From positions 168,153 through 224,906 of the forward strand of contig NW_005434629.1 of the NCBI RefSeq assembly GCF_000315625.1: a stretch of DNA of 56,754 bases. The letters run 5' to 3'. The notes beneath the pieces are model-generated. The model saw nothing but the letters and a program-made list of their open reading frames with translations, had not been told where the DNA came from and made no database searches. The stretch comes from Guillardia theta CCMP2712. Taxonomy: Eukaryota > Protista > Cryptophyta. Both the position numbers and the translations under genes were made by a program. Positions 1 to 56,754 of the stretch are shown one piece after another. Every line of letters begins with the position of its first letter. Position 1 is the stretch's first letter.

Positions 1-2479
1 TTTGTCGGCTCTGTCTCCCCGTACAGCTTGCTGATCTCGTCCTGCAGAAGCTCCATGCCCACCGCTCCTCCTCCTCCAGCTGCCGATACCTGTGCTGCTC
101 CAGGAGGCTCGGCCTCCTCTCCATCGAACCCTCCGAACTCCCCAAAGTCGTCTTCAGCTGTCTCCATGTATCCTGCTACCTCTGATATCCCTGCCAACGT
201 TTTGCTTCTATCCTCCTGCTCTATTCCTTGGTGGATATCGTGGAAGAGATCGACTGCCCTGCCAGTCTTGACCACATCCGATGCACTTTTGTTCCCTGAA
301 AAGACAGGCAGTCAGGCAGCAAGCAGCAAAAGAGACATGTAACAACCCTTCATCAAGGAAACTTCATTTGAAGAGTCGGGCAGAACGTCAGAGAGCTGTC
401 CTTGAACCAGGTTATTGTCATCCTCCGCCAGGCTCCAGTCGAACAATCTTTCACCCTGCTGGTCGATGTACTGAGGCATCGGGTACGGGTGGTCGGCATC
501 GCTCCCCCCCTTATCATTGTATTCCTCGAAGTCGCCAAATTCATCTTCACTGGATATCCACTCGTTTCCTTTCGACGGGCCCGGCTCTGCCTCTTGTGCG
601 AGCAGCAAGTTTGCAGCTGCTTCAGTGTTCCAATCGCACTTTTCAAGTGCGACCGTTGCCGCCTTGGAGTCGAATCCGAGCTCAGTCAAGTACTGGACAG
701 GATTGAGCTTGAACTCCATCGTCCCTGGCGCATGTACACGATGATCTTCATGTCTTCTTTCACTTGAGGGGTCTGTACCCTGCCCCGCAGCCCCTGACTC
801 GTGCACATCGTTCGCTTCTTCGTCGAAGGCTGAAGCAAAATCGCCGAATTGATCACCCGCATCAGCATCATTCACAGCTCGAGTGTCATCTCCATTGAAA
901 GCCTCAAAGTTGCCAAAATCGTCATCCTGAGCAGGAGGAGTCTCTTCGTTCGAATCAACAATTCCAAGATCTTCCTGCACGAGCTTGGTGAAGACGTCAT
1001 ACGCCTTGGAAGGAGCGGAGGGTTTCTGGTGTAGGTGCTGCTGCGGGTCAATCATTTTGGTTGGAGTGGTCTTCATCAGATCCCTCAGCTTCGGCTTCGG
1101 CTTCGATTCTTCAGCGAAGAGATCTAGAATGTGGACAGCCTTCGTAACGATGTTCCTTCTCACCGCACCATGACTATCGAGTGGAGTGTCTATCTTCGCA
1201 GGTTCAGCCAGCGACAAGAGATCTTCAAGGATCGGCGTTGGGGCCTGTGAGCCATCGCTACTAGCAGGAATCATCTCACTCCCGACAGAGACAGGCTCTT
1301 GCGCTAATGGCGGATCCTGCGAGGGAACATGAGCCACACTGCCCAGAAGGTCGACAGAGGGCTCTGGCTGCACATCAGGCTGTGGAGGTTCTGCTGACAC
1401 AAAGGCAGACTCGAAGTCACCGAAGTCATCGTCGACGCCTTGGCCCTCGAAGTCACCGAAGTCATCTTCCACTGGCTGATGCTGCTGCACGAATGGCTGC
1501 TGCTGCTGCTGCATGAACACTTGCTGCTGATGATGATCCATGAACTTTTGTTGTTGCTGCTGTGGATGCATGTATGAATTCTGATGCTGATGCTGATGCT
1601 GATGCTGATGCTGCATGTAAGGAAACTGTTGTGGCTGCCATTGCGGCTGCACATAGGATTGCGGCTGCTGCTGCTGCTGCTGCTGCTGCTGCAAAGGCGA
1701 AGTTGGAGCATCCAGCCCCCCTGCCCTTGCCGACGAGATGAGTTCATGGCTCAAGGCTGAGGGGAGTGGGAATCCTAGTTTGACACAGTCAACGAGATGC
1801 ATGGCGATCGCAAACTCTGGGAGGTCGAGGCAGCCATCATGCGAGAGGTCGCTGAGGTCCCAGATAGTCCTGAGGGTCGCTACAGAAAGTCCGGAGCTGG
1901 CAAGAACTGGACGCGCCTGAAGGCCAGTGAGGACGTGGCCTGAGGATACCGACCGAAAGAGGGAGGAATACTGGAGGAACTGCGGCTTCTGGATACTTGA
2001 AGGGTGGATTGATCGATGGTTCGGAATCATAATCCTCCTCCACTCCTTGCTCTGCTTCACCTCTCCTTCAGCTCTCCTTCAGCTCTCCTTCAGCTCTCCT
2101 TCAGCTCTCCTTCACCTCTCCTTCAGCTCTCCTTCAGCTCTCCTTCAGCTCTCCTTCAGCTCTCCTTCAGCTCTCCTTCAGCTCTCCTTCACCTCTCCTT
2201 CAGCTCTCCTTCACCTCTCCTTCAGCTCTCCTTCAGCTCTCCTTCAGCTCTCCTTCAGCTCTCCTTCAGCTCTCCTTCACCTCTCCTTCACCTCTCCTTC
2301 AGCTCTCCTTCAGCTCTCCTTCAGCTCTCCTTCAGCTCTCCTTCAGCTCTCCTTCACCTCTCCTTCAGCTCTCCTTCAGCTCTCCTTCAGCTCTCCTTCA
2401 GCTCTCCTTCAGCTCTCCTCGCTCGCTCTCAGTATCGACCTGACCCCCAGTCACCACCACCAGCCTGCTCCGCCTGCAT
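1..2479 (-). CDS. EH-domain + UBA-domain protein with repeated DDDFGDF motifs (synergin-gamma/aftiphilin/Eps15-like clathrin accessory protein); 3' end lies beyond position 1
   Basis: Exon 1 MQAEQAGGDWG (2479-2445) splices across a GT-AG intron (2444-1996) to IQKPQFLQYSSLF...LASSGLSVATLRTIWDLSDLSHDGCLDLPEFAIAMHLV (EH domain). Then a Q/H-rich linker, several DDFGDF/FGNF/FGEF motifs, and the UBA-like LTELGFDSKAATVALEKCDWNTEAAANLL. Another EDDFGEFGGF is encoded near 120-160. Confidence 0.85.
2056..2419. repeat. 11-bp tandem repeat (TTCAGCTCTCC/TTCACCTCTCC), about 33 copies, inside intron 1 of the EH gene
   Basis: Periodicity directly visible; lies between the predicted donor (2444) and acceptor (1996). 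Confidence 0.95.
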
Positions 2480-2519
2480 CCTCTCCTGTGGTTGAGTAAA
2501 TATTTTAAAAACAGCTCCG

Positions 2520-3110
2520 TAGTCCGGAAGCAGTGGGCCCTTGAACTTCGGAAGGCGGCCGCCGGGCCCGGCACAGGGCCTCAGGCGGCCGGGCCCCCGC
2601 TTGTCACTTTGCGGCCGCTGCCAACCAACACTGCCGCTCCTGCCTCCGGCCGCTGCCTGTCGAACGCCGCCCGGCCTCTTTCCGACGGACAGTACGGTAA
2701 ATTCCTCCGAACTTCGGAATCGGAGGCCCCTCGCGGGGCGAGCGGCCTGGGCGGCGCCGGCCCCGTCACGGTGGAGCTTGAGTCAGTCTGGCCGCCTCAG
2801 CGCCACCGGCGTACGGTAGCGAGTCAGGCTGGGGCCCGGCGGCCGCATCCCCGTGGTACCGTGACAATGATGGTCATGACCCCGCGATGATAGTACACTG
2901 ACGGTACTGTACGGTATGTCGGGACCGTCGGACACTGCGGCATGATGTCGGGAAGGCCATAACTTTCAAAGGTACTCAGGGTGACTGTATGAGGGGCTGA
3001 AAAAGGCTCTCCTACCACTAACGGGGGCAAGTTCGGGACCGCGGACGGTTCCGACGAGAGGCGCCAACACAGTAGCCTCCCCTTCGTTTTCACTGTCACT
3101 GTCACTCAGC
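2520..3110. repeat. CGG/CCGG-rich intergenic island (degenerate repeat DNA)
   Basis: Dense GCCGG, CCCGG, ACGGTAC, GAGTCA and GAACTTCGGA words shared with the other islands in the window. Confidence 0.6.
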
Positions 3111-3275
3111 TTGACCTTCAAGCCGCTGCCGGGACACTCGCGAGGCACTTGGAATGAACCCTACAAGATGGTGTCTGCCCGCCAGTCTAGGCTTTGCCGC
3201 TCCCCAGTCCCGCTGGTCTGTTTTGTCTGCTGCGAGCATGATGGGGGGCCCGGAGATCGCCGGCTCCTACTCCGA

Positions 3276-4112
3276 ATGCTACCACGCTTCCCAGCCGCTT
3301 GCGTGCAAGTACGAACGTTCACCGCATGGACTGGTCCTTCCGATAGCGTTTTAAGATATGTCCGGAAGGCGTGCAAGCTTCTGGAGCGTACAATTCCGGA
3401 TTCGAGCACTTATCTCGTTGCGTTGTGCATGCAGGAGATGGAGAAGGAGGTGCTGCTGCAGGACAAGGAGAAGGAGAAGGAGCTGCTGCTGAAGGAGAAG
3501 GAGAAGGAGAAGGAGCTGCTGCTGAAGGACATGAAGAGGGATCAAAGGGACATTGCTAATCACTACAAGCGTCAGCTGTCCCACCACACTCGAAGGTGTG
3601 CATTTGAAAGTTGTTTGAAATATGCATAATAATGTTGCCAACATAGGTATCTGCTTGAGGTGCTGTTTAGGGAAGTGGTTGATATTGCTCAATGCTATCA
3701 GAACGAGGCGGTCCAATCTGTGTCGCAAAAGTTGCCGCAGAAGTATTGGAGTCTCATCAAGCGAAGACAGATTTCTATGAGTAACATATATTGGCTCTTG
3801 GAGAGCCAGGAAAGCTTCCGAAGTGCAGTATGGAAAGAGATCGGGTTACCCGAGGACCTTGCGATACCCACCTACCGTGGCAATCTGGACAATATGTTGT
3901 ACGGGCAGCTCTCTGACGGCATTCACGGGCCATCGGGGGCGTTTGTGTATCTATCTTCCAAGACGGCTGACGTGGAGGTCAGGTTTTTCAGTGAGGTTGC
4001 ACAGATTTTCAACAAGAAGGTACGCTTTTTCGACGACGTATCAGCAGACGCGGGAGAGAACAACGAGGCTAAGTCTGATAGTTCGGCCGGAGCCGCCCGA
4101 GCCTGCCAGTGA
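3276..4112 (+). CDS. Hypothetical protein with a short EKEKELLL coiled-coil repeat and a C-terminal LYGQLSDGIH motif; 2 exons
   Basis: ORFs 3111-3629 and 3660-4112 are in the same frame and are joined by a 51-nt GT-AG intron (3596-3646) that contains the stop. Start could be 3168 or 3276. Confidence 0.7.
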
Positions 4113-4399
4113 GCGATAGAGTCCAGTGCACAAGGATAATTACGAAAGAATCGATTGAGCGAATTCAATGATTCGTGCTCTAAGTGGCACCGCCGCAGGT
4201 GCAGCATTACTGCGGGCTGCAAACTTTCTTTGTCATACTTGGAATCGATCAATCAAATTACAACGATCATCACAACTTGACAACATGCTCTCAAGTTTTG
4301 GTAGAAAGTCTTCCCTCTGCAAACTTGTAGAAACTCAACGGATGCATGAGACAGAATTCTGTCCTTTCTTGCCACCACTGTTTCTACTGGTGAAACAGC

Positions 4400-5240
4400 G
4401 AAGGCCACGGTGCGGTATGAGGGGCGGTGCGCTCAGTACTGACAGTGACCGCGGTGACTGGCGGCCCGCCGGGCCTCAACCAGCCTCGGACACATTGTTC
4501 ACAAGTTCACTGGGCCTTCTCAGACCAACCTTCCATTGACCATCAACACTTCAAGTATTGTCAACACAGACCAATCCGGTGACCGGCATCATGTGATAGA
4601 GAGAACCCGGCGTTCAACGAACGCTGTACCGTCGCACGTGACGGTACTACGGTAGCGAACTGACTGTAGTGTCACCGACGGCCCGGTGTGCAGCTTGGTA
4701 CTACGGTAATAGACTTCCGAGAAAAGAGAAAGAAAGACTCTGAGCGAGAGAAGAGTAGGGGGGAAGAACTTAGAGGGAGGAAGACAGGTAGAAAGACGAG
4801 ATTTGAGGACTTGGGGAGACCCCAAACTTATACTATGATCAGTAGCATTCACCAGGGGCCAACACACCCCGACTCCGGGATGGTTCCTCTGGTCATCTGA
4901 TCCTTTCCTCGTCGCTTCTGCCGCATTCAACTTGCAACCTCGAGCCCGTTAGAATGCTAAAGTAGAGAACATGTCTTGAAAGTTCTTACAAGCCTGGCCG
5001 AACCGTTCTTCCCTGCCGGCAGCCGCTCAGCCGCTGCACTCGGAGGCAGCATCGTAACGGTGGGCCGGCGTCACGGTCGCATTCAAGCCATACATACGCG
5101 GGCACAGGTGATGAAGAGGGAGAACGTGACGCAGTGACTCACCGGGGCTCGTCGCCTCAGTCACCGGTCATTGTCCTCATACTGATTTTTAACTTAACTT
5201 GACCGGGATAGAGGTCACCGGTGTCCAGTCAGAAGGAAGC
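4400..5240 (-). mobile_element. Degenerate repeat island, possibly an LTR-retrotransposon relic (PPT-like tract plus TGTTGG boundary)
   Basis: 4644-4730 resembles the reverse complement of 23250-23345 (GTACTACGGTA...GACTTC.GAGA.AAGAG followed by an AG-rich tract). The minus strand reads GGAGTCGGGGTG|TGTTGG at 4876-4859. Confidence 0.4.
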
Positions 5241-5245
5241 TATCA

Positions 5246-5630
5246 CCAGTGCAAAGTTGGTCATCAATGGGGGTAGTCCAGTGCAAAGTTGTGTTGGTCA
5301 TCAAGGGGGGTAGTCCAGTGCAAAGTTGCTCATCAAGGGGGGTAGTCCAGTGCAAAGTTGCTCATCAAGGGGGGTAGTCCAGCGGTGCAACGTTGCTCAT
5401 CAAGGGGGGTAGTCCAACGGTGCAAAGTTGGTTATCAATGGGGGTAGTCCAGTGTAAAGTTGCTCATCAAGGGGGGTAGTCCAACGGTGCAAAGTTGGTC
5501 ATCACTGAGTCAAGGGGGGTAGTCCAACGGTGCAAAGTTGGTCATCAAGGGGGGTAGTCCAACGGTGCAAAGTTGGTCATCAAGGGGGGTAGTCCAACGG
5601 TGCAAAGTTGGTCATCGAGCGGGGTAGTCC
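5246..5630. repeat. 32-35 bp minisatellite, 11 copies (CCA[ACG]GTGCAAAGTTGGTCATCAAGGGGGGTAGT)
   Basis: Head-to-tail copies directly visible, with no unique spacers. Confidence 0.95.
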
Positions 5631-5845
5631 TAAACTAGCAAACCTTTTAGGGTAAGGTTCCAGCTGACTCAGTACTGCTATCTTCTGTATGAGATGTAAA
5701 ACTTCTGTACCATGAATTTTTTCTCTTGGCTCAAAATAAGATGCCCATGTGTACCGTTCACCTGAAAAGATGGTACAAACATGCTTTCATAAGGTACAAA
5801 GAAACTTCAGGAGAGCCCCGCCCAGCTACCAGAATCTTGCGAACG

Positions 5846-7196
5846 ATGAGAGGAGCAGGCACCAGACATCTCTCAGTCCTCGTGCTGCTGTGCATGACAG
5901 GACTGTCGCCGTCAGATGCGCTGTATGAGGGAAAGAGTGAGATGTTTCAAGAAGATGCTTTCCTTGGCGGCAAGTACATCCAGCTAGGGTTCAGGCCTAC
6001 AGGAAAGCTAGGAACCGATGTGCAACCTGCTGACTTGTACACCCGACAAGGTAAGCCCGTTCACGCGCCTTGTTGTGCACTTTGAGCTCTCTGACATGAT
6101 CTCTCCGCAGGAGCATGGGCAGGAGGGATGAGTCTTCTCGGGGATGCCGATGGCTTCGGAGAGGGAGCAGACCTGCGGATCGATTACTTCCTGCCTGGAT
6201 CACCTGCGGAAGGTATGTCGCCCTCTTGCCTAGCTGCCATGCTCGGCTTGCTGCAGTGAGTGACCATGCCCAACACCAGGCTTCCGTGCCGGGTACAGAC
6301 TGTCTGGGAACGGTACTGTGCACGAAGGAGACAATTTCGGGCATTTTGTTTACAACGCGTCCAAGGATCCATACCTGTCGGCGGTGACAGTCGCTATGCT
6401 GGGGGATCTTTCGGTTGAGATAGAGACCAGCTTTCAACCCCAAGACTTCTATTTCCTCACGAGAGCCAAACTCAAGAACACGGGCTCCAACACGCTGGAT
6501 GACGTGAGGTACATGCGGTACGCGGACCCTGACAACACGGTTGACATGGGAGGAAGCTTCACCACCATCAATGAGATTCTCTGCAGCCGAGGTCTTGGCC
6601 AGCCATGCAGCGCGATCTCCGCCGAGAGCTACGGGGCCGACGACCCTTATTTGGACGTGAGCGGAAACAAGACCGCTGTTGTCTTCTACTACACGACAGA
6701 TGATCGTGCAAGGTTGTTCACGGGAAACTGGGGTCTGAGCATCTACGATCCACATGTATATGACAACGCTCTCAACTCCATGTACGAGATCCAGGATGGG
6801 ATGATTTACATCACGTTCGATGTCGGAAGCCTTGCAGCAGGGGAGGAACAAGTCGTCGAGTACTACACGGTTGCGGGGTTCGGTCCTCCTCGCGCTCTGC
6901 TGCGGCAGTTCGAGTCGAGCATCGCAGGAGGAGGCAAGTGTGAGCTGACACAGACATGGGGAGAGATCATCGGTCACTTGACTCGCAACGACGGCAGCTT
7001 CACCACGGGAGGGATGGGGCAGTTGATGACGGAGTCTCATCAGGTGTGGGTATGTCAGAAGCTTCACTCATGTGCTCTTGAGCTTTCCAAGGTTGTCAAT
7101 GACTCCTACTGCTTCGTCTACAATGAGAACACGACCATCTTTGAGCCTTGGGGGCTCAACTCAACTCTCAACCTACTCAGACCACCGTCTCATTGA
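5846..7196 (+). CDS. Secreted protein with a domain resembling bacterial extracellular/surface proteins
   Basis: Signal peptide MRGAGTRHLSVLVLLCMTGLSPSDA. Introns 6051-6110 and 6213-6279 (possibly also 7044-7091) join FLGGKYIQLGF..GKLGT, DADGF..RIDYFLPGSPAEGF and DVRYMRYADPDN into one reading frame. Confidence 0.8.
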
Positions 7197-7239
7197 GTCA
7201 TGCTCAACCTCAGTGGCAAGGCGCTCCGCAATAAGATAG

Positions 7240-7620
7240 TGCCAAGTTTACTAAGTTACAACCCCAGCGCGGCGGGTGCCACGGTGCTTGAGGGCATGCG
7301 CCGGAGACCTTGCCGCAGTGAGGTCCACGGCTGCAGTCCGAGCCTCGCAGGTCGGACCGGCGGTGGCCACGGTTCACTGTTCCGTCTGGGGCCAGCCGCC
7401 GGACCGCCCGCTGCTGTAGCGTGTATTATGATATGATAATTGAACCGATCTCGCGGCCTTGTGCTATTTCAATAAAATGGCTGGCGATCATGGCACAGCC
7501 TCACGGTGCCCCTGCGGCCCCCGGGCCCCCGGCCCTGGCGGCAGCGCCCGGCGGGCGGCGGCAATGATTGAACTTTAGGCTTCGACCGTACGGTCGGACA
7601 GGCCGCGCTCCGAGTCAGGT
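7240..7620. repeat. CGG/CCGG-rich intergenic island
   Basis: Contains CCCCGGGCCCCCGGCC, CACGGT, CCGTACGG and GAGTCA words; no credible protein. Confidence 0.55.
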
Positions 7621-8276
7621 TTCACTAGGATAGATTCGCTGTCCTCGATTGCCAGTAGACCAGCCTATGATGAGTAAAACTGTTATACCTGAGTTGTGAC
7701 ATTTGACTAAAATACGATCATGGAGATCGGGGGGAGGAGAAGGCGAGGAGGAGGAGCTGGAGGAGGAGGGGAGGGAGGTGAATGAGAGGGGAGGAGGCGT
7801 TGACAGAGTAGATGCGAGACAAAGGTTGAGAGACATGTGAAGCACAGAGGGAAGGGCGTTAGAGGCAAGGAGAGCGCAGCAGGGCATAGCAGCAGCAGCG
7901 ATTAGAGCAGTGGAGAGGGCAAGAGAGCGTTGCGAGCAGCTACATCATGCAAGAGTGAGAAAACCCATGAGATCAGTATGAAGAGACAATGAAGATAATA
8001 GTCTAATCAGAGAGATGAATTTGTCAAATGATTAAAGGGAGAGAGAAGAGGGAAAGGAAAGGTCATGTAATCATCAGCTTTTGAAGGGCATTCCTGATGT
8101 TCTGATATAATTCCCCTGCACAACCCCCCCCCCCCCCCCTCCACTCTCCTCTCTTCCGGATCCTTTTCCTGCCATTTGCTTGTTTTTGCCATCAATCCCC
8201 CCACGTTCTATTGCTCGGTGGGGACTCAGCGGCAAATTCCCTGTGCGAGAAGCGGAGCTGATAGCGGCATGTAGGG

Positions 8277-11200
8277 ATGTCCGAGGACGACACTTTTGCA
8301 GGGGGGACACGCGTGCGCGTGTGCTACTCCGATGGGTTCTGGTACTATGGGAGCATCGATGACTTCCATGAGCCGACGGGGAAGTATCGAATCTCGCTCG
8401 ATGAAGGGGACAGGTGCCGCTCCGTCGGGCCCGGCAGTGGCGGCTGACAGGCTGGTGGTTTCAGGATCTTTGTGGCCTTACCAGACGTAGACGTCGAGAT
8501 CCTTGAGACAGGTCAGAGAAGTCGCTCCCAGGTGTCGTCATTCTGATCTCATGTGATCAGGAGCTGTTGGCATGCGCAAGGGGACGCAGCCTGTCCGCGC
8601 AGGACGGGCTGGCAACTTCAAGCACCGTCGGGTCCCCCATCAGGTGGGTTCCCCCTTGCCGATGTCGAGCTTGTTGCTTGTCCTGATCCCCTTGGACCAG
8701 GTTGAAAGATACATGCCGGGAGAAGAAATGCACGTCCAGTAATTCCGCATGATCCTTTCCTCTCGTTTCATGACTGTTCTGAGCAGCAACAAGCCACATG
8801 CTCACGCCAAGAAAAGCGAACCCACGCCCCAGAAGTCTCCGAGCTCTGCTCCTCAGCGATCAACGCGAGGCGGCCATCACGGCCATTGGCAAGTCAACTT
8901 CGGCTTGCAGGGCAGTTTGACTGACTTCACTTGGAGCAGGAAGGCAGATGCCGTTCAGACTGAGGTACTTGCTTCCCTTATTGGATGTTCTTGCTTACGC
9001 CTTGAAAGGTAGAGGATGGCAAACAGAATAAAGCTCGAAAGCGGCTGCCCGTCGGCGAGGAGCTCTCGCTTGACGACGTGAAAGTCAAACAGGCCGGGCA
9101 ATCGCAGACCGGGCGAGGTCAGACTTGAAATGGGGCAAACGATAATCTGACAGGTAGAGCAGGCGGAAGGTCAAAGGCGAGTGCAACAGCGCTTGAGGTT
9201 GATAAGAACGAAACGCCGAACGAAAAGCCGGGAAAAAAGAAGGACGGCGCTCCTGTGCAGCCAGAGGGGGAGGCGTCCAATTTTGCCACCAGCTCAGCAC
9301 CGGAGGCGCTTCCCAAGGACCCTGTCCACAGATCGAAGAAGAGACGATCAGGTTCGACCCCCTGCTGCCTTGCCAGGGACGGGACCTGAGTGTCTTGCAG
9401 GGCCGTTGCTGTCGCACTCGAAGAACAGGAAGAAGAAGTTCAAGCTCGAAAACAAGAGCCCCAACCTGACCAGCGTCACCCCCGCTCGAGGGAGCGTTTC
9501 AGCCCCTCTGCTGAGTCTGTCCGGTCAGGAGAACCCTTCTTCCGTCCCTCCCCAGCCGGAGGCCCCCGCGGTCGCGCTGGTGGAAGGGAAGAAGGAGAGC
9601 GCCAAGACTGCAGACGCGTCGACGAAAGGAAGTAAGGGGAAGAAGAAAGTGAAAAGTGCTGTAGAGAGTCATGATGATCAGCCTGCTGTAGCCGAGGAGG
9701 TGGCAGAAAAGAGCAAGGAAGTGAAGGCAGAGAAGAAGACCAAGGAGAAAGAAGAGCACAAGGTGGAGGAACGTGCAAGTTCTGCGGTGAAAGTAGAAGA
9801 GGAAGCAACAAGCTCAACGCAGGAGGGGAACAAACCCGCTGGATCCCTTCCTGCTAAGAGGGAAAGCGCCAGCCAGAGGAGCGCGAACGAAGCAAAAAAG
9901 GCAAAAGGAGCCGAGGCAAAGTCTCCGAGAGGATCCGAAGGCAAAGGTCCAACCGCCGGTGAAGAGAAAGGGCCCAGCGCTGTGGACGGGAAGGGGTGAG
10001 CAGTGCAGAGGTGAAGACGCCACGGGGAACAGAGAGAAAGGGAGGAGCCGGTTCGGAAGTGAAGAACCAGAGGGGCAGTGACAGGAAAGGATCGCAAGGG
10101 TCCGAGGCGAAGGGAGAAGGCAGTGCGGAACCCGCTGTCACCCCTAGGGGAGCAGAGGGAAAGCGAGGAAGCAGTTCAGAGCCCAAGACGCCAAGGGGAT
10201 CAGAGGCCAAAGGAAGTGCAGAAGGGAAGGGGGAAGGGAAGGGGGATCCGAAGGGGTATGCGAAGGGGGCAAGCCGCACAGAGCCTAAAGTAGCAACTAG
10301 TGCAGAAGGGAAAGCAGGAAACGCTGTAGAGGGAAAAGACGGAGGCAGCGGGGAAGGGAAGGAGGCAGGTACAGAAGGCAGGGGAGCAAGCGGCGGGGAA
10401 GGAAAGGGGGGAAACCGCGCGGAGGGCAAGGGGGTGAAGGAGGCTGACAAGGAAGCGGCGGCTGCTATTGCAGGAAAGGCGGAGGCAGACCAGGAGCAGA
10501 GCGAAGGAGTCTGGATGCCGATGAAGAAGTTCTTGAGCGAGTCAGGAGCCTCGGAGAACGTTGGGAAGACTGTGAGATGCTGGAAGGAGGCACGTTGGGT
10601 CAAGGGGAAACTTGTCCGGCACGAGGAGGGCGCCAGTGCGAAGTCGGCGAAGGGAGAGCTGAGAATGCTGCTGGAGGATGGGGAGGAACTGCCAGTCGAT
10701 GCGCGAGAAGATGCAGAGGTGCTTTTGGATGCTGGGCAGGAGCAGCAGAAGCCTGAAGCCGAGAAGAAGACGTCCAAGGCGAAGGTGGCGAAAGGAAAAC
10801 GTAAGGGAGCGAAAAGCGAAGGGAAGGAAAAGCCCGCGGACGCCGACGAGTCTATGGGGCCGGAAAAGCCGGTCGAGGCGAGCGGCTCTGAGAATGTTGG
10901 GGAGGAGAAGGAGAGCCACCCGACGGTTGAGATCGATCGAGGAGGGAAGGGAGCGGCTGCTGGCTTGGCGAACGCGCCGTCGGGTGCCTCGACCCCTGTC
11001 CCTGCGAGGGAGACGCGGCCAAACCGCCGGTCGCAGTCGGTGGACTCGAACAGGGAGACGGGGAAGGACAAAGATGGCGGGAAGGGGGTGAAGGAGGACA
11101 AGCTTGACTCCCCGAGGGTGGAAGGAAGCAGCAACCCGCCCCAGGAAGGGAGGGGAGAGAAGGCCAAGGGCGAGCCTCAGGGTGGGCAGGAGGCGAAGAA

Positions 11201-13030
11201 GGCCCAGCAAGAGGGGCAGCTGAAGGCCAGCAAGCCGACCAAGTCACGCGAGACAAGGAGCTCGACGACTCCGGCCAGGAGCTTCCAGCACCCCATTGGC
11301 CAGCGTCTCCGCGTCCTCTACGACGACGGCTGGTGGTACCCCGGGGCTATCACGGGCCGCGAGTTCATTGAGAGGGAGAAGGGAAAGCCTGCCGACGAGA
11401 CATACCACATCACGCTAGACGACGGGGAGACCCAGCTGTCGACTACCTTGCCCGACCCTGACATCCAGCTAGTCGAGGGGGACGAGGTCGTGAGTGAGCC
11501 AGTCAGGAACACAGCAGCTGAGGGAGCAGCGGAGGTGGCGGCCCCAGAGGACAAGGGGTACATCGGTGTGAGGAAGCGAGACCGATACTGGCTGGCGGAG
11601 ATCAAGCGACAGGGGCAGACGATCAAGTTGGGGCAGTACGACAACGCGGAGGACGCGGCCAAAGCGTATGACGAGGCAGCGATCAAGTACCAGGTGAGAC
11701 GGACTTGAAGTCGGTGCCAGCAGGGTGCTGAGCAAGAGTGCCAGGGAGACAAGGCGAAGGTCAACTTCCAGGGGAGTAAAGAGAGCGCAAACGCGCTGTC
11801 GAACCCGTTGCGGTACGTGAACTCGAGGGTCAGAGTGCTCTACGACGACGGGATCTGGTACGATGGGGCCATCCTGTCATACGACGACAAGTCGAACGAG
11901 GTTTGGAGGGCAGCGATCGATGCGACCCAGGGGACTGACAGGCTGGCAGTTCTCCATTCGGCTAGATGACGACACAAGGTTCACGACCCCCCTTCCGGAC
12001 CCGGACATTGAAGTATGGATACACCCCTCCCTCCTCCTCTCCCCGTCTGCCACCTTGCTCAGTCTTCTTCTCCCCTTCTCCCCCGTAGCTCAGTCTCCTG
12101 CTCTCCTCCCCCACTGATCCTGCTGCGCAGATTATCCCGTCTGCGCTGTCGCCCAAGGGAGTCGCTGCATCCTGTCTGTCCTCCCTTTTCCGCCCCCGTC
12201 ATCGCTGACTCTCCCCGCAGCCTCCGCTCCTCATCACCACTCGTCCGCCACAGGGTCCAGCAGAGGGAAATCTGCAGCCCAGCCTTCCATCCAGTACACC
12301 AACGGCATGCGCCTCAGGGTCTTGTATGATGACGGGGCTTTCTACCCCGGCACCATCGTCGGCTGCAACGAGCAGGACAAGCGCTACAAGATCAAGCTCG
12401 ACGAGGGCACCAAGTTCAGCACGACCCTCCCCGATCCCGACATCGAAGTGCTCGGCATGGCGCCCCCGAGCATCAAGTTCTGGAACCTCAGGTGGGTGGG
12501 CGGAGAGGCTCTTGCCGCATCCTCCTCTTATCCTCCTCCGCAGAAAAGTCGCCGACGCTGAGGCCCCCTTGCCTGTGAGTCCTCTCTCCTATGCTACCAG
12601 CCGCCTCTCAAGTTACCACCAGGACAAGGTCGTCAAGAAAGAGCCTCCCATGCTTGAGTTGACGCATCCGGCTCAGAGGCCCAAGGCAGGCCGACATGCT
12701 CGCTGCCCCCTGTTCTCCTCACTGCTGCCCTCAGGTCACTTACCAAGGCGTCGAATTCGAGGACTCGTCCGGCGCGTGGGCAGCGAAGATCCAGCTGCAG
12801 GAGAGCATCAAGTTCCTTGGCGTCTACGATACTCCAGAGGAAGCAGGTAGGACGAGATCAGACGGTCAGTCTGCCTTCTCACGCCTCCTTTCAGCGGCAG
12901 CTTACAACGCTGCCGTCCGCCATTACCGGTCCGTCATTGCGAGCCTGGACGGGCATGATCGGTGCTTCTGCTGCCTGCCTTCGCTCGTCGCTGACTTGTG
13001 GTGAAGGAACCTGGAAGCCACGGCTGAAAG
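8277..13030 (+). CDS. Multi-exon nuclear protein with four or more Tudor-like domains, two AP2 DNA-binding domains and a long K/E/G/S-rich linker
   Basis: Tudor-like repeats RVRVCYSDGFWYYGSI (8.3 kb), RLRVLYDDGWWYPGAI (11.3 kb), RVRVLYDDGIWYDGAI (11.8 kb) and RLRVLYDDGAFYPGTI (12.3 kb), each ending in LPD(P/V)D. AP2 domains YIGVRKRDRYWLAEIK..LGQYDNAEDAAKAYDEAAIKY..AKVNF and YQGVEF..WAAKI..FLGVYDTPEEA..AYNAAVRHY. The 3' end is approximate. Confidence 0.85.
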
Positions 13031-14047
13031 CTGGAAGCTCAACCCTGTCTTGCCACGGTAGCATCAGCCTGTTCTTATTGTAATTGTAAAGCTGTAAAGT
13101 CGAATGAATAATATGGTGCCTCAACAGTATTTTACTTCACAATACACCATCTCGACGTAAACATCTACCCAACACATGAAAACTTTGCCATGCATTCATC
13201 GTCGGGACATGATATGATAGTGTTGTAAATAAAACTGACATGATAGTGTTGTAGTACACAAAACTAGCAGCCGCGAAATACAGGGAGATGAAGGAAGGAG
13301 ATGATGGAATGGGTGAGAATGAAGCGACACTCCGAGAGGAAGGATGCGAGCAGGAGCGAGGAGGAGGATGAGGAGGGAGGGGGAAGGGGGGGGGAGGGAG
13401 GGGGAAATTCCTGACTGGGGCTCAAGGATTTGATGAGGTACAACCATGGAAGTGCCTGATGTAGAAAAGGGGGGTGAGGGGTACTCATACAGGGGTGTCT
13501 TGATACAATATACGGGTACTGTTCAAAGATATTGAATGGGGTGGTAGGAAAGCGCAAAGTGTGGTGGTCAAAGATATGAAGAAGAAGGGCTATGGTGGGG
13601 TACAGGAATAGAGATGATCGAAATCCTGGGGGTATGAAGTCTTATGTGGGGGTGGGGTGAGCATTGAAGGGGGTGGGGGTGACAGGAATGGGGAAAAGTT
13701 TTCGGTCGCATAGTCTGCAGACCATGGTGGGGTAGGTGACGGGTTAGGAAAAGACTAGGTGGGGTCATTGATGTACCCACCACACCGGTGCAAGATACTA
13801 GCTATTCATAGGTAGAGAGGGGGTGCATACGTTTCAGGGCCTGCGGGGGTAGGGTGCAGTGAGGGATGGTAAACGGGGGTGGCGGGAAAAGATCAAGGCC
13901 ATGCAGGGCAGGCACAACGGAGATGAAGAGAATGAGAAGATGAAGGCGGGAGAGGAGGAGAGGATGGGGGAAGAAGAGGGAAGGGGAAAGGAAGGGGGAG
14001 GAGGAGAGGGGGCGCAAGAGGGGAGGGGAGGAGAGGGACGAGATGAT

Positions 14048-14134
14048 GAGAGGAGAGGAGAGGAGAGGAGAGGAGAGGAGAGGAGAGGAGAGGAGAGGAG
14101 AGTAGAGGAGAGGAGAGGAGAGGAGAGGAGAGGA
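14048..14134. repeat. (GAGAG)n microsatellite within a purine-rich tract
   Basis: Directly visible. Confidence 0.9.
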
Positions 14135-14334
14135 GATGGAATTAGAAAGAAAGGGAGAAGATAAAGAAGTGATAGATAGAAGAAGAGAAGCGAGAAGCAT
14201 GAGCGAAGCCGAAGCAATGTAGTCGGCGATAGGACTGCTGAAACATCCGGACAAGGCAGATGAGTGAACAGAGGTTGATAGAAATATTAGAGGATCAGGA
14301 GCAACGCGATAGGAAGGGCATCGATGAGAATAAG

Positions 14335-15010
14335 GAGGCTCTGTTCATCCTCTCGATGTCATCGCTGTCTTCGTGTTGAAGGTCAGGTTGCAGGTAACTC
14401 CTTACACCGGCATGCACTTGAGTCCTCCTGGCATTGCGGCTGCGTACGTCCTGGCGTCCAACTCGAGGATAGGAGAAAGACATCCTTTCGGGATCAGCCA
14501 TGGCCGAGGAGCATCGCGTTTGGCATTTGCGATCCCTGATGTGAACTGGTATGACGCGGACGCGATCGGGTGGGCAGGATCATCGCCAAAGATTGAGGAG
14601 GGTCAGGGACACGGTCTTTTCGAGCAGGTAAGGCTGATCGAATTGAGGGAAAGGAGAGGGGGGGAGGAGGTAGGGGATCAAGATCAGGGGGACGGGCAGG
14701 AAGAGTACAAGGGTGATAAGAGGACGAAGAGGAGGAGGAGAAAGAGAAGAGGAAGAGGAAGAGGAAGAAGACGAGGAGCAGGAGGATCTTAATCGGCGAA
14801 ACTCCTTGTTAGCGGGTGACGCATGGCATGCAGATATTTGTGGATGGGGCGGAGAACTTCTTGACATGGTATGCATTGTGCATAAGCATGCGGTCAACCC
14901 TCCCCATCTTCAACGGGTTCCTCTTCCCGGAAGCTCCCGCTCTCGTGCGGGAACGCGTCTACCCCTTCATCGTCTTCATATCCGAGCCCTTCCTGCGAGG
15001 CTGGCGGTAG
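14335..15010 (+). CDS. Probable exons of a hypothetical protein; start not resolved
   Basis: Protein-like ORF segments (..AFAIPDVNWYDADAIGW..LFEQ followed by a GTAAG donor; IFVDGAENFLTWYALC..FLRGWR stop) separated by a purine-rich intron-like tract. Confidence 0.35.
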
Positions 15011-15845
15011 GAGGATAGAGATCAAAGGGAGTGGAGAAGGGGAGGGGGGAGGGGAGGGAGGGACAGGGAGGGAGGGACAGGGAGAAGGGTTTGGGCTGTA
15101 AAGGAGAAAAGGGTTTGACGGTTGTGAATTTCAGGAATGCTTTTCCATATGTTCTCAATGGTTTCGACTTGTCGGTATTTCCTGCATTCTGCGGCGTGTA
15201 AGTTTGAAATCTTTCAACTTCACTTACCCGCCTTTGGAGCGACATCTCGAAGTCTTTCCTTCCTGTGACCCTGCTGTCTCTCCTGATTGATTGTTTCTTT
15301 CTTGTTCTCCTCCTCCTCCTCCCTCCCCTTGCCCCCCCTCCTTGCCTTGCATGCAGGCATCTTCCTATCTCATCTGCAACTTCTTCACCTCCTCCCTGTT
15401 CTTCTAGCTCCCCGCTGTCTCTTCTTCTCACTCCACATCCGCTCAGAGTTTTCCTCATCGCCGTCACAGACGCCATAGGAGCACAACAACCTGCCAGGAG
15501 GCCTCCAAAAAGGCTTCTTGACAACCACCCGACGTTGAGGAGGTTGGCAGTGGGTTGGGGAAGTGAGCAAGTCTTTCACGATGGGCGAATCTGGCAGCTG
15601 AAGAGATAATAATCCGAGCCAGGGCGACGCTTTTCACGAAACCTCTTCCTCTCTTATTCATTGCAACACAACAAATGTTAGATAGACAAGACAGCCCCAT
15701 GTCAATAGTTGAAAGACAGCGACATATCTCTCTATGCAGATATCACTCGCGATCAGTTGAAAATCTTGGAAATCCCCAAAAAATAAACTTCACATGCATC
15801 TCACATCAAAATACAAACTTTCTGCGAACCCTCCTCCTCTCTGTC

Positions 15846-18800
15846 TCAGTTGACGCTCATCTCCTCATCCGATGAATCCTCAAGGTTTACGTTCCTTAAC
15901 GCCTGACAACATCGTAAGTCACTTGAAACTCTCCTCCTCTTCCTCCATCATTATCCTCCTCCTCGACCCTCACCTTCTCCATGTTGAGATGAGCTATCAT
16001 GCTCTTTGCAGTGGAAAAGACGAAGGATCGTAGCGCATGCTTCTCCCGCTGAAACTTACTCTCCAGCTGCCGGCAAGTGTGACTTCCCTCCCTCCCTCCC
16101 TCCCTCCCTCCCTCCCTCCCTCCCTCCCTCCCTCCCTCCTCCTCCTCCTCCTCACCTTGCTCATCTTCTCTCTGTTCTCATGTTCCAGCTTCAGCATTTC
16201 TGCTCGCTTCTCGTACTCTGAGGCCTGAGAGAGAATGAGATGATCCGGAGGAACAGGAGAAGGAAGAGGAACACAAACAGGATGGGCAGGGGCAGAGAAA
16301 TGAGGAGGAGGAGGAGGAGGGAGAGGGAGCGGNNNNNNNNNNNNNNNNNNNNNNNNNNNNNNNNNNNNNNNNNNNNNNNNNNNNNNNNNNNNNNNNNNNN
16401 NNNNNNNNNNNNNNNNNNNNNNNNNNNNNNNNNNNNNNNNNNNNNNNNNNNNNNNNNNNNNNNNNNNNNNNNNNNNNNNNNNNNNNNNNNNNNNNNNNNN
16501 NNNNNNNNNNNNNNNNNNNNNNNNNNNNNNNNNNNNNNNNNNNNNNNNNNNNNNNNNNNNNNNNNNNNNNNNNNNNNNNNNNNNNNNNNNNNNNNNNNNN
16601 NNNNNNNNNNNNNNNNNNNNNNNNNNNNNNNNNNNNNNNNNNNNNNNNNNNNNNNNNNNNNNNNNNNNNNNNNNNNNNNNNNNNNNNNNNNNNNNNNNNN
16701 NNNNNNGGGCGAGGGCGAGGGAGAGGGAGAGGGAGAGGGAGAGGGAGAGGAGGATACCTGCAGCTCTTTCTTTTTCTCTTGCTCGAGCTCTTCAATCGCC
16801 TCCATGAGCTGCCGGTTTTGTCATTCTCTCCCCGTCCTCCTCCCTCCTCACCTCAGAGATTTCCCCGTCCTTGGCTGCCAGCGAGCCTTCAAGGTCATTC
16901 ATCCTCTCCTGCATCACTTCGATCTGCTCGGTGAACACGCTGATCTGCAAACAGAAACTTTCACATCTCCTCCTCCTCCTCCTCCTCCTCCTCCCTCCCT
17001 CCCACCCTACCCCTTCGCCCCTTGCTCCCCCTTCCCCAACTTCCTTGCTCTCCCTCCCCCCTTGCTCCGCATCCCCAGTTTCTCTCTCCCCCCCCCTTTG
17101 CTGCTCCTCTTTCTCGTACCTGGCTCTGGTACATGCTCTGAATCCCCTCCCTGCTCTTCTCGTTGGTAGAATGCAGTTCTCTCTGCTGCTCCCTCCACAG
17201 CTCCTTCTGCTCCGAGAGCGCCTGCTGCCACTGGCTCTCCTGCGAACTTTGTCACGCACATCCCCCCTTGCTCCTTCCCCCCCTCTCGCACTCTCCCCTT
17301 CCCTCTTCATCCCCTTCCCTCTACTTCCTCTTCTCCACGGCTCACCGCCAGCAGGAGCGCTGCTTGCGACTCTGATCGCGCTCTCTCCAGCTCTAGTGTT
17401 GCTTCCTCCACTTGCTCCACCAGCTTCTCCTTATCGGCCAGCAGCCTCTCCACCTGCTGCTGCTCTCACACGCTGATGAGGAAGCACAAGGGGAAGTAGA
17501 TTGAGGATGAGCGACCACTGAGAAAGAGGAGAAAATAGGGAGTAGGGGGAAGGGGAAGGGCGGGGAGGAAGAGGCGGAGGTTGAGGAGAGGAGGGTAAAG
17601 GAGGAGGAAGAGGATAAATGAACACAGGAAGAGCAGGAGAAGAGGAAGAGGAGGAGGAAAAGGAGGAGGAGGTGTTGGTGGTGGAGAATATACGAAGACA
17701 GGAAGAGGAGGAGGAGAGGAGGAGGAGGAGGATAAACGAAGACAGGAAGAGGAGGAGGAGAGGAGGAGGAGGATTCGACCTCGGCACGGAGTCGGGCGCC
17801 CGCTGCCTCCATCTCAGCCTCTCTCTGCCGCAGAGCCCTCATCCCCTCCTCTTCTCGGCTCTGTATGTTGAAGACTTCTTCCCTCAATCTCCCTGCCAAC
17901 CACCCTAGTGGTAAGTTTTTCCTCCCCACCCACCAAGTGACCTCACCCAGCTCCTTGGCCTTCGACTCCTCCTCCTCCTGCATGTGAGCTTGCAGCGCAT
18001 GCATCTCGCTCTTCTGCCGCTCCAACATCTCGCGAGCCCCGTCGCACTCCTCCCGCTTCCTTTCCAGCTCACTCTCCAGCTCCTGCGCTCCTGTGAGCCC
18101 CAGGAGGGAACGAGGGCCTCCTCTCACCTGGATCTTTGCGTGTGCTTCTCTCACTGCGCTCGACATCTCGCCGATCGCCCTTGACTGCCTGCAACCAACT
18201 CCGTCAAACTCTCTCCCTCCCTGGCCTTTCTTCTCCTTCCCTCCCTGATCCGCTCCCACCTTAACCCCTGCACCAAACCAACCAACGTATCCGTCCTCCT
18301 CTGTGCTCCTTCTCTCTCTCCCTCGCTCTCTCCCCCGCCCCCCGTCCCATCCTCCCCCTTCTCCGTCCTCCTGTTTCTTACTTGGCTTCCATCTCCATGT
18401 AGAGGGTGAGAGACTGCTGCAGAGACAGGTTTTCCTTCCCCAGCTCCAACATCTGATCTCTCGTTTCCTCGCTCTGGCTATTGGCTCTTTCAACATCCGA
18501 CATGTAGCTCGCTCGCTCTGCCTCATACTTCTGCATCAAGTCCCTGGCAAACTCTCCTCAGCCCGAGCATGTTTCCCTGTAGAGGCTCGTACCTCTCAAC
18601 CTCCTTCCTCTCCATTTCACTCGCTTCCAACCTACTCTCCAACGTCAAGCACCTCCCTTCGAGCTCCTTTCTTTCCAGATGCATCTCTTCTTGCAGTTTC
18701 AGGAATTTCTCTTGTTCCTGCTGCAGCTGAGAGTCTAGACATGCGATCCTGTGCTCGTATTGAGACCGGATTTCAATCAGTTCTGCTTCGAGTTTCCTCT

Positions 18801-19097
18801 GCTCTTCTTCTGCTTGTATCTTGAGCTTGTCGAATCGGGAAACAAGCTCCTGAGGATGAGTTTCACAGAACGCCTCATCGATCAAATATTCCCAGGTCTC
18901 CTTACCTGCTCTCTAGCCAGCGCTTCTTTTTCTCGTTGCTCAAGAAATCCCTTCTCCTGCTGAAGGATCGCTATCCGTCGTTCGTACTCCTTCTTGTCTT
19001 TGATGCTCCTTTGCACTATCTTGTGAACATCTTCTTCCATAATTTCCTGTGAATCAAGTTTCCAATCGTTTTCATTGATGATGTCGAAAGACTCCAT
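15846..19097 (-). CDS. Multi-exon long coiled-coil protein of unknown function; spans an assembly gap
   Basis: E/Q/R/L-rich heptad exons (MESFDIINENDW..; KLKIQAEEEQRKLEAEL..; ELESELERKREE..) bounded by GT-AG. Last exon ALRNVNLEDSSDEEMSVN stop. Confidence 0.7.
16333..16706. other. Assembly gap (N run)
   Basis: Run of n flanked by GA-rich low-complexity sequence. Confidence 1.
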
Positions 19098-19903
19098 TGC
19101 TCCAATCAACTACGCTGATGACCTGTCGATCAACCTGTCTCTGCGATTCTGTTCCAAGATGACGGAAGTTTGATGACTTTCTTACTCTGCTGTGTTGTTC
19201 AGCGTAGGACGAAACTCTCTCTGTGTTGTATGTCACTCCTTCCTTCTTCCCGTTCCTTCTCCTCGTTTCTCCTCTTCCTCTTCCTCTTCCTCCTCAAGCC
19301 ATATGCCGTTATGCTCACACCTCACCACCCCCACCCACCAAAACTACCCCACTCAGGTGCTACTCTCGAACTTGCTGTGTCATAACCCCTTCTCTTCAGC
19401 ACCAAAATACCCCCAATTGATAATTTTTTTAGCCCCCACCCCTTTCAAAACACCTTACCTAAGGGCCCTACCCACCCCCTAGAAGCCCAGCAGATACCTA
19501 CAGCTTCTGTCTACACGCCTGGTCCGTTGATTCAAAATGCCGACAGCAGGTGAAGTCCGAGGAGAGCGGCGACGAGGGAGGAGGAAGATGAAGAGAGAGG
19601 AGGGAGAAGGTTACATGTAGAGTAGAAGTGAAGAAGAGAAGGCATACACGGCGAGGGAGAGAGAAAATGAAGACAGCTTCCTTGAAGGAAAACGAACCCA
19701 CAACTGGGTAGGTATGACCGATGTACATATGGCAGAAAGAGGATGTCGATAACAGAAACAGGAGCATTAGAAAATGAAGATTGTGATGTAAGACGGTGTT
19801 TTGATTGCATGCGATGGAGATGTGCAGTGAGGTTTCAGTTTTCTTGAAAACGGCAATTACTGTATTTTGTTCTCCTGCCATTTGGGACAGCTGAGCAGCA
19901 GAA

Positions 19904-20285
19904 ATGAAACTCTCTCTGTCTCTATTGCTCTTAGTTCCAAGTATCGCTTCTCTAAAATCTGACTATTTTAACTGTGCAGTAACGAACAATGTTGTTCCAA
20001 CCAAGGGCAATGAGGTTGAAACTTTCTTCGATGCGTCGAATCCTGCCATCGGCGACATGACAGTAAAGTGTTCTATGTGAAAGGTATCTTTGTTGATTGC
20101 GTCCTCAGATCGAAGAGCTCCTAGAATCTGTCTATGAGAAAGAAGTCCAGAGAATCTTGGCTGAGGCAGAAAAAATGCAGGAGAAGTTGAGGGAGAAGGC
20201 AAATGAAGCCAAGGAGATTTTGTTAGCCAAGCCGACCAAGGAGAATGAGGAAAAACTTGAGTCTTTGATTTCCATCTGTGCATAA
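19904..20285 (+). CDS. Small secreted helical protein, 2 exons
   Basis: Signal-like start MKLSLSLLLLVPSIAS; an intron at about 20063-20109 joins it to IEELLESVYEKEVQRILAEAEK..ICA stop. Confidence 0.6.
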
Positions 20286-20344
20286 TGGGGTAAGAGAGTA
20301 TTTTCGTGTGCTTTACAAATATATTTACAAGGGCTTCAAGGCAT

Positions 20345-22288
20345 CTAATCCAACTCATCTACATCCAGTGCCTTGCGAGCTCTTTCCCTCTCCCTGTGTA
20401 TACATTAAATTTGACGATGAGAACCAATAAAACTTACTTGGAGATCTGCTGTTTCTGCCGTAGAAGTGCCTTGATTTCCTCACTCAGCTTGATGACAGCT
20501 GGGTCTTCTGCGAGATCAGGTCGTCACTGAAATGAATCTGATAAGAAACGAGCCTACTTGGAAGGAGGACAAGAGCCTTGTTTATACAGACATCAGCTTC
20601 CTCCTCCCGATTCAGCTGTTTGCTGGCGTCAGCACGTTTGATACCTCGCTCTTGCTCAGTTCGATACCTGCACAAGCGCCTTTGCCTTTCGATAAAGACC
20701 TTTAGGTAGCTTCTCGTCGAGCTCAAGAGCTTTCGAACAATCGTCACAAGCCTGCTCCAACACTGACCAGCACCGAGTCAGAGGTGGACGGTTGTACACT
20801 GAAGATACCTTTAGATCCTCCTTGGGGGGAAAGCATAAGTCGAGCTAGTGCTCTGTTGCTGTAGAGGACAGGGTCGTCGGGGTTCAAGTCAATCGCAAGA
20901 GTGTACTTGGCAACTGAGCACGTCAGTCAGCGTCACTTCATTCATTCCAGTCTCGCATTGCAGGATACCTGCGCCTTCAAGATCGCCGTCCTTGAGCAGA
21001 GCATTCCCCTCTGTGCGGTATTCTATCGCAGCTTTGACATCATCCTCATTCCTTCGCCTGTGCTGATTGCTCTTGCTTGCTTGCGAATCGCAAGGCGCAT
21101 GCATGCTTTGCGAGCGAGTTTCTTCTACTGGCTTCTTCGAAAGTGGGGAATCATTTCCTGCTGAATTGTTGTTCCTGTCCTGCCACTTTGCGCCGTACAT
21201 GAGAGCGTTCTTCTCTAGCTTCTTCGCGGAATCGCTAGCGATTTGATCCTCTGCAGTGGGCCAACGCCCGAAATCTTCTAGCTGTAAGAAGTCAAACCAG
21301 TCAAAGGGGAACAATAATGTGTCACTCATGCAGTAACTGACCAACGTGGTTGCGAGCTTCCTCTCCTCTTCAGATATGTCTTCAAGCTTCTTCCACTGAT
21401 CGAAGGCTTCTAGAACCTTCTTGGACACGTGAAGGACTTTGTCCTTTGTGTACAAAGCTGTTGAAGACGTTAAATGAGCTCAGATGGGTCGCACTCAATC
21501 GCTCACCTCGGACCCAAGACAGAAAGAAGGCCAAGATTCTCAAGGCGGTGTAGCTCCCCCCGGGGTAAGAATTCCTCATGTTGGCCAACAGGTTCGGTAT
21601 CATTTCTCCTTTGTTCATCTGAAACAGACGCTTGTGGATCTCGGAATCAATGTTCTTCGTGTTCAACCAGTCGATGTTGTCATTCTGGTCAGTCAAGAGA
21701 GACAAGGTTTCCATAGCTTGAGAGCGCAAGTAGAGATTCTTGCTAAAAGCAATTCTCGTCAACATCCATGAATTGAAGGATGTCAAGCCATGCTTACTCA
21801 ATCAAGAGCTTCGATAAGGCTGAATAGCCTCCCGACATGATGAAGATTCTTGCTAACTTCCATTCCCTGCAGTGCCGCAGATATAGCATGGGCTAGTATA
21901 CATGTCACGAGCGTGCAGGACGATCAAGTTCCATTCACCATGGCAGAAGTGAGCGTCTTTGTGACGGATTTGTCTTTCTGTGCATTCTCGTTCGAGACGG
22001 CGAGCAAGGACGGGTAAAGCGAGATTTCCTCGTCCGTGGGCCAGAAAAGGATCTGTCTGACCTGGGCGTCGGCAAGGTTTCGACTTTTGCAGGCTGTTAG
22101 AGATGATGAAGTGAAAGCGTTTGGGTATACCTTAGGACCGTTTGCATTGCCGATGTGGGAGGTTGGTCGAAGTGCTTTTGCATGGCGGCTATGACGTCAT
22201 GTGCAACTTCACCATCCCTCTCTTCCTTGCCGAAACAATCCTCTAGGATGGTGTTGGTTACATGGAGGAACCGCTCTTCATCCCTCAT
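20345..22288 (-). CDS. Multi-exon TPR-repeat protein (co-chaperone-type TPR at the C-terminus)
   Basis: AAIEYRTEGNALLKDGDLEGA, YTLAIDLNPDDPVLYSNRALA and DDCSKALELDEKLPKGLYRKAKA form a classic three-TPR clamp. Confidence 0.8.
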
Positions 22289-22745
22289 CCTCCTGTCCTT
22301 CAATCAGCTTGCATCTTGATTAAAAATCCGCCATGGGCACGTCGGAGATTGCTAATGTCCGTTGCAGAAAAAAATCTGATTCACAAAACAAAAACAAAAC
22401 AAAACCTTCACCGCTTTATGCTAACAACAACTGGTGTTGTCTACAACCCCAAACCTCACCTCTACTTCTGCGAGCAAAGACTGATCGATGTATATCTATC
22501 TATCTGCATATCATCATCTATCTACCTCTCTCCTCCTCTCTCCTCTCCTCGCTCACGTCACCTCTACACTCATTTCCCCTGAGGCTGTCGGTTCTCCCTG
22601 CGCACACCGCATCCCCGTTACACATCCGTTACACTCGTTATGACAGCATGGCCGCCTCACGGAGGAGCGGCTCAGCGGCTGCGGCCTGCCGCAGTGCCAG
22701 GCCCGGGCACGGCCGTGCCGCACCGGCCCGATAGTCTGGAAGGCT

Positions 22746-23030
22746 AAGACATTGACAATCGATGATCAGGCTGCAATCTGCATTGCAAAGAATCCAGGAA
22801 AAAAGAGTTTGGCTAAACCCATTGACATCAAGAGGTTGCGGAAGTTTCCTAAGACAACTTGTGGAAGAGAATACCCCGGGCCCGGCGTTAACGTACAATA
22901 TGTACAGACTCGGACCTCGAAGACGGTTCAACGGTTGGCTGATCGGACCGGGAGTCATGACAAAATCACTCCCAGATCGGACTTGCCGAGCCCACTGACA
23001 GTGAAAACTTGTGACTGAGAAATTGTAACT
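22746..23030 (+). mobile_element. Degenerate Ty1/copia LTR-retrotransposon pol fragment (RNase H C-terminal half)
   Basis: Removing short insertions yields TLTIDDQAAICIAKNPGKKSLAKPIDIKLKFLRQLVEENTVNVQYVQTSKQLADVMTKSLP, which matches the copia RNase H consensus DNxxAIxxAxNP..KHIDI..FxR..V....V.YV.T..QLAD..TK.L. Confidence 0.85.
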
Positions 23031-23079
23031 GTTCTGGAACGGTACGGTACTCCATTCCGACTATTCGATGCAGGAATGA

Positions 23080-23900
23080 CGGACCATTTCTTTTCTCTCT
23101 CTCTTTCTTTTCTCCTCATTCTCTCTCTCTTCTCTCTTCCCGGAGTCCTTCTCACTATCTCTTAACCTTTTTCTTTCTCCTATCCCGGCCCCCCGAGTCC
23201 TTCCAGTCTCTGTTCAAGTATCTTCCTATCCTTGCTCTGCTTATAAATACTCTTATCTCAGAAGTCAATCATACTAGTAGTACCTACAGTACCGTACCTC
23301 AGTGCTCTACTAACTTCCGACTACTCAGTGCATACCGTAGTACAATCCATCACCCGGTGGTCTTGCCGGCGCCGGGCGGCCCGGCCCGGTTGCCCGCAGC
23401 CCCGGCCCCGGCCCCGGGCCCCCCGGGACTCGGAGGGGCTGGCACTGATCGAACGGAACGGCGTGCCGGGCCCGGGTCTCAGCAGCCTGGCCCTCTCATC
23501 GGATCCGAGTCACGGCGATGTCACTCCTGGAACTGTCTGATAATTAGCTTAACTTACTTTGAGTAAACTTGACTGGAGAGATCAGTATCACGGTACGATT
23601 ATTACTCATCAAGAAGGTAGATATAACCATGGGCTACGATGACAGGGCTGGGCCCGGGGGGTCGGAACTGGTTTTTAAAATGAAAACCCCGGGAGACCCC
23701 TTCACATGACTGGGGAGCTCCCACGATAGGAGGGGTACTTCTTTGCCCATACTGAGGGGCACCTGTCACTGCCAGGTTCCGCCGCCGAGCGAGTGTGTAG
23801 GCCCGGGGCCGCAGCCTCTTCGAGTCGCCTGTAGTAAACCGAGTTATAAAATTGTACCAGGTACTGAAGGAGCCGGCGTGATACCGGGAGATGCCGATCC
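23080..23900. repeat. Possible LTR remnant (CT-rich tract, TATAAA near 23242) followed by a CGG-rich island
   Basis: Directly downstream of the copia RNase H relic; 23250-23345 resembles the reverse complement of 4644-4730. Confidence 0.45.
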
Positions 23901-24309
23901 AGGGGATGCAAGGAGCAGGGCACGAGGCAGAGACGGGAGGGAGGAGGGAGGGGGTCACAGGGGCAGGGGCCGAGAGGGGGACGGAGGGAAGGGAGGACGG
24001 CTGTTGTAGGGGAGTAGGAAGGGACTTAGAGCCATGAGGCTGTTGTGGTGAGGGAGATGGGGGAGAGAGGGTGTAGTTGTTGTTTGTTCGGCAAGACGGT
24101 TGCAGGGAAGATGTTTAGAGGGCGGCAGACTAGCGTGAGATCTCCTTTGGTGGAGACTTTTATTGTGAAATCAGAAGAGCAATCTAAGATGTGACTTGTA
24201 CATACATGTTGTGCTGATGGCCCTCGAAAGCCTCACCTGGGATGATTGAATCTTGTCAAATCCGATTGTTCCGATTTATTATGCAAAGCATTTTTTCCTG
24301 AATGATATT

Positions 24310-25543
24310 TTCAGATCCACTCAACTTCCGCTTCAATTGATTGAGAAAGTTAGGAATAGGTAAGACGCTTGCACAACGAAGTCGATCCACATCAAGCGCA
24401 ATGAGCGACTGATCGTGAAAGCAAATACATAGGCGCAAGAGGTTGTATCTCGTCGCTGCTTCTCCTTGTCATTCAAGTCACTGTCATGCAGATTCGATGC
24501 ATCCTTCCGATCATCATGCTATGATTCAGCCTGAGCCCAGAAAGACTCATGTCGTTCCGACAGAGATTGTGAGTGAAGAACACATCCAACAGTTTTCACA
24601 CCTGAGCTTGTTCTCCGCGTTGTTGACGCACTATGGCAGATCGATGTCTTGAAGGCAAACTGCGAGATGAAAAAGGGTATTTGAAATCCCTGACTTCCTC
24701 ACGATCTGATTCTTGGACGCCAGCGAATGAAACGCACCAAGTGGAGTTGGAGCATATGGAACATTCGAGCCCAAGGTTCTCTCTGCACTTGGCAGCGAGA
24801 CCATAAACCTCTGACGCGTCTTGCAAAGTTTGACAGATACCACAGGACAAACTTGCCCAGAGCAGTCCGACAGTTCTCAAACTGTTTCGCCCAATGACCG
24901 TTTCTTTCTGAACAAGTCAGCAAACAGCGCATTTGATAATGTTGATTCCAACGATTCGCACATTGTGACTTTGAAGACGTTTACAAACAGACAGCCTGCT
25001 GCAATCAACGTTGCTTTTAAAGCCAAACAATTGGACACGAATCTTTGCGATGCCCGTACACCGTCAAACGATTCAACATACATGTTTGTGTCGTCGAAAT
25101 CTCAGGTAGCTTCGCCTGATGGTTGGATGAGACTCGTCTCAGCTGCAGAAAAAAGTAGCTGTTCTAGCAGCTATTTGTCTGGAGATAGAGAATGGAAATT
25201 CAATAGCATCTGCCGACAATCTAAGGATGAGGTTGCCGATGAATGGGACTCAGTTCTGCAAGGCATAAGTAGGATGGAATCGAGCTTGCCTTGCTCTCAA
25301 GGCAGAGCTGAGGAAGAGGCTTCTCCGTTGCGGATTGCACATGATGATGTCATGATGGGGAATAATGCGGAGACATACGACGTTCACGAAGAAACAACGA
25401 CAGCAGACAATTTTATGTCAGGGTGGTTTTGTGCGAGGGCAAACTGTTTCGTAGGAATGTCGCTTTCATGTTGTAGTTTACAGGCAACTTCTTCTATTCC
25501 CGGCTTCCAGATGTTTAGGGTTTGCTTCTCTGGCAAACGTTGA
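24310..25543 (+). CDS. Hypothetical Ser-rich protein; structure unresolved
   Basis: 240-codon ORF 24821-25543 plus upstream segments with GTAAG/TAG splice signals; no domain recognised. Confidence 0.35.
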
Positions 25544-25730
25544 AAAATGGCTGCGATTTCTATTACTTGAGCATCGTGATGTTGAAGCATTGTAGAATAA
25601 TCTTGGTGACAAAAGTAGCAGCTTTCTTCTTTCTTGCGTGTTTGGCTTTGCACGACACTACGTAGAGAATCAAGGTTTTGTTTAGCACTTGAAGTAAACA
25701 TGTGTATTGTTTCCAACTTTAATCACATGC

Positions 25731-27459
25731 TCAACCTTTCCTTCGGAGTAAGGAAAGGATTTCCAGATAGTTCGGTTCGTCGCCATTCAAAATTCCGTGC
25801 CTGTGACACATTTGTTGTAGTCAACGCAACGGGCGCAGGAGCAAGTGCCGAACAACCTGATTGCCAAGTCTATCATGACGAGAGCAGAGTTGGGTTTCCA
25901 CATGTCAACCTGACGGCAATGAGGTCAGAGACATCGATCGTACGGTCTTCACTCTCAGCTGGCCACAACATCTCACCTGATCCGCCACTGACCGCATCGC
26001 TTCCTCTATCGGCATCTTCTGGAATGAATCCACCTGCTCCCCTCTTAGCCTGCGTCGCATCCCCAACACCCACAGCTCACCTCCCCATCGAGAGCTCTCG
26101 GCACGAAGTCTCGAGGTACCTCAAGATCGTAGCAGAAGAGCGTCTGCGGGGCTGAGGTCAATCATATTCATCTCGGAGGGTTTCATCCTACCTTGGGAGA
26201 CAGGCCCTTGTTCGTGGCGTACATGTAGCTGACAGCTCCGACGGGCCTCGCTGTTGCTGCTACCTGAACGTCTCAAGTCATAGGAGCTACAACTGCCATC
26301 AAACTCTTTCACCTGCTGGGGGATTCCGGCTTCCTCTTCGCATTCTTTGACCACGTTCTCGGTCAGTGAAAGCCCCTGCGGCTGCCCTCCGGCAACGCAT
26401 CTGCGGTACCGTTAGCAAGGGCCTCACGGCTCCAGTGCCCTACTGATCAAGTTTCCCCGGGTAAGTCGCCTTGGTAAGAGCCCTCTGGTACAACCTCCAT
26501 CACTCTGCCAGCCTCCTCAGCCTCTCCCTGACCTTGGCGATCCACACGCTCGTGCCTCGTTCCTCTCTCACGAGTACATTCACGTGGACTCCTGGCATCC
26601 GCGCGGCCAGGATCAGCATGTGAGGAAAGTGCCCTGCTCACTAACCGTACGCGGCAACCCCAAAGTACGGGACGCAACCCCGTTCAAGAAGGAGCGCGGG
26701 AGGCTTGTTGAAGGCAGAGGAGACCTGGAGGCAGGGTGAGGAGAAGCCTTCAATCAGCGGAACAACGGCACCTGCTGCAGCTCTCCCCGCCAGCCTCGCA
26801 TCTCTCCTCTCTCAAACAAAACCTTAACCTGGGGTGGGGGGGAGGGGCACACGAACGTGTGTCAGAGTAGTTCATGGGGGATGGCGAGCAACCATGTCGT
26901 TGACCGCGGCCGATCGGTCATGCAGCTGAGGATGATCAGACAGAAGGTTCTCGTGCAGACCGACGTTTCCTGCCAGACGTCTCAGGGGAGGCGGGGCGCT
27001 CTCAAAGGTGCCATTGGGGCGAACCAGGCATGAACGAGGAGCCGTCTTCACTGCACTGGGGCCACTCGAAGGTGAAGACCTTCTGCTTGGTCTCAAGCTG
27101 GAGCGAATGCAGTCTTGTTGCAAACTCCTTTCTCAACCACCCTAGTTGTTCACTTTCAATGCTGAAGGGAATGAAATCTGTGGTCTTGTATGAGTTGAGC
27201 ATCTGCCAAATCCGTAAATTCGACAGACAGCAGTGAGATGGATTACTTTGCAGTGGTCCAGCAAATTTTCTGTGTTCAAAACACGTTGATCACCATGCAC
27301 TGAAGCCATGCATTTCCAACCATTATGCCGCCCATCCCTGTTGACTTTTGGTCTCGAACCATGATTTCTCCACACACGCACTTTCCACCCGAAAGCAGCG
27401 CAAGAAGCAATGGACTCTGCGAGAAAGATGCAGAACAATGTTGTTGTTCTACATTTCAT
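25731..27459 (-). CDS. Nudix hydrolase of the plant NUDT20/yeast YJR142W type, probably plastid-targeted; multi-exon
   Basis: Nudix box region CVAGGQPQGLSLTENVVKECEEEAGIP (about 26320-26400); N-terminal region FIPFSIESEQLGWLRKEFA and DRSAAVNDMV; C-terminus EPNYLEILSLLRR; leader MKCRTTTLFCIFLAESIASCAAF. Confidence 0.85.
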
Positions 27460-27939
27460 CTGCAAGGAATGACAAGCATCAGATTTGAAAATAATCAAAA
27501 TCGAGAAGGCCAGGTCATGATAACCAAGAAACTACTTTCAACCTCCTCACTCTATTCTCACATCAGATCGCTCTTTCATCCTCCTGATTCTCCAGCATTC
27601 TTCGCGCTCATTTCTCCTCCTGTCGTCTCCTATCGTCTCCTGCCCTCTCCTCTCCTCTCCTCGCTCTTGTGTCCTGCATGTGTTCTGCACTACTGCGCCT
27701 TCCCTTTCTGCTTCCCTTTCCCATTTACATCTGTTTTTTCTTTTTTTCTTTTTGTTTATTTTACAGTGTCAACTAATGACAACTCTCACTTTCGCGAAAT
27801 TTATGAAATATTCCTTGAAAATTTTGAAAATATCTTTACAAATTTAATACAACTAAGTGAATTGATACCCGTCTTCATCAGTAGCGTGTACGGGCTGCGT
27901 TCTTTTACATAGAGGGAGGGGTGGTGGTTTGACTGGTCC

Positions 27940-28960
27940 GATGGTGGGGTGGGGGGGACGAAGGAGGATGATGGCACGGGGTTGGCAGGCGAGGGTATCG
28001 CCGAAGAAGGTGGGGCAGCGAGGATATGCGTTTGTGCTGGGACTTGTGGCTCTTGTAATCATGTACTACATGCTGGACCCGTTGTTCGATACCCTCCCTT
28101 CTGCTGCGGAGAGGATGAAGGGACGAGGGGAGTGCGTGCAAGGAAAGCTGGGAGGGGGGCGATACGCGATCGTAACCCTGATATCAAACTTCCAGATGAA
28201 GTACATCGAGAGTGCAGTCGTGTTGATCAGATCTATTAAGTGGTTCGGAAAGCTCCCCTGTGACTTTGAGTTCATCGTCTATGTGCTGGACACCGTCACC
28301 AAGCAGAAGTCCTACTTGGCCCATGCCTCGATCCTCACAGACGCTGGCTGGAAAATACAAGTTGTGCCTCTGATCCCTCCGCCAGAGTATGTGAATAGTC
28401 AGACATCAGAAGAGAAATTCCTCCCGATGTTTTCAAAGTTACACGTCTTCAATGCCACTTCCTATCGAGGCATCCTGTACCTGGACTCGGACGTCATGGT
28501 GTTGGGCCCGATATCAGAACTCTTCACGGACTACGTTACAAGGATGCAGGAGAAGAAGTCATATCTTGCATGGGTAAGAGATCAACCGCAGACAGACTTC
28601 CCAGGCTACAACTGTGGTGTGATGCTTGTTCGGCCGGATGCAACGGTGTTCGAATCCTTGGTGAAAGGGAGACTTGAGATCAAGAACTACAACCACCACT
28701 GGGCAGAGCAGGGCTACATGAATGAGTACTTTGTCCGGCACAGAGATGAAATGCTGGAGCTTCCTCCCAGGTTCAACGTCCTTGCCAACATTCCCACGGA
28801 AAACACGACGCTGTGGAAGGACTTGAAGCAAGATGTGAGGATATTGCACTTCACCATTGTGAAGCCTTTCTTCTTCTTGAGCCCGGTCGCTTGCTACGTG
28901 AAGAAGATAATGAGCTTCTGCTCCTCGTGGGAGTACGTCCGAGACGCAAAACCAACATGA
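27940..28960 (+). CDS. Glycosyltransferase family 8 (glycogenin-like) type II membrane protein, intronless
   Basis: TM segment AFVLGLVALVIMYYM; motifs YAIVTL, FSKLHVF, LYLDSD (DxD), YNCGVMLVRP, EQGYMNEYF and ILHFTIVKP. Start may be 27940 or 27968. Confidence 0.92.
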
Positions 28961-29251
28961 TGGGTGGGCTTGGCGCGTTTGGGCCCGTGAGTTACGTGCT
29001 TCACACTACACTTGCAACAGACTCATGAACGATGACGATGATGACCGTTTCTCAACCGGACAATGATATACTCTCATCTTGCATCAAAATGATGGAGAGA
29101 TTGTCTTCGCATTCCCAGTCCAGTCAGCTCAGGGGGTGAAGAGAAATCTGGTCGATGCCTCGAAAGGCTTCAAATGACACACAGTCTTTCAGACTTTCTT
29201 GTCTCTTTCGCTTCATTACTGCAGTCTCGCTAATTTTTGATGATTAAACTC

Positions 29252-29398
29252 CATGTTGTTGTAACTTGGGAGCATTTTTCTGCACCTTCATGTTGTTGTA
29301 ACTTGGGAGCATTTTTCTGCACCTTCATGTTGTTGTAACTTGGGAGCATTTTTCTGCACCTTCATGTTGTTGTAACTTGGGAGCATTTTTCTGCACCT
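29252..29398. repeat. 37-bp tandem repeat, 4 near-perfect copies (CATGTTGTTGTAACTTGGGAGCATTTTTCTGCACCTT)
   Basis: Copies start at 29252, 29289, 29326 and 29363. Confidence 0.97.
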
Positions 29399-29915
29399 CA
29401 CTCTGTGTTGCTTCATTTCCCCTTCATTCCTCTAGTCATTTGGATAACACCGCAACATAAACATCCCTTTGCCTTGCTGTCGGTCCGCATTCCAAAAGCT
29501 CCTGCCTGCACAGACGCCATGGCTTGCGAGCAAGTGTTTGAGAGCATGCAGGGTTGACACAGGATTCATCGTTGTAAGATCCTCTCTTGCACTGAGACAA
29601 CTTCGCTGCTATCTTCTCTCTGCATGTCAAACATGATTCTTTGACTGGATGCTGCATGAAGTTGACCCCCTCCTAGTCTTCCCTATCTTCCATCCTGCCT
29701 TGTCTTCTTCCCCTCCTCCTCCACGCGCACGCGCGAACTCCCTGACCCCTTCCCACTCCCCACTGTTGCCCCCAATCTTGTTTTCAGACTCGTGGAAAGG
29801 ATTTGTCGGGGGCTTATCAAGAGGACGCAACGCTGAGGCAGACGAGGAGGAAGTGGAGGCGGAGAAAGAGGAGCCACAGAGGGCAGGAGGAGCATAGAGG
29901 CGCGTTGAGGGAGTC

Positions 29916-31201
29916 ATGGCGACGAGGACGGGAGAGGGTGCGATGCTTCCGTCTCTCAAGTTTGATGCATGCTCCTGTTGCCACCAGAAGAGGTGAGCGA
30001 GAGTCTCCTTGAGTTGTCCTCTCTCCGTATCAGCTGACTCTTGTTTGTTCTACTCTGTGTTGCTTTCTTTGCTTTGTTGTGCATTATGAATGTTCTGTAT
30101 TGTTGTGTATTGCAATGAATTGCTTTCTTGGTTTTGTTTTGGTTCGTTTGGTTGTCTGGGTTTTATGCAGAGGTTGGTGGACTCTGTGTCCGGGAGAGCT
30201 CTGCTTCCGCTTCCAGACCTCGGCTGAGCGGGGGCTTCAGGTAATGTGCCCCTGTGCGAGCTGAAAGGTGACGCGTGCTCGTTAGCAGGATGTGGTCACA
30301 GCGAGGATGGGGCAGTGCGGTCTGAACAAAGTGGACAAGAGTCTGCCGGACATGCAGGAACTGAGAAGGAGAGTCGAGACTCTTCGTAGCTGCTTGTTGA
30401 CGACGTTCTTCTGCTCATCTGCAGCTGGTGGAGGAAGGGGACTCATCCTTTGTTGGCCCTGAATGTTGTTTGTACAGCTCTCGTGGGCGCGATCAGAAGA
30501 ATGGGCAAGGTCCTCCCGCTGCCAGACCCAGCCTTGCTCTCGAGCCTCGGACTATCTCTCGGGTCTTTGTTCCTCTTCCGCAGAGTCCACAAGTTGTCTT
30601 GCGACGTCTCGCGCGCCCTTGGCTGTATCATGGGGTACGACCATTCTTCGGCTGTTCGAGTAGTGCGCGATGGATCAGTGAAGGAGGTAGAGGCCTCCCT
30701 GCTTGTCCCTGGCGACATGATCATCGTCTCTCGAGGGCACGTCTCGGCAGATTGCAGGATCTTGTCGGCTGAAGGGCTGGTAGTTGAGCCTGTCAGCGGT
30801 AAGACGGGAGGAGGAGGAGGAGGAGGAGGAGGAGGAGGAGGAGGAGGAGGAGGAGGAGGCCGTGAGATGGACGAGGCCTCATGGAGGTTTCAGGTACATC
30901 TTTCACGGCATCGACGGCGAGAGGGGAAGAAGATTCAGAGCCACGAGTGTCTGATTGTGCTGTGCTTGCACATTCAGAGGTTGTGGGGTAAGCACTTTTC
31001 TCAATGATGCTGAAGGAGCTGCGATGACAGTGACCTGACAGGGGCAGAGGGCTTGCAATGGTGACAAGGACAGGTAAGAAGAATGCTTGTACCCGACGTT
31101 TGGTGAAGAGTTAAGCAGGTGAAAACGTGAATGTGATCCGGGTCTTGTCTCGTCTCAACAAGTTGTCCATGTTGGAGCTAACTCTCATTGATGTGACATG
31201 A
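29916..31201 (+). CDS. Truncated/divergent P-type ATPase N-terminal module (cation-ATPase N region, TM1-2, actuator domain); possibly a pseudogene
   Basis: LCFRFQTSAERGLQ..ARMGQCGLNKV; VRVVRDGSVKEVEASLLVPGDMIIVSRGHVSADCRILSAEGLVV; GAEGLAMVTRTGEN. No TGES or DKTGT motif found before the stop. Confidence 0.65.
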
Positions 31202-31472
31202 AACTCTTCAAACTCTTACAATCCTCCGCGCGTGACGTTTCGTGATCCCACATGCTCGATTCACATTCAGCTCATGCCACGTCAAGCCTTGAGCACTGCA
31301 TGTCTTCATAGACCTTCGTTGTCGTCTTTGTGCTTCGCAATCGACCTGTGGCACGGTCAGGGATGCGGTACTATACAGTCCTGCTTTCCTTAGGTCAAGC
31401 ATTATCTCTTCGTTTGTTCTGTTGAAGAACACCCCGTCGGATGCTCCCTGTTGCAAGTTACAAAAGATGATT

Positions 31473-33850
31473 TCAAGTTGTCGTCCTTGACAAAGTTTCA
31501 AGCATCTATTCTCTCGCCTTCCAAGCCCTCTCCCCTCCTATTCATCTTTCTTCTTTCTTGTCAGCTCTTTTCCCATCCTTCCCTCTCCTCCCCTGCCCTC
31601 CCCTGCCTTTCTCTGCCTATTCCTCTGCAACCGCAATCAACACAAGATTCTCGTAATCACCTCCCCCAATTCGTGACTGCTCTCTGACTGCCTGACAGCG
31701 AACTGCGACGCTGAGGAGGGGTCTTCACCGCCAGCTCCCTGCTCGTCAATGTTATGGCCGTTGAATACAACGTGAGAGGAAGGAGCGGGAGAGGGAGCGG
31801 GGAGAGGGACAGGCAAGGCTTGACCCATTCGATGCGCGGTGGAGGTTTCGCCGGCGATCTCTTGCTACGCAAACGTCTCACCCCTGGGGCTCTGCTCCGG
31901 TCTCGTTACCTTGCCCACTTCTCCATCACCTCCACCGCCTTGGAAGACTCGCCTAGCGGTAGGTCAGCCAATTTCTGAGGGAGCGGCTCTGCGCATCGAC
32001 CTTGATCGAGGTACATCTGAAGTTGTTGGAGGGTCGACGATTCTGACGTATCCAATAATGACCCCTGCCCTCAGGGTCTCAGTGCTGAGATTCATTGTCA
32101 GTGACTTGCCTTGGGGAAGAGTTTCCTCCGAATCTCTTTTCTGATCTCGAAACGTGTCAAGTCGACAAGAAAAGGAAGAGACGGTTTGGCAGCAAGTAGA
32201 CGAACAGGGAGGATGGATGAAACTAAATCAGCACCTGTACTTCCTGGCTTGCATTTCATACCCCGACTCATCTTGAAAAAGAAAAAAATCACGCACGCAC
32301 ACCATGGCCTGACAATCAAAAACCCACCCTCGACGACAATCTTAAGCACCTCATCTCTGTCAGGGATGAGCTGAAAGAAATCTCAACGGGCGCAATGACG
32401 AGCAAAAGCGACGGAAACCTGCAGACCGGTCTCTCTCAGGCAGCTCAGTTCACACCCGACTTGATCTTCAAAGAGCTGGAAATGCATGTGAGTACGTTAG
32501 GGACGTGCGGCAAACTTATCAACCGCTCCCAAGTCTCTCGGATGGAATTCTCCGTCCCTGTGACGGGTTCCAAGTATACAATCACACAAGCTCTTGTCCA
32601 GAGTGCAAGAATTCACCGCACAATGCAGGAAAGCTCTGTGTTATTCTATCTCATCAACATTCAGTAAGGATCAACAGCCCGAGCGCTACAACCTCTGAGA
32701 TATGAACAAACCCTTCTGTTGTCAACCATAGTTCCATCTTCACAGCATTACAAGGGTGCCACGTCGAGGGAAAAGCTCTCACAGTCGTCTTCTCGTGAGT
32801 TATGAGAATGTACGGCCCAACATTCCTCCAGTACCAGTAGGGCCCCAGTAGGATTCCTGCACTCTCAGGTAAGCCACCGCTGTCGCTAGGAACGGTTCGA
32901 AACATCCACCCTCATCAGGCATGTAGAAGCCTTTTCCTTGCAGCAGAGCATCCACGAAAATTTTCCCGATGTTGTGCTGTCGAGGGAGACTTGTTGTAAG
33001 TTTCAACCAAGAAGGCAGATAAGCTCACAATGTATTCCGTCTCCGACCGTAAAGTGCAGTTTTGCCAGGGGCAATGCCTGCAGCACGGCAGTCAGGCAGC
33101 TTGCAAAGACAACTACCACTGATGGCGTCTAGCGGGTAGACCTGTCGGTCAGGATGCAGCTGGAGTCCGAGAACAAGAAGTACGAGCCTGCGTTTTCTTT
33201 CGGCATCATTCTCACGAGAGCATCAGGAGTGAGTCCATAGAAGCTTAACAACGTCTTGTGGTCAGTGTGCATGGCGACCAAGTGCTGGTCGCTGAGGCCT
33301 TGCCAACATGTGAGAAACTCTCGATCCTCTCAATCTCCTGCTCACCTCCTACGATAAACCTCCACTTACTCGCCGCAGTCCCTTCTGCGCCAGGCTCCCT
33401 GTGCAAGCCACGGGTTGGTGCGAGCCACGGGTTGGTCGAGTTTCGCCCATCACAACTTACCTAACATTACAAACGAAGTTCATGTCGTAGATATTTCGTC
33501 CTTGACTATCAAACTCCTCATCCGGTCTGACGTCAGGAAACGTGGGTCTGATTGCATCCAACGTCTCTTTCTTGAATTCCCTTGCCATCTCCTCCAACGT
33601 CGCATTTGACCCAGGGGCAAATCGGTACAAGAGAACGTTATCCGAGCTACTGCTCAGATCTAGATCGTCAGCACCTCCCCGCAGTCTTGAGACGGAGGTA
33701 ACATCAGGACGAGACAGGGAAAGGGAGACAGGATGGCGTTCGAACCTAGTCCCCAAGGATCCTACAAGATATAACAAGTCAACCTTGAAGTCTGCAGGAA
33801 AAGACCAGAGAACCAAGGAGTGAAGAGTAGAGGATAGCAGCGGGGATCAT
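31473..33850 (-). CDS. Multi-exon hypothetical protein with signal peptide and RLRGG motif
   Basis: Leader MIPAAILYSSLLG spliced (about 52-nt intron) to SLGTRFE..SRLRGGADDL..; further protein-like exons such as GKIFVDALLQGKGFY..FEPFLATAVAY. Internal structure uncertain. Confidence 0.55.
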
Positions 33851-34143
33851 CCTGTCTCATGGCTCCTCATGCGCTTTACTGTGAAACCATGCTGGTCGGC
33901 GGATCCTGGAGGATGGTCAGGCTGAATCGTTCTTGGATCTCCTCTCTTTAGAGCTGGATTCGCTGTGGACAACCTCACTCTCCCACCTCTCTCCGTCTCT
34001 GTCTCCCTCCCTCCCTCCCTCCCTCTCATCTGTCCCTCTCTGTCCCTCCCTCTTCCTCTCTCTCTCCCTCCTTCAGCACGCTTGCGCCATAATAAGGCGC
34101 ATCGCCCAGACACGGAAAATATGATGGTGCTCTTGTAAAAGAT

Positions 34144-34149
34144 AAAAAA
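34144..34149 (-). terminator. Pol III terminator (T6)
   Basis: T6 run on the minus strand, 6 nt past the tRNA-Ser 3' end. Confidence 0.8.
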
Positions 34150-34155
34150 GAAATT

Positions 34156-34237
34156 CGACATCGGTGAGATTCGAACTCACGCGGGGAGACCCCAGCAGAT
34201 TTCGAGTCTGCCGCCTTAACCGCTCGGCCACGATGTC
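34156..34237 (-). tRNA. tRNA-Ser(CGA)
   Basis: Reverse complement GACATCGTGGCCGAGCGGTTAAGGCGGCAGACTCGAAATCTGC..GTTCGAATCTCACCGATGTCG: paired acceptor stem, anticodon CGA, long variable arm, G discriminator. Confidence 0.97.
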
Positions 34238-34249
34238 ATCTCACGTCTG

Positions 34250-34322
34250 TGCCCCCACTGAGGATCGAACTCAGGACCTTTCGCTTACGAAGCGAACGCA
34301 CTACCAACTGTGCTATGGAGGC
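34250..34322 (-). tRNA. tRNA-Thr(CGT)
   Basis: Reverse complement GCCTCCATAGCACAGTTGGTAGTGCGTTCGCTTCGTAAGCGAAAGGTCCTGAGTTCGATCCTCAGTGGGGGCA; anticodon CGT. Confidence 0.97.
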
Positions 34323-34349
34323 AGCTCGCCTCAGAGCATCTTTTTGTCA

Positions 34350-34357
34350 ATATATAA
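34350..34357 (-). promoter_or_regulatory. Upstream TATA element of the tRNA pair
   Basis: TTATATAT about 28-35 nt upstream of mature tRNA-Thr, the usual TFIIIB position. Confidence 0.55.
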
Positions 34358-34379
34358 CGTGGCATGTTTTTCATTTTAG

Positions 34380-34790
34380 CTCAGTGCCGCCCGGGCCGGC
34401 TTCTGAGCCCGGCTGCTCCGAGGCTTTCACTGATCAGGTTTGTCAGGCTCCCGGCGCAACTTTGAAACAGTGAATGTGAAGTTCAGCGCCGGGCAGCAGC
34501 AGACAGCGCCGGCCGCCGGGGCCGGGGGGGTCGGAGTCATGAACTCGGAAAGCGGGCGCCGCCCCGTACCGGCGGTCCGATCCGGCATCCCGGGCCGCCG
34601 CCGGCCGGGCCGGGCGTTACCGGTGGCTGAGCCTCCGAGGGTTGATGAGGGCAGTGGGGTGCTACTAGCCGACGGTACTACACTACCGTACTACAGTACG
34701 CCGTCACGAGGGGGGGTACTAGTAGGAGGAGTCGGGGAGGAGGGGTAGTCACGGTAGTACCGATTGAGGAGGACCTACCTTGAGGGTGAC
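34380..34790. repeat. CGG/CCGG-rich intergenic island
   Basis: CCGGCCGGGCCGGG, GACGGTACTAC and GGGGTCGGAGTCA words shared with other islands. Confidence 0.6.
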
Positions 34791-35278
34791 CTCCCGGCAC
34801 ATGTCTTGCCAACACTGTTCAAAATGAAAGCCGCTTAGCATGCTGCTTTGCTCCTCTCTCCTCGTGGCTCGAGACTGCCGCTCCCCTTCTAGCTGCTGTC
34901 TTGCACGCAGCTCCTTGCTCTCGCTCTGAACATCAGTTTATGTTACCTGGGACTATCTCTTCCCCTCGTTTCCGACCTGCTCTGCTGAGCTTGTTGTTTG
35001 TTTACTTTTGCCTTGCGTTTTTCAATTCTAATATGCAACAACGCTTTTTCTTCTTCGATCAATTTCTCATTTTCATGCTGTTCCCTCCTCACCTGCTGGA
35101 TCTGTCTTTGGTACTTGAATCATCAACCTTGCCATGACTTTCAATATAAATGTCCTGCGATGTTGCACCCAAGTCCATCGAAAAATTGTTGTAAAATGAT
35201 TTCGTGTGATTTATTGAAAGCGTGCTTTGACAACATCTCCACAGTCGATCGTTGGAGCAGAGTGAAATCTCTGTGAAT

Positions 35279-38200
35279 ATGTCCGGCGCTGAACCAACCG
35301 GAGTGCTTGCATCATTTCGTTCCATCCGGAAGATTTGGGAAGAGCGAGATTCAAAGAAGGACGGGACAAAGGAAGCGGTTACAAAGACTAATCCGCAGCT
35401 ACCCCCACCTTCGCCATCCTCCAAATCACACCAAGACCCTTCCGCTGATCCCTTTCATCTGTATGGTTTCTCACTGCAAGAGGAAGCCGGTTCTGGTAGT
35501 ACGAATATTCAGATCAAGAAGGTCGCGCGAGGCGGGATGGCAGACTTGGCGGGAGTTATCTTCCCAGGAGACAAGGTCTTGGAAGTCAACGGGATTGACG
35601 TCAGGGATTGGCCTCTAGACAAAGTGAGCATGGCGATATCCTTGGATCCCTCTCAGTTGAAGACTGATCTCCAGGTTTACCCGCTCATGTCCGAGGAGCG
35701 CTGCGGACTGCTCCTGCGCCTCTCGTTACAGAGGATCGGGTTCGAAGGTGGGGAGCTCTTGTGCTGTCGCCTGTTGGTACTGACGCTGTCAAATATTCAG
35801 ACTGTATCAAAGTAGAGCTGGACGGCAGACCGAAGGGAAAGGCTGCTGGGGAACAGCAAGGGGCTGTGGAATCAGATCCTCCCAGGAACCAGGGTATGCC
35901 TCATGAGGAAACAATGACGGCAAACAATTTATCCGAGCGGGAACAACCCATGGATGACGACGAGAATAGTGAAGATCGTACAAGCACAATCCGAAACTAC
36001 AAGACGCGGTGATCTTGCCTTCTTCACATCAGCAGCAGCTGATGCTTTGTAAGGATCCAAGAGCTGTCTTATGAGCTTGAAGAAGCACACGTCTCGACAG
36101 CGCAACACTCGAAAAAACTCGAAGAACTTTTCAGGTTTGCATCGCATCTGTTCATGTCAATCGATAGCTGACCTGTACATGGAAAGGTTGTCTTCTCAAA
36201 AGGACGAAACAATCAAAGAGTTGAAGGACACTGTGAGGAGCTTGCATCTCAAACTTGAACAAGCCTCCACCAACGTGTTGCCAGACTCCGAGCAGGTCGT
36301 GAACATTCGTTGCTTCCTCTGCCTTACTGCATTTGTAACCGAATCAATGTTCAGACGGCATACAAGTCGGAGGATAACGCTAAGGTACAATGGCGGCAAA
36401 ACTAAGATGCGTTCTGACGTGCAATTCAGATCGCTGAGCTCATGTCTGAGAACAACAAACTTCGTCAAGAGTTAGAGAGGCTCTCGTTACACGATCGACA
36501 AGTTGACGATTTGCCGGAGGTAGACTAAGTGTGGCAAGTGCAGTCTGACCATGATCAGGTTCGAGAGTACAAGTTACAGTTGATAGAAAAGAGTGCAAAG
36601 CTACAAGAGCTTGAGAGTGAATGCGCGAGTCTGAAGAGAAACAATGTGATTCAAGCCGTGGAGCTGCAGGTGTTGATGCTCTAACGGCTCTGATTACATC
36701 ACGATTTATTTGTTTGGAAGGAATTACATGATCACATCTCGGGGATGGAGAAGCAAACACAAGCTCTCCAGGTGACGAAACTCACACTGGTCTGTCAAAG
36801 ATATTGATGCCGTCTCGATGGGATGTAGAACCAACTGTTTCCTCCTCTTCCACCACTTGGAATCATCCAGGAAGTTCCTTTTGACGACTTGTTGGAGGAG
36901 GATGACAAGCTCAGGGTAAGCAGCATGGTGTCGCATGACCTTGTGAGACCTTTGCAGGCGATGATTCTAGCTGATGAAGCACTCGGCAAAGCACAACAAG
37001 AGATCACCATGTTGAAGCAGAACGAGAATCAAAGGAAAGAGCTCGAGTATCTCTACATGATTGCACAGGATGAGATTTCACAACTGAGGAACGAGATGCA
37101 ATTGTATCAAAGTAGTCAGCACCGTTCCGAACCAAGTGAAGCATTGATTCATGAGCTACAAACTTTGAGGATGCAGAATTCTGCTTTGACCGAAGAAATG
37201 AATACAGCCAAGGAGCAGGTGAACATGAACAGTAGAGAAAACGAATTTTGTTGAGCTGACCAGTTGAAAGATTTCTTATCTGGAGGATCAAGCTTCGGAG
37301 ATTGAAAGACTGAAGGCCAGCAACCTTACTTTGGAGTACAGCAAACGCAAACTAGAGGAGCTCTTGGAAATCGGCCAACAGAACTATGACATGTATGCCT
37401 CTTCTAGAAGGTTGACAAAACAACCCCAAGGTTCAGACTTGCTGATGTGCATTGTGCCTGAGAGCTAAGAAGATGATAGGTCAAGGTGTGCATGATATCA
37501 AGGAGCTTGAAAGGTGCATGTTTTTTGTAGTTGTCGGAGTTTTTACTTAACGATGTTGCTAGTGTCATGCAAGAGATTGCTGAAGTTGAGGGCATGTTGG
37601 TTGCTCTGATTCAAGAGAAGTTATCCCCGGCTGATGAGGCAAATCTGGGTGAAAGTGAAGAAGCGCTGCAACGACAAGACGTGCAGCCTTGCCTGTCCCT
37701 GTGCTCAGACAGGCTGAAGAAGCTTGTGGAATCCTTGAAGCACAAGGTCGAAGCCTCCTGGACCCCGGGGTCTGATCAGAGCTCTCCCTCGGAGCGTGGG
37801 CCCCATGGCGCGGCTCCCCCAGTGAAGCATCATCCCATCGAGTCTGCCCTTGAGATAGAGCAGCTGCTTGTGCAGATTCACGACCTACACATGGAGAACG
37901 ACAGGATCAAGACGCTGCTCGAGCAGAAGTCGCAGGCCTACGTCGAGTCCCAGAGCTCGTACTCCAGCTGCAGCCTACCACCGTTGCTGACGTGGGACGT
38001 TTGCAGGCTGGCAGCCGCTCAAAACCACTTACAGGCGGTGATGGCGAAGTACGAGGGTTCCAATCCCTCCAGTCCCCTCGTGCTGTCTCCTCAGAGCCCT
38101 TCTGACGCTCTCTACATGCCCCAGGAGCTTCAGGTCCTTGTGGCTCCCACTGACTCATCTCATCATGTTTCAGGAGCGCTTCACCAAGTTTGACAGGCAA

Positions 38201-39815
38201 GTGAAGGAGCTCAAGAAACAGCTCGAAGCGGAGCGAGCTCGGAGGATCCAGCTAGAAGAATCCTCTGCTGCGAACGCGTCGGAGCCATCGGCTGCGACAG
38301 GTCAGCTGCATCATGCTGTGACGGCAGTCGTGAACCGACATCGCCCTCAGAGTACTCAGCAAGGATGTTCGAGTCTGTGGTCTTCGAGAAGAGGGTGTTG
38401 ACCGAGGAGCTTGACGAGGTCTCTTGCAGTTCCCCTGCCTGCCCGCACTGACCTTGCTTGCTCGCAGTTGCGTGAGGAGAAGCGTTTCCTTGAGAGGTGC
38501 CTCACTGATGCCAGGATTGAGGCTGGGCGGTTGGAGACTGAGAACAAGGAGGTACCTCGCTGTGTTGTTTTCTGCCCAGGAGCTGCTGACCCGGTCGGTG
38601 CAGTTAAGCCAAGGTCTGCACGACTGCCAGATGTCGCTCGCCAAGATGGAGGGCAAGTGGAAGGCTGCGCAATCGCGAATCACAAGCCTGGAGAAGGAGA
38701 TTCAGATGAAGAACACTGAAGTGTTCTCGGTCACAGAAGAGGTCAAGCGGATGCGTCAAAATGTCATTCAGAATGGTCGTGCTTCCTGCTCCTCTGCCGT
38801 TGACGCTGATTGGTCTTCTGCTCAGACTCTCAGGCAGAGTTGGAGAACAAGACTTTGCGGGATGAGCTAAAGTTTTACAAGGAAGAGAATGGTGACTTGT
38901 CATTGTGTGTTGTTCCGGTTCTTGTAGCGGCTTACTATCAACTCCAGTCACGCTTAAGAATGAGATTCAAGAATGCAATCAGAAGCTGGCAGACCACAGG
39001 AAAGAGATCGAGCAATGGTACACCAACTTCGACGACAACTACAACAAGTGTAAAGATGACCTCAAGGTGGTTTTTGAGCTCGGGACGTTTTGAGCTCGTG
39101 ACGGGCGTCTGCAGGAGAAGGAGGAGGAGCTTTCGAGAGTCGCGAAGGAGATCAACGAGCTGAAGGAAGCGATCAACGCGAAAGAAGCGGCCATGGGTCA
39201 GAAGGAGCACAAGATGGGTCAGGCTGTCTCTCCCCCTTCCAGCGTCTCTTCTCACCCTCCCCTTCAGGCATCCTGGCAGATCAACTCAAGACGCAGAAGG
39301 AGCGGACGCTCAAGGCTGAAGCGCGAGCTTCTCAGGCTGAGGAGCAGCTGGCAAGCATCTTCTCGGAGCAGTCGAACGACTTCCGCTCCATGGACGAGCT
39401 GAGCTCGAGATACAAGGAGCTCAAGGAGCACAGCCTCGAGCTCCAGGCTGAGCTGAGCAGCAAGCAGATCGAGCTGGCCGTGACAATCGAGAAGAAGGAC
39501 AGCGCCATCAGCTCACTGCAGACGATGGTGAGCTCGACCTGAGCATGACTCCTCCTCTCATGTGACTGACCTCTCCCTCCAAGAAATCCAAGTTGGACAA
39601 GAGCATGGAGCAGATCGAGGTGCTCAACAACTACATCCGAAGCATTCATGGTGCTGCCATGATGCCGCATGCTCCGCGCTGCCGTCTTGACGCCTGACGC
39701 AGGCAACATGGAGCTGGTCAATGTGCCGCCCCATCACCTTCATGAGAACACCATGCCCAACAACCTTGCGACGTGGAGCCCTGAGCCAGCGACGAGAAGA
39801 ACAACGATGATGTGA
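35279..39815 (+). CDS. PDZ-domain plus long coiled-coil protein; many short introns
   Basis: PDZ signature YGFSL..IQIKKVARGGMADLAGVIFPGDKVLEVNGIDVRDWPLDKV, followed by many heptad-rich exons. Last exon ends ATRRTTMM stop. Could be more than one gene. Confidence 0.75.
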
Positions 39816-39889
39816 TAGATCCTAGTCCCCCTTGTGCTTTACTGTATACCTCTACTGCCCTCCGAGTCGATCATCCGGGATCTCAAGCC

Positions 39890-40090
39890 TCCCGACCTTA
39901 GGCTCTCGTTCCTCTCACGGCCCAGCCTGACTGTTCTCTGACGCTGGTCAGGCACAGACCGTCCGATTGCGGCAGTGCATTGACCACCGGCCGGTCGTCA
40001 TGCGGCAGCCTCGGGCCGGGGTCCGGGGGGTCGGAACACTGAGCCTGGCAGTGAGTCAGAGTCCGGGGCGAGTCACGGTAGGGCTAACTT
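39890..40090. repeat. CGG/GAGTCA-rich intergenic island
   Basis: ACCGGCCGGT, GGGGTCGGAACACTGAG and GAGTCACGGTA words. Confidence 0.55.
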
Positions 40091-40329
40091 AAGCCTTACG
40101 TACGTTCATGGACTGTAAAATAAAAAAAGAGAAAGAAAAAGGCAAAATGAAAAAGGCAAAATCTACGACTGCACGCGTGTCTATGCAGACGCGAAGGAAA
40201 GGAGCGCAGTGAGAGGAGGAAGAGGAAGAGGAAGAGGAAGAAGAAGAGGCAGTCATAGGAGAGGAGACGTACAAGGAAAAGAGCAGGCGAATAGATCAGG
40301 TTGGTTGTACAGCCGAACTCAGGTCCTAC

Positions 40330-41649
40330 ATGGTGCAAGGGGATAAAGTTGATGCCCCCAGCGTGTCGGGGGATGGCAGGGAGGACACGAAGGACGTCGG
40401 TGCTGCTCTTGATAGTTGTCTCAGCATCCTGATAGACAGAACCTCCGACGACCGAGACATCACAAGCGTGTGCAGCAAACTCTCTGCCATGGCAACGCGG
40501 TGCAGCGAGTCGGACATCGAGATCTTCCGTAGACTAGGAGGCATAACTGCTCTTAGCAGAGTCCTCAAGAGGCCAGACCTTGACAGCGACATGGCTGAAG
40601 CAGCAGCAGCAGCGCTAACAAAGCTCTCGCTCCCTCTCACGCGCCGCCCGGAGAGCAAGACTCTGGAGTTCCATCATCATTCCATCACCATTAGGGAGCT
40701 CGAGTACTGCGAGACAGGAACCGCCTACAACATCTGGACAGCCGCGTTGGTGATGTGCAGCTGGGCAGTAGAGAACAATGAGCTGAAGGCGGAATTGGAG
40801 GGTGGGAGGAGGGTCCTGGAGCTGGGGAGTGGTCTGGGTCTTGTAGGAAGCCTGCTGTCGAAGATGGGTGGAGACGTCACGTTCAGCGACTTCGTTCCTA
40901 AAGTTCTTGAGAACCTCGAGGAGACCGTGATGGTGAACAAGCTGAGGGGACGAGTGGTCTCGTTGAACTGGGAGAAGGAGGCCGAGACGAGGGGCAAGGA
41001 AGCGTCGAGCGCGTCGTGGTACGGAGGGTGTGTGGACGAAGGCGAGATCACGAGGTTTGCGCATCTGGACGAGGGGGAGATGTTCGACGTGATTGTTGGT
41101 ACGGACATCTGCTATGAATCCGATCACCCTGAGGTCCGATCCTGCCATCTCTTGCTCTTTGTGAGGCCAGAAGGAGGAGAGAGGGGCTGACGAGCGTTGA
41201 CAGTTGCTGCGTGCCGTTGTGTCGAGGAGGCTGAAGCGAGGTGGCGAGGACTGGGAGGAGGGGGAAGATGATGGTGATGGGATGAGCAGGAGGCAAACTC
41301 TTCATTCTCAACGCTGTGAGGTCCTTGGAGATTCATCGTCGCCTTGTCGACCTCCTGGGGAGCATGTGCAGGTACTGCTTATTCTCCTCGTCTGCCCTTT
41401 GCCCGCCACACGCTCCCCCCACTTCCCTTGTCCTCCTTCCTTCTCCTGTTCTCTCTGCTCCTTGCCTTATCTGCGATCAGATCGGTGACAACAGAGAGCA
41501 TCAACAGCGAAGAAGGCAAGTACGCGGTGAGTCCAGCTGCCTTGCTTCGGCTGGCTGATCGTTGACAGGTCAACATCAACGAGTACGGGTGCACACAGCA
41601 CAGCAGGTACTATGCCGGAGGCATGCAATTGATTACAGCATTGCGATGA
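40330..41649 (+). CDS. Seven-beta-strand protein lysine methyltransferase (METTL21/family 16) with an N-terminal ARM-like helical region
   Basis: TAYNIWTAALVM, RVLELGSGLGLVG (motif I), VTFSD, LNW and FDVIVGTDICY. Confidence 0.9.
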
Positions 41650-41758
41650 CACATCCTCGTCATTGCCTTCGTCCTCGTCCTTGTTCGCGTCCTTGTCCTT
41701 GTCCTTTCCTTGTCCCTGTCGTCCTCGTCCTTGCTCCCCATTCTCTGCATGTGGTCAT

Positions 41759-44700
41759 TCAAACATCTCGCGGGTATCCATCGTAGTCTTCCATGGCCTG
41801 GTCCGGGATTGCTCCCATCTGCGAGGGATCGAGATAAGAAATTGAATGCGAGAGGAGGTTTGCAGGAGGCGAGAAGTAAGGTGAAGCAGGCTAGGGGACG
41901 AGGAGGAGGGAGAGGGAAGAGGGAGAGGAGAGCGAAAGAGAATGAGGAGGGAGAGGAGAGCAAACGAGAATGAGGAGGGAGAGGAGAAGGGAAGGAGGCG
42001 TGTAGAGTAGGAAGGAGCACGAGCGAGGAGGGAAGGAGAGGAAATGCGTCTCACATCCGTATTGTTAAAAAGGTTCGGGTTGAAGTTCTCGAGAACCGTC
42101 AGAGTGTCGTGCAGGATAGTCGTCGACTTCAGCTCCTCCTGCGCGTTACCAACTTTACACCCCATCCTCCCCATCTTGTTTCTCTTCTCCCACTCCCTCA
42201 TTTCCCCTTGACTCCACCTCCCTCGTTACTTTCTGCTGTCTTCTTCCCCTCTCCCCTCTCCCCTCTCCCCTCCCTCTTTCCCATGTCCCTTCTCCTGCCT
42301 CTAACCTCGAACCTCCCTCCTCTTCTCCCTCCCCAGCCTCCTCCTCTCTTCATCCTCACATTGTAGCTTGGATAGGAAGCTTCAAACTCTTCCATGGTGA
42401 AGTTCCGTTCCATGGGAACAAATCCCTTTCTCGCCGACCGGACAGGCTCCAACCCGACAACAACACCAGGTCGAGGTGTGTTGTACCTTGACAAGGATCT
42501 TGTGAGGCCACGAACGGGGAGGACGGAGGAGAAGGAGGGAGAGAGGAGCAGTGAAGAAGGAGGAGAGAGGAAGAGTGGAGGATGCGAGACGAAGTGAAGA
42601 GTTGGGCGAGAGGGAGAGGAGGAGGAGAGGTGGAGATTTGGTCACCAGACGGGGACGGAGACATTGCAGCTGGACACATAGAGCTTGGCTGCGACGGCGC
42701 CATGATCCGAGGCGAAGGACCCCAGAGCGTTGGGTCCAAGTACGGAATTGTTGACGGATACAACAGCACTGCTCTGAATGTTAGGAGAAAGAAAGGGACG
42801 AAGGGAGGAGAGCGAAGGATTCCAAGAAGAGAAGGAGAATGAGAAAAATAACGAAAGGATGGATAGGAAACTATGGGGATAGATGGGAAATGATGCCGAT
42901 GGAGGGTAAGGGGAGCCGAGGGAAGGGAGGGAGGGGGAGGGAGGGGAGGGGAGGGAGGGGAGGGAGGGGAAGGAGGGGAGGGAGGGAGGAGGGAGGGAGG
43001 GAGGGAGGGAGGGAGGGAGGAGGGAGGGAGGGAGGGGAGGAGGGAGGGGAGGGAGGGAGGAGGGAGGGGAGGGAGGAGGAGGGAGGGAGGGAGGGGAGGG
43101 AGGGAAGGGAGGGNNNNNNNNNNNNNNNNNNNNNNNNNNNNNNNNNNNNNNNNNNNNNNNNNNNNNNNNNNNNNNNNNNNNNNNNNNNNNNNNNNNNNNN
43201 NNNNNNNNNNNNNGGAGGGAGGGAGAGAGGGAGGGAGGGAGGGAGGTAATGAGGAAGTAATCATGTGCAAACCTGTCATTCAGCGCCACCGCTATCCGGC
43301 AGCCTCGGATGAAACATCTCTCTATCTCCGCATGCGCATCCTCCCCAAACGCTACGCCATGAAGTACCCGATCGATCATGGAGTTCTCTGCCGTGAAATT
43401 GCTGGTCAGGACCCTCCTCGTCCTCGTCCTTATCCTCGTCCTCGTCCTCGTCCTCTACTACCACTCATCCACACACGTTTTCGTATTCCTTGTCCTGCTC
43501 CTGCTCCTTGTCCTGCTCCTTAATGCATGTACCTATTCTTGCCCTAACGTGGTGTTCTCCTCCAACTCCGACGTAATGCCCGAGGGCGATTCGATGCGAG
43601 AGGAGCCCAAGGTAGCATCCACGAACAAGAATCTGGACCAAGTCGTCATCCTCCCCCTCCTCCTCCTCCTCCTCTCCTCCTCCTCTCCTCCTCCCCATTT
43701 CCATCCTCTTCCTATCCTCCCCCTTTCCTTCCTCCGCCCCTGCTTTCTTTCTTCTCTCCTTCTGCTCACATTTGCGAAGAAGTCAGCGAACAGGATATGA
43801 CCTCCCAGCCATCCCAAGGCTCCAGGATAGCGACCAGGTTTGATTGGCCCCGGACGAACTCTAAGAGCTCTTCGTCAGTGAACAGGAGGAGAAAGGCTGA
43901 AAGGACAAGAGAGGGGGATAGATAGCACAGACGATCGAGATACGGAGGGGAGGGGGAAGGAGGAGGAAGGAGGAACGAGGGCGCGAGGAGAAGGGGAGCA
44001 GTGAAGGCAGGAGGGGGTAGGAGAGAGGAGAAGAGGGGCAGGAGAGGAGGGGCAGGGACCTGAGACGGCAGCTTTCAAACGTCCAGTTGCCGGCGCCAAC
44101 AACGATGAGCGAGCCCTGACCCTCTATGAGCACAAGGAGACCCGCAGCTGCTCTTTCCTCCTTGTCGATCCTCGTTGCCTCCCATCCCTCTCCTCCACAC
44201 TTCACTTCTTCCTCTCTCGCTTCCCTCACATCCTGACCTCGCTTCCCTCTCTCCCCGCTCCCTTCTGCTCTCCAGTCTCTCCTTTTCCTCCGTTTCCCTC
44301 CCATCGTCCCATCCCTTCTCCCCCCCCTCTCCCCCGCGTTTGCCTCCCCCCTCCCCTTCTTTCTCACTAGTCATCACCCCATTATCCTTGAGGCAGACGA
44401 CACGCCTGAATGACCCTGAGGTTCGAGCCGACAAAGCCCACCCGCCCCCTGCCACCATCAGCGTCAGCCTCCTAGTACTGCGATCTCTGCAGAGGAGGAA
44501 GGGGCAACTGACAGAGGAACGAGTGCAGGACTGGCCGAAGTTTCGTTGAGCCTAGTGGGAGATCAGTGAGCAGGGGAACAAGTGACGGATCGCCAGGAGG
44601 ACTTGACAAGGAAGGAAGGGAGGATGAGAGGAAAGGAAGAGGAGGGTGAGGTTGATGATGATGAGAAGAAGGAGAGGGAGGAGGAGGATAATCCGATGAT

Positions 44701-45927
44701 CTTACCGGCAGCAGGTTCCATGGTCCATTGCCCCTCTAGATGTAAACTCCGGTTATAGACCTTCGAGAGCAGTCATCAACACTTGATCGGGGATGCAAAA
44801 GGATCGTTTTCCTCATCCTCCTTCACTCACCCCTAGCCAGTTGTCTGTCTCCTCGTCAAGAGTGCGGTTCTCCCACATGATGTGGGCACGTGCAAAGAAA
44901 AGTTGCCTGCGGTGTCACATCAGTATCAATCGCAGAGACTAGGGAAGCAAGGTGAGGCTTGAAAGACAAGTGAGACGTGCAAGCAGCCATCACGAAGAGA
45001 CGATGAGGAAGAAGAGAACGGAGGAAGTAGAGAGCGGGGGAAAAAGAGAGTGGATGAAGGGAGAGAGAGGGCGGGAGGAAAGGTCAATAGAAATGAACAA
45101 ACCTCCTGGGGAAAATTTCCCTCTCTTCATTTTCAAACACGGCTCGGGAAAGCTCCTCCAATGTGGAGACGTTAAGTACCTCAGGCTCGTCCTGGTAGTC
45201 CTGCGGAGAAGCAGGCATCTTGCGAGACCAAAGCTCCTCGTCGAGCTCTGGGGAAAGAAGACACAAAGTGAGATGGAAAGATACAGAGGGGACGGGATCA
45301 CTCCAGGAACAAGGATAGACAGAAAGAGACGGGTACACGGCAGGACAAGGATAGAAAGTTTTCTCCAATCCTCAACTAGGCCGCACTTGGCTTGTAATCG
45401 AAGATGGGAATCCTGTTGAACTCCAGATCGTCTGCCATCCATTACGAGGTGCTCGGGCTGCATGGCATCGACAACTCACCGAGCTTGTCGCGCTTGGCGC
45501 AATGATCGCAGACGCATCCCTGCATGCACTTGCAGTTCTCTATCTTCCCATCCCACTCGATCGTCAAGTTGTCTGGGATGTACACTTTGCCAACGAAGGA
45601 GGATTCAGCTATCTTTCCTCCCCGCAACCTCAAGCTTGTCTGCCCCGAACGGTCATCAGAGCTGACGTCGGCTCATGTCTTGTTACCTGAGTGTTTGAAC
45701 CCTGGAGGTCATGTTCACGGACATTGCTGATGCTACTGCCTGACAGCTTGTTCCTGGTCGAGCAGCAACAGCTCACCGTCATTCTTCATATCACAACACC
45801 CCTTATGTTCGAACCTAGCCCAGTGCACTCCTCCTTGCGTCGGAAGATATAGGCTTCCAGATCGTGACGCAACAGACACGCAGAGAAGCAGCGCAGCGAA
45901 CTGAAGCTGCGGCAGTCGACCTCCCAT
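41759..45927 (-). CDS. Multi-exon protein with signal peptide, LRLRGG motif and probable right-handed beta-helix repeats; spans a gap
   Basis: Leader MGGRLPQLQFAALLLCVSVAS; SLRLRGG; beta-helix-like exons LIVVGAGNWTFESCRLR and VLHGVAFGEDAHAEIERCFIRGCRIAVALND; large CT-rich introns. Confidence 0.6.
43114..43213. other. Assembly gap (100 N) within a (GGAG)n tract
   Basis: Run of n. Confidence 1.
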
Positions 45928-47058
45928 CCCTCCGCCGCAAGCTTCACAACCGAGGGTCTTGCTTGTAACACTTGAGAACTGATTGTTGTACAAACGCACA
46001 GCTACACTTGACGATCCTGAAGACTCATGATGGAGGCTTTACCACAGCATCGATGAAGGTGAGGAGGACACGTTCAATGCTATCAAGTCAGAATCAGTTT
46101 CAAGCCAATCTCATACTCCCTCTCCTCGCTCTTCTCTCATCAATCGATTTTTTGATATTTCACTTATTTCTGTTCCTTCAGTCGGCAAAACATTCCTCTC
46201 TTCCATCAAACATTATTCCCATCACAATCATCTGCATGAAAATTTCTTCTTTCAGTCTTGTCTTCTCCATCTGCTTCTCCTTCTCTCTTCTCTTTCTTCT
46301 CCTTTCTCCGTAAAGCATTGCTCTTTCATCGGACGCAACTGCCCTCCACACCGTGTTTATACCTGGTTGTGCTGCCTTCACTGCCTTCTACTGAACATAT
46401 CTGAGGCAGACCTGGATGTTTTTGTAACTAGCGGCCCGGTGGGCCCGGGGCCCGGCCGCCTTCGCATACCGGGCGGCAGAGGCACTGAGAACCGTTGGAA
46501 GTCTAGAACTTCGCGCTTGCGAGGATCCAACGAGGCTCGAAGTTAATGAGGCGGTGGAGGTAGGGTAGTGGTATAGAGGGATGTGGGAAATGAGGGGGTG
46601 GGGGTAGCCTCAATTGGCAGAGTCTCGGAGGGTGGGGAGTGGGGTGGTGGGGCACAAGTACAGATGCGATCTTGGGGCTTTTCGGTCTACAACGAACCGA
46701 AGTATGAAAGCCCCGGCAACAGTTCCAATATCACATAGGACACCTGTAGGACCTCCGTTACCACTCCAAAAAAATGATTCTGTAAAAAGAAGACTAGTAC
46801 CCATCCAACAGTGCTATAGGAGAGGGGTGAAGAAGTACATTTTGCTTTCGTTCGACCGTAAATTGCAAAAGTTCCACGGCATGCAACGAAGCAAGCGGGG
46901 AGGGAGGGGAGGGAGGGAGGCAGGAGGAAGGATACGACAGGACCAAACACATGCACCTTATGGAGATCATAGGAGGAGCAGAGGCGATAGCGTTCTTTGC
47001 CATTGTAGGTTGATTCTTGACATACCGATGTTTGCCAGGTCGTACTCGTCAGTGAGGA

Positions 47059-48238
47059 ATGTCGCGCCATGGAGATATTAGCAGCAGCCCTGACACAGTC
47101 GGGGTGTGTGTCTTCCAGTACAAGATGCCAAGGCTCCACACGAAAGATGATGTGATGAAGAACATCGACAAGATCTGCGATCTTGTTCGAGGGACCAAAG
47201 TTGTGAGTAGCTCTCACGATTCTGATCAACCCACCAATGAAACCCTCTACGCAGGGGCTGCCAGGAATGGACCTCATCATTTTCCCAGAGTACAGCACAC
47301 AGGGCATCATGTAAGATGGGAGTGAGGAGGCAGGATACGGCACGTGCGATGTAACTGGTGCGGTCAGGTACGACAAGAAGGAGATGATGGAGACTGCTGT
47401 GACTATCCCCGGGCCAGAGACGGAGAAGTTCTGTCAGGTGTGCAAGGAAGTCGGAGTTTGGGGAGTCTTCAGCTTGACGGGCGAGAGGCACGAGAGTCAC
47501 CCGCAGAAGCACCCTTACAACACCCTCGTCTTGATTAACGACAAGGGTGAGATAGTCCAGAAGTACCGCAAGATCCTACCATGGTGCCCCATCGAGGGAT
47601 GGTACCCCGGCGACAACACGTACGTGACCGAGGGTCCCAAGGGGATTAAGATGTCTCTGATCATCTGTGACGACGGCAACTACCCGGAGATCTGGAGGGA
47701 CTGCGCTATGAAGGGGGCCGAGCTCATCGTCCGCTGCCAGGGGTACATGTATCCAGCCAAGGACCAGCAGGTCATGGTGGCCAAGTGCATGGCCTGGATG
47801 AACAACGTGTACGTGGCCGTGGCGAATGCGTCCGGTCATGACGGAGTCTACTGCTACTTCGGCCACTCCTGCATCATCGGCAACGATGGGAGGACCATGG
47901 GGGAGTGCGGCGAGGAGCATGACGGGGTGCAGTATGCCCAGCTGTCTATCAGCGGGATACGCGATTCCCGCAAGACCGATCAGTCGCAGAACCACCTCTT
48001 CAAGCTCCTCCACCGCGGATACACTGGGATGTACGCGTCCGGCGATGGGGACAAGGGAGTGGCCGAGTGTCCCTTCAGCTTCTACAAGACTTGGGTCAAC
48101 AACCCCCTCCTGGCCCGTGAGCAGGTAGAGAAGCTCACTAGAAGCACCATCGGCGTCGCCTGCTGCCCCGTCGCTGGTGTGCCTGAGCCCTCCTCTGCCA
48201 ACGAGATGGTGATGGACGGCCACCATGACCTCACCTGA
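47059..48238 (+). CDS. amiE: Aliphatic amidase (nitrilase superfamily, AmiE type); 3 exons
   Basis: [24 protein letters not shown] is the AmiE N-terminus. Catalytic triad contexts [21 protein letters not shown] and [32 protein letters not shown]. Introns 47203-47254 and 47311-47367. Confidence 0.96.
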
Positions 48239-48449
48239 GTGCCCAAGTTTGTGGGATAGGCGTGGTGGAGGACAACGAAGACAAGAGAAATGAGGTGGTG
48301 GTGGTAAATATTATGAGGAGGAGGAGGAGGAGGAGGAGGAGGAGGCGGTTTCTCATCCATAGACTCTGAATTGTGAGCTCGTACGTGTGATCCAGTGAAG
48401 TTTAAAAAAATAAATTTGAATTTCAAAACTTTTTTTTCTCGTGCCGCCG

Positions 48450-50233
48450 TCAAGTCACTGCTGCTCTCTTCAACGCCAACGGGCCCTGGGGAAACACTTC
48501 AGACGAAGACAGCAGAGAAAGAGAAGCAAAGAAACGGGGACACTAGTGACAGATGAACAAATAAAGGGGAAGAGAAAGAGCGGACAAAGGGAACAACAAA
48601 CTTTGTGAGGGCCAACCTGATAGAAATGATGATAAAGCACCCCGATCAATCTCCCAACATTGAAAACGAAGTAAGAGCACCAAACTCCCGGCAAGCTTGT
48701 CCCCAGTATTGGGATCGTGAGCTGCAGCACGATCATTGCCAGGACTGTGTTGACTGCTAGCTGGCGGAAGGCTCTATGCCCCTGCATCACTCCCTCTCCA
48801 ACGAAGACAACCCCGTTCATGATCTGCATGGCAGCGCTGATGGTGAACGGGACGCGCGCCGCCTCCCTCACCTCTTCCAAGGGCGTGAAGACGTTGAGCA
48901 GGGGGATCATGGAGAGCTGGACGGCTGCCAGGATGCAGCCCACGATGAGGCCCCAGATGAGCATGCGGTTGGCTGTGTGCCGAGCAGACACAAGGTCCCC
49001 ATCTATCGAAGCCGTCGCCATGGCCTTGGGAACAAGGATAGCAGCCACTGTGCTCATGGCAAGCAGGATGACGCCTCCGATAGACCAGAGCTGTGTGGCG
49101 ATGGTGTGTGCTGCTGCCGACGTCCCCGTCAAGTCCATCGCCTGGATCCTTCCACTGCCAACGATGAAGACAGAGTTCATGGCCAGAGTTCGCAGCTGCA
49201 CGCTGAAGCCTGCGCTCATGAGTTCTGAGATGGCAGCTAAGGTCGGGACGCGGAACAAGGAGGAGGACTCGATGAATTTCTTCCGGAGGAGGATCGTCAG
49301 GTAGACGGAACAAGAGACAACGTCCGAGATGCAGGTGGCTAGACCAGCTCCCACCACACCAAACCCGAGCTTGAGGACGAAGATGGGAAGCAATGCGATG
49401 TGGAACAGGTTCGAGAAGGCGCTGACCATGAGAGGCGTGAACGTGTCCAACGTTCCTCGAAACGTAGCAAATCCAACGGTCGTGAGCATGGCAGGGACGA
49501 AGCTGGCGCCTCTGGCGAGGATGTAGGGGACTGCGTACTCCATCGCCGGGGCACCCGACGGGATGACAACGGAGACCAGGATCTGAGGAATGAGGACCAC
49601 AAGAGTCATCCCGATCGTTCCTATGAAGGTTGCGAGGAAGAGAGCCTCTGCAATGTGCTTGCGAACTCCTTCCATGTCTCCTTTGCCGTAGGCACTCGCC
49701 ACCAATGGCGTGATGACGCTGGGAAGGAACCCGAGCACCCAAAACGTTGTTGAGAACACCTGGTTCGCTGCTCCCTGCCCCGCCAGCGCTGCTGCGTTCC
49801 CCATCTTTCCCACCCAGAACGTGTCTGCAGCACCCACAAGAGGGACGAGCATGAAGTTGAGGATGGCAGGGAAGGATAGGACGACTACCATCTTGTCCAG
49901 GTAGTCTCCCCTTGGCAGCATCCCCTTTGGCTTCTGCGACGCATCCGTGGCATTTGCTGCGAACGCTGACGCTGCCGATGCCTGAGAGTGCTTTTGAGTC
50001 TTGTCACTCAACCCCTTGAAAGAGCTCGTCCGCTTGCTCGGTACCGACCAGCCAGGACGGGATGTACGGGGAAAGCCTGCGGGGAGGCCGATAGCGCGTC
50101 TGCCAGCGCTATCCCTTGTGACGCCAGGAGAAGAAATCAAGAACGATGCTGCCATTGACGTCCATGTCAGGAGCCAGATCGAGTAGGTGAGCGAAAACGC
50201 CAGGGAAGGGTTCCTCCTCGACTCTACTGCCAT
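48450..50233 (-). CDS. MATE (DinF/DTX44-47-like) transporter, probably plastid-targeted
   Basis: FPAILNFMLVPLVGAADTFWVGKMG..LAG, FRGTLDTFTPL and AAAHTIATQLW; about 12 hydrophobic segments; signal-like leader ending AASF plus an S/R-rich transit region; probable short last exon GPLALKRAAVT. Confidence 0.92.
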
Positions 50234-50628
50234 GTGTCCCATGCTCACGAAAACGATCAGATCCTTGGCAGTGTATCCCTCAGCTCTCTCAACTTCTGTT
50301 CTGACGTCCTGCAAGCCTCAACTCTCTCCTCTGCTCGTGGACTTCTTCGTTCCACTTCTCTTCTCCTCTCCTCTCCTCTCCCCTCCTCGCTACGGGCTTC
50401 GTTGTTGCCTGTGCATCGCCCCCACCCTGCCCTTATACCTACCGGCCCCTGCAAAATTAGTCACCCTCCTCCCCCTCCATCCATGTCCCTCATTCCTTCT
50501 CACACTTTAAAATTGCTCCCTTTCTTATCCATAATTTTCAGTAAACACCAACCAATATTGAAATTTTAGTGAAAAAGTTCACAGAGTGCTTGCTCTAATA
50601 AGATCAGATACATCCTCCCGACTACTGC

Positions 50629-52928
50629 ATGGCGGAAGCGGCTCGAAGCGAGCGAACAGGAGGAGACGATGGAGGCGACGAAGGGGAGCGCATGGCTGCA
50701 TGTACACGAGAGAAGAAGGTTGAAGCTCTGGAGGAGGAAGATGAAACTGCAGAGCAAAAAGGAATGAGCGAGCACGGCGCACTCACCATAGAGGATCCAA
50801 GTGCCGGCAAAGGCAGCATAAAGAAGAGGCTTGGCAGGCAGTGGCACAAGTACTGTCAGACGCTCCCCAGACACTACAAGGGAGGATTGATGAGCTCAGA
50901 TGAGGTGGATGCAAAGAGGGCTGGTCAGAATGTAGAGAGGAGACGGCCTGAGAAGGGGGATCATCATAAAGACAGCCACAGACGAGCAGGTGCTGCTCCT
51001 CCCCTCCCTGCATCACTGGATGCTGACCTCTTACATGGGTCAGGTCTCCCGGAGCATCAACGGTGCTCGTTCTGGATCGAACAGAAGAAGCGCCTGTGCT
51101 CGCGGCCCCGCATGGAACGCTCGTCCTTTTGTATCGGGCATCAAGTTGCGCAAGGGGCAGACGGTAAGGAAGATTCGTCCGAAGCAAGAGAGTGCGAGTT
51201 TTGTAGGACAAGGATCCTACCCGACAGGTAAGGCGGCGCGATCTCGACGGAGCCCAGCGGAGGGTTCGGTTCACCTTGTTGTTCCCTGCAGGTACGAGAG
51301 CCACCTGAAGCGATGCAACGTCAGGACGAGGGAGGACGCGATGAGGTCGTGCCCGTACTACAAGCAAGACATCAACAGTGGATCGCAAGGACGTCCTTTG
51401 CCTTCCTCTCAGCCTGTGATGAGCGATGCGGAGGACCCTGTGGGATTCGTGGGGCGTGTGAATGAGAATTACGAAATCCACGTCAGGGCAATCGAAGAGG
51501 TGAGGATGAGAAATGGATAGTTTCAAAATTGATTTGATCAGGAAGCGAGAGAAGCAGTCATTGCGTTGCAGTGTACTCTTTGACCTGGCTCAAGCCGGCG
51601 GGAAAAGTCGAACGGATCCGAATGGAACTCTTTACAAACATCTCAAGCAAGATTCTTCGCTGATCTCAAACATGGAAGACAAGGGATTGCTCAATCATGT
51701 CACGGATTCCACGTTCATCGGTACTTCAATTCAGCTGTACATGACTTTTGATGATGATTGTTCTTTAGAATTTGGGGCTGGCAAAGCAATGCTGTCTTTG
51801 TCATTAGTACAGGTCTGCTAGTCCAATCTCGATTTTGTATTGACCTCGAGGAAACGGTTGACAGTGTGATGAGGCGGTCAACTTACTCTTGGTTGAGAAG
51901 GACAGCGGACACATGAAGGGGAAGGTCTCTCATAGCTGGACAAGGCCGTGAGGTCTCTTACGTGCTCCATACAGGCCGATCGAATCCTCCGCCTCCGATC
52001 CCGTGGAGCTTTCCAGCGGCTGACTGTCGACATCCGGCACCTTGACCTCAGGGCAGTTCCCTGCGGAGAAATGTAAGGGCAGCTGCATCTTCGAACCAGG
52101 ACTCTGAAGGGTTCTACCTTAGACCTCTCATGAGTAGCGTCGTTGGGATCTCCAAGCACCTTTGCGGAGTAGCCACGGACCTTGCGTTGCGATGTCTGGT
52201 GAACTATCACCACAGTGGAGGTCTCCAAGGCTCGATGTGTGCCTCTACATTCCGAGTTTGACTATCAGTTGAATTCTCAGGTCCGGGGGAAAATCAGGGG
52301 CCCAATGCGGTCAAAGGAATCTGCATCGCTCTGTGCTGTCATCACCTGTGCACCTGGGATGACTATGTGGGGAAGAAATTCTTCGTCAACGACCTGGTTC
52401 GCTTTCGCCGCCTGCCCCCTGGATTCGTGCTGACGTGTTGGGACACCAGCAGATAGGAAGGGGGGGGTTCGAGATGATGTGCAAGTATGCCTCGTGGGCA
52501 ACGGGATGTCGACAGCATATGAATGAGAAGCAGAAAACAGGAGACAACAATGTATGTCATCTCCATCCTCTCCCTTTTTACATCCTCTCCTCACAATATG
52601 GCAGGTAGAGCAACAAGACTCCAGTCAGCATCATCACAACGCCAAGGTAACCGTTTGCAATCTACATGAGCTACTCAGTATCATAACGCTTGCGTGCGGA
52701 CTGTCCAGATAACGATGTCGAGGGAAGAGAAGGTCTTGCTCTACATCTGAACTCGCTCACCAATCTGAGACAAGAGTTTTCTAGGTGAAATTCGGCCGTA
52801 AGTGCAAACGTCTCATCGACGTTGGGAGGGTCTTGTACGTTCGGGAGCAACTTGGACTTTCATGCGAGCTAGCGGCATACGTTTCAGAAGACTTAACGCC
52901 GGAGAATATTATGCTGATTGCATCCTGA
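50629..52928 (+). CDS. TRM13: tRNA:m4X 2'-O-methyltransferase TRM13; multi-exon
   Basis: CCCH finger CSFWIEQKKRLC..FCIGH; CHHC-like CEFC..ESHLKRC; PYYKQDINSG; EFGAGKAMLS; DIRHLDL; SKHLCGVATDLALRC; C-terminal TPENIMLIA. Confidence 0.93.
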
Positions 52929-53689
52929 CCCTTAGAGCTCTCGATCGGTCAGCAAACCTCATTTTTTCTTGATGGATAAGGTTTGCCTCCAAATCCACCG
53001 AAAAGAACTCAATCGCTCTGGTGCGATACCTAAGGAATTGAGAGGAACTTCTGATGCTTCTGAATGAGCGGTCATTTTCGTGCCTGCACACTCCTCTACG
53101 AAAATGTCGTGGCTTGATAGTAAATTGAAGTACTGTGATTGAACAGGGCATCAAGATATATTTCTTTTGTGCGAAAAGATATCATTTGCGGCAATCATTT
53201 TCGCTGCAGAGTTTGTAAGGAAACAACAGGCATTTATTCAGTGAAGAGATCTATCATGGAGCCGGTGGCTCCTACTATTTGTCGCGTTCTCTTTGACGAT
53301 ATCAAAGAAATACAATAAGAAAGCGCTCTCAGCTGCTTTGTCCGACAGGGGCATCTGTACTCCTTATAACGAATATGGTCTTCACCGTTCAGATCGCAAG
53401 ATCCGCAATCGCAATGGCAGGAGCATTCAGATTCGACGTCTCTAGTGGTTTCGGAGGACTCGTCGCTGGTCCGATCGAGCTCTTCTGTGTGCGGGGTGTG
53501 CGACGAGATGAGGATATCCTTGCAGACGATGGTGCATTCGTGGACGTGCATGGTGTCTATGATATCTATGGAGTCAGGGAGAAGCGGAGAGGATCGGTGG
53601 ACGTTTGTGGACGAGGGTGACGGACAAGACGATGAGGAGCAGGATTTGGAGCAAACAGATTTACTCCAATTAAAGCCGGTTCTAGAATG

Positions 53690-54600
53690 ATAGGGTGGGG
53701 TGGATGACCGTCGAGTCATTACAAGGGTACTTTAGGGAATTAAGGTGGGTCATATCCGAGGCAAACTGAACTGAGGGGGTGGGGAGGGGGGGGGGAGAAG
53801 GGGGCGCGGTCGGATGCGCAGGCTGGAACTTGAAATGAAAAGTAATCTTTTCGAGAGAGGGTGTCATCGGTCCCTCGAAGATACCGATCTCTGGACCCGA
53901 AACAGATCCGTTTCGTGCACAGGGGATGGATGCTACAACCTTATAGTCTGCGAAATGAGTCCCTCCGGCAACGGCTCGGAACCCTCCCACTCACTGATCG
54001 TTCTTTTACTTAACTTTGAGTAAACCAGATCGGACGGTCGTAGAGCGTTGGGGCCCCTTCAGCCCTCACACGCTCACTGCCAGTCGTCACGCGTGAGTAG
54101 AGCCTCGGGCCTTCAGCCCTAATACGTCCAAGCCTTGGGGGCCCTCCCTCACAGCGGCCTCACCGAGTCAGCCGTCCCAGTGTGAAAGTCAAACTTGAAA
54201 GTTTCCCCTTGCCACGCTTTGACGCTGTGTGGGCAAAACTGCCCGCCGCGCTGACTGTCACAAGCCCCGGTGCGTTCCGCCGCGCCCGCCGGCGGCTGAC
54301 GTTCACAGACTGTGTAGGAATTAACTGGCACGGGGGGTCAAACTGCCCTGAGGCTGAGGCCCACTGAGTCCGGCCCTGAAAGATCGGATGACCGCCGAAC
54401 TTCGGAACAAACATGCCACACTAGCTGATTTTTAACTTAACTTTGAGTAAAGAGCGGTCAGGCGACCGGTTGAAGGGTTGGCAATTTTCTTTCTTGCACT
54501 CTCTTGGTTTTTCGAGCCTCCGAAGTTCAACTTCGGCACTCAGTCAAATTTAAATAGGGGTGTACTGATTTTTCACTTAACTTTGAGTAACTTAAAAAGG
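53690..54600. repeat. Repeat island with three copies of the CTGATTTTT.ACTTAACTTTGAGTAA motif
   Basis: Copies at 53993-54024, 54424-54451 and 54564-54590 among CGG-rich sequence. Confidence 0.65.
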
Positions 54601-54727
54601 AATGGGGAATACCGGTACTCATGAGAGCCTTTATTGCCAATTCAACCCCCGCAGCTGAGGTGGGCATGGGGGATCAAGGGCTGTGCGCGCATCACGCTCG
54701 TCAGACGGTAAGGAGGGAGGGATGGGA

Positions 54728-54965
54728 GGGAGTGATGGAGCTGAGGAGATGGATGGATATGCTGGGAGTGATGGAGCTGAGGAGATGGATGGATATGCTG
54801 GGAGTGATGGAGCTGAGGAGATGGATGGATATGCTGGGAGTGATGGAGCTGAGGAGATAGATGGATATGCTGGGAGTGATGGTGCTGAGGAGATGGATGG
54901 ATATGCTGGGAGTGATGGTGCTGAGGAGATAGATGGATATACTGGGAGCGATGGAGCTGAGGAGA
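54728..54965. repeat. 36-bp tandem repeat, about 6.5 copies (GGGAGTGATGGAGCTGAGGAGATGGATGGATATGCT)
   Basis: Directly visible. Confidence 0.95.
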
Positions 54966-55073
54966 CAGAGGACAGACTCCTTACTGTGGACTTCACTTGG
55001 TCTGCAGCACTCGTGCATTAAATCGAGAAAGTCGAGGTTGGTGAAGAGTCCTGTGTGTTGATGATGGAATTAG

Positions 55074-56400
55074 GCACAATCGACACAGGATCTCAAATGG
55101 GAGAAGCCTGCCAACGTCAAGGTTGTGCTGGGATCGCAGAGCTTTTATCGCAAGGCTTTGGTGAACAGCTTGTTTGCAAGGGGTGCGATTATGTTCTTAT
55201 GCTAGTGTAGTTGGGCGATCTTGGGATCGAGTTCGAGTGCTTTCCAGCAGACATCGATGAGAAGGCCATCCGCTTCGATGACCCTGAGGTATCTTCCTTG
55301 TGCTGCAGGATGGGGAGGGTTGAGCAAAGGGAAAGGAACTTGTCAAGGCAATCGCTAACGCAAAGGCCGACACTCTGTTGAGCCGTCATTGTCGGGAGGG
55401 AGTATGGTTCGATCTTGATGCTGCTGCCTCATCCTCGCATCGACTCCGATCTCGCAGGGTCAACCCAGATGGCTCCAAGCATGAAGGAGTGACTCTCCTG
55501 GTTACAAGTGACCAGGTCTGCCGATACCTCCGACTCTGCTATGGCTCACTTGCAGCAGGTGGTGGTGCACGAGGGCAGGATCCTTGAGAAGCCCGAGAGC
55601 GAGGAGGAGGCACGAGCTTTCATCACCGGCTACACGACAAGCCCTCCTTCCACTGTCAGCGCCATCGTCGTCACCAACGTGTCCAACGGCAAGAGAGTCT
55701 GTGGGATCGACAGGGCGGCTGTTGTCTTCAAGTGAGCAGGAGGAGCTGCCACCAGCTCCCTCGCCGCTCCCCGACCCTGATGGCTTCAACGTAGGAGCAT
55801 TCCAGCAGAAGTCATCGAGCTTCTCATCAAGGATGAAGCAACGATGCACTGCTGTGGTAAGGGCAACCACCAGGGCTTCTCTTTCGCACATCCTCCTCAT
55901 TCGCTGCGCAGGAGGGCTAGTGGTGGAGGAGCCCAAGGTGCAGCCCTACATTGACCGCATCGAAGGAGGCGAGGAGGAGAAGGATCGTTTCTCTTCGAGG
56001 GAAGCTGACGCTATCTCAGGCATGGACTCTGTCATGGGCCTGGGAAAAGCTGTGACCAGGTCCTCTCCTCGTTTTTCTTCCAACTGTCTTGCCCCTGCCC
56101 TTCACCTCTTCCTGTGTACTGCTTCTTCCTTTTCCTCCCTCCTCTGTGCCCTTTCTTCATCGTCTTTCAAACCTTGTTTTTCCTTCTGACATACCCCGAA
56201 CCGCCATGCTCGTACTTCCCATACATCCCTTCACCTTCCTATCTCTTCCTCCCCCTCCTCTTGTTCCCGCTCTTTGTTTCCATTCTTCTGTCTCCCAATG
56301 CCCTCCCCCCTCTTCCCCCTCCCTTCCCTTGTCCCTGTCCTACTGTTCTCATCGGCTCACATTGGGCGGCAGAGATCTTCTTGTCAAGGCCTTGGAGTGA
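55074..56400 (+). CDS. Maf-family nucleoside triphosphate pyrophosphatase; multi-exon, start probably in an upstream exon
   Basis: VVLGSQSFYRKAL, ADIDEKAIR, LLVTSDQVVV..ILEKPESEEEA, CCGGLVVE and DSVMGL. Confidence 0.92.
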
Positions 56401-56754
56401 GAGGAGGTGCGAGCGAGCGAGCGAGTGAGCGAGCGAGCCCAGCATGTAGAAGGATGTCTGCTAGTAAAGCCCACCCTCCTGTCCACTTCCCTCCGTGCTC
56501 GCCATCTCCGTCCCATACCCCCAATGCCTTCCTCCTCCAACGCACTCAGACGGCGGCTCTCCTATCATGCAAGATGGTCCGAGCGGCATCCTCTTCTCAT
56601 CGCCAACCTTCTCCTTCGCCCAGCGCTGGAAGTTGATCGGAGGAGGAGGGGAGAGGCCCGACGGAGGGCGGGCAGGGAGCAGGGCAGATGGGGGGGAGAG
56701 GATTTATCGGGGGGAGAGCTCTACAAATAAAAACGAAGGGTGCAAAAAGAAAGG

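What the first reader, a model, noticed from the sequence alone, without database searches (positions are those of the whole stretch)
22746..23030. Copia retrotransposon relic disrupted by multiple short CGG-containing insertions: candidate repeat-targeted micro-insertion system
Seen: the RNase H relic keeps consensus spacing only if these are removed: AGG (22833-35), CGG (22839-41), about CCCGGGCCCGG (22875-85), CGGACC (22911-16), ACGGTT (22923-28), CGG (22932-34) and CGGACCGGGA (22944-53), plus one extra base near 22848. That gives ..IDIKLKFLRQLVEENTVNVQYVQTSKQLADVMTKSLP. Six of these seven insertions contain CGG when ACGGTT is counted, and the host sequence is AT-rich and needs no deletions to align. 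Known: neutral TE decay is normally dominated by substitutions and deletions, and fungal RIP works by C-to-T changes. Inference: a sequence-biased insertion process (template-independent or snap-back synthesis at breaks in silenced repeats) adds CGG words. It could inactivate TEs and create CG/CCG methylation sites. I know of no description of this, but cannot search the literature. Exact insertion boundaries are alignment-dependent.
Basis: partly seen in the sequence, partly recalled or inferred. Interest (0 to 1): 0.9.

Follow-up and report, generated by a model that had tools for sequence, protein, structure and literature searches.

The report
Patterned fold-back micro-insertions riddling a Copia relic
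The short CGG-rich insertions in this dead retrotransposon are real, but they are one local sample of a genome-wide mutation process that adds a C, an inverted copy of the neighbouring 2-4 bases and often a G, in non-coding DNA generally rather than in repeats specifically.

Summary
Window 22727-23349 is the truncated 3' end (RNase H tail plus 3' LTR) of a Copia element. Three near-intact 6.4-kb copies elsewhere in the genome lack every one of about 20 short insertions (140 nt, 64% GC) found here. Independent raw reads support the insertions.

"CGG" is a by-product of a stricter rule. I polarised 86 insertions in two Copia families and one minisatellite. In 55 of them the insert holds an inverted copy of the abutting 2-4 nt, separated from it by C (G on the other strand). 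A flank-swap control gives 7. The full form is X to X-C-X'-G-X.

That 11-mer form occurs 17 times in the window, against about 1 for each other spacer pair. It occurs 0 times in 51 kb of young TE copies. One example word occurs 974 times genome-wide, against 137 for its mirror.

Hits lie in unique intergenic DNA, so the process is not repeat-targeted. Insertions of 2-20 nt outnumber deletions of that size 66 to 17.

The most likely mechanism is error-prone joining of short-staggered breaks, with addition of a single C and a fold-back (hairpin-like) copy. This is inferred, not shown.

I found no prior description. The scan had already noted the same "vocabulary" in the window's minisatellite (s1-434910).

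The parts
22727..22748 (+). Copia pol fragment, matching element positions 5513-5534 of the 6380-bp C3 copy. This is the left edge of the relic. It is followed by a 133-bp deletion.
   Evidence: contigs of other copies diverge at 22727
22749..22970 (+). RNase H tail of pol (element 5668-5839), interrupted by 8 short insertions. It is followed by a 172-bp deletion that removes the ORF end and the first 27 nt of the LTR.
22971..23349 (+). 3' LTR remnant (element 6012-6380) with 12 short insertions and an internal deletion (76 bp in the multiple alignment; after 23084).
22758..22764 (+). 7-nt insertion ATCGATG: inverted copy GAT + G placed before native ATC.
22838..22844 (+). 7-nt insertion GCGGAAG: AA + G before native TT.
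22875..22885 (+). 11-nt insertion CCCGGGCCCGG. It contains a 10-nt perfect palindrome.
22907..22912 (+). 6-nt insertion. It gives the full form GA-C-TC-G-GA.
22924..22933 (+). Two nested insertions, CGGT (22924-27) and CAACG (22929-33). CAAC + G sits before native GTTG. The full-form word GTT-C-AAC-G-GTT lies at 22926-22936.
22941..22954 (+). Two 5-nt insertions, GATCG (22941-45) and GGGAG (22950-54). Each is an inverted dinucleotide + G before its template.
22977..22981 (+). 5-nt insertion TCGGA: TC + G before GA.
22994..23013 (+). 10-nt (22994-23003) and 6-nt (23008-13) insertions. The first makes the palindrome CACTG-A-CAGTG.
23070..23083 (+). 3-nt GCA (23070-72) and 4-nt CGGA (23080-83; GA-CG-GA, the minimal form).
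23141..23147 (+). 7-nt insertion. It gives the full form TCC-C-GGA-G-TCC (23138-23148).
23183..23197 (+). 15-nt GC-rich insertion at a site that also carries a different 15-nt insert in copy C18.
23214..23218 (+). 5-nt insertion TCAAG: TT, then C-AA-G.
23270..23343 (+). Four insertions at the LTR end: 23270-80, 23287-98, 23326-29 and 23336-43. The insert at 23287-98 holds an exact 11-nt inverted copy of LTR bases 23041-23051. The word TAC-C-GTA-G-TAC lies at 23333-23343.
22640..22726 (.). GC-rich unique block to the left of the relic. It holds two full-form words (22670, 22687). I read it as older accumulated events of the same kind.
23350..23500 (.). GC-rich unique block to the right of the relic. 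It is not a repeat family.
5497..5504 (+). 8-nt insertion in one unit of a 32-nt minisatellite. It gives TCA-C-TGA-G-TCA (5502-5512), the same process at work in a tandem repeat with no TE homology found here.

Best explanation
Window 22727-23349 is a dead, truncated Copia copy (RNase H tail plus 3' LTR). After it integrated it acquired about 20 short insertions and 3 larger deletions. The insertions are products of a mutation process that acts on non-coding DNA throughout this genome. At a break, a C is added to the 3' end, then an inverted copy of the last 2-4 nt, often then a G (the C added on the other strand), and sometimes a 1-3-nt direct repeat. The forms are X-CG-X, X-C-X'(-G) and X-C-X'-G-X. 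The most likely mechanism (inferred) has three steps. First, a break with a 0-3-nt 5' stagger is filled in, which gives the direct repeat. Second, each 3' end receives one untemplated dC. Third, the end folds back, or is capped as a hairpin and reopened 2-4 nt from the tip, before end joining. CGG enrichment and GC-rich intergenic blocks are by-products. The process is not aimed at repeats.
For: Shown: the insertions are absent from 3 intact copies and are supported by independent reads. The same kind of private insertion occurs in 14 other old LTR copies and in a second Copia family. Of 86 insertions, 55 carry a C/G-spaced inverted flank copy with k>=2; shuffling gives 8.3, flank-swap 7.2 (maximum 16 in 1000). 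With k>=3 the count is 23, against 1.9. Mirror spacers G/C give 11 and 2. The result replicates in three data subsets: 16 of 20, 12 of 24 and 26 of 40. The word X-C-X'-G-X occurs 17 times in the window, against 1.0 under a 2nd-order Markov model and a mean of 1.3 for the other spacer pairs. It occurs 16 times in 46 kb of flanks and 0 times in 51 kb of young TE copies. Genome-wide counts are 974 and 322 for the two CG-form words against 137 and 138 for their mirrors. 16 of 17 window hits lie outside long ORFs. Indels of 2-20 nt: 66 insertions against 17 deletions. Inferred: the C-then-G symmetry is the same on both strands, which fits one C added to each 3' end of a two-ended break. Arm lengths of 2-4 nt resemble hairpin-opening distances. 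The genome encodes one PolX, a Ku-like exon and about 5 family-A polymerase loci.
Against: No break, hairpin or enzyme was observed. An inverted copy across a single-base spacer cannot form by simple self-annealing of single-stranded DNA, so known snap-back chemistry does not fit as it stands. Of the 86 events, 22 fit no rule. Only 40% of arms are followed by G. Event density varies more than 10-fold between copies of similar age: the window LTR has 13 where about 3 are expected (P=6e-8). Several sites were hit independently in different copies. A uniform random-break model predicts neither of these. Everything rests on about 260 kb of one genome plus two 11-mer counts.
Confidence: 0.6

Rival explanations
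1. The insertions arise by replication-coupled template switching, without a double-strand break. A polymerase extending from a nick or stalled fork copies a few bases of the displaced or nascent strand and then switches back. This leaves direct-inverted-direct micro-duplications.
For: The X, X', X arrangement is what a double template switch gives. An 11-nt inverted copy from 247 nt away shows that longer-range switching occurs. Tandem arrays of period 8 of the full-form word exist.
Against: A one-strand process gives no reason for the two spacers to be C then G, which is the same reading on both strands. Half forms without any direct repeat dominate.
Confidence: 0.15
2. The insertions are excision footprints of a cut-and-paste transposon with 5'-C...G-3' ends and a 3-bp target duplication (CACTA-like). 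The flank forms a hairpin that keeps one transposon base.
For: The direct repeat never exceeds 3 nt: there are no k=4 full forms in the window (k=4 was not scanned in the fetched loci). C and G bracket the insert. Two inserts read CACTG-N-CAGTG. Hairpins on flanking DNA are known for the hAT, MULE and Transib families (PMC5499845).
Against: Among 107 polarised insertions none is an occupied site; the only insert over 20 nt is a tandem duplication. Most events have no target duplication, or one of 1-2 nt. An end that has lost its duplicate cannot keep the transposon's G. No Transposase_21 match was found in the genome (weak negative). 20 insertion-and-excision cycles in 620 bp is implausible.
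Confidence: 0.1
3. One reading: a genome-defence system that recognises silenced repeats and inactivates them by adding CGG-containing words.
For: The relic carries far more hits than sister copies of similar divergence. Every hit in coding sequence would be inactivating.
Against: The signature is as dense in unique intergenic DNA, for example 2500-3100. The GC-rich flanks are single-copy. At least 7 near-identical multi-copy elements (51 kb) carry none. The rule is flank-templated, not a word.
Confidence: 0.05
4. The insertions were made by reverse transcriptase before integration (dead-on-arrival copies), or are assembly or sequencing artefacts.
For: Reverse transcriptases add untemplated C and snap back. 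The riddled copies also carry large internal deletions.
Against: The same events occur in one unit of a minisatellite and in unique intergenic DNA. Three independent data sets (2011, 2021, 2026) carry the window's insertions.
Confidence: 0.03

Closest known systems
Fold-back / snap-back templated insertions at double-strand breaks (Pol theta-mediated end joining; yeast Pol delta + NHEJ foldback inversions; PMC11724301, PMC11292364, PMC4912351)
   Same: Short inverted copies of sequence next to the break are inserted at the repair junction. Occasional longer-range copies also occur.
   Different: Known cases prime on a pre-existing inverted microhomology across a loop of several to tens of nt (41 nt in the yeast system), and no fixed spacer base is reported. 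Here the copy starts at the very last base, across a single C. The signature dominates the germline small-indel spectrum.
P nucleotides from off-centre hairpin opening (V(D)J coding ends; flank hairpins of hAT, MULE and Transib excision; PMC2175297, PMC5499845)
   Same: Palindromic additions of 1-4 nt that invert the terminal bases of the end. The arm lengths here (2-4 nt) match.
   Different: P nucleotides abut their template directly. Here zero-spacer palindromes are not enriched (23 observed, 25.7 expected) and a C intervenes. No RAG or transposase involvement was shown.
Short template-switch mutations explaining clustered changes in primate genomes (Loytynoja and Goldman 2017; cited from memory, not read here)
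   Same: Local inverted copying creates or perfects small hairpins.
   Different: Those events mostly replace sequence within a few tens of bases and are rare. Here they are net insertions with C/G brackets, at a rate comparable to that of substitutions.
Repeat-induced point mutation (RIP) in fungi (from memory)
   Same: It is a process that leaves dead TE copies with a recognisable mutational signature.
   Different: RIP is C-to-T, duplication-dependent and premeiotic. The process here is insertional, flank-templated and not dependent on duplication.
Bacterial Ku/LigD end joining: overhang fill-in plus single untemplated nucleotide addition (from memory)
   Same: Fill-in of 5' overhangs plus a +1 addition would give the minimal X-CG-X form.
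   Different: No inverted arm is described there, and no dC preference that I know of. No LigD was sought here.

Membership tests
Ty1/copia LTR retrotransposon (relic) | DNA homology to full-length elements that have two LTRs and a gag-pol ORF with an RVT_2 domain | tested here: met
   The window aligns to element positions 5513-6380 of the C3, C46 and C97 copies. Those copies have 393-402-bp LTR pairs, ORFs of 1537 + 311 aa and RVT_2 hits of 158-200 bits.
Ty1/copia LTR retrotransposon (relic) | Completeness (5' LTR, gag, protease, integrase, RT) | tested here: not met
   Only the last roughly 870 bp of the element are present, with three internal deletions. It is a fragment, not an element.
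Repeat-targeted genome defence (RIP-like) | The signature is confined to repeated DNA and hits multi-copy elements | tested here: not met
   0 full-form words in 51 kb of young multi-copy TE DNA, against 17 in the window and 16 in 46 kb of flanks. The GC-rich flanks are single-copy.
Templated fold-back insertion at breaks (TMEJ / foldback NHEJ) | The inserted bases are an inverted copy of flanking sequence | tested here: met
   55 of 86 with k>=2 against 7.2 in the flank-swap control. An 11-nt inverted copy of a site 247 nt away.
Templated fold-back insertion at breaks (TMEJ / foldback NHEJ) | Priming on a pre-existing inverted microhomology with a loop of several nt | tested here: not met
   The copy begins at the terminal base, across a 1-nt spacer that is C in 55 of 86 events.
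Templated fold-back insertion at breaks (TMEJ / foldback NHEJ) | Dependence on Pol theta, Pol delta, Ku or Lig4 | not testable with these tools
   Only the presence of family-A polymerase loci, one PolX and a Ku-like exon was seen.
P-nucleotide addition by hairpin opening | The palindromic addition directly abuts its template (no spacer) | tested here: not met
   Zero-spacer class: 23 observed against 25.7 in shuffles.
P-nucleotide addition by hairpin opening | Addition length of 1-4 nt | tested here: met
   Arm lengths: 2 nt in 32 events, 3 nt in 16, 4 nt in 7, none longer.
Cut-and-paste transposon excision footprint | Fixed-length target-site duplication kept on both sides, with occupied sites present among homologous copies | tested here: not met
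   The direct repeat is 0-3 nt and usually absent. No occupied site among 107 insertions. No Transposase_21 hit.
Slippage / tandem duplication | The insert equals the adjacent sequence | tested here: not met
   1 exact and 1 near-tandem case among 86.

The most novel reading that the evidence does not exclude
This genome has a dedicated end-processing route: single dC tailing plus hairpin capping and reopening of broken ends. Its small palindromic products become preferred sites for new breaks. The process would then feed itself, which would explain the hot loci, the recurrently hit sites and the period-8 arrays. It would build the GC-rich intergenic blocks. That would make it a non-transposon engine of genome growth with a readable sequence signature.
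Probability: 0.3. Interest if true: 0.85.

Novelty: new variant of a known kind. Interest (0 to 1): 0.72.

Why it matters
Neutral DNA in most studied eukaryotes loses more bases than it gains through small indels. Here small insertions outnumber small deletions about 4 to 1, and they occur at a rate comparable to that of substitutions in dead TE copies. They follow a rule precise enough to be read without an outgroup (X-C-X'-G-X).

That gives three things:
- a testable handle on an unknown end-processing chemistry (single-C addition plus fold-back);
- an explanation for GC-rich, CCGG-laden intergenic DNA in this genome;
- a caution for annotators, because TE relics and pseudogenes here are broken mainly by patterned insertions, which defeats ordinary frameshift-tolerant alignment.

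If the enzyme is found, it could also be of interest as a natural way of marking break sites.

Tried and rejected
1. Window-wide k-mer statistics (4- and 6-mers, palindromic 4-mers) show no CCGG or palindrome excess. The signal is invisible at that level because the window is mostly genic.

2. I tested whether the GC-rich blocks beside the relic are a repeat family or a small mobile element. Both blocks are single-copy.

3. I searched for exact local templates within 150 nt on either strand. There was only a modest excess, mostly matches between insertions. This did not lead to the rule.

4. The strict multiple-alignment 'private column' approach split events that share columns. I replaced it with pairwise calls.

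5. I tested whether the spacer C is the complement of the next native base, as an offset hairpin would give. By eye over the events listed it mostly is not. I did not tally this formally.

I used two genome-wide 11-mer counts instead.

7. A CACTA transposase search found no hit. The control genomes did not ring either, so this is a weak negative.

8. Five literature searches found no description of this signature. They gave only the related mechanisms cited.

9. I did not build any consensus or repaired reading frame of the element. Copies were only compared.

10. The organism is coded in the tools. I did not test this.

Full report
**What is there.** Frames 2 and 3 of window 22746-23030 carry pieces of a Copia RNase H tail. 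A search of the window's own genome (87.1 Mb, 669 contigs) found three full-length relatives on contigs 3, 46 and 97. Each is about 6.4 kb. Their 393-402-bp LTR pairs are 99.7-100% identical. The C3 copy has long ORFs of 1537 + 311 aa, and the copies have RVT_2 domains.

The window holds only element positions 5513-6380, at window 22727-23349. That is a pol tail plus the 3' LTR. Deletions of 133 bp and 172 bp and a further deletion inside the LTR (76 bp in the multiple alignment) are present. I compared copies only.

- At aligned bases the relic differs from the C3 copy at 11 of 464 positions.
- It carries 20 short insertions of 3-15 nt, 140 nt in total. They are 64% GC, against 41% for the rest of the relic. 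All three intact copies lack them.
- Raw 38-nt reads from a 2026 ChIP-seq run cover the densest part (22851-22973) at about 10-17x in total without indel calls.
- Contigs from the 2021 run span 22400-22794 and 23242-23600, and a contig from the 2011 run spans 22400-22794, all without differences. This is not an assembly artefact.

**It is not one odd copy.**
- A 21-copy LTR alignment shows private short insertions in 14 other old copies. Many are GC-rich, and several lie at the same site in different copies.
- A second Copia family behaves the same way (reference on contig 29). An older full copy on contig 85 has 85 substitutions, 14 insertions of 1-6 nt and 9 deletions, of which 8 are 13-179 nt. 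Short fragments have 1-4 substitutions and 2-6 insertions.
- Among indels with well-matched flanks, the counts are:

| Size | Insertions | Deletions |
|---|---|---|
| 2-20 nt | 66 | 17 |
| over 20 nt | 1 | 14 |

**The rule.** Let X be the native word beside the insertion point and X' its reverse complement. The inserts read C-X' (often followed by G) after X, or X'-G before X. Both describe the same event read on opposite strands. With a short direct repeat the full form is X-C-X'-G-X. The minimal form is X-CG-X.
- Of 86 insertions of 2-17 nt, 55 have such an arm of at least 2 nt and 23 have one of at least 3 nt. Shuffling the insert gives 8.3 and 1.6. Swapping flanks between events gives 7.2 (maximum 16 in 1000) and 1.9.
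- The mirror spacers serve as an internal control of equal composition. G/C gives 11 and 2. A/T gives 2 and 0.
- Palindromes without a spacer are not enriched.
- The rule holds in each subset: window copy 16 of 20, other family-A copies 12 of 24, family E 26 of 40.
- Arms are 2-4 nt long. Direct repeats are 0-3 nt.
- A further 8 events are bare CG or CGG-type additions. 22 are unexplained. Tandem duplication accounts for 1-2.
- One 12-nt insert holds an exact 11-nt inverted copy of LTR bases 247 nt upstream.
- CGG is frequent (40 of 86 events) because the repeated word starts with G in 18 of 33 full forms (P=0.0008).

**Not repeat-targeted.** The full form with |X|=3 can be counted without any outgroup.
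- The window has 17. A 2nd-order Markov model expects 1.0 (maximum 5), and the other 15 spacer pairs average 1.3.
- 46 kb of flanking DNA from the fetched loci has 16.
- 51 kb of young, multi-copy TE DNA has 0.
- 16 of the 17 window hits lie outside ORFs of at least 150 aa, although those ORFs cover 43% of the window (P=0.0009).
- Hits with unrelated flanks fill the unique intergenic stretch 2500-3100. One sits in a single unit of the minisatellite at 5249-5630.
- Genome-wide, GAACTTCGGAA occurs 974 times and AAGCCTTGAAG 322 times. Their mirror-spacer versions occur 137 and 138 times, and a uniform expectation is about 42.
- The GC-rich blocks flanking the relic are single-copy. I read them as piled-up older events.

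**Mechanism (inferred).** The bracket reads C then G on either strand. That is what one C added to the 3' end of each side of a two-ended break would give. A direct repeat of up to 3 nt fits fill-in of a short 5' stagger. The 2-4-nt inverted arm across a single base fits a capped end reopened off-centre, or a very short turn-around synthesis.

None of this was observed directly. The genome does encode one PolX, a Ku-like exon and about five family-A polymerase loci, which does not discriminate between models.

Three things remain unexplained:
- the identity of the activity that adds the C;
- recurrent hits at the same sites;
- more than 10-fold differences in density between copies of similar divergence (P=6e-8).

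Period-8 arrays of the full-form word suggest repeated events at a regenerated site.

**Rivals.**
- Transposon footprints are disfavoured. There are no occupied sites among 107 insertions, the direct repeat is variable or absent, and there is no CACTA transposase hit (weak).
- Reverse-transcription errors and artefacts are excluded by the non-TE occurrences and by the reads.
- Break-free template switching remains possible, but it does not explain the symmetric C/G bracket.

**Known relatives.** The closest known processes are:
- fold-back insertions at breaks (PMC11724301, PMC11292364, PMC4912351);
- P nucleotides (PMC2175297);
- flank hairpins of the hAT, MULE and Transib families (PMC5499845).

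None has a fixed single-C spacer, and none dominates a germline indel spectrum. Five literature searches found no description of this signature. The library is incomplete, so prior work may exist.

**Limits.** The polarised data come from two Copia families. Substitution counts include subfamily differences, so insertion-to-substitution ratios are approximate.

Noticed in passing
window 5249-5630: A 32-nt minisatellite. Some units carry a 3-nt CGG-type insertion that then spread to 6 units. One unit carries an 8-nt full-form insertion (TCA-C-TGA-G-TCA). One unit carries a 5-nt tandem duplication.
   Followed up: yes
window 2500-3100: A unique GC-rich intergenic stretch packed with full-form words, for example at 2543, 2557, 2709, 2834 and 2923. 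It looks built largely from the same insertion process.
   Followed up: partly
G000 contigs 3, 46, 97 (L022-L024) and contigs 29, 4, 22, 206, 70, 57 (L048, L065-L067): Two Copia families have near-identical LTR pairs and long open frames. They are probably recently active. I only described and compared them.
   Followed up: partly
Family-A LTR position about 388 (window about 23326); family-E LTR positions about 110, 185, 353-366: The same site carries different short insertions in up to five independent copies. These are recurrent insertion hot spots with no obvious shared motif.
   Followed up: partly
G000:C2:1010912-1010938, C1:1152097-1152115, C8:16651-16669: The word GAACTTCG repeats head to tail with period 8. 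The full-form product appears to be re-hit or expanded into micro-arrays.
   Followed up: no
L029 (G000:C75:420794-421614): Two family-A LTRs lie about 130 bp apart in the same orientation with identical left flanks. This is a tandem LTR arrangement.
   Followed up: no
window 5170-5200, 54425-54450, 54562-54591 and L022:479-517: A roughly 30-nt word is shared between three places in the window and the flank of the contig-3 element. It may be a small dispersed repeat.
   Followed up: no
L031, L042 (G000:C28:565421-565737, C66:158542-158722): Older internal Copia fragments end abruptly in GC-rich CCGG-type blocks like those flanking the window relic.
   Followed up: no
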